Below, piece after piece: positions 1 through 64,000 of a stretch of 64,000 bases of DNA. The notes beneath the pieces were generated by a model. It had not been told where the DNA came from and did no database searches. It saw nothing but the letters and a program-made list of their open reading frames with translations. Each line of letters begins with the position of its first letter. The first letter of the stretch is position 1. Both the position numbers and the translations under genes were made by a program. Origin of the DNA: an uncultured bacterium (GTDB lineage: Bacteria > Babelota > Babeliae > Babelales > Babelaceae); contig OY970209.1 in NCBI GenBank assembly GCA_963713855.1, positions 608,001 through 672,000 of the forward strand, written 5' to 3'.

Positions 1-305
1 AGACTGCTCGGATGAGATGTGGGTCGGAGTGAAAGGCTAATCAAGCTGGGAGATAGCTGGTTCTTCCCGAAATATATTGAGGTATAGCCTCGTCGAATTT
101 ATTATGGCGGTAAAGCACAGTTGAAGTTTTGGGGGAGCAATCTTACCGGACTTTTACTAACTCTGAATGCTATAGTTTTTGAAGACGGGAGTCGGACTGT
201 GGGGGATAAGCCTCATAGTCGAGAGGGAAACAGCCCAGACCATCAGCTAAGGTCCCAAAATATTTGTTAAGTGTGAAAAGAAGTAGCAGTACATAGACAG
301 CCAGG

Positions 306-362
<57 letters not shown>

Positions 363-1160
363 TTTGCTGCACTGAAATACAAACGGGGCTCAAACAAATT
401 ACCGAAGCTATGGCTTGTATACATTACTTGTAATGTAGTACAGGGGTAGGGAAGCGTTCTCTAGGAGATACAAGCTCGACTGGAAAGACGAGTGCCGGCC
501 TAGAGAAGTGAATATGTTGGTATAAGTAACGATAAATAGGTGAAATTCCTATTCGCCGTAAGTCTAAGGTTTCCGTGAGACAGGTTTATCCGCTCAGGGT
601 TAGTCGATGCCTAAGCCGAGGCCAATTGGAGTAGGCGATGGACAACAGGTTAATATTCCTGTACCACTTTTAGGCGTTTGAGCGAAGGGGGGACGCAGTA
701 GGGTAAGCTGACTTGGCTTATGGATTGCCAAGTTAAGCACGTAGGAAGATTTGATAGGCAAATCCGTCAAATTAATTCTGAGATGTAACGAGTATGTTAA
801 GTCCTTGTGGCTTGATGTATTCAGCTGATCCCACACTGACTAGAAAAGCCTCTAGCAAGCCATAAGAGTGATCGTACCGCAAACCGACACAGGTAGACGG
901 GCTGAAAATGCTCAGGCGTTGAGATAACTACCATTAAGGAACTCGGCAACTTGGCCTCGTAACTTCGGGATAAGAGGTGCCTATACTGTGATTTTGCACA
1001 CGCAAGAAAAGCAGTGATAGGTTTCAACAAAGAGGCCCAAGCGACTGTTTATCAAAAACACAGGGCTCTGCAAACTCGTAAGAGGAAGTATAGAGTCTGA
1101 CGCCTGCCCAGTGCCGGAAGGTTAATAGGAGATGTCAGCCGTAAGGCGAAGCGTTGAATT

Positions 1161-1450
<290 letters not shown>

Positions 1451-1484
1451 AACGGTCCTAAGGTAGCGAAGTCCCTTGTCGGGT

Positions 1485-2196
1485 AAGAGAATCTTGCCCC
1501 TTTATCTCGCGAGGGATAATGAAACACCAGCTCATATCGGGGAAGCCCTCCTGAACTTGTTCAAAGGGTAATCCCGAGGGAAGTCTCTTAAGTAATTAAG
1601 ATGACCCCGTAACGACTGATCCGAAAGGAGAGGCACGCGTAAAAGTGTGCAACACGCTGGTTACTTGCCTAAGAAAGGGGGCTTATGGAGATATATAAAG
1701 TACTTGATCCATGGTTTGTGACAGGATTGACTGATGGAGAAGGTTGTTTTTCAATCTCGTTTACGTTGCGAAAGCGCGTAAAGATTGGTATAGAAACGCG
1801 TCCTTCTTTTTCAATATCCTTAAATCGTCGAGATCTTGATTTAATTAAAGCAGTGCATGCTTACTTTAAATGTGGAAGTATTCGTTATAGTAAGAATGAT
1901 CGAACGTACAAGTTTGAAGTTCGTTCAATTCAAGATCTTATAAAACGTATAATACCGCACTATAAGAAGTATCCGTTGCAATCGAGTAAAGCAAGTGATT
2001 TTGCACGGTTTGAGGAGATATGCGCGAAAGTGCATGCCAATCTTCATTTAAGCAGAGATAATCTGCAACAAATCATTGAAAGTGCCTGTCTTATGAATCC
2101 TTCTGGAAAACGGAAGTATACAAAAGACGATCTCCTAAAAGTACTCTGCAAGTAAAAGGTATAGTCTACTTCTTGTAGAAATATAAGATAAAAGTG
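1485..2196 (+). ncRNA. Group I intron at 23S position 1951 carrying a homing endonuclease ORF, 712 nt
   Basis: Interrupts GTCGGGT^AAGTTCCGACC. P1 hairpin GGGTAAGA/TCTTGCCC has a U.G pair at the splice site. R-like GTAACGACTGA, S-like GGTATAGTCTA, terminal G at 2196. Confidence 0.95.
1685..2155 (+). CDS. Intron-encoded single-motif LAGLIDADG homing endonuclease
   Basis: Motif FVTGLTDGEGCFSI plus typical downstream elements (FSISL, YFKCGSI, IIPHYKKYPLQSSK). Lies between the R and S elements of the intron; AAGGGGG Shine-Dalgarno upstream. Confidence 0.95.
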   Translation: MEIYKVLDPWFVTGLTDGEGCFSISFTLRKRVKIGIETRPSFSISLNRRDLDLIKAVHAYFKCGSIRYSKNDRTYKFEVRSIQDLIKRIIPHYKKYPLQSSKASDFARFEEICAKVHANLHLSRDNLQQIIESACLMNPSGKRKYTKDDLLKVLCK

Positions 2197-2228
<32 letters not shown>

Positions 2229-2669
2229 TGGGCGCTGTCTTGATGGTAGACTCAGTGAATTTGTAGTACCGGTGAAAATGCCGGTTACCCGCGACTGGAC
2301 GGAAAGACCCCGTGCACCTTTACTGCAACTTGACATTGATTTTCGGATAGCTCTGTGTAGGATAGGCGGGAGACTTTGAAGTTAGGGCGCTAGCTCTAAT
2401 GGAGTCAACCTTGAAATACCGCTCTTATCTGTTTGAAAATCTAACTTTGACCCGTAATCCGGGCAGAGGACCGTGTCTGGTGGGCAGTTTGACTGGGGTG
2501 GTCGCCTCCCAAAATGTAACGGAGGCGTTCAAAGGTTCCCTCAAGGCGAATAGAAATCGCCGGTTGAGTGTAAACGCATAAGGGAGCTTAACTGCGAGAC
2601 ACACAGGTCGAGCAGATGCGAAAGCAGGAGTTAGTGATCCAGTGGTTCTGAATGGAAGGGCCATTGCTA

Positions 2670-2702
<33 letters not shown>

Positions 2703-2979
2703 TATCTCCTCTGAGAGTCCTTATCGACGAGGAGGATTGGCACCTCGATGTCGGATCATCGCATCCTGGGGCTGGAGAAGGTCCCAAGGGTCTGGCTGTT
2801 CGCCAGTTAAAGCGGTACGTGATCTGGGTTCAGAACGTCGTAAGACAGTTCGGTCCTTATCCGTCGTGGGCGTAGGGTATTTGAGAGGGGTTGTTCCTAG
2901 TACGAGAGGACCGGAATGAGTGAGCCTCTAGTGTTCCAGTTGTTTACCAAAAGCAGGCTGGGTAGCTAAGCTCATAAGA

Positions 2980-3010
<31 letters not shown>

Positions 3011-3235
3011 TTGCCTCAAGATAAGATACCCCCGTTTTCGAGCAATCGAAATCATAAGATCCCTTGAAGACTACAAGGTTGATAGGCTGGGTGTGTAAGC
3101 ACAGTAATGTGTTCAGCTAACCAGTACTAATAGATCGAACGTTTTAATCACTTAAATATTTTTTAAAGATACTCTACATCTTAGTTATTAGGACATGCAC
3201 TATATATTTCGAGAACACGACAAGTTTGAAAAATT

Positions 3236-3351
3236 CTCTGGTGCGTATAGCTGTAAGGAAACACCCGTTCCCATTTCGAATACGGCAGTTAAGCTTACAG
3301 CGCCGATGATACTTGTCTGGTAACGGACTGGAAAAGCAGGTAGTGCCAGGG
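3236..3351 (+). rRNA. rrf: 5S rRNA
   Basis: CACCCGTTCCCATTTCGAATACGGCAGTTAAGC and GCCGATGATACT motifs; paired ends; follows the 23S gene. Confidence 0.95.
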
Positions 3352-3360
3352 TTAAATTAA

Positions 3361-3393
3361 AAAAGGTCGCAGAACATCTGCGACCTTTTTTTT
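3361..3393 (+). terminator. Intrinsic terminator of the rRNA operon
   Basis: AAAAGGTCGCAGA-ACA-TCTGCGACCTTTT followed by a T run. Confidence 0.9.
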
Positions 3394-3598
3394 GTAGAAA
3401 AGCGAATACATGTTATTCGATAGTTGGAAGAAACTATCATGTTCTTGTAGATTCTTTTTATGTAAAATCTCTTCTCAACAAGGCTTACATTAAACCTTAA
3501 GCTTACGTCTACGCTATTCTTCTTTTATTGTTATTCCATGAGAGTTTAATTATAATAATAGTATTAGTATTTATTAATTTTTTTCGAAAGGAAATAGT

Positions 3599-3892
3599 AT
3601 GAAAACCTTATTTATGATTGGTTTATTGGGAAGTACTCTGGGATTTGCTTTTGGTTTGACAGGCGTTGTTCGTAGCCGATATCTGTCAGACGTCGAACGA
3701 GCTAAAATGGATATATATGCAGCCGAGAAGGAAATCGAGAAGGCTGAGCGTGATATTAAAACCTATAGTGCAATGGGAGATTTTAGCGTTTATCCGAGCT
3801 ATGTGGAAGCTGCACAGCAAAGACGTAATGAGGCTATTAAAGATATAAAGGATCTGGAAAGAAAACTTAAAGCGGTAGAGCGAAGCTTGTAG
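3599..3892 (+). CDS. Small hypothetical protein with N-terminal hydrophobic segment and coiled coil
   Basis: AAAGGA RBS, signal/TM-like N-terminus, heptad-rich charged body. Confidence 0.65.
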   Translation: MKTLFMIGLLGSTLGFAFGLTGVVRSRYLSDVERAKMDIYAAEKEIEKAERDIKTYSAMGDFSVYPSYVEAAQQRRNEAIKDIKDLERKLKAVERSL

Positions 3893-4130
3893 CGCAGCTA
3901 ATTATCTGTTGATGTCCGAGAACTTAAATAGGCCAGGGTTAAGTAAAAACGATCGTAGTGTTAAAAGCTACGGTCTTTTTTTTGATCAAATGTTGAACCC
4001 TCTAGACAAGATCGGGAGTAATGGCAAATGCCGCTTGTCGGCATGCTCATCAAAACAAAGCCTTTATCATTTCAGATTAGTTGCTTTGTGATATCCTAAT
4101 AAGAACTGCATTTGATCAAAGGGTCACATT

Positions 4131-5123
4131 ATGTTTTTCCAGATAAATTGTCTTAATTTTTTTCTTCTTACTTTGAGCTTTTTTCCTTTTTTTAGTAACT
4201 TGCCTATCAGCGCTATGGAAGAGCAAAAACCGACTCATAAAGAAATAACCGAAGTAAAAAAACTGCCTTTGGGTAGAGAAAATGCAGTGCCATATTACCT
4301 CGTTCTTCATGAAGATAAGCACGTGTGTACGATTTGTCTGGAGGATAACAATAACCCTTACATGCTGCCCATTGTGGCATACACGATGTCACTTTCGCAC
4401 AGGCTTGTAGTCGATTTTTTAGCAGACACGATATCACTAGAAAGAATGGTTGGGCAAACAGGTGCGGCTACCCGCTTGGACAGTTGCCTTCTGCCTTCAC
4501 GTTCCAATGGAGTAGCAATTTCACCTGATGGCACATTTGCGGTTGCTACACACTTTGGGACCAATGTGATTACAACTTACGCACTGCATCAAGATCGATT
4601 AAAAAAACTTGAGACGTATAACCTTCCTGATGGGGCTGATAGTCCGTGGGGTGCTGCTATTGCGCCAGATGGTTCTTCGGTTGCGATCACTCTTGAAAGG
4701 TCTAATCGAGTAATACTAATCCCGTTAAGAGATCAAAGACTTATCATGGGCGAAAGTGCTATCTACAATCTGCCACCCGGTGCCGAAAGTCCAAGCGCGG
4801 TAGCTTATGCGGCTTCCGGGTCGGGTCTTGCTGTGGCTAATTATGGATCTAATAGTGCAGTCTATGCTTCATTAAGACCAGGAACTACAGTCCTAGAAAG
4901 ATTTTCCCATCGAGTATTACCCCCAGGTTCTTCAGGCCCAGTTGCGATAATATTTTCGCGGCAGGACGACTCTTTTATGACAGCCAATTATCTATCTCGC
5001 GATCTTTCAGAATTCATGTTAGGTGATGCGGCTACTTTAGTGGACACTCTGCCAGCATGTTTAATGTTAGTATTGGTAGCATATGCCCTCCGGCTAAGTA
5101 AGACGCAAAAGGGAATACTATAG
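4131..5123 (+). CDS. Secreted beta-propeller (lactonase/YncE-like) repeat protein with C-terminal TM
   Basis: Signal peptide ending PISA-MEEQK; repeats YNLPxGxxSPxxxAxxPDG and ANYGSN; paralog of the next gene. Confidence 0.8.
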   Translation: MFFQINCLNFFLLTLSFFPFFSNLPISAMEEQKPTHKEITEVKKLPLGRENAVPYYLVLHEDKHVCTICLEDNNNPYMLPIVAYTMSLSHRLVVDFLADTISLERMVGQTGAATRLDSCLLPSRSNGVAISPDGTFAVATHFGTNVITTYALHQDRLKKLETYNLPDGADSPWGAAIAPDGSSVAITLERSNRVILIPLRDQRLIMGESAIYNLPPGAESPSAVAYAASGSGLAVANYGSNSAVYASLRPGTTVLERFSHRVLPPGSSGPVAIIFSRQDDSFMTANYLSRDLSEFMLGDAATLVDTLPACLMLVLVAYALRLSKTQKGIL

Positions 5124-5212
5124 AGCTTATACCACCGCGTTTACCGTGGCAGATTTGTTTGTTTTGTGATAAAATCAGCCTCCATAATGAACTGCTTTTT
5201 GAGGATCAAATT

Positions 5213-6217
5213 ATGTTTTGCAAGAAAAATAATCTTGGATTTAGTGCTCTTCTTACTTTGAGCTTGTTTTCTTTGCTCACTGATTTACATATCTGCGCAA
5301 TGGAAGAGCAAAAAGGTAGTCATAAAGAAATAACAGAAGTAACAAGAAGCTCTCTGCCCAATGGAAGTGGAAGACCTTATTTTCTGACTCGCGTAGGAGA
5401 TGCGCAAGCGGCTAGCATTAATATAGGTGATCACTCTCCAATTCCCCCAATTGTGGCGTACTCGAATACTTCTCCGCACAGGGTGGTTGTTGATTCGTTG
5501 AGAAATTTCGCTACCTTAGAAAGGTTGGCAGGAGTAGGTATGGCTGGTACTCCTCTGGGACTTTTTCGTCTACCCAGTAATACTGCCTTTTCTCAAGGAG
5601 TCGCAATTTCACCAGACGGCTTGCTTGTTGTTATTACACACTTTGGTACGAACAATCTTACGATATACGCTTTACGGCAAGACAGATTAGAAGATAGTGA
5701 AACATATGAACTTCCACCACTGGCTCGTAATCCATGGGGTGTTGTATTTGCTCCCGATGGCTCTTCAATTGCTATCACGCTCTATGGCTCTAATCAAATA
5801 ATGCTAATTCCCATAAGAGATCAAAGACTAGTCATGGCTGAAAGTGCGGTCTACCATCTCCCGCTTGGCGCAGAAGGGCCTCGCTCTGTAACTTATGACA
5901 GGTCTGGCACAGCACTCGCTATTGCTAATTATGGCTCGAATAGTGCAGTCTACGCTTCATTAAGGCCTAGAACTACGATCATAGAAAGATTTTCTCACAG
6001 GTTATTACCTGTAGGTTCTTCCGGTCCCGTTGCAGTATTATTTTCGTCAGAAGACTCTTTTGTTACTGCTAACTTTCTTACTAGAGACCTTGCCACATTT
6101 AGGTTGGGAGCAACCAGCACTTTAGTAGAGGAACCAAACATAATGTTTGTCTTCTTGCTAGCATGTGCGTTATACCTGAGAGATACCAAGGTTTCAGGTG
6201 GTGGTGACCATAAGTAA
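5213..6217 (+). CDS. Secreted beta-propeller repeat protein, tandem paralog of 4131-5123
   Basis: Start moved to ATG 5213 (GAGGA RBS; aligns with the paralog). Shares MEEQK, HKEITEV and ANYGSNSAVYASLRP. Confidence 0.8.
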   Translation: MFCKKNNLGFSALLTLSLFSLLTDLHICAMEEQKGSHKEITEVTRSSLPNGSGRPYFLTRVGDAQAASINIGDHSPIPPIVAYSNTSPHRVVVDSLRNFATLERLAGVGMAGTPLGLFRLPSNTAFSQGVAISPDGLLVVITHFGTNNLTIYALRQDRLEDSETYELPPLARNPWGVVFAPDGSSIAITLYGSNQIMLIPIRDQRLVMAESAVYHLPLGAEGPRSVTYDRSGTALAIANYGSNSAVYASLRPRTTIIERFSHRLLPVGSSGPVAVLFSSEDSFVTANFLTRDLATFRLGATSTLVEEPNIMFVFLLACALYLRDTKVSGGGDHK

Positions 6218-6230
6218 ACGATCTTTTTAT

Positions 6231-9200
6231 CTATGCGCCTTCTATCGATCCTTCAGTGCCATCAAAATTAACGTGGCTGGCAGGATGTCTGTGCAGGTAT
6301 TTATAGAGTAAATAGGTGGTTCCTGCAACCGCAACAGCCATGCCTGTAAAAACGATAGGGATACCCAGTGATATGCCCACAATAGCACCCGTAGGCACGC
6401 TGCTTCCATCACCCGATTGTGAAGATCCTCCCTGAGAGCTTCCTCCAAAGAGCACACCAACCGAGACGTCGTTCGAAGCGAAGTTGGCCGTTACGACGTT
6501 TTCGCTAATACCACTACTCGATGTGTAGGGAGCAAATATAATACCTTTAATTGAGTTTGCAGGTAAGTTATAAGAAGTTGCTTGATTGAAGGTGTTACCA
6601 GTAAGGTTAAAAAGCGTAAAGCTATTTGAATCACTGTTTGCAGTCGCTAGAAATCCGCTTGGAGTGTATGCAATCGATTGAGGATTGAGCGACCCTGCTG
6701 GCAAAGGATATGATTGACCAGTACCCAAGCTACCAGAAGAAACAGGAAAAACCGTAACGTCATTCGATCCGCTATTAGCGCTAACAAGTGTAAGTTGTCC
6801 AGATGGAAGTTGGACAAATACAACAGCTTGAGGCCCTGTCGAACCAGAAGGTAAACTTGTCAACATACCGTTACTGAGCGCCCCTTGAGCATAGTCAAAG
6901 AGAACAACATTGTTTGATTTAAAATTAGCTACTGCAAGGAGAGAACTGTCAGGGCTTAGAGCAATTCCTTGGGGGTTAACGGCTCCGGTTGGAAGCTGAG
7001 TGTTGATAGGATTGCTTAAAACACCCTGCGCAAGTTGAAAGACAGTTATATCATTCGATCCACCATCCGCGACAATGCAAAATGCGTTGTCTGGGGTTAT
7101 TAGGATACTAGTTGGGTTTGAGGAACCTGCTGGTAACTTGGTTGAAAAAGCTCCTGTTAATTGGCCGCCTACAACATTAAAAGTAGTTACGTCATTTGTT
7201 TTTTGATTGGCAGTCAGAAGGTATCCGTCAGTTGTAAATGCCAATGCTACTGGCAAGGAAGGCGTAACACCATTGTATGGCAGTGGGTAAGATGTTTTTG
7301 TGCCAAAAGTTAGAGTACTCGTGCTGTTTGGAGTAAATAGAGTTACGTCACTCGACCCATAATTTGCACTTGCTAGATACGCTTGCTGTGGTAAATAAGC
7401 GACAGCATTTGGTTGCTTGGATCCTCGCAGTAATGGTGGTAGAGGAAATATGGTTCCAGTATTAAGCGCTCCATTAGTTACCGTAAACATCGTGACAGCA
7501 GAAATGTCTCGGCTAGCCACCGCTAAAAATGCTCCATTAGGTGAAAAATTTACCGAACCAGCGTTATTGAATCTACCCGGCATTGAATACTGAACTTCAT
7601 TTACTAAGCTTCCGTTGCTTAAAACGTTAAAAATATTAACTGCTCTGGGTCCAAAAGGTGCAACAGCCAAATAAGAGCCTGATGGCGCATAAGAAAGCAA
7701 AAGGGGCACAGCTGCATTATTTATGTCAGTTGTTGGTCCGGTTATAGTTCCCGTTGGGCCCACGTTAAAAACAACAATACTGTCTTGAAAGTTGCCTATT
7801 GTGAGCTTTGAACTATCAGGTGAAAAAGCGATGGAAAAAGGGGTCGGGCTGCTACCAGGAATGGGGTGCGATGTTGGCGTGCCTAATGTACCTCCAGCTT
7901 GTATAGGAAAGAGGGTAAAATCACTAGATCCGCTATTACCGGTAGCAAGAAATGCTCCATTTGGAGAAATTGCAAGCCCATTGGGAGTGCGCGAACCTGC
8001 GGGCAGTGACCATGTTTGGGGATTAGTCAAGCTACCGTCAGATCCAAAGGTCAACGTAGTTACATCTACGGTATTAGCAACAGCAAGATAGGCTCCGCTT
8101 GGAAAAAATGCCATAGCATTGAGCCCATAAACTGAAGGCGTGGCGTACGATGTCCCATTAGTCAACGTGCCCTGGTTTGTGATAGCAAAAACAGTTAATG
8201 TGCTTGCCTGACCATTAGCAGTCACAAGGAATGAGTCATTGGGAGAAAATGCAAGTGAAAAAGGTTGTACTGAATCAGAAACAACGGGATTGGTAGATGC
8301 GAGGGTGAGAGAGCCTCCCACTCCTACGTCGAATACGCTAATGTTAGCAGGAGTATAATTAGCCGTGACAAGAAGAGCATTATTAGGCGAAAATACTACA
8401 CTGAAAGCCTCGCCCGGTAATGAGTAGGAAGTAGGTCCTGTCAATGTTCCGCCAGATCCTACGTCAAAGAGCATAAGATTTGCGCCAGTAACTGCAAGAT
8501 ACTTACCGTCGTTCGAATAGTTTAGAGCTCTAGAAAGTCCGGGAATTGTATACGTTTGCTGATTACTTAACGTTCCATTTACAGCTACGTTGTAGGTAAC
8601 AATATTGCTTACCTGAGTGCCTACCGCTAGGTTTAACCCATCTGCTGAGAAAGCAAGGGACTGCGGTGTTGAGCCCGGTAATGTGTAGCGCGTTCCTGCG
8701 TTAAGTGCGCCGTTTTGAAAGGTAAAAATTGTTATATCGGCAGAACCATAATTAGCTGTCGCAATCAATGAGCCTGAGGGAGAAAAGGCGACATAACCAG
8801 CAAACATCGAACCACTTGGCAGTTTATAAGAAGTGCCTGGGCTAAGCGTTCCTTGCGGTGTTACTGCAAAAACGGTAACGTCCGAGCTCACATTTGCTGT
8901 AACAAGATAATCTCCGGCAGGAGAGAATGCTACCGAAAATGCTTCAGAGGAACCGGGAGGTAGATCGTACGATATTCCGCCTGTTAGCATTCCTTGCGGG
9001 GTTACGGTAAATATGCTTACATCAGACTGATTGGCAGTTGCCAAAAGTGAACCATCAGGCGAAAAAGCTACACCATTTGTTTGTTGAGATCCTGATGGCA
9101 AAGTATAAGGGATACCAGTGCCAACTATGGTGTTCCCGCTTACAGTAAACACGGTTACATCGTTAGTTTGAGGATTAGCAGTTACAAGATAATTACCACT

Positions 9201-9524
9201 TGGCGAAAATGCTGCGCAATTAGGGTTTGTTGAACCTGGTGGCAATAGATAAGATGCACCATTAAAGAGATTCCCGTTTGTATCGACGCTAAAAAAAGAA
9301 ACGTCATTTTGATTTGATGCAGCAACATATTTTCCGCTGTGGGAAAACAAAGCTTCGGTAGGGTATCGTGAGGCACCCGGAAGCAGATAGTTTGTGGCGT
9401 TAAAAGACAAGGCTATAGTGTGAACACAAAAAACGAAAAACGGTAAAGCTCTAAAGAGCACGTGAAAAATGGACATGGTAAACATCCTTTCAATTACGAG
9501 GGCCAAAAGCTTAATTCTTCGCAA
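6231..9524 (-). CDS. Large multi-beta-propeller surface protein with C-terminal TM anchor (start probably 9485)
   Basis: About 20 copies of a ~47-aa unit SYxLPxGSxxPxxxAFSPxGxxLxTANxxSNDVTxF; TM segment GAIVGISLGIPIVF near the C-terminus. Confidence 0.85.
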   Translation of the reverse strand: MRRIKLLALVIERMFTMSIFHVLFRALPFFVFCVHTIALSFNATNYLLPGASRYPTEALFSHSGKYVAASNQNDVSFFSVDTNGNLFNGASYLLPPGSTNPNCAAFSPSGNYLVTANPQTNDVTVFTVSGNTIVGTGIPYTLPSGSQQTNGVAFSPDGSLLATANQSDVSIFTVTPQGMLTGGISYDLPPGSSEAFSVAFSPAGDYLVTANVSSDVTVFAVTPQGTLSPGTSYKLPSGSMFAGYVAFSPSGSLIATANYGSADITIFTFQNGALNAGTRYTLPGSTPQSLAFSADGLNLAVGTQVSNIVTYNVAVNGTLSNQQTYTIPGLSRALNYSNDGKYLAVTGANLMLFDVGSGGTLTGPTSYSLPGEAFSVVFSPNNALLVTANYTPANISVFDVGVGGSLTLASTNPVVSDSVQPFSLAFSPNDSFLVTANGQASTLTVFAITNQGTLTNGTSYATPSVYGLNAMAFFPSGAYLAVANTVDVTTLTFGSDGSLTNPQTWSLPAGSRTPNGLAISPNGAFLATGNSGSSDFTLFPIQAGGTLGTPTSHPIPGSSPTPFSIAFSPDSSKLTIGNFQDSIVVFNVGPTGTITGPTTDINNAAVPLLLSYAPSGSYLAVAPFGPRAVNIFNVLSNGSLVNEVQYSMPGRFNNAGSVNFSPNGAFLAVASRDISAVTMFTVTNGALNTGTIFPLPPLLRGSKQPNAVAYLPQQAYLASANYGSSDVTLFTPNSTSTLTFGTKTSYPLPYNGVTPSLPVALAFTTDGYLLTANQKTNDVTTFNVVGGQLTGAFSTKLPAGSSNPTSILITPDNAFCIVADGGSNDITVFQLAQGVLSNPINTQLPTGAVNPQGIALSPDSSLLAVANFKSNNVVLFDYAQGALSNGMLTSLPSGSTGPQAVVFVQLPSGQLTLVSANSGSNDVTVFPVSSGSLGTGQSYPLPAGSLNPQSIAYTPSGFLATANSDSNSFTLFNLTGNTFNQATSYNLPANSIKGIIFAPYTSSSGISENVVTANFASNDVSVGVLFGGSSQGGSSQSGDGSSVPTGAIVGISLGIPIVFTGMAVAVAGTTYLLYKYLHRHPASHVNFDGTEGSIEGA

Positions 9525-9744
9525 ACTTATTTAACTCGAGAACATAAGCTTTTGCCTCTGACTTTTGGCTTAGTATAGTATTACAACAGAGTTTGTCTAC
9601 CACCTGCCGCGTGATTGCTTTCCTTTAAACATACGTCTTAAGCTTGTGCTCAATGAAGAAAGTCACTGTTTATTCTTGCTAGGGTTTTTTCTTTGTGTAT
9701 GATGAATAATAGATTTTTTTTAAAAATTTCCCGGTAAGGTATTT

Positions 9745-10299
9745 ATGGTTTCTTATTTTTTTCGCAGCGCAAGTATGTGCATTGGGATTTTGACGCTTCT
9801 CGGCTGTGGTGGTCAGCAGCAAAATTCTTCTCCATTTAGAGCCGAGCACAAAGCTCGCCAGGACGCGATAAGAGGGGCTGCGAACATCGAACAATTAAAC
9901 CGAGTTTATACGACTACGAGCGGTACTTTCCTTAAAGAAAGAGAACTTTTCGACGCATACATGGCAACAAAAGATACCGAAAGTTTGTCAAAAAACCTTA
10001 AACAGCTTATTGTGCATAAGTATGAAGAAGCCAAAAAGAAAGCATCGTTTAGCGAAGCTCTTCTACAGCCAATTCTCGACTCGAATGCGCATTTTCCCTA
10101 CGTGTGGTATGAGGACAAGTTAAAGTCAGATAGAGCATTATTTGAAAAAGCAGATACCGTGCTAAAACCACAGAATCAACTCATGCAAGATATAACGGTT
10201 CTCGTGTCTCTCATTGATTGGCTCAAAGAACAGATGCCTATTCTCTTTGTTGATCAAATAATGAATGAAAAACGCGATTTAGTATACTTTTTAAGGTAA
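9745..10299 (+). CDS. Putative lipoprotein, unknown function
   Basis: Lipobox-like LLGC after a hydrophobic stretch. Confidence 0.65.
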   Translation: MVSYFFRSASMCIGILTLLGCGGQQQNSSPFRAEHKARQDAIRGAANIEQLNRVYTTTSGTFLKERELFDAYMATKDTESLSKNLKQLIVHKYEEAKKKASFSEALLQPILDSNAHFPYVWYEDKLKSDRALFEKADTVLKPQNQLMQDITVLVSLIDWLKEQMPILFVDQIMNEKRDLVYFLR

Positions 10300-10470
10300 T
10301 CACGAGCTAATAGTTACACCTTACTCTCTCTTATAGCCAATCCGGTCTATTTTTATTTTTTTAAAAATTCAAATATTGATTTTTCAATCTTGAATGTTGT
10401 AGATTAGTGAAAGTAAAGGGCCTATTGCCCGTACAATTAGGAATCGTTTTCTCTAAAAAGAGAGGTAGTC

Positions 10471-12324
10471 ATGTTTAACAAATTAAAAAAATTTAAGCTT
10501 TTGGGGTTGATGCTTTCGGTATCGCTCACTTTAAGCTCGATTTGTAATGGTCAGCTTCGTTCTGACGATGCACGGCGTGTGGCAAGTATTCGTTACAATG
10601 CTCATCAGTTTAATAAGGCGCGTACACAGCAGGGTAGAGATAGGCGAGGTACGAGAATATTGAACACTGCAAGCGGAATCCGGACCCCAAGAGGAGTTTC
10701 AAGTGCGCGAAGGGCACTAGAAAAAAAAGGGATAAGTGGCACAGAGCTTAAAGAATCAGCTTTTAGAAATACGCAATTCTTACTATTTAAAGAAGCAGTC
10801 GACCGGTTTGTGCAAAGAAGAAGAAGTCCGCGTAGGACCAGGAGAGCTGCAATGCGTGTTGTTGCTGCTTATAGACAATTAAGTCCTGCGTATGAACGCG
10901 ACGCTCAGAAATATTTAGCGAAGTACCGTTTGACCTTACCAGTTCTTGGAGCGATTGCCGGCATGTCAACAACACCGGTAGTTCCGCAAAGAACTCCATC
11001 TCCAGCAGAAGCTCGCCAAACTGCTCAGCGAGAAGCTTTGCAAGTTAGAAAAGATGTCGGGCAACTTCAGGCTCAAGTAGGCGAGGTCGAAGGCAAAGTT
11101 AATAAACTTTTAAGTCAGCCAACTACAACGTTTACTTTAGACGAGGTAAAGTCTATCGTTACCAAAGCCGTAGCCGGTCTTCAGAAGAAACTTGTAGACT
11201 TGGAAGCGCGTGTGGCTGACCAGGAAGCCTTGGTAGACCCATCGTTAGATTATGAAAAAGAGAGATTGGAGGCAGAAGCCTCGCAATTTGCGGATGTTAA
11301 AAAGCTTATTGATTTAATCGAGAAAGCTGATGCTTTAATGCTCCGGAAAATTAATTCTCGTAGGGCGGCTCAAGCCGAGTCTATTAGGTCGGACCTTAAC
11401 GATGCTCTTGGTGACTATAAAGATACGCCAAATTCAAATCCAACGATTATGAGCGCAGCTCAAAATCGTATTGTCGGGCTTTCAGCATTTATCGGTAAGC
11501 TTTCTGTCCCCGAAAAACCCGAACCTGTAACAACTAATGCGGTAAGCATGCATGAGCTTCGTAGTGCCATAGATTTTGCTGATCAAGTTCTTGGCAAAGG
11601 TGTACCTATAGCATATCTAGAATCTGTTGAAGAAAGGCTTACAAACGAGCTAACTGTTATTGATGAAGCTATTGCAGATAACAAACAAGGTATCGATTAC
11701 GCAATGATAGCTGATGGTCGCCTAAAGTTGGCACAAGTGGCTAATGAGCTTGCAGCTAGGGCTGCAGCTAAGCCTTTACTGCTACCGATAAAATCAGAGC
11801 CATCTAAGACACCAGCACCTCGTCAGAGCTCTCTTAAGCCGTTATCACCCTTAGCTGAATCTGTAAAAAATCTGACAGATCTTGCTAATGTAATGCTCGC
11901 AGGCGGTGCAACGCAGTATCTTGGAGGCTTGAAGGCAGATCTTCAAAAGAATTTAACTGATCTTCAGAATGAGCCAAGGCCAGATAAGGATGTTGTTGAT
12001 GGAGCACAAGATGCTATTAACCGTATAGAAGCGAAATTGAATGCTCCGGTACTTTCTGGGAATGTGCAAAGAGTAGATGAGCCGACGATGGATTTCTATG
12101 TAAAATCTGTCGTAGATGCCACGAATTACGCAAATTCGTTAAACGCTTATGATTCATATAAGGACTTAGCAGGAGCGATAGCGTCACTGAAGGGCGCAAT
12201 CGAGCATCTCGAAACAGCGGCGGCTGCGCAAAAGGTCGCGGTCGACCAAACCGTCGTCGATAATGCTCAAGGCGCTATCGGACGCCTGATTGCTGTCGAA
12301 AGACAGAAAAGCGCGCCGATCTGA
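10471..12324 (+). CDS. Secreted helical/coiled-coil protein with Arg-rich N-terminal region
   Basis: GAGG RBS, signal peptide, basic region (RRRSPRRTRR), then helical blocks separated by Pro-rich linkers. Confidence 0.7.
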   Translation: MFNKLKKFKLLGLMLSVSLTLSSICNGQLRSDDARRVASIRYNAHQFNKARTQQGRDRRGTRILNTASGIRTPRGVSSARRALEKKGISGTELKESAFRNTQFLLFKEAVDRFVQRRRSPRRTRRAAMRVVAAYRQLSPAYERDAQKYLAKYRLTLPVLGAIAGMSTTPVVPQRTPSPAEARQTAQREALQVRKDVGQLQAQVGEVEGKVNKLLSQPTTTFTLDEVKSIVTKAVAGLQKKLVDLEARVADQEALVDPSLDYEKERLEAEASQFADVKKLIDLIEKADALMLRKINSRRAAQAESIRSDLNDALGDYKDTPNSNPTIMSAAQNRIVGLSAFIGKLSVPEKPEPVTTNAVSMHELRSAIDFADQVLGKGVPIAYLESVEERLTNELTVIDEAIADNKQGIDYAMIADGRLKLAQVANELAARAAAKPLLLPIKSEPSKTPAPRQSSLKPLSPLAESVKNLTDLANVMLAGGATQYLGGLKADLQKNLTDLQNEPRPDKDVVDGAQDAINRIEAKLNAPVLSGNVQRVDEPTMDFYVKSVVDATNYANSLNAYDSYKDLAGAIASLKGAIEHLETAAAAQKVAVDQTVVDNAQGAIGRLIAVERQKSAPI

Positions 12325-12333
12325 TTGAGATTA

Positions 12334-12362
12334 AAGGGCAGCGATATCAGCTGCCCTTCCTT
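12334..12362. terminator. Hairpin terminator between convergent genes
   Basis: AAGGGCAGC-GATATCA-GCTGCCCTT inverted repeat. Confidence 0.7.
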
Positions 12363-12883
12363 TAAAATTCGAAATCTTTGTAGAGCATGCTTGGTTGAAT
12401 GCCATTATTATGTTGGTATTTGTTGCTTGAGTAAGGGGTGTAATCCCCTTCGATCGTGTGATAAAAAATTTGCCCGATCTCAACCCCAGGATAGACTTTT
12501 ACTGGTTGCACACAAAACATCTCAAGAGTCCAAAATCCGCAAAAGCCCACATCACCAAACCCAGCAGTAATGTGAATGAAGAGCCCTAATCTTCCGATTG
12601 ATGAGCGGCCTTCAAGCATCGGCACGGCATTTTTAGTAATGGTATATTCTAAAGTGCGTCCAAGATAGAGGACTCCCGGCTCCAAAATGAGGCCCTGTGT
12701 TGGTATTACCAGAGTCTTTGTTGAATGCTTTTTTTTCATGTCGAGTACGGGCTCGTCGTAGAGTAAAAGCTCATGATGTAGGCGCACGTTGTAGCTGTTG
12801 GGACCCAACTGCTTTTCGTTAAAAGGCTCGATTGTAATATCGTTTCCTAATCTTTTTTTTATCTCAAGTCCTGATAATATCAT
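12362..12883 (-). CDS. dcd: dCTP deaminase
   Basis: Motifs QLGPNSYNVRL, EGRSSIGRLGL, TAGFGDVGF.GFWTLE, YPGVEIGQI. Confidence 0.92.
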   Translation of the reverse strand: MILSGLEIKKRLGNDITIEPFNEKQLGPNSYNVRLHHELLLYDEPVLDMKKKHSTKTLVIPTQGLILEPGVLYLGRTLEYTITKNAVPMLEGRSSIGRLGLFIHITAGFGDVGFCGFWTLEMFCVQPVKVYPGVEIGQIFYHTIEGDYTPYSSNKYQHNNGIQPSMLYKDFEF

Positions 12884-12910
12884 CGCAACAGCCCTTGTGT
12901 AATATAACTC

Positions 12911-13771
12911 TTAGACAGGGTAGAGACCCTCTGACTCGAGTATATCACAAGCTCTTGCTGGCCAATAGACATTGCTTCTAAAGTGATTAAAGTGTTCTCT
13001 TCGGTCACCTAAACCCGGGCCCGAGGTATGTAGAACTCCCGATTCACGTCGATGCAATTCGGCTGACACCTCAACGAGTGGTCCTGGATCTTCTTGAACC
13101 AAGTGGTGTAACTCGACAGATTCACCATCGGGACCGATCGGCGCATTACCACGCAACATTCGCTCGAGGTTGGTGCGTCCGTTGGTATCTACGTGCCATG
13201 GATCGATCAGGCCGTCGCGTTGATGAAACGTGTATCCAGAAGGATTTTCAATGATCGCATCCCAGTGCTCGCCTTCCCTAAATATAGCGCGTGCAAGCAC
13301 GCGGACTTTTCTGCGCACCGTCCCCGAATCTTGTTTTTTCCTTCGCTTTCTACTTTTGCTCTCTCGTGATCCAATCTGTTTTAGAGGGCTCGGATTTTCT
13401 GGGTTGTCTGTATCATGGGTAATGGGATACACTTGCCTAAAAAAGGGAGTCAAAGCGATAGCCTCTCTTCGTATGCGCTCTTTTCGGCGAGGAGTGCTTG
13501 CGTCGGCAAGATCAGTTAGCCGTTCATGGTTACGACTAAAAACTTGAGGTTCCTGTTGCCCTTCCTCGTACTGCATCCGTTTGCGCTTTTTGCCTCTAGG
13601 AGAATCAGCCCCGTCTCGGCCACGGTTAGGATCTCTATTTTCGACGTCGTCGAGGTTTTGAGAACCATCCGATGGCTTGGTAGGCTCCATCGCACAAAGC
13701 GGTGCAAAGAAAAAGCACGGTACCAAAAGGATTAAAAATAATTTATTAAAAAAAGCGATTATCTTTTTCAT
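12911..13771 (-). CDS. Secreted LHH-family (HNH/EndoVII) nuclease with NLS-like basic clusters
   Basis: Probable start MKKIIAFF (13771) with a signal peptide. The C-terminal TNLERMLRGNAPIGPDGESVELHHLVQ...H...LH...FNHFR..YW..RA is the LHH nuclease signature. Confidence 0.85.
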   Translation of the reverse strand: MKKIIAFFNKLFLILLVPCFFFAPLCAMEPTKPSDGSQNLDDVENRDPNRGRDGADSPRGKKRKRMQYEEGQQEPQVFSRNHERLTDLADASTPRRKERIRREAIALTPFFRQVYPITHDTDNPENPSPLKQIGSRESKSRKRRKKQDSGTVRRKVRVLARAIFREGEHWDAIIENPSGYTFHQRDGLIDPWHVDTNGRTNLERMLRGNAPIGPDGESVELHHLVQEDPGPLVEVSAELHRRESGVLHTSGPGLGDRREHFNHFRSNVYWPARACDILESEGLYPV

Positions 13772-13900
13772 TAACGTTTTATACCTATGTGATAAAAAAT
13801 CGTGTTCACATCCAAATTGTAAGTTCATTATCAATTATAAATTATATACTTAAAAAAGCAATAAAACTGCGGGCTTTGTGAACTTGATAGGCATCAAAAT

Positions 13901-14953
13901 TTATGTAGATCTGGTGCTTGCGAATTTTTTCCAGTGGTAGATGAGAAATCCAAAAGTGGCGATGAGGCTTATCTGGATGAGAATGATGGAGGAGATTTTA
14001 AGAGGGACAACGTACTCGGGAAAGCGGTGGGCTCCTTCAAGAAGAGCGAGCATAACGAGGAATGCTATGAAGGAATGTATGAGGAAGATGTTAAAAATAT
14101 GGTCTGAGAGAGTAAAATAACTCACGTTGGGCGAGATTCTTTCGATGACAAAACGATAGGCAAGAAGTCCGGTCAAACTCGCGATACTGAGCGTTACCAT
14201 AGGCTGAGGATACTTTTCCGGATTAAGGGTTAGGGCAAGAAAACCGATAAAAAAGGCAAAAAAGAGCGGTAGCGCGATAATAAACAATTTTCTTGTTCCT
14301 TCCCTGATACAGCTTACGGTAAAGACGAGTGTTGGATACTCGACAACATTGCTGTTGTGCCCACGCCGATCCATTTGAGCATAGGCATCTTCTACCTTCA
14401 GGTACCAACCTGGAATGCGAGGGTGCGTTATAGCCAAACTTTCTTTAGTCGTTTTCAATGACATGTTGCTGAGTATGGAGGACGGGTATTCCAGAATGAG
14501 GTGCATGGCGTGATTTCCAAGAGGAAATGATTGATAATAAAGGTCAGTACTAAATTGGACCCTTATTTTAAAAAAAGTGTGGGTTATTCCATCTTTTACG
14601 TACTCGTCTTGCTCAAAAAGCTCCGCCACTTTTCCTCGTCTACAGGTGAATGCTGTTAGATATTTCTTGTTTATTGCGTCAGCATTATAAGAAAACCATA
14701 AAAATCCCTCGAGTATGAACGAGTTTCCCGTTATATCAAAAAGAGGGAAGTCTTCAATAATAAGCCCAATGTGCACCTCAGGTACATTTGCATTTTCGGC
14801 AAGGGGATAAAAAGGGGAGGGTTGTGCGCTTATCTGGACGTTGTTAAGCGTCTTTATGTTTGTATAAAATAAAAAGATAATGACAACCGCCGTGTACGAA
14901 ATACTCAGCAGCTCAAGAAGAAAGTTATCGATCTGATAAAAGTGCATGGCCAT
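13901..14953 (-). CDS. Pentameric ligand-gated ion channel-like protein (GLIC/ELIC-like)
   Basis: Beta-rich extracellular part (VHIGLII, F.LEGFLWFSY, Pro-loop DLYYQSFPLG, GW), pre-M1 R, LPL in M1, M2-M3 loop PNVSYFTLSD, four downstream TM helices. Confidence 0.75.
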   Translation of the reverse strand: MAMHFYQIDNFLLELLSISYTAVVIIFLFYTNIKTLNNVQISAQPSPFYPLAENANVPEVHIGLIIEDFPLFDITGNSFILEGFLWFSYNADAINKKYLTAFTCRRGKVAELFEQDEYVKDGITHTFFKIRVQFSTDLYYQSFPLGNHAMHLILEYPSSILSNMSLKTTKESLAITHPRIPGWYLKVEDAYAQMDRRGHNSNVVEYPTLVFTVSCIREGTRKLFIIALPLFFAFFIGFLALTLNPEKYPQPMVTLSIASLTGLLAYRFVIERISPNVSYFTLSDHIFNIFLIHSFIAFLVMLALLEGAHRFPEYVVPLKISSIILIQISLIATFGFLIYHWKKFASTRST

Positions 14954-15167
14954 ACTTTAAAAGAGACTTCATTGTCTTCCTACCATACCCCACCAGCACA
15001 TATCTTGTCTATACGGGAAAACTGTTCTAAGCCCCCTTCTTCTGAGATATTCTTATAAGACATTCTAGATGATCTTGAAAACCATTGATTTAAAAGCCTT
15101 TTTTTTAATATAATTACTAGTAGTAAAATAATAAGTACATAACTACCTGATACAAAGGAGGAGTAAT

Positions 15168-15695
15168 ATGTTGAAGAAGTATGTGGCTATTGCGCTTGCG
15201 GTTGGCATGGCGCTGAGTGGCCTTATGATTGAAGCTCGTGGCGGAGGCCGTGGCGGCGGCGGAGGCAGAGGCGGTGGAGGCCGTGGTGGTATGGGCCGTG
15301 GCGGTGGTCGTGGCGGCATGGGTCGTCGTGGCGGCATGGGTCGCGGAGCTATGAGATCAGGATTCCGTGGTGGCCGTGGTATGGCTCGAGGCGGAATGCG
15401 TACAATGACCGGCAGTCGAGGCAGAGGCTTTAATCGTGGCGGACGCGGCTTTAACCGTGGCAGAGGCTTTAACCGTGGTAGAGGCTTTAATCGTGGCTTT
15501 GGACGCGGCGGTGGATGGTGGGGCCCAGGATGGGGTGGCTACTGGGGCGGTGGTTACTGGCCTTGGTACGATGACTATGACTATTCTTATCCAAGCTCAA
15601 CCAGTTATTATTCCTATCCAAGTTCTACTACCTACGTTGTAGATAGCGATAGTGATTATGGCTATGATGATGGTTCCTATGCCACCTATTATTAA
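15168..15695 (+). CDS. Secreted Gly/Arg (RGG)-rich low-complexity protein with Tyr/Ser/Asp tail
   Basis: AGGAGG RBS, signal peptide, repeats RGGMG and RGFNRG, then a WWGPGWGGYW block and a YSYPSST duplication. Confidence 0.8.
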   Translation: MLKKYVAIALAVGMALSGLMIEARGGGRGGGGGRGGGGRGGMGRGGGRGGMGRRGGMGRGAMRSGFRGGRGMARGGMRTMTGSRGRGFNRGGRGFNRGRGFNRGRGFNRGFGRGGGWWGPGWGGYWGGGYWPWYDDYDYSYPSSTSYYSYPSSTTYVVDSDSDYGYDDGSYATYY

Positions 15696-15743
15696 GATTG
15701 TCTTCTTATAAAGAAGCTATCGATGAAGGGTAAGGTTTTCGCC

Positions 15744-16241
15744 TTACCCTTTCATTTTTAAAAAAAGCCAGGCATTTTTAGAAGTCTGATACATCTTTGT
15801 TTTGATTAATGCGTAGGTGCCTTCAAGTTTTTTTCCATGCAGAAGTATTTCTAGGTGACCTTCTTTGTACGCTCTTTCGGCACTTATATCTTTAAGCATA
15901 GAAAAAGTGCCGTGATCCCAAATTTCAACCGTTCCTGCCCCATAATTTCCTGGAGGTATTGTACCTTTAAAGGTGGCATATTCGAGTGGATGATCTTCAG
16001 TTTCAATGGCTAAGTGTTTGTCACCGGTTTTAAGTGGTGGACCTTTGGGTACCGCCCATGATTTGAGTACTCCATCAATTTCGAGCCTAAAATCATAATG
16101 TAGATGACTTGCGGCGTGCTTTTGTACAACGAAGATCGCTTTATCTTTTTGTTGAGCAGGCAACCCCGAAGGCTCTGGTGTTTTGTCAAAAGTTCGTTTG
16201 GAGCGGTATGTTTTGAGTCTCTCATTTGTCATTACGAGCAC
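15744..16241 (-). CDS. Stand-alone LigD 3'-phosphoesterase domain protein
   Basis: FVVQKHAASHLHYDFRLEIDGVLKSWAVPKGP, EDHPLEY, YGAGTVEIWDHG. Confidence 0.92.
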   Translation of the reverse strand: MLVMTNERLKTYRSKRTFDKTPEPSGLPAQQKDKAIFVVQKHAASHLHYDFRLEIDGVLKSWAVPKGPPLKTGDKHLAIETEDHPLEYATFKGTIPPGNYGAGTVEIWDHGTFSMLKDISAERAYKEGHLEILLHGKKLEGTYALIKTKMYQTSKNAWLFLKMKG

Positions 16242-16438
16242 CTTGCTAAAAGACTATATCTTTAGTGTAACAGGGTCATGGCGTAGCAGTGCAAGAGCTC
16301 ACGTTAAAGCTAAGCGAGTGACTGAACAATTCTTATAAATTCAATCTGGTGATAATATATATATTTAAATTCGTAATTTTATATGATAGAATTAGAGGTA
16401 AGGTGATATTTTTCAATAACCAAACGGAAGGTATAATT

Positions 16439-17128
16439 ATGCAATCGACTTCTAAGTTTTTCTATCTTTTATCTGTCCTGTTGCTTGCTGCAACTGTTTC
16501 GGAGTGCAGGCTTGCAGTCATGTCCGATTCATCGAGCACAACGGTAGAAAAAGCTAAACGCAGAGCTCTAAGTGGCTATCTTAACCGAACAAATCGTACC
16601 ACCTTCAATCCTCGTTTTGTAGGTATTTTTGTTAGTAAGACGGATCCTTCAGAAGGGTTTATCGATTTTTGTGGTAAGAAGGTAGCAACTATAAGACTCG
16701 AAGAAAACGGCAAAGAGCAAGATGGCGAACTGTTCGTTGGAAAGCTTGCTAAAAAGGGCATTTTTGTAAAGAAAGCTGATTTAGCTGCTGGCTCATTTGA
16801 ACAATGTCCCCTTCTTCCCGGCAAGAGCCGTGGATACAGCGGTTATGTCAATAAGACGAGTGCGGTAAGCTTTACTCCTCGTTTGATTGGGATTTTTGTA
16901 TCGCAAGATAATCCTGAAGAGGGCTTTCTTGATTTTTGCGGTGTAGGTGTTGGTCCTGTCACCCTCAAGCCAGCAAAAGAAAGTTTAGAAGCGCATGAAG
17001 TTATTCTGGGCACGATCAACGGCAATAACCTAGTTATCTCAGCTGAAAATCTGTCTAAAGCTTCACTTTCTTGTGGAGTATCTCAAAAAGGTCCAGGCTT
17101 CAAGTTTGCTGGAAGAGAAGAGTTATAA
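16439..17128 (+). CDS. Secreted hypothetical protein with an internal two-fold repeat
   Basis: Probable start MQSTSK; signal peptide; two copies of SGYxNxT...FxPRxxGIFVSxxxPxEGFxDFCG. Confidence 0.7.
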   Translation: MQSTSKFFYLLSVLLLAATVSECRLAVMSDSSSTTVEKAKRRALSGYLNRTNRTTFNPRFVGIFVSKTDPSEGFIDFCGKKVATIRLEENGKEQDGELFVGKLAKKGIFVKKADLAAGSFEQCPLLPGKSRGYSGYVNKTSAVSFTPRLIGIFVSQDNPEEGFLDFCGVGVGPVTLKPAKESLEAHEVILGTINGNNLVISAENLSKASLSCGVSQKGPGFKFAGREEL

Positions 17129-17148
17129 AAAAGTAGTAAAAAAAGCAT

Positions 17149-17181
17149 GGGCAGATGTTCCGTAAGGAGCGTCTGCCTTTT
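17149..17181. terminator. Hairpin terminator between convergent genes
   Basis: GGGCAGATGTTCC-GTAA-GGAGCGTCTGCCT with a GNRA loop, followed by Ts. Confidence 0.65.
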
Positions 17182-17182
17182 C

Positions 17183-18154
17183 TTATACGCTTGCTTTGGA
17201 TGGGCGCATGAAGAGTGTGCGTAAACTTTTTTCAAGCTGGTGTTTATATACTGAACAGACAGCTCCCATGCTGATGAAAATGCCAGCTATGCCGACGGTA
17301 GAGTTTATAGGAACACCAAGGAAAAGAGCTTCTAAAACACTCGTCAGGAAGGGAATGCTAAAGCTTGATAAGGTAAGCATAGTGACTGTGTACCTTGGCG
17401 CAATGGTCGTATAGATATGATCAACGGAGCCATGGTAAATGAGCGCTAAGGCCAGCACATCAAAGCGATTATGTATGCAACTGGCAATATCTATTTGAGA
17501 CCACTGTTCAGTGAAAAATGAGTGAGCTACCGCTAAAATGCCGCCAATGATCATACTAACACTGGTTAGCATAAAAGGATCAAAGTTTTTGTCTTTATAA
17601 AGGTCACGTATAAGTATGAAACCGCATGTCCACGCAATATTGGCTAAAATTATCGTTATTTCGCCTGGCATGTAAGAAAGCTGGCTCAAAACGTCCACTG
17701 GACTGAAAAAAGGCGTTGTTCCCAGTGTTATAAGGCCTAGACCAATCCACTCAAAAGCGGTAAGACGCTCACTAAAAATTATCCATTCTAAAAGAGCAGA
17801 CATAAGAACAGCTGTGTTATCCAAAAATGCTGCCTTGGTAGCAGCAACTGTCGCTAGTCCCCAGAGAGCCAGAGCATTATAAAGATATATGCTTAAAATG
17901 CTGCTCAAAGAGATGAGCCCAAGACTTTTCCAGCGCAGTGTAAGTGCTTTTTTGATGAACCCCAGATAGAAAAGGGGTGCTATACCGGTAAGGAGTAAGC
18001 GCACTCCTAAAAAGAGAAGAGGAGGCATGGTATCAACTACAACCTTAGTGAGCGGATAGCCGATTGCATACAGTAAATTGATAAATACAAGGTATAACAT
18101 AAATCCTTTTTTAAGAGCGTATATCGTATACGTTCTTAACATACTCTCACTCAT
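17183..18154 (-). CDS. EamA/DMT family transporter
   Basis: About 10 TM segments; PPLLFLGVRL, ATKAAFL, FSERLT, IPFLTSVL. Confidence 0.8.
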   Translation of the reverse strand: MSESMLRTYTIYALKKGFMLYLVFINLLYAIGYPLTKVVVDTMPPLLFLGVRLLLTGIAPLFYLGFIKKALTLRWKSLGLISLSSILSIYLYNALALWGLATVAATKAAFLDNTAVLMSALLEWIIFSERLTAFEWIGLGLITLGTTPFFSPVDVLSQLSYMPGEITIILANIAWTCGFILIRDLYKDKNFDPFMLTSVSMIIGGILAVAHSFFTEQWSQIDIASCIHNRFDVLALALIYHGSVDHIYTTIAPRYTVTMLTLSSFSIPFLTSVLEALFLGVPINSTVGIAGIFISMGAVCSVYKHQLEKSLRTLFMRPSKASV

Positions 18155-18350
18155 GGATATAGTAAAGAAGAATTGTGAGAGAAAAAAGTGGCTTAGAAGA
18201 AGCCTTTAAATTAACGAGTCAATGCTTCTTTTAGTAAAGCCAGTTACCAAAAAATTCCTCGCTAGCTCTTTATTGAAGAAAAACATTTTCTTTAATCGTT
18301 GTATGAAACAGTATTTCTATTCTTGAAAAAGAAAAGTCGTGACGGGTGGT

Positions 18351-19631
18351 TCAAGATTGACTGGCATGCTCGGCGATGATGCTTCTTAGTTCAGTTGGTA
18401 ACTCAAGAAAAGGAGAACCGCCAGTACCCGCTCGTGCAGTTGTCAAAATTCTTTCAGTTCCGCGTGTTAGAACTTCGTGCATGATAAGACTATATATCAG
18501 TTCATATCGTGCATGGTCGGGTCCAGGATATCTAGCCAAACGTTCGACTCGATGAAGGGCTGGCAATAGCTCAACCTGAGTATTACTTCGAACTTGATGC
18601 AGAAGATACTCAACGATTTCTAAAAAGCCTCCTTGAGCGGCGTACAAAAGAGCTAAGCTGAGATGTTGCGGGGATGCGTGAGTTTGGAGCCTCTCATTAA
18701 ATTCTCGTACAAGGTCCAGGTTGCCCTGTCTGGCTGCAATAACAAGCCCGTCATCTAATGAGATATAGCTAGAAAAATTGTTGACTAGAAGATGGATTAT
18801 AGGCGAATTATTTTGAGCAATGGAGAGCAAAAATATCTCGTTTAATCTTTCAGTAAGCTCTTTTAGAGCTTCTTCGGGAAAATCCGTATGATAAAGTTTT
18901 ATCAAGAGGTCCTCGGCTTGCGAGGTTTCTCTGAGGGCGATAGCTTGTAAAATGGGATCATTCTTAAAAGCATGAAGAATTTCTTTGCGAACCTCTTTTT
19001 TCTCGTTTTCGCTTACTGTATTAAAGTCTGCACCATATTCAATCATAAGTCTGGTGAAGTTACTATTAGTCCGAGTAGAGAACTCAAGGATTGAATGGCC
19101 CATTATCCTAATCCTATTGGGATCAGCTCCGGCTTCGAGAAGCATCTCAAAAGTTTCTAAATCTTTGTCAAGTAGACTCTGAAATAAAGGATTACCGACA
19201 TTAACGTCAGCGCCAGATTCAATGAGTAATCGTATTACCTCAAACGATAACGCTGCCTGTTTAGGTCTCGAATTATATGAATGGTTTCTTCGCTCAGTAA
19301 TTGCAAGTAATAAAGGCGATCTGTCGCGGCTCAACTCATTAATATCGGCGTCTTGCTCAATAAGAGTGCGGATGATTGTGATGCCTTCGGGGCCTTGGAG
19401 TGAAAAAATTGCCAAATGTAAAGGAGAAAAATGGTTGTGGGATTCCGCACCAAGACTCGCTCCCGCTTTAATTGCTGCTCTCAACGCTTTGTCGTCTGAG
19501 GCATAAATTGCATCAGTCAACGCCTTGTTTGCGTTTGCATTATCCCCATTCATTGGCGTGGTGGGCAGAAAAATTGAGTGAGAAAGCCCTGCTAATGCAA
19601 TTAGTGCTAGATGTTTTAAAAGCATTATCAA
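18351..19631 (-). CDS. Secreted ankyrin-repeat protein with C-terminal F-box-like motif
   Basis: SPLHLAI, LIESGADVN, LLEAGADPN; C-terminus PFLELPTELRSII. Confidence 0.85.
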   Translation of the reverse strand: MIMLLKHLALIALAGLSHSIFLPTTPMNGDNANANKALTDAIYASDDKALRAAIKAGASLGAESHNHFSPLHLAIFSLQGPEGITIIRTLIEQDADINELSRDRSPLLLAITERRNHSYNSRPKQAALSFEVIRLLIESGADVNVGNPLFQSLLDKDLETFEMLLEAGADPNRIRIMGHSILEFSTRTNSNFTRLMIEYGADFNTVSENEKKEVRKEILHAFKNDPILQAIALRETSQAEDLLIKLYHTDFPEEALKELTERLNEIFLLSIAQNNSPIIHLLVNNFSSYISLDDGLVIAARQGNLDLVREFNERLQTHASPQHLSLALLYAAQGGFLEIVEYLLHQVRSNTQVELLPALHRVERLARYPGPDHARYELIYSLIMHEVLTRGTERILTTARAGTGGSPFLELPTELRSIIAEHASQS

Positions 19632-19658
19632 CCTCGGTTTCCAGTAATTATTTCAATT

Positions 19659-19688
19659 ATTATAAAAAAAAATAGTGTGTAAAGTCAA
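19659..19688 (-). promoter_or_regulatory. Sigma70-like promoter of the ankyrin/F-box gene
   Basis: TTGACT-N18-TATAAT on the minus strand, about 30 nt upstream of the start. Confidence 0.5.
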
Positions 19689-19931
19689 TAAACTACCATT
19701 TTACCAGTTTGGCATACGAGATTGAGGAAGCGTTTGAAATAGGAGACAGCGGTTTGCAAAGAGAAAGAACTTGTACTAACTTGCCATGTATGGAAATCAG
19801 TGTGATTGAGCTCACTTTTGCTACTAAAAAAGAATTCTTTTTGGCAGTGACGACTTGAGATGGGTACCAGCTCTCATTGTCGTGAGCGTGTGCTGATGAT
19901 GTAATTAAGAGGAGTATTAAGGAGCACCTGT

Positions 19932-22900
19932 ATGACTGTTTTATATAAAGTTTTCTCGTTTATTTTTATGCTGTTTTTTTGTGTTGCAAACGGCCAGCAA
20001 TCAAGTAAAAGCTATCCATTGCCAGGAGTTTCTAAATGGCCCAACGATGTAGCATTTTCGCCTTCGGGCGGATATCTTGCAACTGCCAATATGGGGTCAA
20101 GTGATGTAACCGTGTACAATGTCGGACCCTCGGGAGTTTTAAGCGGCGCTACATCATACGGCTTACCCCTTGGTCCAGCAATTACTAATGCTGTTGCCTT
20201 TTCACCGGAAAGTTCTCTTCTTGTTTCTGCTAATGGAAGCTCGAGTAGTGTGGCGCTCTTTGTCGTAGAAGAAAGCGGAGCATTGTCGCCGGGTACTTCG
20301 TTTCCTCTGCCTGCTGGCTCTGCTTATCCTAATTTTGTAGCGTTTTCGTCTTCCGGTGATTATGTTGCGACTGCAAACATGTCTAACGATGTTACGATAT
20401 TTAAGGTTGAAGCGGCAAGCTTGGTGGGAGCTACTTCATATCCATTGCCAACGGGTTCTGGTGATCCTCTTAACATCGCGTTTTCACCAAACGGTTTATT
20501 TCTTGCTACGGCGAACGCCCCGAATCATGTTACGGTATTTGCTGTAGGTAATGATGGTGTTTTAAGTCCTGGCACAACATACGCTTTACCACCAGATACT
20601 TCGCCTATGTCGCTGGCGTTTTCGCCGGACGGGTCCTATTTAGCAACCGTCAATCAACTGTCAAATGGCCCCCTGTTTGCTGGCAATGTGACCATATTTA
20701 CCGTGCAATCCGATGGTGTCTTATCAGAACCCACAACGTATCCCTTGCCCGCAGGCTCTCAATTGCCGCAGTCGATAGCATTCTCGCCTAATGGCCTATA
20801 TCTTGGGGTCGTTACTAATATACGTTCAGCTGTAATAATGTTTACCGTTGGGATGGGCGGAGTATTAAACGCAGGGACATCCTATAAACTGCCTGAAGGT
20901 GCCTCTGGCTCTTATTGGCTTAACTTTTCGCCTTCCGGCGCGTATGTAGCTGTAGCTAATGGGACAAATAATATCACCATGTTTTCTGTAACTTCAGAGG
21001 GAGTTCTTAGTGGGGGTGCCAACTTCAACTTGCCATCTGGAGCGACGTTGCCTGAATCCTTTGCTTTTTCTCCAAACGGGTTATATCTTGCTACTGCTAA
21101 TTATGGCTCAAGTAATATTACTGTCTTTAATGTAGGAGCTCATGGAACATTAGCAGCCGTGGGAACTTATGAAGTACTATCAAACGATGTACCACCTAAC
21201 ACATTAGCGTTTTCTCCAAATAACCTATATCTTGCCACAGCCAATGGCATTTCGAGCAGCGTGACTATGTTTAATTTTGCAAATGATGGAAAGTTGAGTA
21301 ACGGTAAGACTTTTGCGTTACCTGGAGGTTTGGGTCTACCCTCCTCAGTTGCGTTTTCGCCAAATAGCTTATATCTCGCTACTACAAGTTCCACTTCTAG
21401 TCCCGCTGCTAACGCTGTCACGGTGTTTCAGGTTGGAGCGGGTGGGACGTTAAGTAACGATGTAACATATAGTGGCAATTTCTTTTACCCCTCGTGGGTG
21501 GCGTTTTCGCCTAATGGCATGTATCTGGCTACCGCAAATTCCATTTCAAATGATGTGACGCTCTTTAAAGTTGCGGCAAACGGAAAACTTAGCGATGCCG
21601 GATCGTACCCCCTTCCTTTGAACTCTATGAGCCCTTATTTGGTAGCATTCTCACCCGATAGTGAGTATCTTGCAACTCCCAACTATTCAAACGATGTGAC
21701 TATTTTTCAGGTTCTCAAAAACGGAACCCTGTCTTCCGGTAAGTCATACGCGCTGCCCGCGGGTTCCACAAGTCCTTTCGGGGCTGCATTCTCTCCGGAT
21801 GGGCTCTATCTTGCTACGTCAAACTTCGGTTCTAGCAGCGTTGCTGTATTTAAAGTGCAAAATGGCGGAGCGCTTACTGAGGGAATTTCTTATGCAATCT
21901 CAAATACTCCGGCCACAGAAGTGGCTGCTGTTGCTTTTTCGCCCAACGGTTTATATCTTGCGACTGCAAACACAGGCCCTTCAACCGTTACACTGTTTAG
22001 TTTTGCTGAAGGGGTGCTTTCTGGTAATAATTCTTACGTCTTGCCGCAGTTATTCACTGGTTCACGAAATCCAGACTCGATCGCTTTCTCGCCTAATCGT
22101 TTATATCTCGTAACTGCAAACTATAACTCAAGTGACGTTACGCTCTTTAACGTTGGCTTACCAAGCAGTGGTTATGCTTTGCAAAATAAAACCTCCTATC
22201 CCTTGCCCTACAACACGGCATTAGGAGCATCACTACCTGCCTCAGTAGCCGTTTCACCGAATAGTTTTCAGGTCGTAACTGCTAATCAACAGACTGATGA
22301 TATAACAGTATTTGAATCAGTGGCTGGTCAATTAATTAACGCGGTCACTTATCCATTGCCTGATAATGCAAAAAACCCGAGCTTTGTACAATTTTCGCCG
22401 GATAATCTTTACCTTGCTGTAGCAAATAGCGGATCAAACAATATTGCAGTTTTCAATGTTACTCAGAATGGAGCTTTAGAGAACACGGCTACTTATCAAT
22501 TACCAGCTGGAGCATTAGATCCTCAAGCACTTGCTTTTACGCTAGACGGTGCCTATCTAGCAACAGCAAATAAGGGCTCGAATGATGTTACCCTCTTTAA
22601 TGTAACAGAAGGTACTTTAAGCAATCCGGTAACAACGCCCTTACCATCAGGCTCTAAAGGACCTGCATCAATCATATTTGTTCCGCTTGGTAGCAATACT
22701 AGTTTATTACTTGTAACTGCTAATAGCGGTTCAAATGACGTAACTGTTTATCTTTTTCAAGACGGTATTCTTAGTAATCCGCGATCTTATCCATTACCAG
22801 CTAACGCTCTTGGTCCTCAATCGATCGCAGTTTCTCCTGATGGAACCCAACTTGCTACGTCAAATAATGCCTCGAATACTATCGCGATATTTACTGTTCT

Positions 22901-23273
22901 GCAGGGAATGCTTAGTCAAGGTACGGTTTATACACTACCTGCTAATTCAACAGGCTGTGTAGCGTTGGCATTTTATCCTTCTGTTTATAATGATAGCGTG
23001 ATTGCGACTGCAAATAGTAACTCGAATGACGTTTCCGTGTTAGTTTTGGAAAGCCCTCAGTCAGGGGATGGGAGCAGCTTGCCTCTTGGTCTTATTATTG
23101 GAACAACTGTGGGGATTCCCCTTGGGCTGAGCTTACTAGTAGCAACCGTTGGAGTTGGTAGTTGGCTTATTTATAAATACCGATATCGATACAAGGGCAT
23201 GGGTCAGGTCAACTTCTTAGGAAATGAAAACTTAAGCGATCCGCTTATCGAAAATGGCGTGGACGTTTTATAA
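19932..23273 (+). CDS. Large multi-beta-propeller surface protein with C-terminal TM anchor, paralog of 6231-9524
   Basis: AAGGAG RBS, signal peptide, about 21 AFSPxGxYLATAN units; shares KTSYPLPYN, QSGDGSS, a TM segment with GIP, then YKY and VNF with the paralog. Confidence 0.87.
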   Translation: MTVLYKVFSFIFMLFFCVANGQQSSKSYPLPGVSKWPNDVAFSPSGGYLATANMGSSDVTVYNVGPSGVLSGATSYGLPLGPAITNAVAFSPESSLLVSANGSSSSVALFVVEESGALSPGTSFPLPAGSAYPNFVAFSSSGDYVATANMSNDVTIFKVEAASLVGATSYPLPTGSGDPLNIAFSPNGLFLATANAPNHVTVFAVGNDGVLSPGTTYALPPDTSPMSLAFSPDGSYLATVNQLSNGPLFAGNVTIFTVQSDGVLSEPTTYPLPAGSQLPQSIAFSPNGLYLGVVTNIRSAVIMFTVGMGGVLNAGTSYKLPEGASGSYWLNFSPSGAYVAVANGTNNITMFSVTSEGVLSGGANFNLPSGATLPESFAFSPNGLYLATANYGSSNITVFNVGAHGTLAAVGTYEVLSNDVPPNTLAFSPNNLYLATANGISSSVTMFNFANDGKLSNGKTFALPGGLGLPSSVAFSPNSLYLATTSSTSSPAANAVTVFQVGAGGTLSNDVTYSGNFFYPSWVAFSPNGMYLATANSISNDVTLFKVAANGKLSDAGSYPLPLNSMSPYLVAFSPDSEYLATPNYSNDVTIFQVLKNGTLSSGKSYALPAGSTSPFGAAFSPDGLYLATSNFGSSSVAVFKVQNGGALTEGISYAISNTPATEVAAVAFSPNGLYLATANTGPSTVTLFSFAEGVLSGNNSYVLPQLFTGSRNPDSIAFSPNRLYLVTANYNSSDVTLFNVGLPSSGYALQNKTSYPLPYNTALGASLPASVAVSPNSFQVVTANQQTDDITVFESVAGQLINAVTYPLPDNAKNPSFVQFSPDNLYLAVANSGSNNIAVFNVTQNGALENTATYQLPAGALDPQALAFTLDGAYLATANKGSNDVTLFNVTEGTLSNPVTTPLPSGSKGPASIIFVPLGSNTSLLLVTANSGSNDVTVYLFQDGILSNPRSYPLPANALGPQSIAVSPDGTQLATSNNASNTIAIFTVLQGMLSQGTVYTLPANSTGCVALAFYPSVYNDSVIATANSNSNDVSVLVLESPQSGDGSSLPLGLIIGTTVGIPLGLSLLVATVGVGSWLIYKYRYRYKGMGQVNFLGNENLSDPLIENGVDVL

Positions 23274-23360
23274 TGTTTTCAAAACTCATCGAAAAGTAAG
23301 CTTCGAAAATCTTTCCCTTCGTATAGCCGGATGAGTTGTTGAAATAAGCCGACAAACTAG

Positions 23361-23486
23361 AAAGAGTACAAATTGGGAATCCAGGAAAAATATTCTTTAG
23401 ACGCTATGCTCAGCCAGATAACTGAAGAGAATAAGCGTGGTTTAGAATGGAACGATGGCAATAGGAGAGGCGCTGAAGAATGGTAA
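23361..23486 (+). pseudogene. MazE/PemI antitoxin C-terminal remnant
   Basis: Reads KYSLDAMLSQITEENKRGLEWNDGNRRGAEEW*, a typical MazE C-terminus. An in-frame stop lies upstream and there is no AbrB N-terminus. Confidence 0.7.
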
Positions 23487-23814
23487 AGTATATACCAGAT
23501 CGCGGTGATATAGTATGGCTTGAATTTGGGCCTCAAAAGGGTAGAGAAATACAAAAAACGGATCTGCTTTGATTGTTTCACCAAAGAATTACAACTCAAA
23601 AGTTGGTCTAGCGTTGTGCATGCCTATTAGGAGCAAAATCAAAGGCTATCCTTTTAAGGTAGTTATAAATGAAGGGTCTGTTAGAGGAGCGATATTAAGT
23701 GATCAAATACGTTCATTGAACTGGTTATCAAGAAAAGCAGTTTTTATTGTCCAATGTGATAATGACTTACTTCATGTGGCTCTAGTAAAGCTCAAGCTTT
23801 TAATTGATCAATAA
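23480..23814 (+). pseudogene. mazF: MazF/PemK endoribonuclease toxin, frameshifted near 23560
   Basis: MVKYIPDRGDIVWLEFGPQKGREIQK in one frame continues as SALIVSPKNYN..GL...PI.SKIKGYPF...SDQIRSLNW in the -1 frame. Confidence 0.85.
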
Positions 23815-24266
23815 GATAGATGGACGCGTGAGATTGCGTAACTTGAAATAGTTAGTTTTAGTGAATGTTCATACGTAGAAAATTGCAGTCCATAATGCTT
23901 ATCGCTATATGGGCAAGCACAGTCATAGCAAGGAAAATCCGTGGCACGTGAACTATAAAAACAGTAATTTATCGTAGTGGAAATAGTGAGCGGTGGTTTT
24001 ACCCGTTACGTGGTAAGCTCCGATCGCTTTTTTTAGCCTGGATGGAACCCATTTGCTGTTGATGTACTTTGTCAGTTCTAGCGCTTCGCGGACCTTCAGA
24101 ATAAACACCTAATAATCCGCACGCGGGTCAAATTGTAGAAAATCTACCCAACAAATTCAAAAAAAGATATTCTTGTAGATATTTTCCCCTGATTGCGTAA
24201 AGCAAGAGCAATGAGAATAAAAATGCTTAGCTAAGTTGGGTTGTATGTTGAAGAGAGGGATGCTTA

Positions 24267-25607
24267 ATGGTTGAGTGTATAGTAATTGACCAATCTCCTG
24301 CATTACGTGGGTCGGTGGATGTTGCAGGTGCCAAGAACGCTGTGCTTGTTATTATGGCATCGCTCATCTTGACCTCAGGAAAATCTCGTCTTTTTAATGT
24401 ACCCTGGTCCGCAGATGTGGAGCACATGGCTTTGCTGCTTCGGACTTTGGGAGCGGACGTCGAATTTAACCGTGTTAACCAATCGTTAGAGATTGATACT
24501 GCGCACCTTAATCGCTACACAATCAATCCAGAAAGCATGCGCAAGATGCGTGCTTCTATTCTTCTCATGGGACCCCTTCTTGCTCGTTTTGGCTTAGCAG
24601 AAGTGGCCATACCCGGAGGCTGTGTTATAGGTCAACGTCCAATAGATTTTCACCTTAAAAGTTTTGTGCGCATGGGAGTTGAACTAGAACTGCAGGGCGA
24701 ATTTATCAAAGCGACTGCAAGTCAATTAAAAGCCACACGCATCGTGCTTGAATACCCAAGCGTTGGTTGTACCGAAAATGTTCTTATGGCAGCGGCTTTA
24801 ACACCCGGATTGACGACCGTAGTTAACGCAGCCTTAGAGCCCGAAGTGCTTGACCTCATTGCAGCGCTTCAGAAAATGGGAGCATCGATAGAGATAAAAG
24901 CTCCTGCAACAATTGAAGTCGAAGGCATGGATGAGCTACGACCAATCGAGCATACCATTATGCCTGATCGGTTAGAGGCTGGGTCGCTTCTTGTAGCAGC
25001 TGCTATGACGGGCGGGACCGTTACGGTACGACATGTTTCCGCTTTAACTCTTGAGGTATTTTTAGAAAAATTATCTGAAATGGGGCATACCATTTCAATG
25101 GGGCCTGCGGGCAAGGATATTACACTCAAAGCAACAGATTCGCCTAAAGCGGTGTCTTTCAGAACCATGCCCTATCCGGGCTTTCCCACTGATCTTCAAG
25201 CGCCAATGCTTGCGGCACAGTGTGTTGCTGAAGGTGTAAGTTACATTCAAGAAACAGTGTATGAAAATCGCCTACTCCATACGCGTGAGCTTCAAAAAAT
25301 GGGGGCGCATATTACGTTGGATGGCCAAACGGCTACAATCAAAGGGGTTGAAATGCTTTACGGCAGTCGCGTTATAGCTACAGATATACGAGCATCTGCA
25401 GCTTTGATTGTTGCTGGCCTTAGAGCCGAGGGTCAGACTATTATGACGGGTATCCACCACTTAAAGCGCGGCTACCAAGACATTGAACGCAAGCTTTCAT
25501 ACTTGGGAGCTCGACTTGGGTACGCTTCATATGAAAATGTTCTCCATGACGCAAAGCCCGTTTTTTCAACTGAAAATAGGCCACAAACCGCTGATGCTAG
25601 TCTATAA
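24267..25607 (+). CDS. murA: UDP-N-acetylglucosamine 1-carboxyvinyltransferase
   Basis: GAKNA, MRASIL, PGGCVIGQRPIDFH, PYPGFPTDLQ, TDIRAS. Confidence 0.97.
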   Translation: MVECIVIDQSPALRGSVDVAGAKNAVLVIMASLILTSGKSRLFNVPWSADVEHMALLLRTLGADVEFNRVNQSLEIDTAHLNRYTINPESMRKMRASILLMGPLLARFGLAEVAIPGGCVIGQRPIDFHLKSFVRMGVELELQGEFIKATASQLKATRIVLEYPSVGCTENVLMAAALTPGLTTVVNAALEPEVLDLIAALQKMGASIEIKAPATIEVEGMDELRPIEHTIMPDRLEAGSLLVAAAMTGGTVTVRHVSALTLEVFLEKLSEMGHTISMGPAGKDITLKATDSPKAVSFRTMPYPGFPTDLQAPMLAAQCVAEGVSYIQETVYENRLLHTRELQKMGAHITLDGQTATIKGVEMLYGSRVIATDIRASAALIVAGLRAEGQTIMTGIHHLKRGYQDIERKLSYLGARLGYASYENVLHDAKPVFSTENRPQTADASL

Positions 25608-26439
25608 AGCTTCCAATAAGGTCAGTAAGTTCGCGAGTGATCGTTGCTTGTCGTAATTTGTTATAGCTCAACTTCAGATTAGCAATGATCTCTTCAGCGT
25701 TTCTGGTCGCGCTATCCATAGAAAGAAAACGCGCGGACGACTCGGCTAAAAGAGAATCCATAAGCAATGATTCGATACGTGCCTTGATAGCAAGAACTCC
25801 GAGAGTGTTTAGAGTATCTTGATATGATTGTTCTTGTACCAATGATACTGCTTGACGAGGCAGTGAGACGCTTGAGGCTTGAAAAATATCTTTAGTGAAT
25901 GTTATGCGCTCATACGTTTGCGTAAAGAAGGTTTTAGGGCGACTTGTGTAAAGAGTAACCGAATCGTAAAGGGGTGATACAATATATTTAGCAAGCTCAT
26001 CAGTTATGTTCGTAATCTCGTGCGACCCAAAGACATCGAAGGAAAAAACGGGCACGATGCTCTGATAGAGCAATGCCTCTTTCATTTGCTTTCCTATAAC
26101 CAAAATATCGTAATCGATACTTTTTGATGGCTTATGCCCTTTAAAATAGGCCACCAGATTAACGTTAAAATTGCCGCACAGCCCTTTTTGGGACCCGACG
26201 ATGACGACCAGCTCTTTTCGGGGATGATTTACTTCCTCTGTTTGGTGGCTATGGGCAGTGCTTTTAGCAAGGAGGGTGTGTAAAAGCCTTTCAACAGTAT
26301 CGGTATAGAGCACGAGCGAAGATTTTTCTTGCTGCAAGCGATTATGGGATGCCATTGCAATAAGGCGCATCGCATTTGTTGTTTTTTGAGTAGTCTCAGT
26401 CGCTAACAGCCGCTGGCGCAACTGAGTGAGTAAAGACAT
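25597..26439 (-). CDS. atpG: ATP synthase F1 gamma subunit
   Basis: TQKTTNAMRLIA, KGLCGNFN, ESSARFLSMDSATRNA, YNKLRQATITREL. Confidence 0.93.
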   Translation of the reverse strand: MSLLTQLRQRLLATETTQKTTNAMRLIAMASHNRLQQEKSSLVLYTDTVERLLHTLLAKSTAHSHQTEEVNHPRKELVVIVGSQKGLCGNFNVNLVAYFKGHKPSKSIDYDILVIGKQMKEALLYQSIVPVFSFDVFGSHEITNITDELAKYIVSPLYDSVTLYTSRPKTFFTQTYERITFTKDIFQASSVSLPRQAVSLVQEQSYQDTLNTLGVLAIKARIESLLMDSLLAESSARFLSMDSATRNAEEIIANLKLSYNKLRQATITRELTDLIGSFID

Positions 26440-26539
26440 GCTTAAACCCTCATAATTATTTACTAAATAGAGTACGCTATTATTAATGTACGATGTCTAG
26501 AACTTCTTTGCAAATCAAAAAAAGGGTAGCGCGCTTTGT

Positions 26540-27121
26540 ATGGTTATAGTCATAGATGCTTATAATGTGCTTAAGGCGGATTTTGGCAATGCCTTTATTC
26601 AACCGCACGTGACTGAGCGCTTTATCGATGACCTGTGGGCATATAGTAAACGTAAGCACCACACACTGCTTGTTGTTTTTGACGGTGGTCCTGATGTGCG
26701 CGCCTCAAGAAGAGTAAAAGATTACCTTCAAGTCATCTATGCGGGTAGATCGCGATCTGCTGATGATGCCATTAAAGAGCTTCTTGAAATACTAAACCCT
26801 GCTGATACTTTGCTTGTAACTTCAGATAGGATGTTGCGTACGTACGCTTGGCGGTATAGTATTAATTCTATTGAGCCATCTCTTTTTAGGCGCTATAGTA
26901 AGTCTTCCAATGTAGTTGAAAAGCCGCGCGTTATTAAAGATAAAAAAGCTCCGGTAAAAAGAACGAATCATGAAAGTAGTGTCGAACTAGATGAACTGAT
27001 GCAAAAGGCCGCACAGGTAACATTTATAAAGGAAGAGGATGTAGCTTTGCCCGAAACTGAAGCGTTAGAAAAGACATCAAAAAAAGAACGAAAACTCTCT
27101 TACCTGATAAGCAAGTTATGA
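26540..27121 (+). CDS. NYN-domain (YacP/Rae1-like) ribonuclease
   Basis: IDAYNV, VVFDG, SADDAI, VTSDR motifs. Confidence 0.85.
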   Translation: MVIVIDAYNVLKADFGNAFIQPHVTERFIDDLWAYSKRKHHTLLVVFDGGPDVRASRRVKDYLQVIYAGRSRSADDAIKELLEILNPADTLLVTSDRMLRTYAWRYSINSIEPSLFRRYSKSSNVVEKPRVIKDKKAPVKRTNHESSVELDELMQKAAQVTFIKEEDVALPETEALEKTSKKERKLSYLISKL

Positions 27122-27549
27122 AAGTACATGAACTAATCTACACGCTTGATACCATAGACGACGTTGCCGAGGACCTTCATGAGCTTCTACCGGACGTTTC
27201 CGTTTTAACATTTAGCGGCAGCCTAGGCGCTGGTAAGACAACCCTTATTCAGGCGCTTTTAAAGCGTTGCGGTATTTTTGACGTAATACAAAGTCCCACA
27301 TTTACCTACTTGTCTCCATACACGAACTCAAGCGGCCAAACCTTTTATCATTTTGACCTCTACCGCATTAAATCATTACAGCATTTTCGTGAAGCCGGCT
27401 TTGAAGAGTATCTTTACGAGCTTAATAGCTGGTCTCTTATCGAGTGGCCCGCAGTCATAAAGCCATTACTAACTTGTAAAGTTGCTGATTTTGTAATCGA
27501 TTATTACGGCCAAGATAGAAGAAAACTAACCTATTCAATTAAAAAATAA
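27118..27549 (+). CDS. tsaE: tRNA threonylcarbamoyladenosine biosynthesis ATPase
   Basis: GSLGAGKTT, SPTF, HFDLYR, IEW. Confidence 0.95.
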   Translation: MKVHELIYTLDTIDDVAEDLHELLPDVSVLTFSGSLGAGKTTLIQALLKRCGIFDVIQSPTFTYLSPYTNSSGQTFYHFDLYRIKSLQHFREAGFEEYLYELNSWSLIEWPAVIKPLLTCKVADFVIDYYGQDRRKLTYSIKK

Positions 27550-27624
27550 ACTTTTAAATCGATTTTCTTTTTTTCGTACTATTGACTTGCTGCATGGTTT
27601 AACTGTGCTTTATAGGCATTTTGT

Positions 27625-28667
27625 ATGCAAAGGCAAATCTATGATGCGCTATTTGTCACTGTTATGGCTGTTCGTTTTTCGAATCTCATATATGGTGAAG
27701 GCTTTGGGCCTTACACGATGATACCTGTTTTTAACGGATTTACGCCTATTTATTTGCTTAATAAAGGTGATACAGTTCGTTGTCATCACTATGACACAAT
27801 AAGGATAGCTAATGTTCGCATTCACTCTGTAACTGAGTCTGTAATAATAAAGTTTAGTAACGAGGAGCAAGTGTGGGTTGCAGCAGACCAACGCATCTAT
27901 GTACCTGTTAGATACAAACATCGTTTTGTTTATGAACTTTATCCTTGTTATGACGATGATAGCTGGCGGACTTATTTTTTTGGCTTGAGTTCTGCACGGT
28001 TACTTCGATCGAGTTTCTATTTCATAAGCCACTTCCTTTTTACAGTTTAGAAATTGCGGGGTTAGACCAAAAATTCTGTTTGATAGATCAAGTGGAGGTG
28101 CATAACTTTCCCTGGACTGCAGGCGTAGAGATTACATTTAGCCATGACGGCTTATTTGATTTTGCAAGTTATGCATTTGCTAATTTCAACGTATATGGAG
28201 TTGTGATTTTTGCTGGGGTTGCTGTTGGAGCTGCTGCAAAATATGCCTATGATAAAACCAAACAGAAATGGGAAAATACGGGTTTTAGAGTTAAAGTAGA
28301 TGCAGCAGACAAAAAGCCCGAGGAGGATTGTGATCCGGCATTTCCTCATACATGCTCATACATGGATGCACCGTACCACCATCATCAGAGTCGGGGAAGT
28401 GCTGAAGGCGGCAAAAGTAGAGCGCCTAAGAATGGTCTAGCTGCTTTGCGCAATTCAATCCCAATTGGTGGAAGTAGTTATGCTCGTATTGGTGTTAGTG
28501 AAGGCGAAATAGTTAAACTTCCCTACAGTAATAACTGTATTTTTCATGGATTTGTAGAGTGGGATGATTTGGATAAATCTGCCCGAAGTATGCTTGAGAA
28601 AGCTGGCCTAGTGAACAAAAAAGGCAGGATTTTATATCATGTTACCAAAATTAGAATTTATTTATAA
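27625..28667 (+). CDS. Polymorphic toxin: Hint domain, hydrophobic linker and C-terminal toxin; split by a frameshift near the T7 tract at 27975-27981
   Basis: Hint N-block GEGFGPYTMI...PIYLLNKGD.V. The -1 frame from 27963 gives FYSLEIAGLDQKFCLIDQVEVHN. The C-terminal domain YMDAPYH...KSRAPKNGLAALRNS...FHG..W..L...LEKAGLV resembles CdiA/Rhs/MafB-type tips. Confidence 0.7.
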
Positions 28668-29250
28668 TAAGGAAAAAGGTGCGATACAACTTTACGCGTC
28701 TAGCAAAAGTTTTTCAAGAATACTTTTGTTTTTAGATGTACTGAATGTCATCGAAGATAAGTATCTTTTTTTAGATAAATTGCTAAACAATCAGTCGAGC
28801 GAGCTTTCTCCGTCAATTAGCAACATTGGATATATAGAGAATGAATATTCTTATACTGAAATTTTGCCACACGGTATTGAATCTGAAGATTTCTTAAAAT
28901 TTGTTTTTTGCTCTACGCCAAGTTATCCGCAACCCAACCTCACTACATGGATTTATAAACAAGCTAATCGCTATTACTTAGAGATAACTCCTAATTATCC
29001 CTACGAATATAGAGATCCTAAGCCAGATGAGAGGTACATATCGTTTGAAGACTTTATGAAGGATTATAAGCCCTTCTATAAAGAAACTATAACAAGACAG
29101 GATCTTCAAGAGTTAAGAAATTTATTTGCCAAAGCGACTATAGAAACCTATAAAAACATGTATTACGACGCAATGCATGCTTTAAGTGAAACTGAAGCCT
29201 GTAGGCACATGGATGTGGATGATCAAGATAAAAGGCAGAAACTTATGTAA
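28639..29250 (+). CDS. Putative immunity protein
   Basis: Overlaps the toxin 3' end; acidic and aromatic-rich with no signal peptide. Function inferred from position only. Confidence 0.5.
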   Translation: MLPKLEFIYNKEKGAIQLYASSKSFSRILLFLDVLNVIEDKYLFLDKLLNNQSSELSPSISNIGYIENEYSYTEILPHGIESEDFLKFVFCSTPSYPQPNLTTWIYKQANRYYLEITPNYPYEYRDPKPDERYISFEDFMKDYKPFYKETITRQDLQELRNLFAKATIETYKNMYYDAMHALSETEACRHMDVDDQDKRQKLM

Positions 29251-29276
29251 GCGGTTATTGATTAGAAGCATCCCGA

Positions 29277-29501
29277 TCATTTTTTTTGTCCTGCTTTGTA
29301 TTCAGCCATCGCACATCTGAGCGAAGTGCCGAATTGTCGAACACAATATTCGTCACCGCTACCACAATAGCCGGCATCGCTACAACAACGGCCAGGATCG
29401 CAATCACGATTGCATTTGCATCTGCCTGAAGGATCTTCTTTAGAAAAACTTGCCGAGGGTAGGGCAAGGATAAAAATCGCTAGTATTAATGACGTTTTCA
29501 C
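29277..29501 (-). CDS. Secreted hevein-like (chitin-binding type 1) Cys-rich peptide, 74 aa
   Basis: GTG start at 29501 with GAGGT RBS; signal peptide; CKCNRDCDPGRCCSDAGYCGSGDEYC. Confidence 0.8.
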   Translation of the reverse strand: MKTSLILAIFILALPSASFSKEDPSGRCKCNRDCDPGRCCSDAGYCGSGDEYCVRQFGTSLRCAMAEYKAGQKK

Positions 29502-29629
29502 AGAGTACCTCAATTCTATTTTTGCTAAGACTTCATCTTGAAAAAGTGCCGACTTGTCAACCAAAATGTTAATCCGCAATAGCGCGATTACTGCAACAGT
29601 CGGGACGTGAGCTGATTATGAGTGCTTTT

Positions 29630-29806
29630 TTAGCGCCCTGGTAACAACTCACAGTATGCACGGCCTGCTCCACAAAATCCAAATTGGCTGCAACAGCGGC
29701 CTGCGTCACAGTCATTATCAGATTTACATGAGTGCTGCGCATTTTCCGCAAGACAAACAGATGATGCGCCCATGAGTAGTAAGACTACTATATATACTTT
29801 TTTCAT
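29630..29806 (-). CDS. Secreted hevein-like peptide, 58 aa (below the ORF-track cutoff)
   Basis: Manual translation: MKKVYIVVLLLMGASSVCLAENAQHSCKSDNDCDAGRCCSQFGFCGAGRAYCELLPGR*; AAGGGA RBS. Confidence 0.87.
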   Translation of the reverse strand: MKKVYIVVLLLMGASSVCLAENAQHSCKSDNDCDAGRCCSQFGFCGAGRAYCELLPGR

Positions 29807-30017
29807 GATATCCCTTCTTGTTGACGTAAGGAATTAAGACCAATGTCAAAATTATTAGTAATTATATATTACAATTATTTAATTATTAATTGCAAGAGTC
29901 TATCATAGATACTCGTGCGGGGGGAAAGCTCTTTAGCCATTTTATGGATTTTTTGAAAACTTCTTATTGACTAAATTATTCAGTTTGTTATTTTGAATAC
30001 AATAATTACCCCATAGT

Positions 30018-31529
30018 TTGAGTCATATGTTATATCGTTTAGTTTGTGTATGTTTATTATTCACGTGCTCTTGTGGTAAAGCGCTTGAAAAGCTAGATAA
30101 TCGGTTAGAGCGACTTGATTTTTCCGACAAAGTTATTGCGGTGCGTGATATTGCCGTGGATGCAGCACACTTTCTTGCTGATCCTGAGGCTGCGCGTAGT
30201 GCCTTACACTATTATAACTTCTTGCGTGAAAAAGCCCATGTGCCGATTGCTTCTCTTAACAATGAGATTGATACTGATTGGCTTACTCATTTTGAGAGGA
30301 AGTTTACCATTTTAGCTTCGCTAGAATATTCTTTAAAGAATGACTGTAAGAAGGCTTTGCTTATGTTGCCAAGCCAGTCCCAAGAAGCGCTTTTAGAGGA
30401 AGCCGCAAAAGACCTAGATATTAAATCTCATCTTGTGCCCGTTGGTTTGACTTATGAGGGCGGAAAGGCTTTTCCTCGTTATGGCACCTTTACCAAGATA
30501 GGTATCGGGCTAGATCCGGATTTGCAGGTACGTACATCAATTTTGTACCATGAACTCGGCCACGTTTTTTATAAGGATTCAGAAATAGGTCTTACTCAAG
30601 AAGAAATTGAAAAATACGTCCAAACGGACCACTTTAAAAAATTTAACGCAAAAGTTGAGCGCTTAGTACAAAAAGGTGCCTCTCTTCTTTCAAGCCTACA
30701 AGGCACTCAGTTAGGAACTAGGCTCTCTAAAATGTGTAATGAAGAAGCAATGGGGCTTATTAAGACCCAAGGATTTTTATGGGTTGGTTCCAATGATCTT
30801 GAGCTTGAGGCTTACCAAAAGCAAGAACCTGAGGAATATGCTTCTACCCTCTACGAAAGATTTACAGAACAACGTGCAGATCTTTTTAGCTATGAAAAAC
30901 TATATGAAAATGATAAGCTTGCTGCACTTTTTGCCCAATTTCGTGAATTTTCAGCCGACACCAATAGCATTGTGCAAAGAGGAAAGATAGTTCATCCATC
31001 TAATCTAGAACGCATTCTCTACGGTCTTGGTTATTTAGCAGACAAAGGCGAAGATGTTGCAAAATCGGTCACAGAATGGGAAAGTCAGGGTGAGTGCGTC
31101 GATGCTGAACAATTGACATGCAAGGGACACTGTGCACACGTTATGAAGCACGCTGGGACCCGCGATGCGCTTTCGGTCTATTATGCATTAAGCAATGAAG
31201 ACTACCTGGCTTGGAAAAAGGCGAATAAAAAGCACCAAAATGTAGTCTCGGTTATCGATGATCTAAAAAAATCTTTAAAATCACTGGAAAAGCCGAACGC
31301 TTGTATAAAGCCACTCTACATGTATAACCTCATTCGCGATTTGACTGATGAAAAAAGAGAGTACTTTCCCGAAGCTATTGATCAAGAGTGGATTGAAAAG
31401 GCCAAAAATAGCGTTTTCATCAGAAACTGGCTCTATGTGGGGCTTTGTATTGGTAGTACCGCGGCTCTGCTAATGCTTTTAGCTATAGACAGCCTAAATA
31501 GAGCACTACCGAAGCGTCCAGTGGTCTAA
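30018..31529 (+). CDS. Exported putative zinc metallopeptidase with C-terminal TM
   Basis: HExxH motif (ILYHELGHV) with a distal EQRAD; signal or lipoprotein-like N-terminus. Confidence 0.6.
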   Translation: MSHMLYRLVCVCLLFTCSCGKALEKLDNRLERLDFSDKVIAVRDIAVDAAHFLADPEAARSALHYYNFLREKAHVPIASLNNEIDTDWLTHFERKFTILASLEYSLKNDCKKALLMLPSQSQEALLEEAAKDLDIKSHLVPVGLTYEGGKAFPRYGTFTKIGIGLDPDLQVRTSILYHELGHVFYKDSEIGLTQEEIEKYVQTDHFKKFNAKVERLVQKGASLLSSLQGTQLGTRLSKMCNEEAMGLIKTQGFLWVGSNDLELEAYQKQEPEEYASTLYERFTEQRADLFSYEKLYENDKLAALFAQFREFSADTNSIVQRGKIVHPSNLERILYGLGYLADKGEDVAKSVTEWESQGECVDAEQLTCKGHCAHVMKHAGTRDALSVYYALSNEDYLAWKKANKKHQNVVSVIDDLKKSLKSLEKPNACIKPLYMYNLIRDLTDEKREYFPEAIDQEWIEKAKNSVFIRNWLYVGLCIGSTAALLMLLAIDSLNRALPKRPVV

Positions 31530-31599
31530 AAACCAATTGCATTTAGGACTCTTTTGTGCTATAAAATCACTATATAAGGACATATTTTAAACAAAAAAT

Positions 31600-31685
31600 G
31601 GCGAGATTCCCGAGCGGTCAAAGGGGGCGGACTGTAAATCCGCTGGTTATTGCCTTCGTAGGTTCGAATCCTACTCTCGCCACCA
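31600..31685 (+). tRNA. tRNA-Tyr(GTA)
   Basis: GGCGAGA/TCTCGCC acceptor stem, anticodon loop CTGTAAA, long variable arm, GGTTCGAATCC, CCA. Confidence 0.96.
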
Positions 31686-31928
31686 CTTTTTCTCGTTTTC
31701 CCCTCTTTTTCTGACTAAAAATTCATCGTATCGCCCCCTTAGCTACAACATTTTTGAAAAAAAGTGTCATAAGCCGTTAGCCAATGGGAATAACCGTATT
31801 TTCAGCACTGATTATATCCATTACAAAAGGATTCCGGGAAAATAGCCATTGTGAATGATGCAAGTCTAGTCTATACTAGAAGGGTAAAAGTAAAGTACGC
31901 TACCAACAGCAATCTAAAATAGGCTACA

Positions 31929-32813
31929 ATGAGACTCCGAACACTGCTGCTTATAGGTCTTCTTTCGATAGGAATATGCCATATGCCGACGACTCCTCGA
32001 GTTATCGTTTGGGATTTAGGCCACACGCTCTTTGAAAGGAGTTGGTTGAGCCAAATAAAAGCTATTGGCTTCTGGGATGGGTTTTGGTTTTTTTGCCGGC
32101 ATGGTATGAGCAGTACTGAGGTGATGAGATCTTTAATGTGGGATGTTTTAAGCCTCTACAATGGCCATCCACTTTTGGTTGAAAGCCAGTTTTTGCCTCA
32201 CGATCCGTATGGATATCCATTGCCGCACCTCATGATTGAGTGGTTTATTGGTGCTAAAACAAGCGAGGAAGTTTTAAAAATCGTGGAAGACTGCGTGGAG
32301 CGCTTTGGTGGATTTAGGAGTTCTTTAGAAAAAAGAGTTGTCAAAAAGGTATTTACGTGGATGTTTACTCCTAAAGCATACGCAGAAAGCTGGATACCCA
32401 TACGCAAGGCTGTCGACCTTTTAAAGCTCTGTGCGGATCAAAAGGATACTTATGGAAATCCGCTCTTTAGATTTTACATTCTTTCAAATTTCGATGAACA
32501 AACTTATTATTACCTATCATCAGATAGCGATAATGATGTAGTCTTTGAAAACTTTAAGCAAAATCATATTTTTATATCAGGTCAAAAACACGCGTTAAAA
32601 CCCGAGCCACGCTTTTTTATGTCTCTTCTGGATAGTGCTGGTGTAGATTCCAAGGACGCAGTTCTGATAGATGATCAAGAAGAAAACTGCGAGGCTGCAC
32701 GTGCCCTTGGTATGCACGCGTTTTGTGTCAAAGATAAAGATTTTGAGCGAGCCAAAGAGGGCCTACAATCACTCGGTATGTTACCGCAAAACAACAAAGC
32801 GACAGAGTTTTAA
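31929..32813 (+). CDS. HAD-superfamily hydrolase
   Basis: VIVWDLGHTL, ILSN, KPEP, IDDQEEN. Confidence 0.85.
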   Translation: MRLRTLLLIGLLSIGICHMPTTPRVIVWDLGHTLFERSWLSQIKAIGFWDGFWFFCRHGMSSTEVMRSLMWDVLSLYNGHPLLVESQFLPHDPYGYPLPHLMIEWFIGAKTSEEVLKIVEDCVERFGGFRSSLEKRVVKKVFTWMFTPKAYAESWIPIRKAVDLLKLCADQKDTYGNPLFRFYILSNFDEQTYYYLSSDSDNDVVFENFKQNHIFISGQKHALKPEPRFFMSLLDSAGVDSKDAVLIDDQEENCEAARALGMHAFCVKDKDFERAKEGLQSLGMLPQNNKATEF

Positions 32814-34597
32814 AGACCAAATACATTACATCTCGTTTGCAAATCCAACATTCTAGGTATTAATAGCTGCATCAAACAATGATGAGACCTTTCAAGAGCA
32901 TACACAAACGGTGTTTGTCCTGCGCGATCGGTGATTCTAATATCTGTTCGTGGGTCTTCTAAGATGACACGAGCAATGTCAGTGTCGCCCACCACGGCTG
33001 CAACGTGAAGCGGAGTTCTACCGAGTACATCTTGCCCATTCGGATCTATCCTCGAATCACTTAAGGCTCTTCTTACATCATCAATATTTTGATGAAGAAC
33101 TGCGTAATGTAGAGGCAAGCCCGAGTAATCTGGTGAGACTGAAAGTAATTGAGGGCTATCCTGAGAATCATCCGCGGGAGCTAGCGGAGAGGGAATAGCT
33201 TGAGTAAGATCAACGGTATTTGTTTGTTGAGTGAGTTCGTTGTCTGCTGCCAAGAATTTTAGAAAGCTGTCATCGGCTTCATCTTGGCCTTGCTGCTCTG
33301 AAGTCGACGAAAATAAAAGAGGAAGGTTATTAAAATTGGTTGCTATCGATCGAGTTGCCAGTATTGACCGTGGGGTTTGAGCTCTGTAATTAAACTGGTC
33401 TAGATGATGTGGATAGTTCAAAGCAATGGTATCGATAATTTGCTGTAATCCTTGTTGGGCTGCTAGATGCACAGCGGTATTTCCATCAGCGTCGGGCATC
33501 AAGCAATTTTCGCCTTCTTTTTCAAGCAATTTTTGAAAAGCTTTCACATTACCCTTTTTTACAAGGTAGTGCGTTAAGGATTGTCCGTTTGCATCTAGAT
33601 AGTGATAGGTGGCTAGTTTAGTGCCTAATAGCTTTTGAAGAGCATTTTCGTCATTTTGAAAAGCTTTTTCTAAAAGTTCTTCATCCTCTTCACGAATTTT
33701 AGCTGTCTCGCGCCATGATGGTAGTCCACAGTAGAATATTTTTCGTGTGGAGTCGGATTTCGCGAGTTTTTGCCTTTTTCGAGCTGGTTGACCTACTTCG
33801 GGGGCCGGCAGTATGAAAGTGGGGGGTCTTGGTGCAAGGGTGAAGATCGGTAAGTGAGTGTGGATGGGAGGCTGCTCAATGTACCTGTTTAAAAATACCA
33901 AAAGCGATGGGTTATTGAATGCGTTTTCACGTGCAACCGCAAACAGGTACCTACGAGAATTATTTCTTTCTTCGACTGAAGAGTACCTTAGAAGGAGCTC
34001 AACTATAGAGTTAGCAGCGGGTTGCGCTTCGGGAGTTGCCGTTGCGGCCACTCTTACGGCACTTTCCAAGGCATTTGCCTTTCGAACAACTAATAAAGCT
34101 CCACTGTCTATCAATAGCTCAACTGAACGTAGCTGGTGTTGAGCTATAGCTTCACAAAGCGGTGTTCTGCCGGCAGCATTGAGATTATTAATTCCGTGGC
34201 GCTTCTTCATCTCATTGAGAATAACTTTCAGAAGATCTGGATTTTGAACGGCGACGTGAAAGGTAGTATTTTTATGATTATCTATCCAAAAACAACAAGT
34301 TTTGTAAGCCTTCATAAAAGCGACTAAAAGCGCGCTGTGTCCACGACGTGCTAGATAGATGGGTAACGGATTGCCCTCTGTATCTAGAGAGAATCGGAAA
34401 TCATAGTTTGCGTTAAGAAGCTCGTTTAAAAGAGGAAGGCCTTCGCGTACAATTCTTTCAAAAAGGTCCGTTACCTCAGTCGAGTCAGGAATAGAATAGC
34501 TAGAACCCTCCATAGAACAGAGCGTGTGAGGCACCAAAGGCAAGAATATGAGAGCTAGAAAAAAGCCGGAAAGTCTGGACTTTAAAATTTTTGTCAT
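32810..34597 (-). CDS. Secreted ankyrin-repeat protein with NLS-like motif
   Basis: GRTPLCEA, GNTAVHLAA, GRTPLHVAA, GQTP; signal peptide ending LCS-MEG; PARKRQKL. Confidence 0.9.
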   Translation of the reverse strand: MTKILKSRLSGFFLALIFLPLVPHTLCSMEGSSYSIPDSTEVTDLFERIVREGLPLLNELLNANYDFRFSLDTEGNPLPIYLARRGHSALLVAFMKAYKTCCFWIDNHKNTTFHVAVQNPDLLKVILNEMKKRHGINNLNAAGRTPLCEAIAQHQLRSVELLIDSGALLVVRKANALESAVRVAATATPEAQPAANSIVELLLRYSSVEERNNSRRYLFAVARENAFNNPSLLVFLNRYIEQPPIHTHLPIFTLAPRPPTFILPAPEVGQPARKRQKLAKSDSTRKIFYCGLPSWRETAKIREEDEELLEKAFQNDENALQKLLGTKLATYHYLDANGQSLTHYLVKKGNVKAFQKLLEKEGENCLMPDADGNTAVHLAAQQGLQQIIDTIALNYPHHLDQFNYRAQTPRSILATRSIATNFNNLPLLFSSTSEQQGQDEADDSFLKFLAADNELTQQTNTVDLTQAIPSPLAPADDSQDSPQLLSVSPDYSGLPLHYAVLHQNIDDVRRALSDSRIDPNGQDVLGRTPLHVAAVVGDTDIARVILEDPRTDIRITDRAGQTPFVYALERSHHCLMQLLIPRMLDLQTRCNVFGL

Positions 34598-34636
34598 AGT
34601 TAAAAACTACTTTATTTAATGTCGCTATATACACAT

Positions 34637-34665
34637 AGTATAATTTTAGATACAAAAAAAGTCAC
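34637..34665 (-). promoter_or_regulatory. Promoter-like element conserved with the paralog copy at 36582-36609
   Basis: GTGACT-N17-TATACT here and GTGACT-N16-TATACT upstream of the paralog; the leaders are also similar. Confidence 0.55.
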
Positions 34666-34675
34666 CCCATCAGCC

Positions 34676-36541
34676 TTATAGGTCAAGTGACTGGCATTGG
34701 CTTTCTAGGTTGAGAGCCAATTGGACTGGCTCATATAAAGGTATGTTCGTGCTATTTGGCCTTGCAAGAAGGTATGACAGTGCGTCCCGGTTAAAGTTGT
34801 CAGTGATAGTTATGTCAGTACGTTGATCAAGGATTAAAAGCTGTGCTATGGCATGGTAACCTAAAATTGCTGCGAGGTGTAACGGGGTCCACCCGTTTGT
34901 GTCTTCTCTTTCGTTTGGATTTGCGGAGGGCTGTGCCAAAATGCTTCTGACAGCGTTTAAGTTGTTATTAAGCACTGCTTGATGTAGCAAAGTGCTTACC
35001 GAGAGTAATTGCGGGCTATCTTGAGTCGTTTGATAGACTTGAGCATCCGATGGAGATTCGACTTCCTCGCCAGTAAGGTCTATAACTTCATTTAGCTCTG
35101 TAAAACTTGTGCTAGAGCTTTCAAAGACTCCTTGAGTGTATCTTCTAAAGGATTCGCCAAAAGGAGCCTCATAGTGAGCAATGTCGTTTACCCGGGTATC
35201 ATCATCTCTTAGGTTGGATGAGGGATTCTGTGTTGGTACAGTTTCATCAATATTATGTTCAGTAAAAGCTACGTTTTCTAGGATTGTGCGAGGCGTCTGA
35301 CCTGCGCGGTTTGGCTGCTCGATGAGTGCTGGCAATCGCTCAAAAATAAGAGTTACAAAATGATGTAGTCCTCTTTGAGCGGCAATATGTGCAGGATTAT
35401 TTCCCTCGTAATCCGCTGGCATTCCTTCCGCGCCGTACTGGTTAAGTAATCGCTCAAGGGCGCTGATGTTGTCGTGCATTACAAGATAATGTGCAAGGGA
35501 CCGTCCCTGTCTATCTCGATACAAATTTACCTGTAACTGCTCAGCTAAAATCTGATCGAAAGAGGCTGAATCGTTTTGAAATGCGCTTTTAAAACGTTCA
35601 GTTTCATGAGCTGCTTGACGTAAGCTTCGCCAAGAAGGTAACCCCAGGTAAAAGATTTCGCCATCGCTACTAGGCATAGGCTCGTCAATTCTGGCTTTTT
35701 TATGTGAGCGAGTCTCTTCATTGCTTTCTGGGTATTGAGACTTAGGTGTAAAAATGGGTATGGTTGGAACATAAGGTATTATCATTATTGGAACTATGTT
35801 TACCGGATATCTATTACTGCCAGCTTGGCGGAGGTAATGATATAAAAGATTCACAAGTTGCGGGTTGTTGCTTTGATTGGCAAGCTCGAGTAGGCCAAGG
35901 TTTATATATTCTGCATGGACTTCGGTATTTGTAGCATGACTGAGTAATAATGCTACAATCGCATTAGCTTCACACATTTTAGCAGAAGATACTGCTGCTA
36001 ATTTTATTGCGAGTTCTACTAAGGCAGGAGTTATGTGCGCACCGGCTTCTAGTAATTGCCTTACCTCATTGGGAAGCTGTAAGCTCACAGCAAGAAAGAG
36101 TGGTGTGTGACCATGGCTGTTTTGGCTGTTAATTCCATGAGCCCCGTTTCTTTGAGCCATGACCGCTTGAAATAAGCTGGGTCTTTCTAGAGCCAGATGA
36201 AAAATGGTATTCTTTTGTTTATCTACCCACACGGTACAATGGCTATAAAAGCTCATAAACAGTTGTATAAGCTCGGGAGTACCCCATGATGCTAAATGAT
36301 GAGCTAAAGTCCTGCCATGGCAGTCTCGAGCCGTTTTAAAATCATAGCGCTCGTTCAAAAGCTTCACTAAAAGCGTAGGCCCTTCGCGCACGATTCTTTC
36401 AAAAAGGATAGTCGTCTCTAGCCGATCAAGAGTCGTAGAGTCTGAGCACTCTTCCATGCCCTCAAGGCCATGGGGTATAAAGGGTATTAGTAAAAGGGCC
36501 AGAATGAAGCCAAAAAATTTGTTTTTCGAAGTTTTTTTCAT
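34676..36541 (-). CDS. Secreted ankyrin-repeat protein, tandem paralog of 32810-34597
   Basis: GHTPLFLA, GWTPLHLAA; shares LFERIVREG, IFYxGLPSWR and QDSPQLLSVS with its neighbour. Confidence 0.9.
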   Translation of the reverse strand: MKKTSKNKFFGFILALLLIPFIPHGLEGMEECSDSTTLDRLETTILFERIVREGPTLLVKLLNERYDFKTARDCHGRTLAHHLASWGTPELIQLFMSFYSHCTVWVDKQKNTIFHLALERPSLFQAVMAQRNGAHGINSQNSHGHTPLFLAVSLQLPNEVRQLLEAGAHITPALVELAIKLAAVSSAKMCEANAIVALLLSHATNTEVHAEYINLGLLELANQSNNPQLVNLLYHYLRQAGSNRYPVNIVPIMIIPYVPTIPIFTPKSQYPESNEETRSHKKARIDEPMPSSDGEIFYLGLPSWRSLRQAAHETERFKSAFQNDSASFDQILAEQLQVNLYRDRQGRSLAHYLVMHDNISALERLLNQYGAEGMPADYEGNNPAHIAAQRGLHHFVTLIFERLPALIEQPNRAGQTPRTILENVAFTEHNIDETVPTQNPSSNLRDDDTRVNDIAHYEAPFGESFRRYTQGVFESSSTSFTELNEVIDLTGEEVESPSDAQVYQTTQDSPQLLSVSTLLHQAVLNNNLNAVRSILAQPSANPNEREDTNGWTPLHLAAILGYHAIAQLLILDQRTDITITDNFNRDALSYLLARPNSTNIPLYEPVQLALNLESQCQSLDL

Positions 36542-36813
36542 AATGAAAAGCTACTCTATTTCATGTTTACCGATGCATTCTAGTATAGCTAAAAATTTCT
36601 AAAAGTCACTTTTTAAGATATTTGTCTACTACATGATGTCACTATAAATGGTTATTTAGTTGGCTAGTGAGTCCGCGCCTTGTGAAAGCTTTCTTGTAAT
36701 AAGATAAGAAATACGTCAGCTGATGTTTAGATATTTGTGGCGTAATGTAAGGAAAAGGCTTTGAGGCGCCCTTGCAATAAGAGCAAAAATACTTTATTCT
36801 ATAGCAGAAGAAA

Positions 36814-36889
36814 GCGGGAATAGCTCAATTGGTAGAGTGGCAGCCTTCCAAGCTGTAGGTTGCGGGTTCGAGTCCCGTTTCCCGCACCA
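36814..36889 (+). tRNA. tRNA-Gly(TCC)
   Basis: GCGGGAA/TTCCCGC acceptor stem, anticodon loop CTTCCAA, GGTTCGAGTCC, CCA. Confidence 0.95.
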
Positions 36890-37035
36890 CACAACACATG
36901 AAGTAACATGTGTTGTGTCCTGAGCAGCTTTCGATAGAAAGCGATTAGCGAAGGGTATGCGAACTAACGCATATTTTATCCGGAGCGCACACGAAGTAAC
37001 ATGTGTTTTATCCGGAGCGCTTTCTACAGAAAGCG
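36890..37035. repeat. Cluster of short palindromic (REP-like) modules
   Basis: Three hairpins with AAGTAA/AACTAA loops, two GCTTTC..GAAAGC hairpins, and TTTTATCCGGAGCGC twice. Confidence 0.7.
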
Positions 37036-37103
37036 GTGTGGTTTGGCATATATGGTTTCTCTTGATATAAGGCAACAAGCTGGGGGTTTTAAAAAGCTTG
37101 TAT

Positions 37104-37179
37104 GCTGGCGTAGCTCAGTTGGTAGAGCAGCTGATTTGTAATCAGCAGGTCGCTGGTTCAAGTCCAGTCGCCAGCTCCA
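37104..37179 (+). tRNA. tRNA-Thr(TGT)
   Basis: Cloverleaf, anticodon loop TTTGTAA, CCA. Confidence 0.96.
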
Positions 37180-37352
37180 GAAGCCCTTCGTTTTTACTTA
37201 CAAGCTCAAACGGACCTTTCTCTGCAAAGAGATGCATTTTTCTTATTGCAAAAGCATTTGCTTTTGCTAATATAAACAAAGAATAGAGCATTATCATGTC
37301 TTTTTTGGGGTAAGTCCCCAGAAGGCAGGTAATTAAGCCAAGTAAAGTGTGT

Positions 37353-37429
37353 GCCCACGTAGCTCAGTTGGTTAGAGCACTTCCTTGGTAAGGGAGAGGT
37401 CACCGGTTCAAATCCGGTTGTGGGCTCCA
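37353..37429 (+). tRNA. tRNA-Thr(GGT)
   Basis: Cloverleaf, anticodon loop TTGGTAA, CCA. Confidence 0.96.
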
Positions 37430-37476
37430 TGGCAAGAAATTAGCTTAATGAATAGTTTTTTTAGGGTTTATCGGTT

Positions 37477-37635
37477 ATGGCAAAAAATAGGGTAACTACT
37501 CATCTTGCGTGTGAAGTGTGTAAAGAACGCAATTATTCTCAGGTGGTAGGCAAAAAGAGATCGGCAGGCTCTTTAAAACTAAGTAAATTTTGCTTTCGAT
37601 GCCGTAAGCATGTAGCGCATAAAGAAACGAAATAG
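37477..37635 (+). CDS. rpmG: 50S ribosomal protein L33 (Zn-binding form; not in the ORF track)
   Basis: Manual translation: MAKNRVTTHLACEVCKERNYSQVVGKKRSAGSLKLSKFCFRCRKHVAHKETK*. Confidence 0.95.
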   Translation: MAKNRVTTHLACEVCKERNYSQVVGKKRSAGSLKLSKFCFRCRKHVAHKETK

Positions 37636-37642
37636 GCAAAGT

Positions 37643-37718
37643 AGGCCAGTAGCTCTAACGGCAGAGCGGCAGACTCCAAATCTGCGGGTTGGGGGTTCGA
37701 ATCCCTCCTGGCCTGCCA
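37643..37718 (+). tRNA. tRNA-Trp(CCA)
   Basis: AGGCCAG/CTGGCCT acceptor stem, anticodon loop CTCCAAA; canonical position before secE. Confidence 0.95.
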
Positions 37719-37726
37719 AAGCACTG

Positions 37727-37954
37727 GTGTACAAAATAAGAGGTGTTCTGTTGAACAGTCCCATAAGAAATATCAATCAGTTTCTTGGACAGGTTAAGGC
37801 TGAGGTAGCAAAAATAGAGTGGCCGAGCTTTGAAGAGTTTGTTGGTTCTACTATTATTATGCTTGTTATTGTGGCCTTTTTTACACTCTTCATTTTTGGT
37901 GTGGATCAGGGCATTAAGCAACTAGCCCACTATGTTTTTACTTATAGCTTGTAA
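37727..37954 (+). CDS. secE: Preprotein translocase SecE (start possibly TTG 37751)
   Basis: FLGQVKAEVAKIEWPS plus a TM segment ending in D; lies between tRNA-Trp and nusG. Confidence 0.92.
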   Translation: MYKIRGVLLNSPIRNINQFLGQVKAEVAKIEWPSFEEFVGSTIIMLVIVAFFTLFIFGVDQGIKQLAHYVFTYSL

Positions 37955-37969
37955 GGACTTTCAAAGATA

Positions 37970-38491
37970 ATGAAACGATGGTATGTTGTTCAAGTTCGTG
38001 CTAATTATGAAGAACGAGTCAAATCTGATCTTTTAAAAAGTATCGAAGAAAAGGGTCTCCAGGACCAGTTTGGGCAAATTTTAATTCCTTCAGTCAAGAT
38101 GCGTCAGTTTTTCGAAGTTGGCGATGCTATGCGTGACCAACAGCTCTTTCCGGGCTATGTTCTTATTGAGATGGAAGACACCGACGAGAACATTCATTTT
38201 GTCAGCAAGCGCCCTGATGTACGTCGCTTTTTAGGAGGCAATAAGCCAAGCCCATTGTCTAATCGTGAAGTGGAGCGCATTAAAGCTCAAATTAGCGGGG
38301 ATGTTGCGATTCCTACGCAAAAACACGACCTTGAAGTTGGGAAAGAGATCGAGATCAAAGAGGGACCGTTTGCTACTTTTGTTGGCATCATCGATAAAAT
38401 TAATGAAGAAAATCAAAAGCTTACTGTCATGGTAAGTATTTTGGGGAGAATGACTCCTGTTGTATTGAATTTTGATCAAGTAAAGCGATAA
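37970..38491 (+). CDS. nusG: Transcription factor NusG
   Basis: WYVVQ, FPGYVLIEM, KOW motif EGPF..F.G, GRMTPV. Confidence 0.97.
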   Translation: MKRWYVVQVRANYEERVKSDLLKSIEEKGLQDQFGQILIPSVKMRQFFEVGDAMRDQQLFPGYVLIEMEDTDENIHFVSKRPDVRRFLGGNKPSPLSNREVERIKAQISGDVAIPTQKHDLEVGKEIEIKEGPFATFVGIIDKINEENQKLTVMVSILGRMTPVVLNFDQVKR

Positions 38492-38506
38492 GAAAGGTAC
38501 ACTGGT

Positions 38507-38929
38507 ATGGCCAAAGAAATTAAGGCGCGTGTGCGTCTCAGGCTTCCAGGAGGAGCAGCAACACCCGCTCCGCCCGTTGGTTCCATTTTGGGACAGCAAC
38601 AAGTCAATATCATGGATTTTTGTAAGCAGTTTAATGCAAAGACTGCGGATAAAAAAGGACAGACGGTATCCGTGCTTGTAACCATATACGTGGATAAGAA
38701 GTTTGACTTTCAGGTAAAGACAAGTCCTATATCAGAACTTATTAAAAAGAAGCTCAATCTTGCTAAAGGGTCTTCTCAACCAAATAAGCAAAAGGTAGGA
38801 AAGCTCTCGTCAAAAGATGTGGAAGAGATAGCAAAGCAAAAGCTTGTTGATCTTAACACACTTGATCTTGAGCAGGCCAAAAGAACGGTCGCAGGAACAG
38901 CTCGTAGTATGGGCATAGAGGTTGAATAG
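38507..38929 (+). CDS. rplK: 50S ribosomal protein L11
   Basis: ATPAPPVG, NIMDFCKQFNA, GTARSMG. Confidence 0.98.
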   Translation: MAKEIKARVRLRLPGGAATPAPPVGSILGQQQVNIMDFCKQFNAKTADKKGQTVSVLVTIYVDKKFDFQVKTSPISELIKKKLNLAKGSSQPNKQKVGKLSSKDVEEIAKQKLVDLNTLDLEQAKRTVAGTARSMGIEVE

Positions 38930-38940
38930 GGGTTTTTTGT

Positions 38941-39639
38941 ATGCATACACATGGAAAAAAATATACGCAAGCTCGCGGCAAGCTTGATGCAATCAAAAAG
39001 CCCACTTTTTCTTTGCAAGAAGGGCTTTCAAAAGTTAAAGAGTTAGCTTTTGCTCGTTTTGATGAGACGGTAACTGCCAACGTAAATTTGGGCATAGACC
39101 CTCAAAAGGGTGAACAAGCTGTACGAGGCTCGGTACATTTGCCGCATGGCACTGGTAAAAAAGTGCGTGTTCTTGTTTTTGCTAAAGGTGATTACGCTGA
39201 CGCTGCGCGTAAAGCTGGAGCTGAGTATGTTGGCTTTGAAGATCTTTTAGAAAAAATTGAAGCTGGTTGGACTGATTTTGATTACGCGATTGCGACACCA
39301 GATCTGATGGGTGTTGTAGGAAAAGTAGCTAAAATCCTTGGACCACGCGGATTACTACCTAATAAAAAGACGGGAACGGTTACCTTTGATGTTGCAGCTG
39401 TTGTGTCCAACCTTAAGGGCGGACAGCAGTTTTTCAAGAACGATAAAAGTGGAATAGTACACTTTGCCTTTGGTAAAGTCTCTTTTCCTGTTGAAAACCT
39501 CAAAGAAAATTTCCAGGCTTTTATAAAATCTCTGAGCGCAGCTCGTCCTTCGGCAGCTCGAGGAGTTTTTATCAAAAAGATGACGATCTCGTCTACGATG
39601 GGGGTAGGCATTTCTATCAATGCTGATGAAATACGCTAA
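38941..39639 (+). CDS. rplA: 50S ribosomal protein L1
   Basis: FDETV, LPHGTGK, LGPRGLLPN, SSTMG. Confidence 0.98.
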   Translation: MHTHGKKYTQARGKLDAIKKPTFSLQEGLSKVKELAFARFDETVTANVNLGIDPQKGEQAVRGSVHLPHGTGKKVRVLVFAKGDYADAARKAGAEYVGFEDLLEKIEAGWTDFDYAIATPDLMGVVGKVAKILGPRGLLPNKKTGTVTFDVAAVVSNLKGGQQFFKNDKSGIVHFAFGKVSFPVENLKENFQAFIKSLSAARPSAARGVFIKKMTISSTMGVGISINADEIR

Positions 39640-39655
39640 AACCGGGATGTAAATT

Positions 39656-40183
39656 ATGGCTATGAACCGTCAAGAAAAACAGGTCGTTATTGATTCGCTG
39701 AGTAATGATTTTAAAACGAGCGAGGCTGCGTTTCTTGTTAGTCTTAAAGGGCTAACCGTTAATCAGCTTCAGGAGCTTCGTAAAAATTTAAGAGAAAAAG
39801 GCGGTAAATTACGGCTTGCTAAAAATACGCTTACTAAAAGAGCTGCTCATGAGCTAGAGGCTGTATGTGCACTCGAACCATACCTGAAAAACCAAGTTGG
39901 TATAGTTTTTGCAAAGGGAGATTCTCCTGCAGTGGCAAATGTGCTTTGGACTATTTCGCAATCAAACGAAAAGTTTAGCTTGGTTGTAGGTTGCTTTGAG
40001 TCAAAGCTTATCGATAAAGATATGATTAAGTTTCTAGCTACTTTGCCACCACGACCAGTTCTGCTAGCTCAAGTTTGCGGAACTATAAAAGCACCATTGG
40101 TGGGACACGTGTCTTTATTGCATCAGATGCTTGCTCGGCTGCTGTGGGTCCTTGAAAGTGCAGCAAAAAAACGACAAGCGTAG
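39656..40183 (+). CDS. rplJ: 50S ribosomal protein L10
   Basis: GLTVNQLQELR, AKNTL, LATLP; operon position. Confidence 0.95.
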   Translation: MAMNRQEKQVVIDSLSNDFKTSEAAFLVSLKGLTVNQLQELRKNLREKGGKLRLAKNTLTKRAAHELEAVCALEPYLKNQVGIVFAKGDSPAVANVLWTISQSNEKFSLVVGCFESKLIDKDMIKFLATLPPRPVLLAQVCGTIKAPLVGHVSLLHQMLARLLWVLESAAKKRQA

Positions 40184-40243
40184 AACAGTTTTTCAGTCTT
40201 ACTTAAGATATTCTCAAGTTGCTTAACGATGGAGAAAATGCAC

Positions 40244-40636
40244 ATGGCAACAAAAATTGAACAGTTAGTACACGATATCAGTTCACTTACGGCTTTAGAA
40301 CTTGCACAGCTTACTAAGACGCTAGAAGGCGTTTTTGGTGTATCGGCAGCTATGACGGCTGCTGCGGCACCTGCTGCTGCGACAGGCGCTGAAGCTGGCG
40401 CTGGTAAAAAGGCTGAAGAAAAAAGTGAATACGTTGTAAAGCTCGTTGATGCTGGAGCTAACAAAATCAACGTTATTAAAGCGCTACGACAAATTAAGAA
40501 AGATCTGGGATTAACCCAAGCACGTGAGCTTGCTGAAAGTGCTCCGGTTGTTTTAGCTGAAGCTGCATCTAAAGATGAAGCTAAAACTATGAAGGAAGCT
40601 CTTGAGGCTGCTGGTGCTAAAGTAGAGCTTTCCTAA
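40244..40636 (+). CDS. rplL: 50S ribosomal protein L7/L12
   Basis: LTALEL, FGVSA, Ala hinge, [16 protein letters not shown]. Confidence 0.97.
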
Positions 40637-40684
40637 TTTTTCATATATATATCATGTCTAAGGTATTACGGGGGAGCAGATTGG

Positions 40685-43600
40685 ATGTCTAGCTTGCGTG
40701 CACGTAGAGATACTATTCGTCGATCTTTTGGGAAGATCAAAGATATCGTTCCCGTTCCTAACTTGATTGAGATTCAGTCTCGTTCTTTTAATGAATTTGC
40801 TCAGCTTGACTATTTGCCTGCCGAACGGCAAGCAATGGGTCTTGAAAAAGTCTTTAGGGATATATTCCCTATAGACTACGCCGATAAAATGTCTCTTGAG
40901 TACGTGAGCTATGAGCTGGGAAACTGGGCATGTATTTGTGGCAAGGTGACAGGTATAGCTAATCGTTATACCTGGGTATGCTCCGCTTGTAAACGCTCAG
41001 ATTGTTCTCGGCTTGATGCGAAACATACCTGTACTTTTTGTCATAAAAATACAGCGCGGTATAAAACGTGTCCGAACTGCTTGACGCGCGTTACTATTAA
41101 GCTACCGTTAACACTTGATGAGTGTCGTTCAAGTGAACAGACTTTTTCGATGCCGCTACGTGTGACGATGCAGCTTATTACCTGGGATGTTAATGAAGCG
41201 GGGGTCAAAGCTGTTCGCGACATAAAAGAGCAGGATATCTTTTTTGCTGATATCCCTGTCATGGTTGATCTGTACGAAGAGAATAATCGGATATTGCTTG
41301 GTAACTTGGGAACTTTTCTTATCAATGGCGTTGACCGCGTTATTGTAAGCCAGCTTCACCGTTCACCAGGTGTTATTTTTTCGCATAGCAAAAAAATAAA
41401 AGATATACGGGGCAAACCTTACTATCTAGCTCGCATGATTCCTATGCGTGGTTCATGGATTGACTTCGAGTTTGACAATAACGATTATCTCTATGTTCGT
41501 ATTGATAAAAAGAAAAAGATTTTAGTAACCACCTTTTTACAAGCGCTGGGTATTGATCGCAATAAAATAATACCGTTATTTTATCGTTTTGATCGTGTCC
41601 AACTCGCAGAAGGGGAATATACTCAACGTCTTGACGATACGCTTCTTGGATTGCGTATTGAAAAAGGCATGACCGGTCTTAAAGATGAGGAAAGCTTAGT
41701 TGGTCGCCGGATCACTAAAGAGCTTCTAGCACGTCTTAAAAAAGCGGGTGTTGAGTATCTTATCTTACGAAAAAGTAATTTGATTAACCGTATCGTGGGA
41801 GCTGATGTTATCGATCCTAAGACGGGTGAGATTTTACTTGAAACGGGTACTGTACTGACTGAAGAGACACTCGAGCAGCTTCAAAAACATCCTAAGCTTG
41901 AAGTTGATCTTATTTCGTCATCTGGGTATGTTTTACAGCCTACAATCGTATTGACGCTCAGCCAGGATAAAGCGCAAAACCAAGAGGATGCTTTACGTGA
42001 GCTACATACCAAAATGTGGCCGGGGGATGGTGCGTCCGTTGCTGAAGCGAAGGAGCATATTGAAAATCTCCTATTCAATCCCCGTTTATATGATTTAACG
42101 CGTGTTGGCCGTATTCGTGTTAACCGTAAGCTTGGGCTATCGACGCCTGACAACGTTCTTACCTTAACGGTGGAAGATATCGTTGCAACAGTAAGATACC
42201 TTGTTAACTTGCGTGAGCGGGGCGAAGGTGAACTTGATGATATCGATCATTTGGGTAATCGTCGTGTTCGCTTGGTTGGTGAATTACTCACAAATCAGGT
42301 GTATTTGGGACTTTTACGCATTGAGCGTATCGTTCGCGAGCGCTTCAGGCTTCAGGAAACACATACCGCATTAATGCCCCAGGATTTTCTTAATGTGAAG
42401 CCCTTAAGTGCCGTGCTTCGTGAATTTTTTGGTACTGGCCAATTGTCTCAATCGATGGATCAGACAAACCCACTTGCTGAAATTGCTCATAAAAGGCGAT
42501 TATCTGCGCTTGGGCCCGGCGGTGTTATGAAAGATCGTGCAACGTACGAGATTCGTGACGTGCATACGTCGCACTATGGGCGTATTTGCCCTATCGAAAC
42601 GCCTGAAGGTCAGACGATTGGTTTGATTTCTTCCCTTGCTACATACGCATTTGTCAACGATCTTGGGTTTATTGAGACTGCGTATCGCCCCGTTATTGAT
42701 GGGGTAGCGCAGGATAAAGCTGTGTTTTTGGACGCTTTTGAAGAAAGCAGTCAATATATAGCACAGGCAGATGCTTTACAAGATAGCCAAAAAGGTGAGA
42801 AAAAGCCGGTATTTGCCCGTCATCATGGAAACTTCATGTATGTCGATGCGGACCGTATTAACTTCGTTGATCTTTCTTCAAAGCAATTGGTTTCTGTAGC
42901 AACAGCGCTCATACCTTTTCTTGAGCATGACGATGCAAGCCGTGCATTGATGGGCGCAAACATGCAACGGCAAGCGGTACCGCTTATTAAAACGCAGCCA
43001 CCTCTAGTGGGAACCGGCATGGAAAAAGAGATCGCCTATGCTTCAGGTGCGTGTATCGGTGCAAAACGATCAGGCATTGTTGACTACGTATCGGCTGAAA
43101 AAATTGTCGTACGTGCTAACGAGGACGCGTTTAAAAATACCGAAGACTGGATTTCCCAAGGTGTTGATATTTACCATCTTCGTAAATTCCAACGCTCAAG
43201 TTACAGTACCTGGATTCATCAGACACCTATTGTAAAAACGGGTGATCATGTTGAAGCCAATGATCTTCTTACCAATGCTGCTTCGATTAATAATGGCGAG
43301 CTATCGCTTGGTGCTAACCTATTAGTTGCCTTTATGCCTTGGAACGGCTACAACTTTGAGGACGCTATTGTTCTTAACGAGCGGCTTGTGGCTGAAGACG
43401 TGTTGTCATCGGTACACATCGACGAATATGTAGCTGATGCGCGTGAGACAAAGCTCGGACCTGAGGAAATTACGCGCGATATACCAAACGTCAGCGAGGT
43501 TGCGCTTGCGGGACTTGATGAAGATGGTATTGTGCGTGTTGGTACGCGTGTTCGCCCCGGCGATATTCTTGTCGGTAAGGTAACCCTTAAAGGTGATGTG

Positions 43601-45000
43601 CAGTATTCTCCTGAGGAAAAGCTTCTACGGGCTATTTTTGGTGAAAAGTCCCGTGAAGTGAGAGACACGTCCTTACGTGTTCCGCCGGGCGTTGAGGGAA
43701 CCGTCATAGACGTGAAGGTTTTTTCACGAAGCGGTGTTCGTAAAGACAAGCGCTATAAGGAGTTTGTTGCTCAAGAAACTGCACGTCTGCAGTCTGAGTT
43801 TATGATGTATCATCGTTCGCTCCAAAAAATGGTTAGTGAGAAAATAATTGATGAGCTTGCTGGTAAAGAGCCGCAGGCTAAAACGTCATCTAAGCTTCTA
43901 ACAAAAGGTGTCTTTGATAAAGCAAAAATAGCTGAGTTGCCATTTGAGGAACTTATAGCCTTAAAAGCTTCTGAAAAAGAAGACGAATACCTTTATTGAA
44001 GGGCTTAAAAGCACTTTCGAAAATCAGCTTCGGATACTTGCAGGCTTACAAGAAGAAAAAATTGATAAGCTCAAGCGTGGTGACCCGCTTCCATCTGGAG
44101 TTATTAAGATGGTCAAGGTGTATATCGGCATGAAAAGGCCAATTCAGGTTGGCGATAAGCTTGCAGGCCGTCATGGTAACAAGGGTGTGGTTTCTATTAT
44201 AGTCCCTCGTGAAGACATGCCATTTTTGGATGATGGTACGGCCGTAGATATTGTGCTTAACCCGATTGGTGTTCCTTCGCGTATGAACGTTGGTCAGATT
44301 TTAGAATCGATTTTAGGTATAGCTGGCCGTGCTTTAGGAAAGCAGCTTGAGTATCTCATGGAAACTGCCGGTTATGAGGACGTTAAAAAGCGCCTTGAGC
44401 ATTACTATGGTACTCAGTTGATTAAGCACTACGAGGCGCACCATGGTAAGGATGGTATTAGAGAGCTTGCTATGCAAACAGCGCGGCGCGGTGTGTTTTA
44501 TAAGACGCCTGTTTTTGATAGCGGGACATTTGAAGGTGATATAAAGCCTCTCTTACAAGAAAGCAGGCTTCCGCTTACGGGAACTTTTAGGCTCCGTGAT
44601 GGCAGGACGAACGAGTATTTTGACCAAAAGGTTACCGTTGGCGAGATTTACATGATGAAACTGAACCATATGGTTGATGATAAGCTACATGGTCGATCTG
44701 TTGGTCCTTATTCGCTTGTCACGCAGCAACCTCTTGGTGGTAAAGCACAGATGGGAGGTCAGCGTTTTGGGGAAATGGAAGTCTGGGCGTTAGAAGCATA
44801 CGGAGCTGCATACATGCTTCAGGAAATGTTGACGATAAAGTCTGACGATGTTGCTGGTCGGCATAAGGTCTATGAAGCGATTGTCCGTGGTGAAGATGTT
44901 CCTGAGCCAGGGTTACCTGAATCCTTTAACGTGTTGATTAAAGAATTACAAAGCTTGGCTGTACGAGTTGATCTCTTTAAGAGCAGCAAGGAGGATGTTG

Positions 45001-45008
<8 letters not shown>
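40685..45008 (+). CDS. rpoB: RNA polymerase beta subunit; one +1 frameshift near 43975
   Basis: [54 protein letters not shown]. The +1 frame reads through KTNTFIEG...[11 protein letters not shown] into ORF 44109. Confidence 0.97.
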
Positions 45009-49085
<4,077 letters not shown>

Positions 49086-49094
49086 AAAAAAGAC

Positions 49095-49169
49095 AGGCGC
49101 GTAGCTCAGAGGCAGAGCACTGCTTTGACGTAGCAGGGGTCAGCGGTTCAAATCCGCTCGCGCCTACCA
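49095..49169 (+). tRNA. tRNA-Val(GAC)
   Basis: AGGCGCG/CGCGCCT acceptor stem, anticodon loop TTGACGT, CCA. Confidence 0.93.
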
Positions 49170-49190
49170 AACATAAGAGAGGTTTTTTGG

Positions 49191-49457
49191 ATGGTTAATC
49201 CGGAACGTAAAAGAAACGTTATGCAAGATTACCGCGTCAACGATAAAGATACTGGTTCAATAGAACTACAAGTAGCTATGCTTACTGATCGTATCAACAT
49301 GCTTAATAAGCATCTGAGTGATAATAAACATGATTATTCATCACAAGTTGGGCTTATGAAGCTTGTTGGTAGGCGTAGACGCTTTTTGAGGTATCTAGCA
49401 CGCACAAATCCTGTAACGTATAAAAATATTATTGAACGTTTAGGGCTACGCGCTTAA
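49191..49457 (+). CDS. rpsO: 30S ribosomal protein S15
   Basis: DTGSIELQVA, HD..S..GLMKLVGRRRR, LGLR. Confidence 0.97.
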   Translation: MVNPERKRNVMQDYRVNDKDTGSIELQVAMLTDRINMLNKHLSDNKHDYSSQVGLMKLVGRRRRFLRYLARTNPVTYKNIIERLGLRA

Positions 49458-49498
49458 GATAGTTTTACGACACTTACTGTAGCCATAGGTTTATAGGA

Positions 49499-51577
49499 AT
49501 GATAGAAAAAAAATTTAGATTTGAAGACGCAGGGTATGAAGTAACGCTTGGCAAGTTTGCTCAACAAGCAGATGGTGCGGCATGGATTCAACAGGGAGGT
49601 ACGATTGTTCTTGCAACGGTCGTTTCTACTCCGGCCAAGGAATTTCCCGGCTTCCTGCCTTTGACCGTTGATTACCGTGAGCTTTTTTCGGCCGCTGGTA
49701 AAATCCCAGGTGGATATTTTAAGCGTGAAGGTAAGTTTACCGATAAAGAGGTCTTAACTGCTCGCCTTATTGATCGGGCTATAAGGCCTCTTTTTCCTGT
49801 TAACTTTTTTAACCAGGTTCAAATTCTTGCAACAGTATATTCTGTTGATAAAGAGCATATGCCTCACGGCCTTGCTCTGCTTGCAAGCTCGATCGCGTTG
49901 ATGAGTTCTAAAATCCCTTTTTTGGGTCCTGTGGGTATAGCTGAAGTTGCTCGTGTCAAAGGCAGCTGGGTTGTAAATCCAACCTATCCTCAAACACTTG
50001 AAGCGACAGCAAAAATCATGGTTGCTGGTACTGAAGAAGGTATCTGTATGGTTGAGGGATCTGCTCACGACATAGAGGAAGCAGAGTTTCTCGATGTTCT
50101 TTTTATGGCCCATGAAGTGGTGAAAAAGCAAGTTGAATGGCAAAAGAAGATCACTAATGAGATGCAGGTTCCTAAAGAAGAGATTGTCGATCAGTTTGAC
50201 TGGAAGGAATGGAAAGAGCGTGCTCAAGTTTTCTTGACTGAAGAAAAAGCACGCGCATTTTTCAATGCCGATAAAATTGTTCGCAACGAAGTACTCAGTA
50301 ACCTTCAAACTGAATTCTTGACGATGCATAGTGAAAGCGTTGAGCAAGAAACTGTATCAGATACTTTTCTAAAATATATTTTCGACGAAGTCTGGGAAGA
50401 AAAGATTACAGCGCTTACCTTTAAGCTTGGCCACAGATTTGATTTACGTGCTTTTGATCAAGTGCGACCTATTAGTGTTGAAGTTGGTCTTCTTCCCTTT
50501 ACGCATGGCTCATCATTATTTACACGTGGCCGTACGCAAGCTTTAACGAGTGTAACGTTGGGCGGTGGTTCTGAAGAGTTTAAGTTTGAAGGTCTCATGG
50601 GCGATTTGCCTGATGGTATGTTCTTACTGCATTATAACTTTTTACCATTTTCCGTTGGCGAAATAAAACCTATGAGAGCTCCTGGCCGTCGTGAGGTTGG
50701 GCATGGGCACTTAGCGGCTTCTGCTATTAGACAAGTCTTACCAGCAAAAGATGAGTTTCCCTACGTGCTTCGTATTGTTGCGGATATTTTAGAGTCTGAT
50801 GGATCGAGTTCTATGGCTACTGTGTGCGGTAGCACTATGGCACTTATGGATGCCGGTGTTCCTATTCGCACAATGGTCAGTGGTGTTGCTATGGGCCTAT
50901 TACGTGGAACGGATGGTACTTTTAAAGTATTGACCGATATTTCGGGCAGCGAAGATTCTTTTGGTCTTATGGATTTTAAGCTGGCAGGTACTGCCACAGG
51001 CATTGTTGCTATTCAAATGGATGTTAAGTATCGCGGTGGCCTTAAACGAGAAGTTTTTGAGCTAGCTTTAGAGGCTGCAAAAAAAGGTCGTCTTCATATC
51101 TTAGATAAAATGAAGACTGTACTGAGTGCGCCTCGTAAAGAGCTTTCCGATCTTGTTCCTCGGTTTGTGACAGTCAAGGTACCTAAAGAGAAAATTGGTG
51201 CTATTATCGGAACGGGTGGTAAAGTTATTAGAGAGATTACTGAAAAAACATCTACCACTATTGATATTGAAGATACTGGGCTTATAAAGATTTTTGGCCA
51301 ACCGGGGCCTACGCTTGATGCTGCAGTAGCGTGGGTTAAACTGCTAGGTGGTAATGTTGAAAGAGGTGCTCGCTATGAAGGTAAGGTAAGGCGTATTGCT
51401 GATTTTGGCCTTATTGTTGAGCTTGTGCCGGGAGTTGATGGCCTTGTGCACATTTCAACGATACCACGTAAAGACCAAGAATCTATAATGCGCAATACTC
51501 AATTGAACGATACGGTTAATGTTGAAATCATAGATCATGATCCTGAGACGGGTCGTATTCGCTTAAAGTTTGTGTAG
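49499..51577 (+). CDS. pnp: Polyribonucleotide nucleotidyltransferase
   Basis: FLPLTVDY, RLIDRAIRP, HGSSLFTRG, RREVGHG, GSSSMA, KH and S1 domains. Confidence 0.98.
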   Translation: MIEKKFRFEDAGYEVTLGKFAQQADGAAWIQQGGTIVLATVVSTPAKEFPGFLPLTVDYRELFSAAGKIPGGYFKREGKFTDKEVLTARLIDRAIRPLFPVNFFNQVQILATVYSVDKEHMPHGLALLASSIALMSSKIPFLGPVGIAEVARVKGSWVVNPTYPQTLEATAKIMVAGTEEGICMVEGSAHDIEEAEFLDVLFMAHEVVKKQVEWQKKITNEMQVPKEEIVDQFDWKEWKERAQVFLTEEKARAFFNADKIVRNEVLSNLQTEFLTMHSESVEQETVSDTFLKYIFDEVWEEKITALTFKLGHRFDLRAFDQVRPISVEVGLLPFTHGSSLFTRGRTQALTSVTLGGGSEEFKFEGLMGDLPDGMFLLHYNFLPFSVGEIKPMRAPGRREVGHGHLAASAIRQVLPAKDEFPYVLRIVADILESDGSSSMATVCGSTMALMDAGVPIRTMVSGVAMGLLRGTDGTFKVLTDISGSEDSFGLMDFKLAGTATGIVAIQMDVKYRGGLKREVFELALEAAKKGRLHILDKMKTVLSAPRKELSDLVPRFVTVKVPKEKIGAIIGTGGKVIREITEKTSTTIDIEDTGLIKIFGQPGPTLDAAVAWVKLLGGNVERGARYEGKVRRIADFGLIVELVPGVDGLVHISTIPRKDQESIMRNTQLNDTVNVEIIDHDPETGRIRLKFV

Positions 51578-51586
51578 AGAAGGAAT

Positions 51587-52405
51587 ATGCAAAAACAGAA
51601 AAGCGGTGTTCGCGCAGGAAACCGCTTGTATGACCAGCTACGATCACTAAAAGTCACCTATGGGATTTATCCCTACGCTGCCGGCTCAACTCTTTTTGAA
51701 CTTGGCAACACTAAAGTGTTGTGTGCTGTGACCTTGCAAAGTGGTGTTCCACACTTTTTAAGGGGAAAAAAGACTGGCTGGCTAACGGCGGAATACTCTT
51801 TACTGCCAACTGCAACGCCGATGCGAACAGTACGCGAAATTACTGCAAATAGGCGTAGTGGTCGCGTTATTGAGATATCTCGGCTTATTGGGCGTTCTTT
51901 AAGAGCAATTGCTGATTTAAGTGTTTTAGGTGAGCAAACTATTTTTATCGATTGTGATGTACTGCAAGCGGATGGTGGAACTCGAACTGCATCTATTACG
52001 GGAGCCTATCTTGCTTTGCGTGCAGCGCAAGCGCGTTGGGCTTCTCAGGGTATTCTCGGATCGCCTTCGTTATTACGCGATGAGTTAGCTGCTGTATCGG
52101 TTGGCTCGGGCGCAAAGGGTCCGCTTTTGGACATGGATTTTGCTGAAGACAGCATTATCGATGCTGATTATAATTTTGTGCTTACACGCTCAGGCAAGGT
52201 TGTTGAAATTCAGGGATCTGCCGAAAGGTCCGCTATTAGTTGGGACGAGTATGGAGAAATGCGAGAGCTTGCTCTTCAAGGCGCGCATGAGCTCTTCTTC
52301 TTTTACGACACGTATGCTGTTCCCCAGGAGCAGCAGTATTTAGCATCAACGCCATTTGTTTTTTCTTCTTTTTCTAGCCCACTCATTTGTGACGATCGTC
52401 CATGA
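51587..52405 (+). CDS. rph: Ribonuclease PH
   Basis: GWLTAEYSLLP, EISRLIGRSLR, DCDVLQADGGTRTASITG. Confidence 0.96.
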   Translation: MQKQKSGVRAGNRLYDQLRSLKVTYGIYPYAAGSTLFELGNTKVLCAVTLQSGVPHFLRGKKTGWLTAEYSLLPTATPMRTVREITANRRSGRVIEISRLIGRSLRAIADLSVLGEQTIFIDCDVLQADGGTRTASITGAYLALRAAQARWASQGILGSPSLLRDELAAVSVGSGAKGPLLDMDFAEDSIIDADYNFVLTRSGKVVEIQGSAERSAISWDEYGEMRELALQGAHELFFFYDTYAVPQEQQYLASTPFVFSSFSSPLICDDRP

Positions 52406-53355
52406 ATCTTTCGAATCTTGTAGATGCTTTAAGGCAACAAGGCTCTTTAGAGACAGTTACCGTTTTCTGGTCAAAGGGGCTCAATCAGTCTCCTTTTTGT
52501 ACATATCTTTTTGTTGACCGCTTATCCCGTTTTTTAGGCAGAGAGATCAAGCACTTTTCCCTTGGAGACCTTTCTTTGAACGATATACAAGCGCAGCTTG
52601 CTACATCATTTTTAGGTACTGCAAGGCTTTATTGGGTCAAAGACGTCGATGAGCTTTCTGCGGCCGATAGAAAGCATCTTGAATCAATTATAAGTGCTTA
52701 TAAGGGTCCCCATACACTTTTGTATACGACCGATCAGGAGCCAAGCAAAGGTGCACATTCAGGCCTACGGGTACTAAGGTTTGATGAAAAAATTACCGCT
52801 CTTAATTACCCTTACTTGTATGAGCTTATTCACAGTTCTCCTTTTACCCCAACTGATTTTTCCAAAAAGATGTTTGAAAAATGTAAGGCTATCGACGTTG
52901 ATACTGCATGTATGCTTACATATTACCAGAGTATGCTAGGCCGCCAGGCGGAGCAGTTTTTAGGGACGTGGCTCTCGCGCATTGTTCGGCAGGAGTACTC
53001 TCTTTTTGAGCTGAGTAAATATTTTTTTGCAAAGGATTATGCCGCATTCTTGGGTTTATGGAAGCAGGTTTTCATGCTCTATCCCCCTGAATTTTGGATA
53101 GTGTATTGGTCTGACCAGTTATGGCAAGCGCTTTCTTTTATAGTATGTCAAGAACAGAAACTTAAAGCGCCATCATATCGTTTGCCGTTCTCGTTTACTC
53201 AACAGGGCTTTAGAAAATATAAGACGCCTGAACTCGTAAGAGCTCATTCGTTTATCTATGCATTCGACTATGCTTTTAAGCACGGGTCGGTTACATCAAA
53301 CGCTGGAATGGAACTTTTTTGCTTAAAATTTTTATCCGGTGGATTTGGCCCGTAA
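52402..53355 (+). CDS. Hypothetical protein, possibly a divergent DNA polymerase III delta subunit (HolA-like)
   Basis: About 320 aa; SFLG..RL motif like HolA SLF...R, then SLFEL and a terminal D..FK.G...ME.F pattern. Weak similarity by eye only. Confidence 0.45.
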   Translation: MNLSNLVDALRQQGSLETVTVFWSKGLNQSPFCTYLFVDRLSRFLGREIKHFSLGDLSLNDIQAQLATSFLGTARLYWVKDVDELSAADRKHLESIISAYKGPHTLLYTTDQEPSKGAHSGLRVLRFDEKITALNYPYLYELIHSSPFTPTDFSKKMFEKCKAIDVDTACMLTYYQSMLGRQAEQFLGTWLSRIVRQEYSLFELSKYFFAKDYAAFLGLWKQVFMLYPPEFWIVYWSDQLWQALSFIVCQEQKLKAPSYRLPFSFTQQGFRKYKTPELVRAHSFIYAFDYAFKHGSVTSNAGMELFCLKFLSGGFGP

Positions 53356-53453
53356 AGGAGATAACCAGAGTTTTATCTACTCATCTTGCAATTTCAAAGT
53401 AATGAAGTAATACTATCCTCAAACGATTTTTTTTGATGTTAAAGGAAAAAGTA

Positions 53454-53636
53454 ATGACTTTTAAAGGTATGATTCTGACGGGCTGCACGCTTATAGTTTT
53501 GGTGGCCGGCGTGGCGCTTATAACAAAAAACCGCACACTTTTTGCCAAAAATGAAAAGAAAGCTATGTGCAATGACTGTCCATGCGGCCCAAACTGTTCA
53601 TGTAACCCTTGTAACTGCAAGAAGGTGAAAACCTAA
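53454..53636 (+). CDS. Small membrane-anchored protein with metallothionein-like Cys tail
   Basis: AAAGGA RBS; TM segment; C-terminus CNDCPCGPNCSCNPCNCKK. Confidence 0.7.
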   Translation: MTFKGMILTGCTLIVLVAGVALITKNRTLFAKNEKKAMCNDCPCGPNCSCNPCNCKKVKT

Positions 53637-53665
53637 TCTAGGGTGGGCTTTGGGTTAAAAAAAAT

Positions 53666-54493
53666 ATGCGAAAAATCTTTAAGCTAATTTGCTTATTGGG
53701 TGTAGCTACCTGTATGTCTGCTCAAGGGACCGAAGAGATAGCTCATAGAAAGCTTGCGAGCGGGATTATATCTGCGACCGGAGCTTTTGCATCAGTAGCT
53801 TTGGCAAAGAGTCCTAAATTAAGCGAAAAGGGACTATCGTTTCTCGGTTTTAACCTGGACGAAGCTCAAACACTCATAAACCTTTTTACGGTTTTGAACA
53901 GCTTAGAATTGCTTGGCTTTAAAACACTAGATTGGTTGCCCGTTCTTGCTATGGCTATAGGCATAATAAAGTTATCTAATTATGCAAAACATTCTTTTGG
54001 TGATGTAATACCGCCTTCGATGCAAAAATATGTAGCGCTTGCAGTAGCCTTTCAGTTTATTACCCTTTTTAGTGCTTTGAAGCTTTTTGAAATCGAAGGG
54101 CGGGTGTCTAAAGCGATGTCTGATTTTATGGGAATGTTTTTCGCTATATTCGGGGCTTTTAAGCTCATGGATTATCAGGCTTTTGTAAATAAGTATAAAG
54201 AATACGACCTTATTGCGATGCGAAGTGCCATCTATGCCCAGATGTACCCCTTTATCGAAATAGCCCTTGGCAGTATGTATCTGAGCAACGTTTCCGGACG
54301 ACTCATTAACATCTTGACTACGATACTTTCTACTGTTGGAGTTTTGAGTGCATTGAGAAAAATACGAAGTGGTTCCCATTGTTGCGAATGTAAATGCATG
54401 GGCTCAGCTCTTAATGTTCCGGTCGGTCTGGTTACCGTTAGCGAAAATGTCATCATGCTAGCTATGGCTCTTGTGATGATCTTTGGCGAGTAA
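53666..54493 (+). CDS. MauE/DoxX-family membrane protein
   Basis: FMGMFFAIFGAFKL, YDLIA, YPFIEIALG, CKCMG..LNVPVGLVTVSEN. Confidence 0.8.
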   Translation: MRKIFKLICLLGVATCMSAQGTEEIAHRKLASGIISATGAFASVALAKSPKLSEKGLSFLGFNLDEAQTLINLFTVLNSLELLGFKTLDWLPVLAMAIGIIKLSNYAKHSFGDVIPPSMQKYVALAVAFQFITLFSALKLFEIEGRVSKAMSDFMGMFFAIFGAFKLMDYQAFVNKYKEYDLIAMRSAIYAQMYPFIEIALGSMYLSNVSGRLINILTTILSTVGVLSALRKIRSGSHCCECKCMGSALNVPVGLVTVSENVIMLAMALVMIFGE

Positions 54494-55050
54494 GGAATAG
54501 ACCAAAGAATAATAAGGATCCCTTTACGGTGGTATTTTTGCTCATAGATTTTTCAGCAAGCCTGAACTTTTTATAAGGATCGAACGTTGATGTGGCTATT
54601 TCAACAAGGTTTTTTTCTTAAACCATCGACTGTTATCGGTGAGAAATGTCTAAATTATTAATGGTTTATTCTGCCATACCTGGAATTTTATGCTATTTTG
54701 TCTCAAGTGCTTAATCAGCACAGAGAATAGCGTTGATTTTAAGAGACCTAACAGATGCGCACGACCGCTTTAGCAAATTTCCAGTGATTGGTATTTTTGG
54801 TTCTCGCCAATCGAGAGAAAACCACTCAGGTGGCACGACATGCCGATATCAAAGACTGCGTGCTTGTGCTCGTAATATTTAGCGAATTCACCTGACACGT
54901 GAACGAAAAATTGATGAATTTTTAGCAGACTAAGTGTCTCAAAATAAGCAACAATTAAGCAATAAGAACATAAAGAAATTTTTTAAGAGCTCTTTTATTG
55001 TGGGTAAGTGAAAAAGTCCTGGAACTTTAGTCTTGGGAGTATTTTGATCA

Positions 55051-55278
55051 TTAACTTCTTAAGACAGCATCCATCGAGAAATCTGGGAAAAGTTGCTTAA
55101 CTTTCGAAATAATTTTCAAGTTTGGATTACACTTTATAGATTCAAGCCTTTGATAGCTATAGATTTGTTCAAAACCCATTCTTCTTGCCGCTTCCTTTTG
55201 AGTAAGTCCGCTCAAAATTCTGCATCTTCTCACTTGCAATGAAAAAGCCATTTCGGGATCAACTTCAATGGCAACCAA
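55051..55278 (-). CDS. XRE-type HTH protein, probably the C-terminal half of a HicB-like antitoxin
   Basis: GLTQKEAARRMG..IYSYQRLE...NPNL, preceded by a VDPEMAFSL linker. Confidence 0.6.
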   Translation of the reverse strand: MVAIEVDPEMAFSLQVRRCRILSGLTQKEAARRMGFEQIYSYQRLESIKCNPNLKIISKVKQLFPDFSMDAVLRS

Positions 55279-55368
55279 AGATCGTAGACGATAGCTCTAG
55301 AAGCCTTAAAGAGGAGATGTGCGATTTTAATCTTACGAACATTCTTGGGCTTTTATAATGTTTCGGAT

Positions 55369-56456
55369 TCAGGTGCACGTAAATACATCTATATCGTTAT
55401 CAACTCCGCCAACAAAAAAGGATTCAGTCGGCGAATAGGCGATCGAGCTCATTAATTTTGGGTGCTCTTCGCTCAGCGGATAGCTACCATCTAGTGTAAG
55501 CACTCCCTGGTTACTTACTTTGAACAAAGTGATATTAAACGTGATACCATATCGAGAGGAAGCAAAGACGAGGTAATCACTAGCAGGTGAAAAAGATAAA
55601 AGCTTCTCTCCATGATTATACGGAATGTATGATGTAGCTTTGCTTAACTTGCCATCGGGGCTTACGGCAAACATTGTAATACTTGCTCCCTCATCATTGG
55701 CAGTTGCAAGATATCTACCACTCGGGATAAATGCCACTGATTGAGGAACACTAGCATCAGCTGGCAAAGCGTACGAAACAGGCTGACTTAATTTTCCCTC
55801 AAATTCGACCTTAAAAATGGTCACGTTATTCGTCATAAAATTTGACGTTGCAACATATAAACCATTAGGAGAAAATGCAACCGATCCTAAACTGGGACCT
55901 TGATGGGTACTAATGTGGTACCGTAGTTTAATTCCCCCCCTTGTAGCACAATAAAGATGGTTACATCGCCTAGCGGTTCACGAAATAGCCACTGATTTGC
56001 TGTGACAAGATACCTTCCGTCGGGAGAGAGCGCCATCGAAGCGATTGGCGCAGAACCAGGTGGTAAATATGTAATGATAGGATTTACAAGTGCTCCATTA
56101 TCGAGATCAAATGCCACGATATTATAAGAATCTCTATTAGCTGTATAAACATACTTGCCATCAGGCGAAAATACTATCGCCAAGGGAGCCAAACATCCGG
56201 GTGGCAAAGGATACGTCATAGCATTATCAAGGCGACCACCTTGAAGGACATTATAGAGTATAACTGTGTTTGATGATGTATCACAGCTAGCAAGATATTG
56301 GCCATCCGGCGAGAAGGCGATTGCATTTGCTTGCTTAGAACCATATGGCAGAGGATATGAGGTGATATTAAATGAACAATTACCAGCTGCCATTGCAGTT
56401 ACACATACCAATAAGGCACAGATTACGGAAGCTTTTTTCATTAGCTCATCCTCCAA
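55369..56456 (-). pseudogene. Secreted beta-propeller repeat protein split by a frameshift (ORFs 55887-56456 and 55369-55836)
   Basis: The frame of the second ORF extends upstream as YHISTHQGPSLGSVAFSPNGLYVATSNF; the shift lies near a G7 tract (C7 at 55934-55940). Confidence 0.8.
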
Positions 56457-56570
56457 GGCTCGGGAGATATTTTACTTTTGCTCACGACAATAGAGCTTGA
56501 ACGTTTGGGAATTAATCCCCAAAGACCTTTTACAAGAACTCTATCTTTATAACACACCAGATAAAAATAG

Positions 56571-58697
56571 CTATTTTTTTATTGTAATAAACACTAAATC
56601 CTTATTGCCCGCGTGTAAGCGCATTTCAGCCACACAACAATTTGGAGTATGGTGCATAACCTGCGTGTAATAAGCGATAAGGGTTTTCATGACAGCGCCA
56701 TGTGTAACGATGGCAATCGTTTTTCCCTGGTGCTTTCGAGCGATATTTTTAAGAAATTTCTCGACTCGATTAAACAAATGAGCCTTGGTTTCAGCATGAG
56801 GCACAGGATTATGATGCCAACGCTGCCATTGGTCGGGGTACTTAGATTCTAAATTGCGAAATGCTGCACCATAGAGCTTTTCATATTCTTCTTCGGGCAT
56901 ACCTTCCGCATCCCCCATGTTTTGCTCGCGCAAAGCCCGATTGGTAATAAGCTTTAAGCCAAAAGCATGCGCAATTGGTTCGGCCGTGCTAACCGCTCTT
57001 TTAAGGTCAGATGAATAGATTGCGTCTATTTTTGGGTAATGCTCCAGGAGCAGTTGTACGGCTTTTTTTGCTTGCTCTCTTCCAAGGTCATTAAGAGGAA
57101 TGTCAGAATATCCCTGGATTTTGTTTTGAACATTCCAATCAGTTTTGCCGTGACGGATGAGTAAAAAAGTAGTCGATTTATGCTCCAAATATTTCTTATT
57201 CGGAGCACAAGCTTGCAAGATGCCGGTATTACTTTGTGGATTCCTGGTTATAGTGCTCAATAACGCGTTATGGTCGGATAGAGATTCTTCGGGGTTTTTT
57301 TCGTCATACATAACAATTCTATCGGTTTTTAAGGAGTAATGTGAATATGTAGGGGATTTAAAAAGCAAAGCGTAATCGATGCTTTTTCGCTTTACTGGAG
57401 GTGTTTTTATGCCCCACCAATAATCTGTAAAATCTGTAGCAGTCGGTTCGTGATTATAGGTGTCAATAAAATGTTCTTTTATGCTGCGTAGAGCACTTTC
57501 ATTACTGCCCCATTTAACATTCATATCTCCAACAAGAAGTAGAGGGGTCGTCTTGTCTTTTTGTGCGATACATTCAAGTCTTTCGATAATCTGCGTGATT
57601 TGCTCTTGCCTGAGCTTTTGATCTTTCAATCCGCTAAAAGGATAAAGGTGGGTGGTGACAATGCGTGCTACTGGTTTTCCTTTACTTACGACTTTACACT
57701 CAAAAAAGCCATAATTTCTCGAAGGTATATTGTTGGTAAAAGGGGTAAACGAAGGCTCTCTTAGTGGGTACTTGCTTGCAACAAAGAGCCCACTCGAAAT
57801 GCCTATAGAGTCCATAGTAAGGCCAACATTTTTTACTCCGATCTTACTATAAAAATAGGAATAGGTTTCTTTTAACCGATCATATAGCTCGTCCGCAAGT
57901 TCAGCATCAAAGACCTCTTGTAGGCAGATCACATCAGCGTCTATAGCTTTCAGTTTATTGATTATGTGGTCGATGCGTGTTTTCCAGGGCAGCATTCCTC
58001 CATATAAAAATGATAAATGACCTTTAAATCCGAGCATATTCCACGTCAAAACGGAAAGGGATTCTGATGCGGTTTTTTCTTCGGCGACGCCTTTTAAAAA
58101 GGTATAGGGTAATCGATAGTGGTTAATAACACTTTTTTCAAGAGTTGGGACTTTGGAAAGATCCATGCTTTTTATAAGTTCGTTAATATACTGCCATTGA
58201 GAGGCAGATAATGCTTTTGGAGAAGCAGCGACTCTTGCCACGTATTTTGTTAAAATGGCTTTGATGTCTGGATTACTGAATGCAGCTTTTAATGTTGCTT
58301 TCATCTTTTTTACCGCTGCGTTTGCGGCAAATAACACAGATTGATCCTGGGTTACCGTGCTCATTCCTTCGAGCATCCTCATGTTCGTTACAAAAGCTGT
58401 GCCCAGTCGATCCCATTCGAGAATGGTATTTTTAAAAGTTCTTTCTCTTTGAGCAATGAATGAGCGTATTCCACTTTCAAGCTCCGAAATAGAGCTATTG
58501 GAAAATTTGTCTATGTCCTCTACCGTTTTTGGAAAAGTAGCAAGTATTTCTTGCGTACTAGATTTAAAAGATTCGTGAGAACTTACCGTATTTAAGGTGG
58601 CTGGGATGATAGAAAACGTTAAGAAGGATAGTAACGTAAGAAGAAGAGTTGGATGTAAAGCGAATTTCTTCCAGACTGACTTTTTTATGTTATGCAT
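56571..58697 (-). CDS. Secreted fusion: helical N-domain, EEP (sphingomyelinase-like) domain and histidine phosphatase
   Basis: LTWN, DVICLQEVF, SSGL, TTHL, GDMN, IDY, SDH (EEP); LIRHGKT, SSDLKRA, LRE, VTHG (His phosphatase). Confidence 0.88.
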   Translation of the reverse strand: MHNIKKSVWKKFALHPTLLLTLLSFLTFSIIPATLNTVSSHESFKSSTQEILATFPKTVEDIDKFSNSSISELESGIRSFIAQRERTFKNTILEWDRLGTAFVTNMRMLEGMSTVTQDQSVLFAANAAVKKMKATLKAAFSNPDIKAILTKYVARVAASPKALSASQWQYINELIKSMDLSKVPTLEKSVINHYRLPYTFLKGVAEEKTASESLSVLTWNMLGFKGHLSFLYGGMLPWKTRIDHIINKLKAIDADVICLQEVFDAELADELYDRLKETYSYFYSKIGVKNVGLTMDSIGISSGLFVASKYPLREPSFTPFTNNIPSRNYGFFECKVVSKGKPVARIVTTHLYPFSGLKDQKLRQEQITQIIERLECIAQKDKTTPLLLVGDMNVKWGSNESALRSIKEHFIDTYNHEPTATDFTDYWWGIKTPPVKRKSIDYALLFKSPTYSHYSLKTDRIVMYDEKNPEESLSDHNALLSTITRNPQSNTGILQACAPNKKYLEHKSTTFLLIRHGKTDWNVQNKIQGYSDIPLNDLGREQAKKAVQLLLEHYPKIDAIYSSDLKRAVSTAEPIAHAFGLKLITNRALREQNMGDAEGMPEEEYEKLYGAAFRNLESKYPDQWQRWHHNPVPHAETKAHLFNRVEKFLKNIARKHQGKTIAIVTHGAVMKTLIAYYTQVMHHTPNCCVAEMRLHAGNKDLVFITIKK

Positions 58698-58762
58698 AGC
58701 TATTCTTTCGCTTATAATGATTGGGCAAAAGGCATTTATGTCATTATTTTACTCAAAAACTG

Positions 58763-58788
58763 ACGCTAAGTTAAGAGTTGCTAAGTTG
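58763..58788 (+). repeat. 26-bp direct repeat, copy 1
   Basis: ACGCTAAGTTAAGAGTTGCTAAGTTG; 24/26 identical to 62648-62673. Confidence 0.7.
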
Positions 58789-58910
58789 CAAAGCTTTCTA
58801 AAAAGCGAGGACTCTGAGCTTAATTTCTGCCTCCAAAAGTGCATCTGATCGTTGCGTGGCTGATCAAAAAATAGTATCTTGTTGCAAAGTTCAAGAAAAA
58901 GAGGATTGTA

Positions 58911-60275
58911 ATGAATATGAGAACTCGCGTCTACACATTGGTATTCTTATTTCTTAGTCAAGCTTCACAAGCATATGATGGTCAACTTGATCAGACTTTC
59001 GGAGGGAATGGAACTATTTCGAGTAATTTTGATGGGTTCTATGATTTTGCAAATGGCTTAGCTCTTCAACGAGATGGCAAGATTCTTGCAGCGGGACAAA
59101 TAGGAGACAAGAAATTACCCGTTTTTGCTCTTGCTCGCTATCTTTTTAATGGTACGCTAGATGGCTCTTTTAATCCTCAAGGAAAAATTCCAGGACTTGT
59201 TGTAACAAACTTTGGCAATAAGTTTAGAAAAGCGCAAGCTCAAGCAGCACTCGTGCAAGAAGACGCAAAAATTCTTGTTGCGGGTTATGTTACTGATATT
59301 AATAGCTTATCTAGTTTTGCACTAGCACGATATAACCAGAATGGCACGCTTGATGCGTCGTTTAACGCCGAGGGTGCAATACCAGGGACTATCGTTACTG
59401 ATTCTCTTAAAGTGGGCCAGGCATACAGGGTGGCTCTACAATCAGATGGCAAAATAGCCGTAATGGGAAATAGCATGAATGCTTTTGCTGTTGCGCTTTA
59501 TACCAAAGATGGAATTCTTGATAAATCTTTTAACGGTACTGGAACAGCCACAATTGACTTTAGCCCTTTAAGCGCCTTCGGTACGGGCGGCAGCATACAA
59601 CAAGATGATAAAATCATCATTGCAGGATACCTAACTCAACTTTTTGGATCGCCCTCTTATGCGGTAGCACGTTATACTCAAGATGGCCACTTGGACACAA
59701 GTTTTAATCAAAATGGCAAGCGCCCGGGCGTTCTTGTTGATACTTTTAATAAAAATGCACAGGCTAGCATTGTGATGGATATGGTAATGCAAAAAGATGG
59801 AAAAATTATTGTCGTAGGTTGGGCAGACAACTGTTTTGCATTAGCGAGGTATAATTCAGATGGCACTCTCGATACATCATTCAATCCAGATTCCGAGTGC
59901 TTTAGTCCCGATTGTTGTGCAGTTGGTAAAGCAGGCGTAGTTCTTACCAGTTTTTCTTCTTTTTTAAGCGCTAAAGCACATGCTATTACCTTAGATGAAA
60001 ATGGCAATATGATCGTAGGTGGTTTAGCTGACGGACGAGCCAAAAATTTTGCCCTTGCGCGTTATTATCAGAATGGAAGCCTGGACACCTCATTCCATCC
60101 GAATGGCAAACAACCAGGAACCGTGGTTACCAGTTTTGGTGGATCAAGCAATGCCATAACAAGTATAGTGACGGATAACAAGGGACATCTTCTTGCTGCG
60201 GGCGCAACGAACGCCCCAGGAAATTACGCTTTTGCGTTAGCTCGTTACCTTTTAGACACTAGCGATGAGGAATAA
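58911..60275 (+). CDS. Secreted delta-60 repeat beta-propeller protein
   Basis: Repeated LQxDGKIxxAG...FALARYxxxGxLDxSFN. Confidence 0.9.
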   Translation: MNMRTRVYTLVFLFLSQASQAYDGQLDQTFGGNGTISSNFDGFYDFANGLALQRDGKILAAGQIGDKKLPVFALARYLFNGTLDGSFNPQGKIPGLVVTNFGNKFRKAQAQAALVQEDAKILVAGYVTDINSLSSFALARYNQNGTLDASFNAEGAIPGTIVTDSLKVGQAYRVALQSDGKIAVMGNSMNAFAVALYTKDGILDKSFNGTGTATIDFSPLSAFGTGGSIQQDDKIIIAGYLTQLFGSPSYAVARYTQDGHLDTSFNQNGKRPGVLVDTFNKNAQASIVMDMVMQKDGKIIVVGWADNCFALARYNSDGTLDTSFNPDSECFSPDCCAVGKAGVVLTSFSSFLSAKAHAITLDENGNMIVGGLADGRAKNFALARYYQNGSLDTSFHPNGKQPGTVVTSFGGSSNAITSIVTDNKGHLLAAGATNAPGNYAFALARYLLDTSDEE

Positions 60276-60378
60276 CGCTCCAAATGTGATTCCGAGTAGA
60301 TTTAACCGATATTGATTGGTAAGAAAATTTGGACGATAACGTTGCTTCTTTGAAAAACTATACTGTTGATCCAGTTAA

Positions 60379-61491
60379 TTGGAGAAAATTATGAAAATAA
60401 ACAATAACATCCTGTCCATTTTAGTTCTGGCTTTTTTAGTAGGGCATTCAGTCTTTTCTATCAGCTTGCCTTGTAGTTCTTCTTATCTTCTGCCTCCCGA
60501 CTCACAAAATCCTCGTTCGGTAGCGTTCTCGCAAGATGGACTTTTTCTTGCTACAGCAAACTACAATACAAAAAATGTTACGTTGTTCGCCATAAGTAAT
60601 GGGATGCTAAGTAAGGGAACTTCCTATGCTTTACCAGCCATTTATTATCCTTATTCTCGTGATCCGCAGTCAGTAGTATTCTTGCCAAACGCTCTTGTTG
60701 TCGGGGATGCTATCGGAGATATTGTTGTATTTATGCTTAAGGATGGATTGTTGAGTGATGCATCTGCTTATTACCCTCGTGGCGGTCCGCATGACGTTTT
60801 GTCTGCAGTGACTTTTGTAGCATTGTCACCAAATGCTCAATACCTTGCCGCTGCAGTTGACTATAATAATGTGGTGATATTTCAAGTGAATAAAAATGGA
60901 ACGTTAGGCAGCCAGTCACTTTATAATACACCAGAACAATTAGGTTCCCATTCGGTTGCTTTTTCAAAGGATGGAACGGCTCTTTGCACCGCCAATACGC
61001 CGTCAAATACTATAAGTGTATTTCCGGTATATTCAAATGGCACATTAGGTTCTGCTGTTTCTAATCAATTACCTTCTCAATCACATGAACCTTTATTAGC
61101 AGTATTTTCACCTGACGGAAACTGTATTGCGACTGCTAATTGGCAATCAGATGATGTGAGCATGATTAGCTCACATAATAGCACTTCTTATCATCTTCCT
61201 TCTGGATCAACGAGTCCTCGCTCAATAGCATTTTCGCCTGACGGAAAATATCTTGTTACCGCAAATGGTGATTCACATGATTTTACATTATTCATGGTGA
61301 GCTCAAATTGTACCTTAGGCAATGAAAAATCTTATCCTTTACCCGATAGTTCTAAAGGACCCTCTACATCAATTGCTTTTTCACCGGATGGTGGGTTCTT
61401 TGCAATCGCTAATCCCAATTCAAATGATGTCAGTATTTTTCAACTTGCTTGCTATATCAAGCAATTGCAAGAGCAAGATAAGCTCACTTAA
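60379..61491 (+). CDS. Secreted single beta-propeller repeat protein
   Basis: Signal peptide and about 7 AFSPDG...TAN..S.DV units. Confidence 0.85.
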   Translation: MEKIMKINNNILSILVLAFLVGHSVFSISLPCSSSYLLPPDSQNPRSVAFSQDGLFLATANYNTKNVTLFAISNGMLSKGTSYALPAIYYPYSRDPQSVVFLPNALVVGDAIGDIVVFMLKDGLLSDASAYYPRGGPHDVLSAVTFVALSPNAQYLAAAVDYNNVVIFQVNKNGTLGSQSLYNTPEQLGSHSVAFSKDGTALCTANTPSNTISVFPVYSNGTLGSAVSNQLPSQSHEPLLAVFSPDGNCIATANWQSDDVSMISSHNSTSYHLPSGSTSPRSIAFSPDGKYLVTANGDSHDFTLFMVSSNCTLGNEKSYPLPDSSKGPSTSIAFSPDGGFFAIANPNSNDVSIFQLACYIKQLQEQDKLT

Positions 61492-61536
61492 AAAGAGTTT
61501 GAAAACGGCTAGGATTACTACACAAAGGGTTTATAA

Positions 61537-62637
61537 ATGAAGATAATTGCTTTACTTACTGCATTATTAGCAATCGTGATCAGCGCAAAAATGGATGCAG
61601 CTTGTTATCTAAATGGTACATCATATGACTTACCGCCTAACTCTAAAACTCCTAATTCGGTGGCATTTGTGCCCAATGGTGTACATTTGGTCACCGCTAA
61701 TTTTGCCTCAAATGATGTCACAATATTTAACATAACAGTAAATGGAAACTTGAATAAAGGCATGTCTTATGATTTGCCCGATGGTTCTACTTATCCCTTA
61801 TGTGTAGCAGTTTCACCTGACGGAACTTATCTTGTCACTGCAAATTCTCTTTCTAATGATGTAACATTATTTAGCATGAAAAAGGGAGGAATCTTAAGCA
61901 ACGGCACCTCCTACGAATTACCCGCTCATTCTTTGCCATCTTTCGTGGCGTTTTCACCTAATAGCTCCTACGTTACTACTGCTAATAGTGGCTTCGGTTC
62001 GAATTCGGCGGCGGTATTTGCTCTAGAAAAGGGTGCTCTCAGCGGTGGTGCCTTGTATCATTTGCCTACCGGGTCGATGGCGCCTAAATGCGTTGCCTTT
62101 TCGCCCAGCGGAGAATATCTTGCTACCGCTAATTATGATTCTAACGATGTGACAGTATTTATGGTAGGGAATGACGGCATTCTAAGTGATGGCTTGTCCT
62201 ATGAATTACCGCCTCACAGTACCCCGCAGTCGGTAACATTTTCCCCCGATGGTAACTATCTTGCTATTGCAGGTGCTCAATCTAATAGCGTGACGATATT
62301 TAGGGTTCAACAGAAAGGAACTCTAAGCGACGGTATTTCATATCATTTGCCTGTGGGATCATCACGTCCCGTTTCAATAGCGTTTTCACCGAATGGAGCG
62401 TATCTCGCTACTGCTAATGCTGATTCTGACGATATAACAGTTTTTAGTGTTGGCAAAGGAGGTATCTTAATGAATGGGACTTCCTATACGCTGCCTTCCG
62501 GCTCCCACAACCCTTACTCGGTAGCATTTTCGCTAAGCAGTCCTTATGTTGCTACCGCTAACGGATCAAATGATGTTACGATCTTTGTTTTAAGCAGCTG
62601 CTTTTTAAATGATGAAGTATACCTTGTTGATAACTAA
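61537..62637 (+). CDS. Secreted single beta-propeller repeat protein
   Basis: Signal peptide and 7 regular SYxLPxGSxxPxxVAFSPxGxYLxTAN units. Confidence 0.87.
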   Translation: MKIIALLTALLAIVISAKMDAACYLNGTSYDLPPNSKTPNSVAFVPNGVHLVTANFASNDVTIFNITVNGNLNKGMSYDLPDGSTYPLCVAVSPDGTYLVTANSLSNDVTLFSMKKGGILSNGTSYELPAHSLPSFVAFSPNSSYVTTANSGFGSNSAAVFALEKGALSGGALYHLPTGSMAPKCVAFSPSGEYLATANYDSNDVTVFMVGNDGILSDGLSYELPPHSTPQSVTFSPDGNYLAIAGAQSNSVTIFRVQQKGTLSDGISYHLPVGSSRPVSIAFSPNGAYLATANADSDDITVFSVGKGGILMNGTSYTLPSGSHNPYSVAFSLSSPYVATANGSNDVTIFVLSSCFLNDEVYLVDN

Positions 62638-62647
62638 TAAATTCATA

Positions 62648-62673
62648 ACGTTAAGTTAAGAGTTGCTAAGCTG
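62648..62673 (+). repeat. 26-bp direct repeat, copy 2
   Basis: ACGTTAAGTTAAGAGTTGCTAAGCTG. Confidence 0.7.
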
Positions 62674-62874
62674 GCTTGATACTGCCCCGAGCGCATAAAA
62701 AACCAATGTTACACCGCCTTTAAAATAGCTATACTATAATATAGCTTGTTAATAGAAAGAGTAAGGTTTCTAGTTAGCAATATCTGGGTTACCCACTATT
62801 TTATATCTCTACCTTTTAACAGGATAACAAGGCGATGGTCACTTTTTCCAAGTATTAATAGGAATTTAAGCAGA

Positions 62875-64000
62875 ATGAAAAAAGCATTTTTTTGTTTCAT
62901 TTTACTTTTCCACGCATGTGGCATAGTGGGAATGGAAGAGCCAGACTTTAAAAAAAAAGCAACAGACATCATAAATGAGCGATTTCCAAACCTTTTTACG
63001 GATATTCTTAACAAAAATGGGTGCCTTGAGGAATTTATTAAATTCGTTGAAGGTTTATCTGAGGATCTTGAACAGTATAGAGCTTTCATTGGGGTTTTGG
63101 TCAGAAGGGCTATAGAAGCCCCTGACTCTTTAGCTATTCTTGAATGGCTCGATCAAATGACAGTTGAACTTTTCCAATCGAACCAAATTCAAATTAGACA
63201 AATTAGAAAGTCTTCGGTTACATTTCTTAAAGGTGCTTACAAACTTGGTATACTCAATGAAGGTAGGCAATTTCTTTTAGCTACAATTGCTAAAATGGCT
63301 GCCGCGCTTGGCAAACTGGAGTTACTTGATTGGCTTATTAATTATGGTCAAAAGAAGGGTTTTAATAGTAAGCAATTAGCTAAGTTAATCTTATATGGTA
63401 GCAGCGACTTCGTAGAGACAGATGACGAAGGGGATCTATTTTTCGTTGCTACATGTTATTCGAGGGTTGAAGTTTTGCAGTGGCTTTTATCCCATTTTCC
63501 TTTTTTTAATCATGGACCTGCTTTAAGCGGCGCTGCCAGATATGCGGCTTTATACGGTCACGCTAATTTGCTTGGGTGGCTTATAGCTCATGGAGCAGAC
63601 GTAAATCCTAGAACACTTGACCGTCTTCTACATAGAGCAACAGTTATCGATGAAAATGAGGATGATTGCGCTCAAGCCAATCGCATCGAGATTTTTGAAA
63701 TGCTTTTAGCTCGTGGTGCTTCTATTGATTTTCAAGACGAGAATGGCTGTACGCCAATCGAATGCGCTCTTAAATGCATTGCAGACTTTGATGAAGGAAT
63801 AGATAAAGAGCCAAATAGTCCGCTTCCCTTGTACGAAGAAATAATGTGGTTAATTCTACACGGAGCCTCACCAGAAAAGCTCTTTTGTGATGCTCGTTTT
63901 ATACCTGTAGGCGAACCTGATCCTATCGATCCTCGAATTCATTATGGACACAGATTTTCTCAAAATCCACTTTTGTATGCAATAGTACGGGGGGAAACAC
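62875..64000 (+). CDS. Secreted ankyrin-repeat protein, runs off the window end (not in the ORF track)
   Basis: Manual translation: MKKAFFCFILLFHACGIVG-MEEPD...AALYGHANLLGWLIAHGADVN...MLLARGASIDFQDENGCTP. Confidence 0.85.
   Translation, partial: MKKAFFCFILLFHACGIVGMEEPDFKKKATDIINERFPNLFTDILNKNGCLEEFIKFVEGLSEDLEQYRAFIGVLVRRAIEAPDSLAILEWLDQMTVELFQSNQIQIRQIRKSSVTFLKGAYKLGILNEGRQFLLATIAKMAAALGKLELLDWLINYGQKKGFNSKQLAKLILYGSSDFVETDDEGDLFFVATCYSRVEVLQWLLSHFPFFNHGPALSGAARYAALYGHANLLGWLIAHGADVNPRTLDRLLHRATVIDENEDDCAQANRIEIFEMLLARGASIDFQDENGCTPIECALKCIADFDEGIDKEPNSPLPLYEEIMWLILHGASPEKLFCDARFIPVGEPDPIDPRIHYGHRFSQNPLLYAIVRGET

Follow-up and report, generated by a model that had tools for sequence, protein, structure and literature searches.

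Hevein-type, probably exported peptides in a Dependentiae genome: candidate mini-lectins and their relatives

Dependentiae are widespread protist parasites, and their secreted proteins are mostly of unknown function. In one genome of this phylum, two small neighboring genes encode peptides that carry the chitin-binding signature of hevein. They lie in the window, the whole 64,000-nucleotide stretch of DNA analyzed here, and a first-pass annotation proposed them to be horizontally acquired mini-lectins. This locus raises the questions of whether the peptides belong to the hevein family, where they came from, and what they may do for a parasite of protists.

The genes and their membership in the hevein family

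Gene 1 (29630..29806, minus strand) encodes a 58-aa precursor, which likely consists of a 20-aa signal peptide and a 38-aa six-cysteine hevein-type peptide. Its hevein core (29651..29728, minus strand) reads C-x5-C-x4-CC-S-x-F-G-F-C-G-x4-Y-C, and a ribosome-binding-site-like AAGGG (29812..29816, minus strand) is located five bases upstream of the ATG. Gene 2 (29277..29501, minus strand) encodes a 74-aa precursor with an eight-cysteine mature peptide. Its frame opens at TTG 29579, which gives 100 aa in the ORF listing, and GTG 29501 is the likely start, with a ribosome-binding-site-like GAGG (29508..29511, minus strand) six bases upstream. The signal peptides were called by eye from a basic N-terminus, a hydrophobic core, and small residues at the likely cleavage point, and both peptides are likely exported. 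The first-pass annotation had placed the two genes correctly, with their ribosome-binding sites and signal-peptide-like N-termini, and had written both motifs exactly. It had also reported that gene 1 keeps the Ser and the three aromatic residues of hevein and that gene 2 does not, and the sequences agree: the mature part of gene 1 has six Cys and the complete set (Ser with F, F, and Y), while that of gene 2 has eight Cys, two of them extra, and Ala at the first aromatic position. A fourth disulfide could form from the two extra Cys. The mature peptides of genes 1 and 3 (see below) are acidic (pI 5.5), and that of gene 2 is mildly basic (pI 8.2). A degenerate DNA pattern of the hevein motif had two matches in the window and none in any of 100 shuffles. 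Promoter-like sites around the genes were at chance level (6 against 4.6 expected).

A six-frame scan of the 1.52-Mb genome revealed a sole additional gene, a distant paralog (gene 3; G000:C1:875207-875503) located 238 kb away, which encodes 98 aa with two hevein domains. The gene upstream of it is presumably superoxide-dismutase-like. In an exact-sequence look-up, the protein collection held gene 1, while either version of gene 2 and the distant paralog were absent. All four domains of this genome have a six-cysteine core with a CC pair and the sixth Cys seven residues past the fifth. We take the Ser and the three aromatics to correspond to hevein positions 19, 21, 23, and 30, with Ser19 as a sugar-binding residue. 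The full set is present in gene 1 and in domain 2 of the paralog, and gene 2 and domain 1 of the paralog are one aromatic short. The three aromatics are described as the sugar-binding site of hevein (PMC4695807).

Against Pfam Chitin_bind_1 (PF00187), gene 1 scored 27.9 bits with a gathering cut-off of 27.8 bits, a margin of 0.1 bit, and the distant paralog scored 32.1 bits over its two domains. The hevein/CBM18 assignment of the first-pass annotation is thereby upheld for gene 1; gene 2, as 74 aa, reached 25.7 bits and stayed under the same cut-off. The NCBIfam profiles gave no match for the peptides, and the scytovirin family profile (PF20888) gave none among genes 1-3. The best solved-structure sequence matches of gene 1 were wheat germ agglutinin (WGA) and Ac-AMP2, followed by scytovirin (E 6.5e-4) and squash inhibitors; the match to a squash trypsin inhibitor (E 0.002) covers residues 26-48, the disulfide core only, and gene 1 remained under the cut-off of the squash inhibitor family PF00299 (13.1 bits against 22). 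In the ESM Atlas, the first match of gene 1 (0.86) fell in PF00187 clusters, which serves as a lead only.

A model of gene 1 predicted from a four-row alignment (mean pLDDT 72.9) contains a short strand pair and a C-terminal helix, which is the layout described for 6-Cys heveins (PMC4695807). In a Foldseek search with this model, 6-Cys heveins headed the list at E values of 0.17 or above, with no row at E <= 0.001. Squash trypsin inhibitors also matched the model (Foldseek TM 0.55), and in a wide structure search a squash inhibitor tied with WGA at a VIA Z of 2.5-2.6. Therefore, the fold does not give the function. The model is modestly consistent with an Ac-AMP2-like hevein fold and is not decisive. 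Judged from their sequences, gene 1 and the distant paralog are true hevein-family members, and gene 2 is a borderline one.

Occurrence elsewhere and origin

In the phylum, PF00187 exceeded its cut-off in one of 261 genomes, namely this one, and a search of the same-genus genome (93% complete) gave no match; the rarity implied by the first reading is thus confirmed. Two other genomes (G103 and G228) gave weak PF00187 rows, whose open frames span just 23 and 27 residues, and these rows were rejected as chance; matches of the four-domain or relatives' profiles in G066, G138, G147, G174, and a long G103 protein were likewise set aside as chance. Word-indexed homolog searches are nearly blind to such a short query and returned one match (itself) and two matches. 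A profile of the four domains gave 242 matches at E <= 0.001 against 1.84 billion representatives, and the best 150 of the 242 are mostly eukaryotic-looking by architecture. Three matches were named on look-up: a rotifer, a chytrid fungus, and a eukaryote-proteome entry.

A scan of species genomes yielded at least 118 loci, of which 107 failed the filter for an in-frame hevein motif, mostly as low-complexity sequence, and 11 had a clean motif; the scan shows presence, not frequency. Among the matches listed, eight of the 11 look like plant or fungal contaminants, seven on contigs shorter than 6.4 kb and one on a 117-kb contig, and the other three belong to cultured Gammaproteobacteria: Pectobacterium polonicum (complete chromosome), Biostraticola tofi, and Phytopseudomonas flavescens. 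The first-pass view of the family as essentially eukaryotic is therefore too strong, and hevein domains appear to be rare, yet not absent, outside eukaryotes. Plant/fungal-type chitinase sequences in public prokaryote assemblies (L112, L113, L121, L164, L172, L104, L141, L117) are probably contamination.

The gammaproteobacterial proteins (TKY82970.1 in Pectobacterium polonicum, L090:1764-2153; Biostraticola tofi, L070:1721-2110; Phytopseudomonas flavescens, L169) resemble the present peptides in being small, bacterial, secreted PF00187 proteins (40.8 and 34.8 bits for the two scanned). However, they are annotated as hypothetical, have a plant-type N-terminus, more Cys, and C-terminal extensions, and lie beside exporter genes in the two loci read (those of Pectobacterium polonicum and Biostraticola tofi). 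By sequence, they look like separate gains. The Pectobacterium protein has a cysteine-rich hydrophobic tail that gives a bacteriocin-like impression only, and a plasmid search with it gave no match. Of 48 viral-contig matches, eight had an in-frame hevein motif inside longer ORFs (L011, L012, L015, L022, L025, L033, L034, L045); the contig of one of these eight bears the label of a giant-virus genome. Scans of viral contigs that used the protein or the lineage-specific pattern as query gave no match. No PF00187 lectins were found in 316 cyanobacterial genomes (PMC10655256), and the KNOTTIN database is described as including bacterial knottins (PMC5753296). In the open full-text literature, we found no description of hevein-type peptides from Dependentiae or from these three gammaproteobacterial species; bacterial PF00187 entries may already be on record in subscription papers, database taxon tables, or supplements.

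The four-domain profile also detected small secreted cysteine-rich peptides in six other genomes of the phylum. A profile restricted to those six peptides detected one copy each in 12 of 40 genomes from the family to which the present genome belongs (five of the 12 by construction, as their peptides are in the profile). These peptides (L197-L210; G004, G048, G050, G045, G003, G016, G005, G052, G053, G012, G049, and G051) are 65-90 aa long, secreted, and unnamed, and they form an undescribed peptide family. They lie mostly between gatB and parA, with a gatB motif within 3 kb in 11 of the 12 genomes and a parA motif in nine. The best solved match of their profile is scytovirin (E 1.8e-7). Several carry an additional Cys at a position known from inhibitor cystine knots and score weakly on families of that type, and an ESM Atlas search with a gatB-linked peptide gave no named match. 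A ParA/Soj search of the present genome with a relative's protein gave no match (best tblastn E 0.19), and the same-genus copy is broken by stops.

The gatB-linked knots (e.g. MBA3954247.1, 'hypothetical protein', Ca. Dependentiae) share with the present domains a signal peptide, the core spacing, and often S-x-F-G-[YF]-C, and the profile-profile probability between them is 98%. They differ in their single copy at a conserved locus, their extra Cys, and the lack of a hevein tail. The present genome has no such gene at its gatB locus, and the extra Cys after the second core Cys, typical of the gatB-linked family, is found in none of its four domains. For the peptide of genome G100, which belongs to another family of the phylum, the alignment with gene 1 begins at the start codon (E 2e-8). 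A metagenome scan gave seven loci: the contig of G100 itself, one further bacterial-looking peptide similar to that of G100, and five eukaryote-like ones. The metagenome contig L237 is Dependentiae-like by the look of its genes alone.

Two known systems flank the present peptides. The six-cysteine heveins (Ac-AMP1/2 of amaranth, PDB 1mmc; SmAMP, 2kus/2n1s; PF00187, CBM18) have in common with them a signal peptide followed by a domain of ~30 residues, six Cys with a CC pair, the Ser and three aromatics, and the strand pair with C-terminal helix, seen here in the model. However, the gene here is bacterial, the gene 1 peptide is acidic instead of basic and has no C-terminal propeptide, binding is a prediction here, and the front loop C-x5-C-x2-G-[RK] is common to the relatives' knots and scytovirin. 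Scytovirin (Scytonema varium; PDB 2jmv, 2qsk; PF20888) is likewise a small disulfide-rich bacterial lectin with a hevein-like sequence, and it shares the two-disulfide core and the stretch G-x-R-x-C-S-x-x-G-F-C. It differs in its disulfide arrangement and aromatic triad and in a two-domain, five-disulfide layout, whereas the present peptides have six Cys per domain, the third disulfide pair of hevein, and the tail aromatic. Scytovirin is described as resembling hevein in sequence but binding high-mannose glycans, not chitin (PMC8004682). Unnamed multi-repeat scytovirin-type proteins that are non-cyanobacterial-looking were also encountered (P0026, P0098, P0107, and P0121, the last with 92.9 bits on the scytovirin family).

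The six-peptide profile, built without this genome and including the G100 peptide, detected each of the four domains of the present genome, at E values of 1.7e-9 to 9.8e-6 per genome. Therefore, descent within Dependentiae is at least as plausible as transfer, and the horizontal acquisition from a eukaryote proposed in the first-pass annotation is unproven. At roughly even chances, we slightly favor a common origin with the scytovirin-like knots found in other Dependentiae over a separate gain from a eukaryote or its virus.

The strongest competing explanation keeps the same lectin function but supposes that a compact six-cysteine hevein domain was acquired independently, by horizontal transfer from a eukaryote (fungus, alga, small animal, or protist) or a large virus, and shares no descent with the relatives' knots. 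We consider this a serious contender at somewhat below even chances, an estimate that concerns origin only and is not additive with those for function. The rarity in the phylum and the absence from the same-genus genome agree with it, as do the eukaryotic-looking top library matches, including the few named ones, and the eight viral-contig motifs. The sixth Cys follows the fifth by seven residues in all four domains here and in 84 of 103 eukaryote-like domains, but in none of 12 Dependentiae-type knots. In contrast, the G-[RK] loop is present in all four domains and in 8 of the 12 knots, but in only 7 of the 103 eukaryote-like domains (the 103 being those left after removal of 19 cluster duplicates). 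Gene 1 and the G100 peptide agree at 14 of the 19 positions of the two-disulfide core, a level reached by one of 136 eukaryote-like domains; two relatives' peptides with other spacing were excluded from this core comparison, so that 11 remained. The alignment of gene 1 with the G100 peptide from the start codon also speaks against transfer. Over core and tail together, however, the best matches of gene 1 are eukaryote-like (19/27 against 14/27). The relatives' profile without G100 ranks the four domains 23, 103, 11, and 48 of 137 among eukaryote-like domains, i.e. without preference. The eukaryote-like set was chosen with this genome's own profile, which inflates the likeness, and no outstanding donor emerged. 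In sequence terms, the front of the four domains resembles the relatives' knots, and their tail resembles hevein.

In a tree of 40 rows and 35 columns, three domains fell between the relatives' and the eukaryote-like groups and one among eukaryote-like rows. A constraint that joined the domains with the relatives' knots was not rejected (p-AU 0.38), although the free 35-column tree lacks that clade. The opposite constraint, with the relatives' knots apart, gave a p-AU of 0.048; this is a search artefact, because the free tree itself satisfies it, and it was given no weight. The trees cannot decide the origin.

Residence in the genome and the tsaE to tRNA-Tyr slot

Between genes 1 and 2 lies a decayed third copy (29544..29598, minus strand), a hevein-core remnant with indels and a stop that is most like gene 2; its local score against the gene 2 core is 41, while the maximum in 1000 shuffles is 35. 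Genes 1, 2, and 3 are alike in DNA beyond all 1000 shuffles, and the pairs with gene 3 are alike from the start codon onward. All three have ordinary third-position G+C and a ribosome-binding site, and their codon adaptation percentiles are 0.63, 0.88, and 0.97 relative to same-length pieces from 602 long ORFs. The native codon usage argues against contamination. These features point to a small resident family under birth and death, not to contaminating DNA, and the time that the family has spent in this lineage was enough for its members to duplicate, disperse, and decay. A lineage-specific hevein duplication in a parasite, including lectin-only genes, is also described for the CBM18 expansion of Batrachochytrium dendrobatidis (PMC3569864), although that organism is a fungus with its own chitin wall and its proteins are larger and multi-domain. 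An assembly artefact, in which eukaryotic DNA was joined into the contig, is extremely improbable: the genome has an estimated contamination of 3.26%, and other species genomes do contain contaminant-looking plant/fungal chitinase contigs, but the two loci lie 238 kb apart on a single 1.52-Mb contig, the genes are intron-free with bacterial ribosome-binding sites and native codon usage, and the flanks are syntenic with relatives.

As the first-pass annotation had it, the region is flanked by tsaE (27118..27549, plus strand), the conserved left flank, and tRNA-Tyr (31600..31685, plus strand), the right flank. It had called the interval an island, for which a variable slot is the better description. 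The gene content differs in each of three relatives examined, none of which has these peptides, while the G+C of the slot (0.38-0.40 against 0.41 for the genome) shows no composition shift, and neither a long flanking repeat around the slot nor an integrase-sized ORF within it was found. The annotated toxin was recognized correctly insofar as two plus-strand ORFs of 141 and 195 aa (27625..28667) match the front and back of a polymorphic-toxin HINT protein, which is thus in two pieces. The annotated metallopeptidase, a 503-aa ORF (30018..31529, plus strand), has an HExxH motif but a weak M48 peptidase score (E 0.059). A 203-aa ORF (28639..29250, plus strand) overlaps the toxin-like ORF, matched no family in profile searches, and is possibly its immunity gene, by position only. 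PADLOC gave no match on four neighbors, and no functional link between the neighbors and the peptides emerged. Homologs of one neighboring gene and of a relative's peptide carry the names Ca. Babeliaceae and Ca. Dependentiae in their source entries. Beyond the slot (31686-36813 of the window), a HAD hydrolase gene and two ankyrin-repeat genes lie between tRNA-Tyr and tRNA-Gly; these tRNA genes are near neighbors in two relatives, and the same-genus genome has other genes between them.

Possible function and its meaning

We consider the peptides to be probable soluble mini-lectins that bind GlcNAc oligomers and are aimed at the eukaryotic host. The two genes and the third elsewhere encode cysteine-rich hevein-motif peptides of 4-8 kDa that are likely exported. 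They would leave through Sec, would be oxidized outside the cytoplasm without DsbA/DsbB, and are predicted to fold as disulfide knots. From hevein chemistry, the Ser and three aromatics would stack on three GlcNAc units; gene 1 and domain 2 of the paralog would offer the full site, and gene 2 and domain 1 of the paralog may bind weakly or to another sugar. The soluble peptides would likely cap GlcNAc oligomers (chitin or chitobiose-type glycans) of the host. The hevein domain is joined to neither an enzyme nor a membrane anchor, and no GH18 chitinase was found in the genome; the GH19 search matched no control genome and is uninformative. According to PMC6561590, Dependentiae live within protists as intracellular partners and use Sec to export numerous small proteins. 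Acanthamoeba cyst walls are reported to bind WGA and to likely contain chitin (PMC11423589), though the host of this bacterium may lack chitin. Because the peptides of genes 1 and 3 are acidic, unlike plant hevein-like antimicrobial peptides, which are described as basic (PMC4695807), a binding role is more plausible than membrane killing. The lectin role first proposed remains the best guess, and the acidity of the gene 1 peptide makes the antifungal role the weakest of the three options in that proposal.

The peptide folding is unexplained, because DsbA-type proteins, DsbB, and VKOR were not found in this genome (91% complete), where DsbD is present; DsbB exceeded the cut-off in none of 81 phylum genomes. 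A simple filter gave 13 small secreted cysteine-rich ORFs in this genome, including the three hevein genes. Among the secreted cysteine-rich proteins seen, one of 179 aa (G000:C1:682096-682635, L217) has two cysteine-rich repeats and a C-terminal hydrophobic segment and is weakly cyanovirin-N-like (CVNH E 0.098) without PDB support. Two others (G000:C1:833882-834331 and 1469381-1469752; L220 and L222) have galaxin-like repeats that scored under the cut-off, and seven more small ORFs have no clear family.

Three other functions appear quite improbable. The peptides might be lectins for another glycan, such as the high-mannose N-glycans bound by scytovirin, which matches gene 1 and tops the solved matches of the relatives' profile; the weakly CVNH-like secreted protein of this genome also fits. 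However, gene 1 matches PF00187 and gives no match to the scytovirin family, and, unlike the scytovirin-type rows, it possesses the third and sixth Cys along with the tail aromatic. To a self-protective role we attach a similarly small chance. In that case, the GlcNAc that they bind would be that of the bacterial envelope itself (peptidoglycan), which they would protect against lysozyme of the host in the food vacuole, as fungal CBM18 proteins are proposed to shield chitin. A Sec-exported peptide meets the periplasm first, and the window has a gene at 24267-25607 that we take, from its sequence, to be MurA-like. Hevein domains may also bind GlcNAc-containing glycoconjugates other than chitin, according to PMC3569864. 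But monovalent 4-kDa peptides with neither an anchor nor a multivalent array would bind weakly, and most relatives lack the full site though exposed to the same digestion. Finally, the peptides have little prospect of being non-lectin knottins, which would inhibit proteases or act on the membranes of fungi or protists. Squash trypsin inhibitors resemble the gene 1 peptide in sequence and fold, the M48-like ORF is adjacent, and gene 2 is mildly basic, but the squash match is confined to the disulfide core, genes 1 and 3 are acidic, and sugar binding accounts better for the conservation of the Ser and aromatics.

For the host-directed lectin, a more far-reaching account is conceivable, though we regard it as rather unlikely. 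A native Dependentiae family of exported disulfide knots would span scytovirin-like, inhibitor-knot-like, and hevein-like forms. In the present lineage, with the chitin-binding site gained or retained in full, it would have expanded into mini-lectins directed at the host. These would cap the chitin of the host, e.g. block the assembly of the cyst wall, and would fold in its oxidizing compartments, independently of DsbA/DsbB.

In this study, we identified a decayed third copy, a two-domain paralog 238 kb away, native codon usage, and an apparent link to an undescribed knot family of relatives. This is not the only bacterial hevein case, as judged from the gammaproteobacterial sequences. The findings raise the question of how many exported cysteine-rich peptides fold in a group with no DsbB found (0/81 genomes). 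At 38-78 residues, the peptides are cheap to make, and with them one could test directly whether bacteria of this kind direct lectins against the glycans of their hosts. Their sequences, intermediate between scytovirin and hevein, bear on the rise of a chitin-binding site on a two-disulfide core, and if the native-family account with its complete site is true, they would represent a bacterial bridge between scytovirin and hevein.
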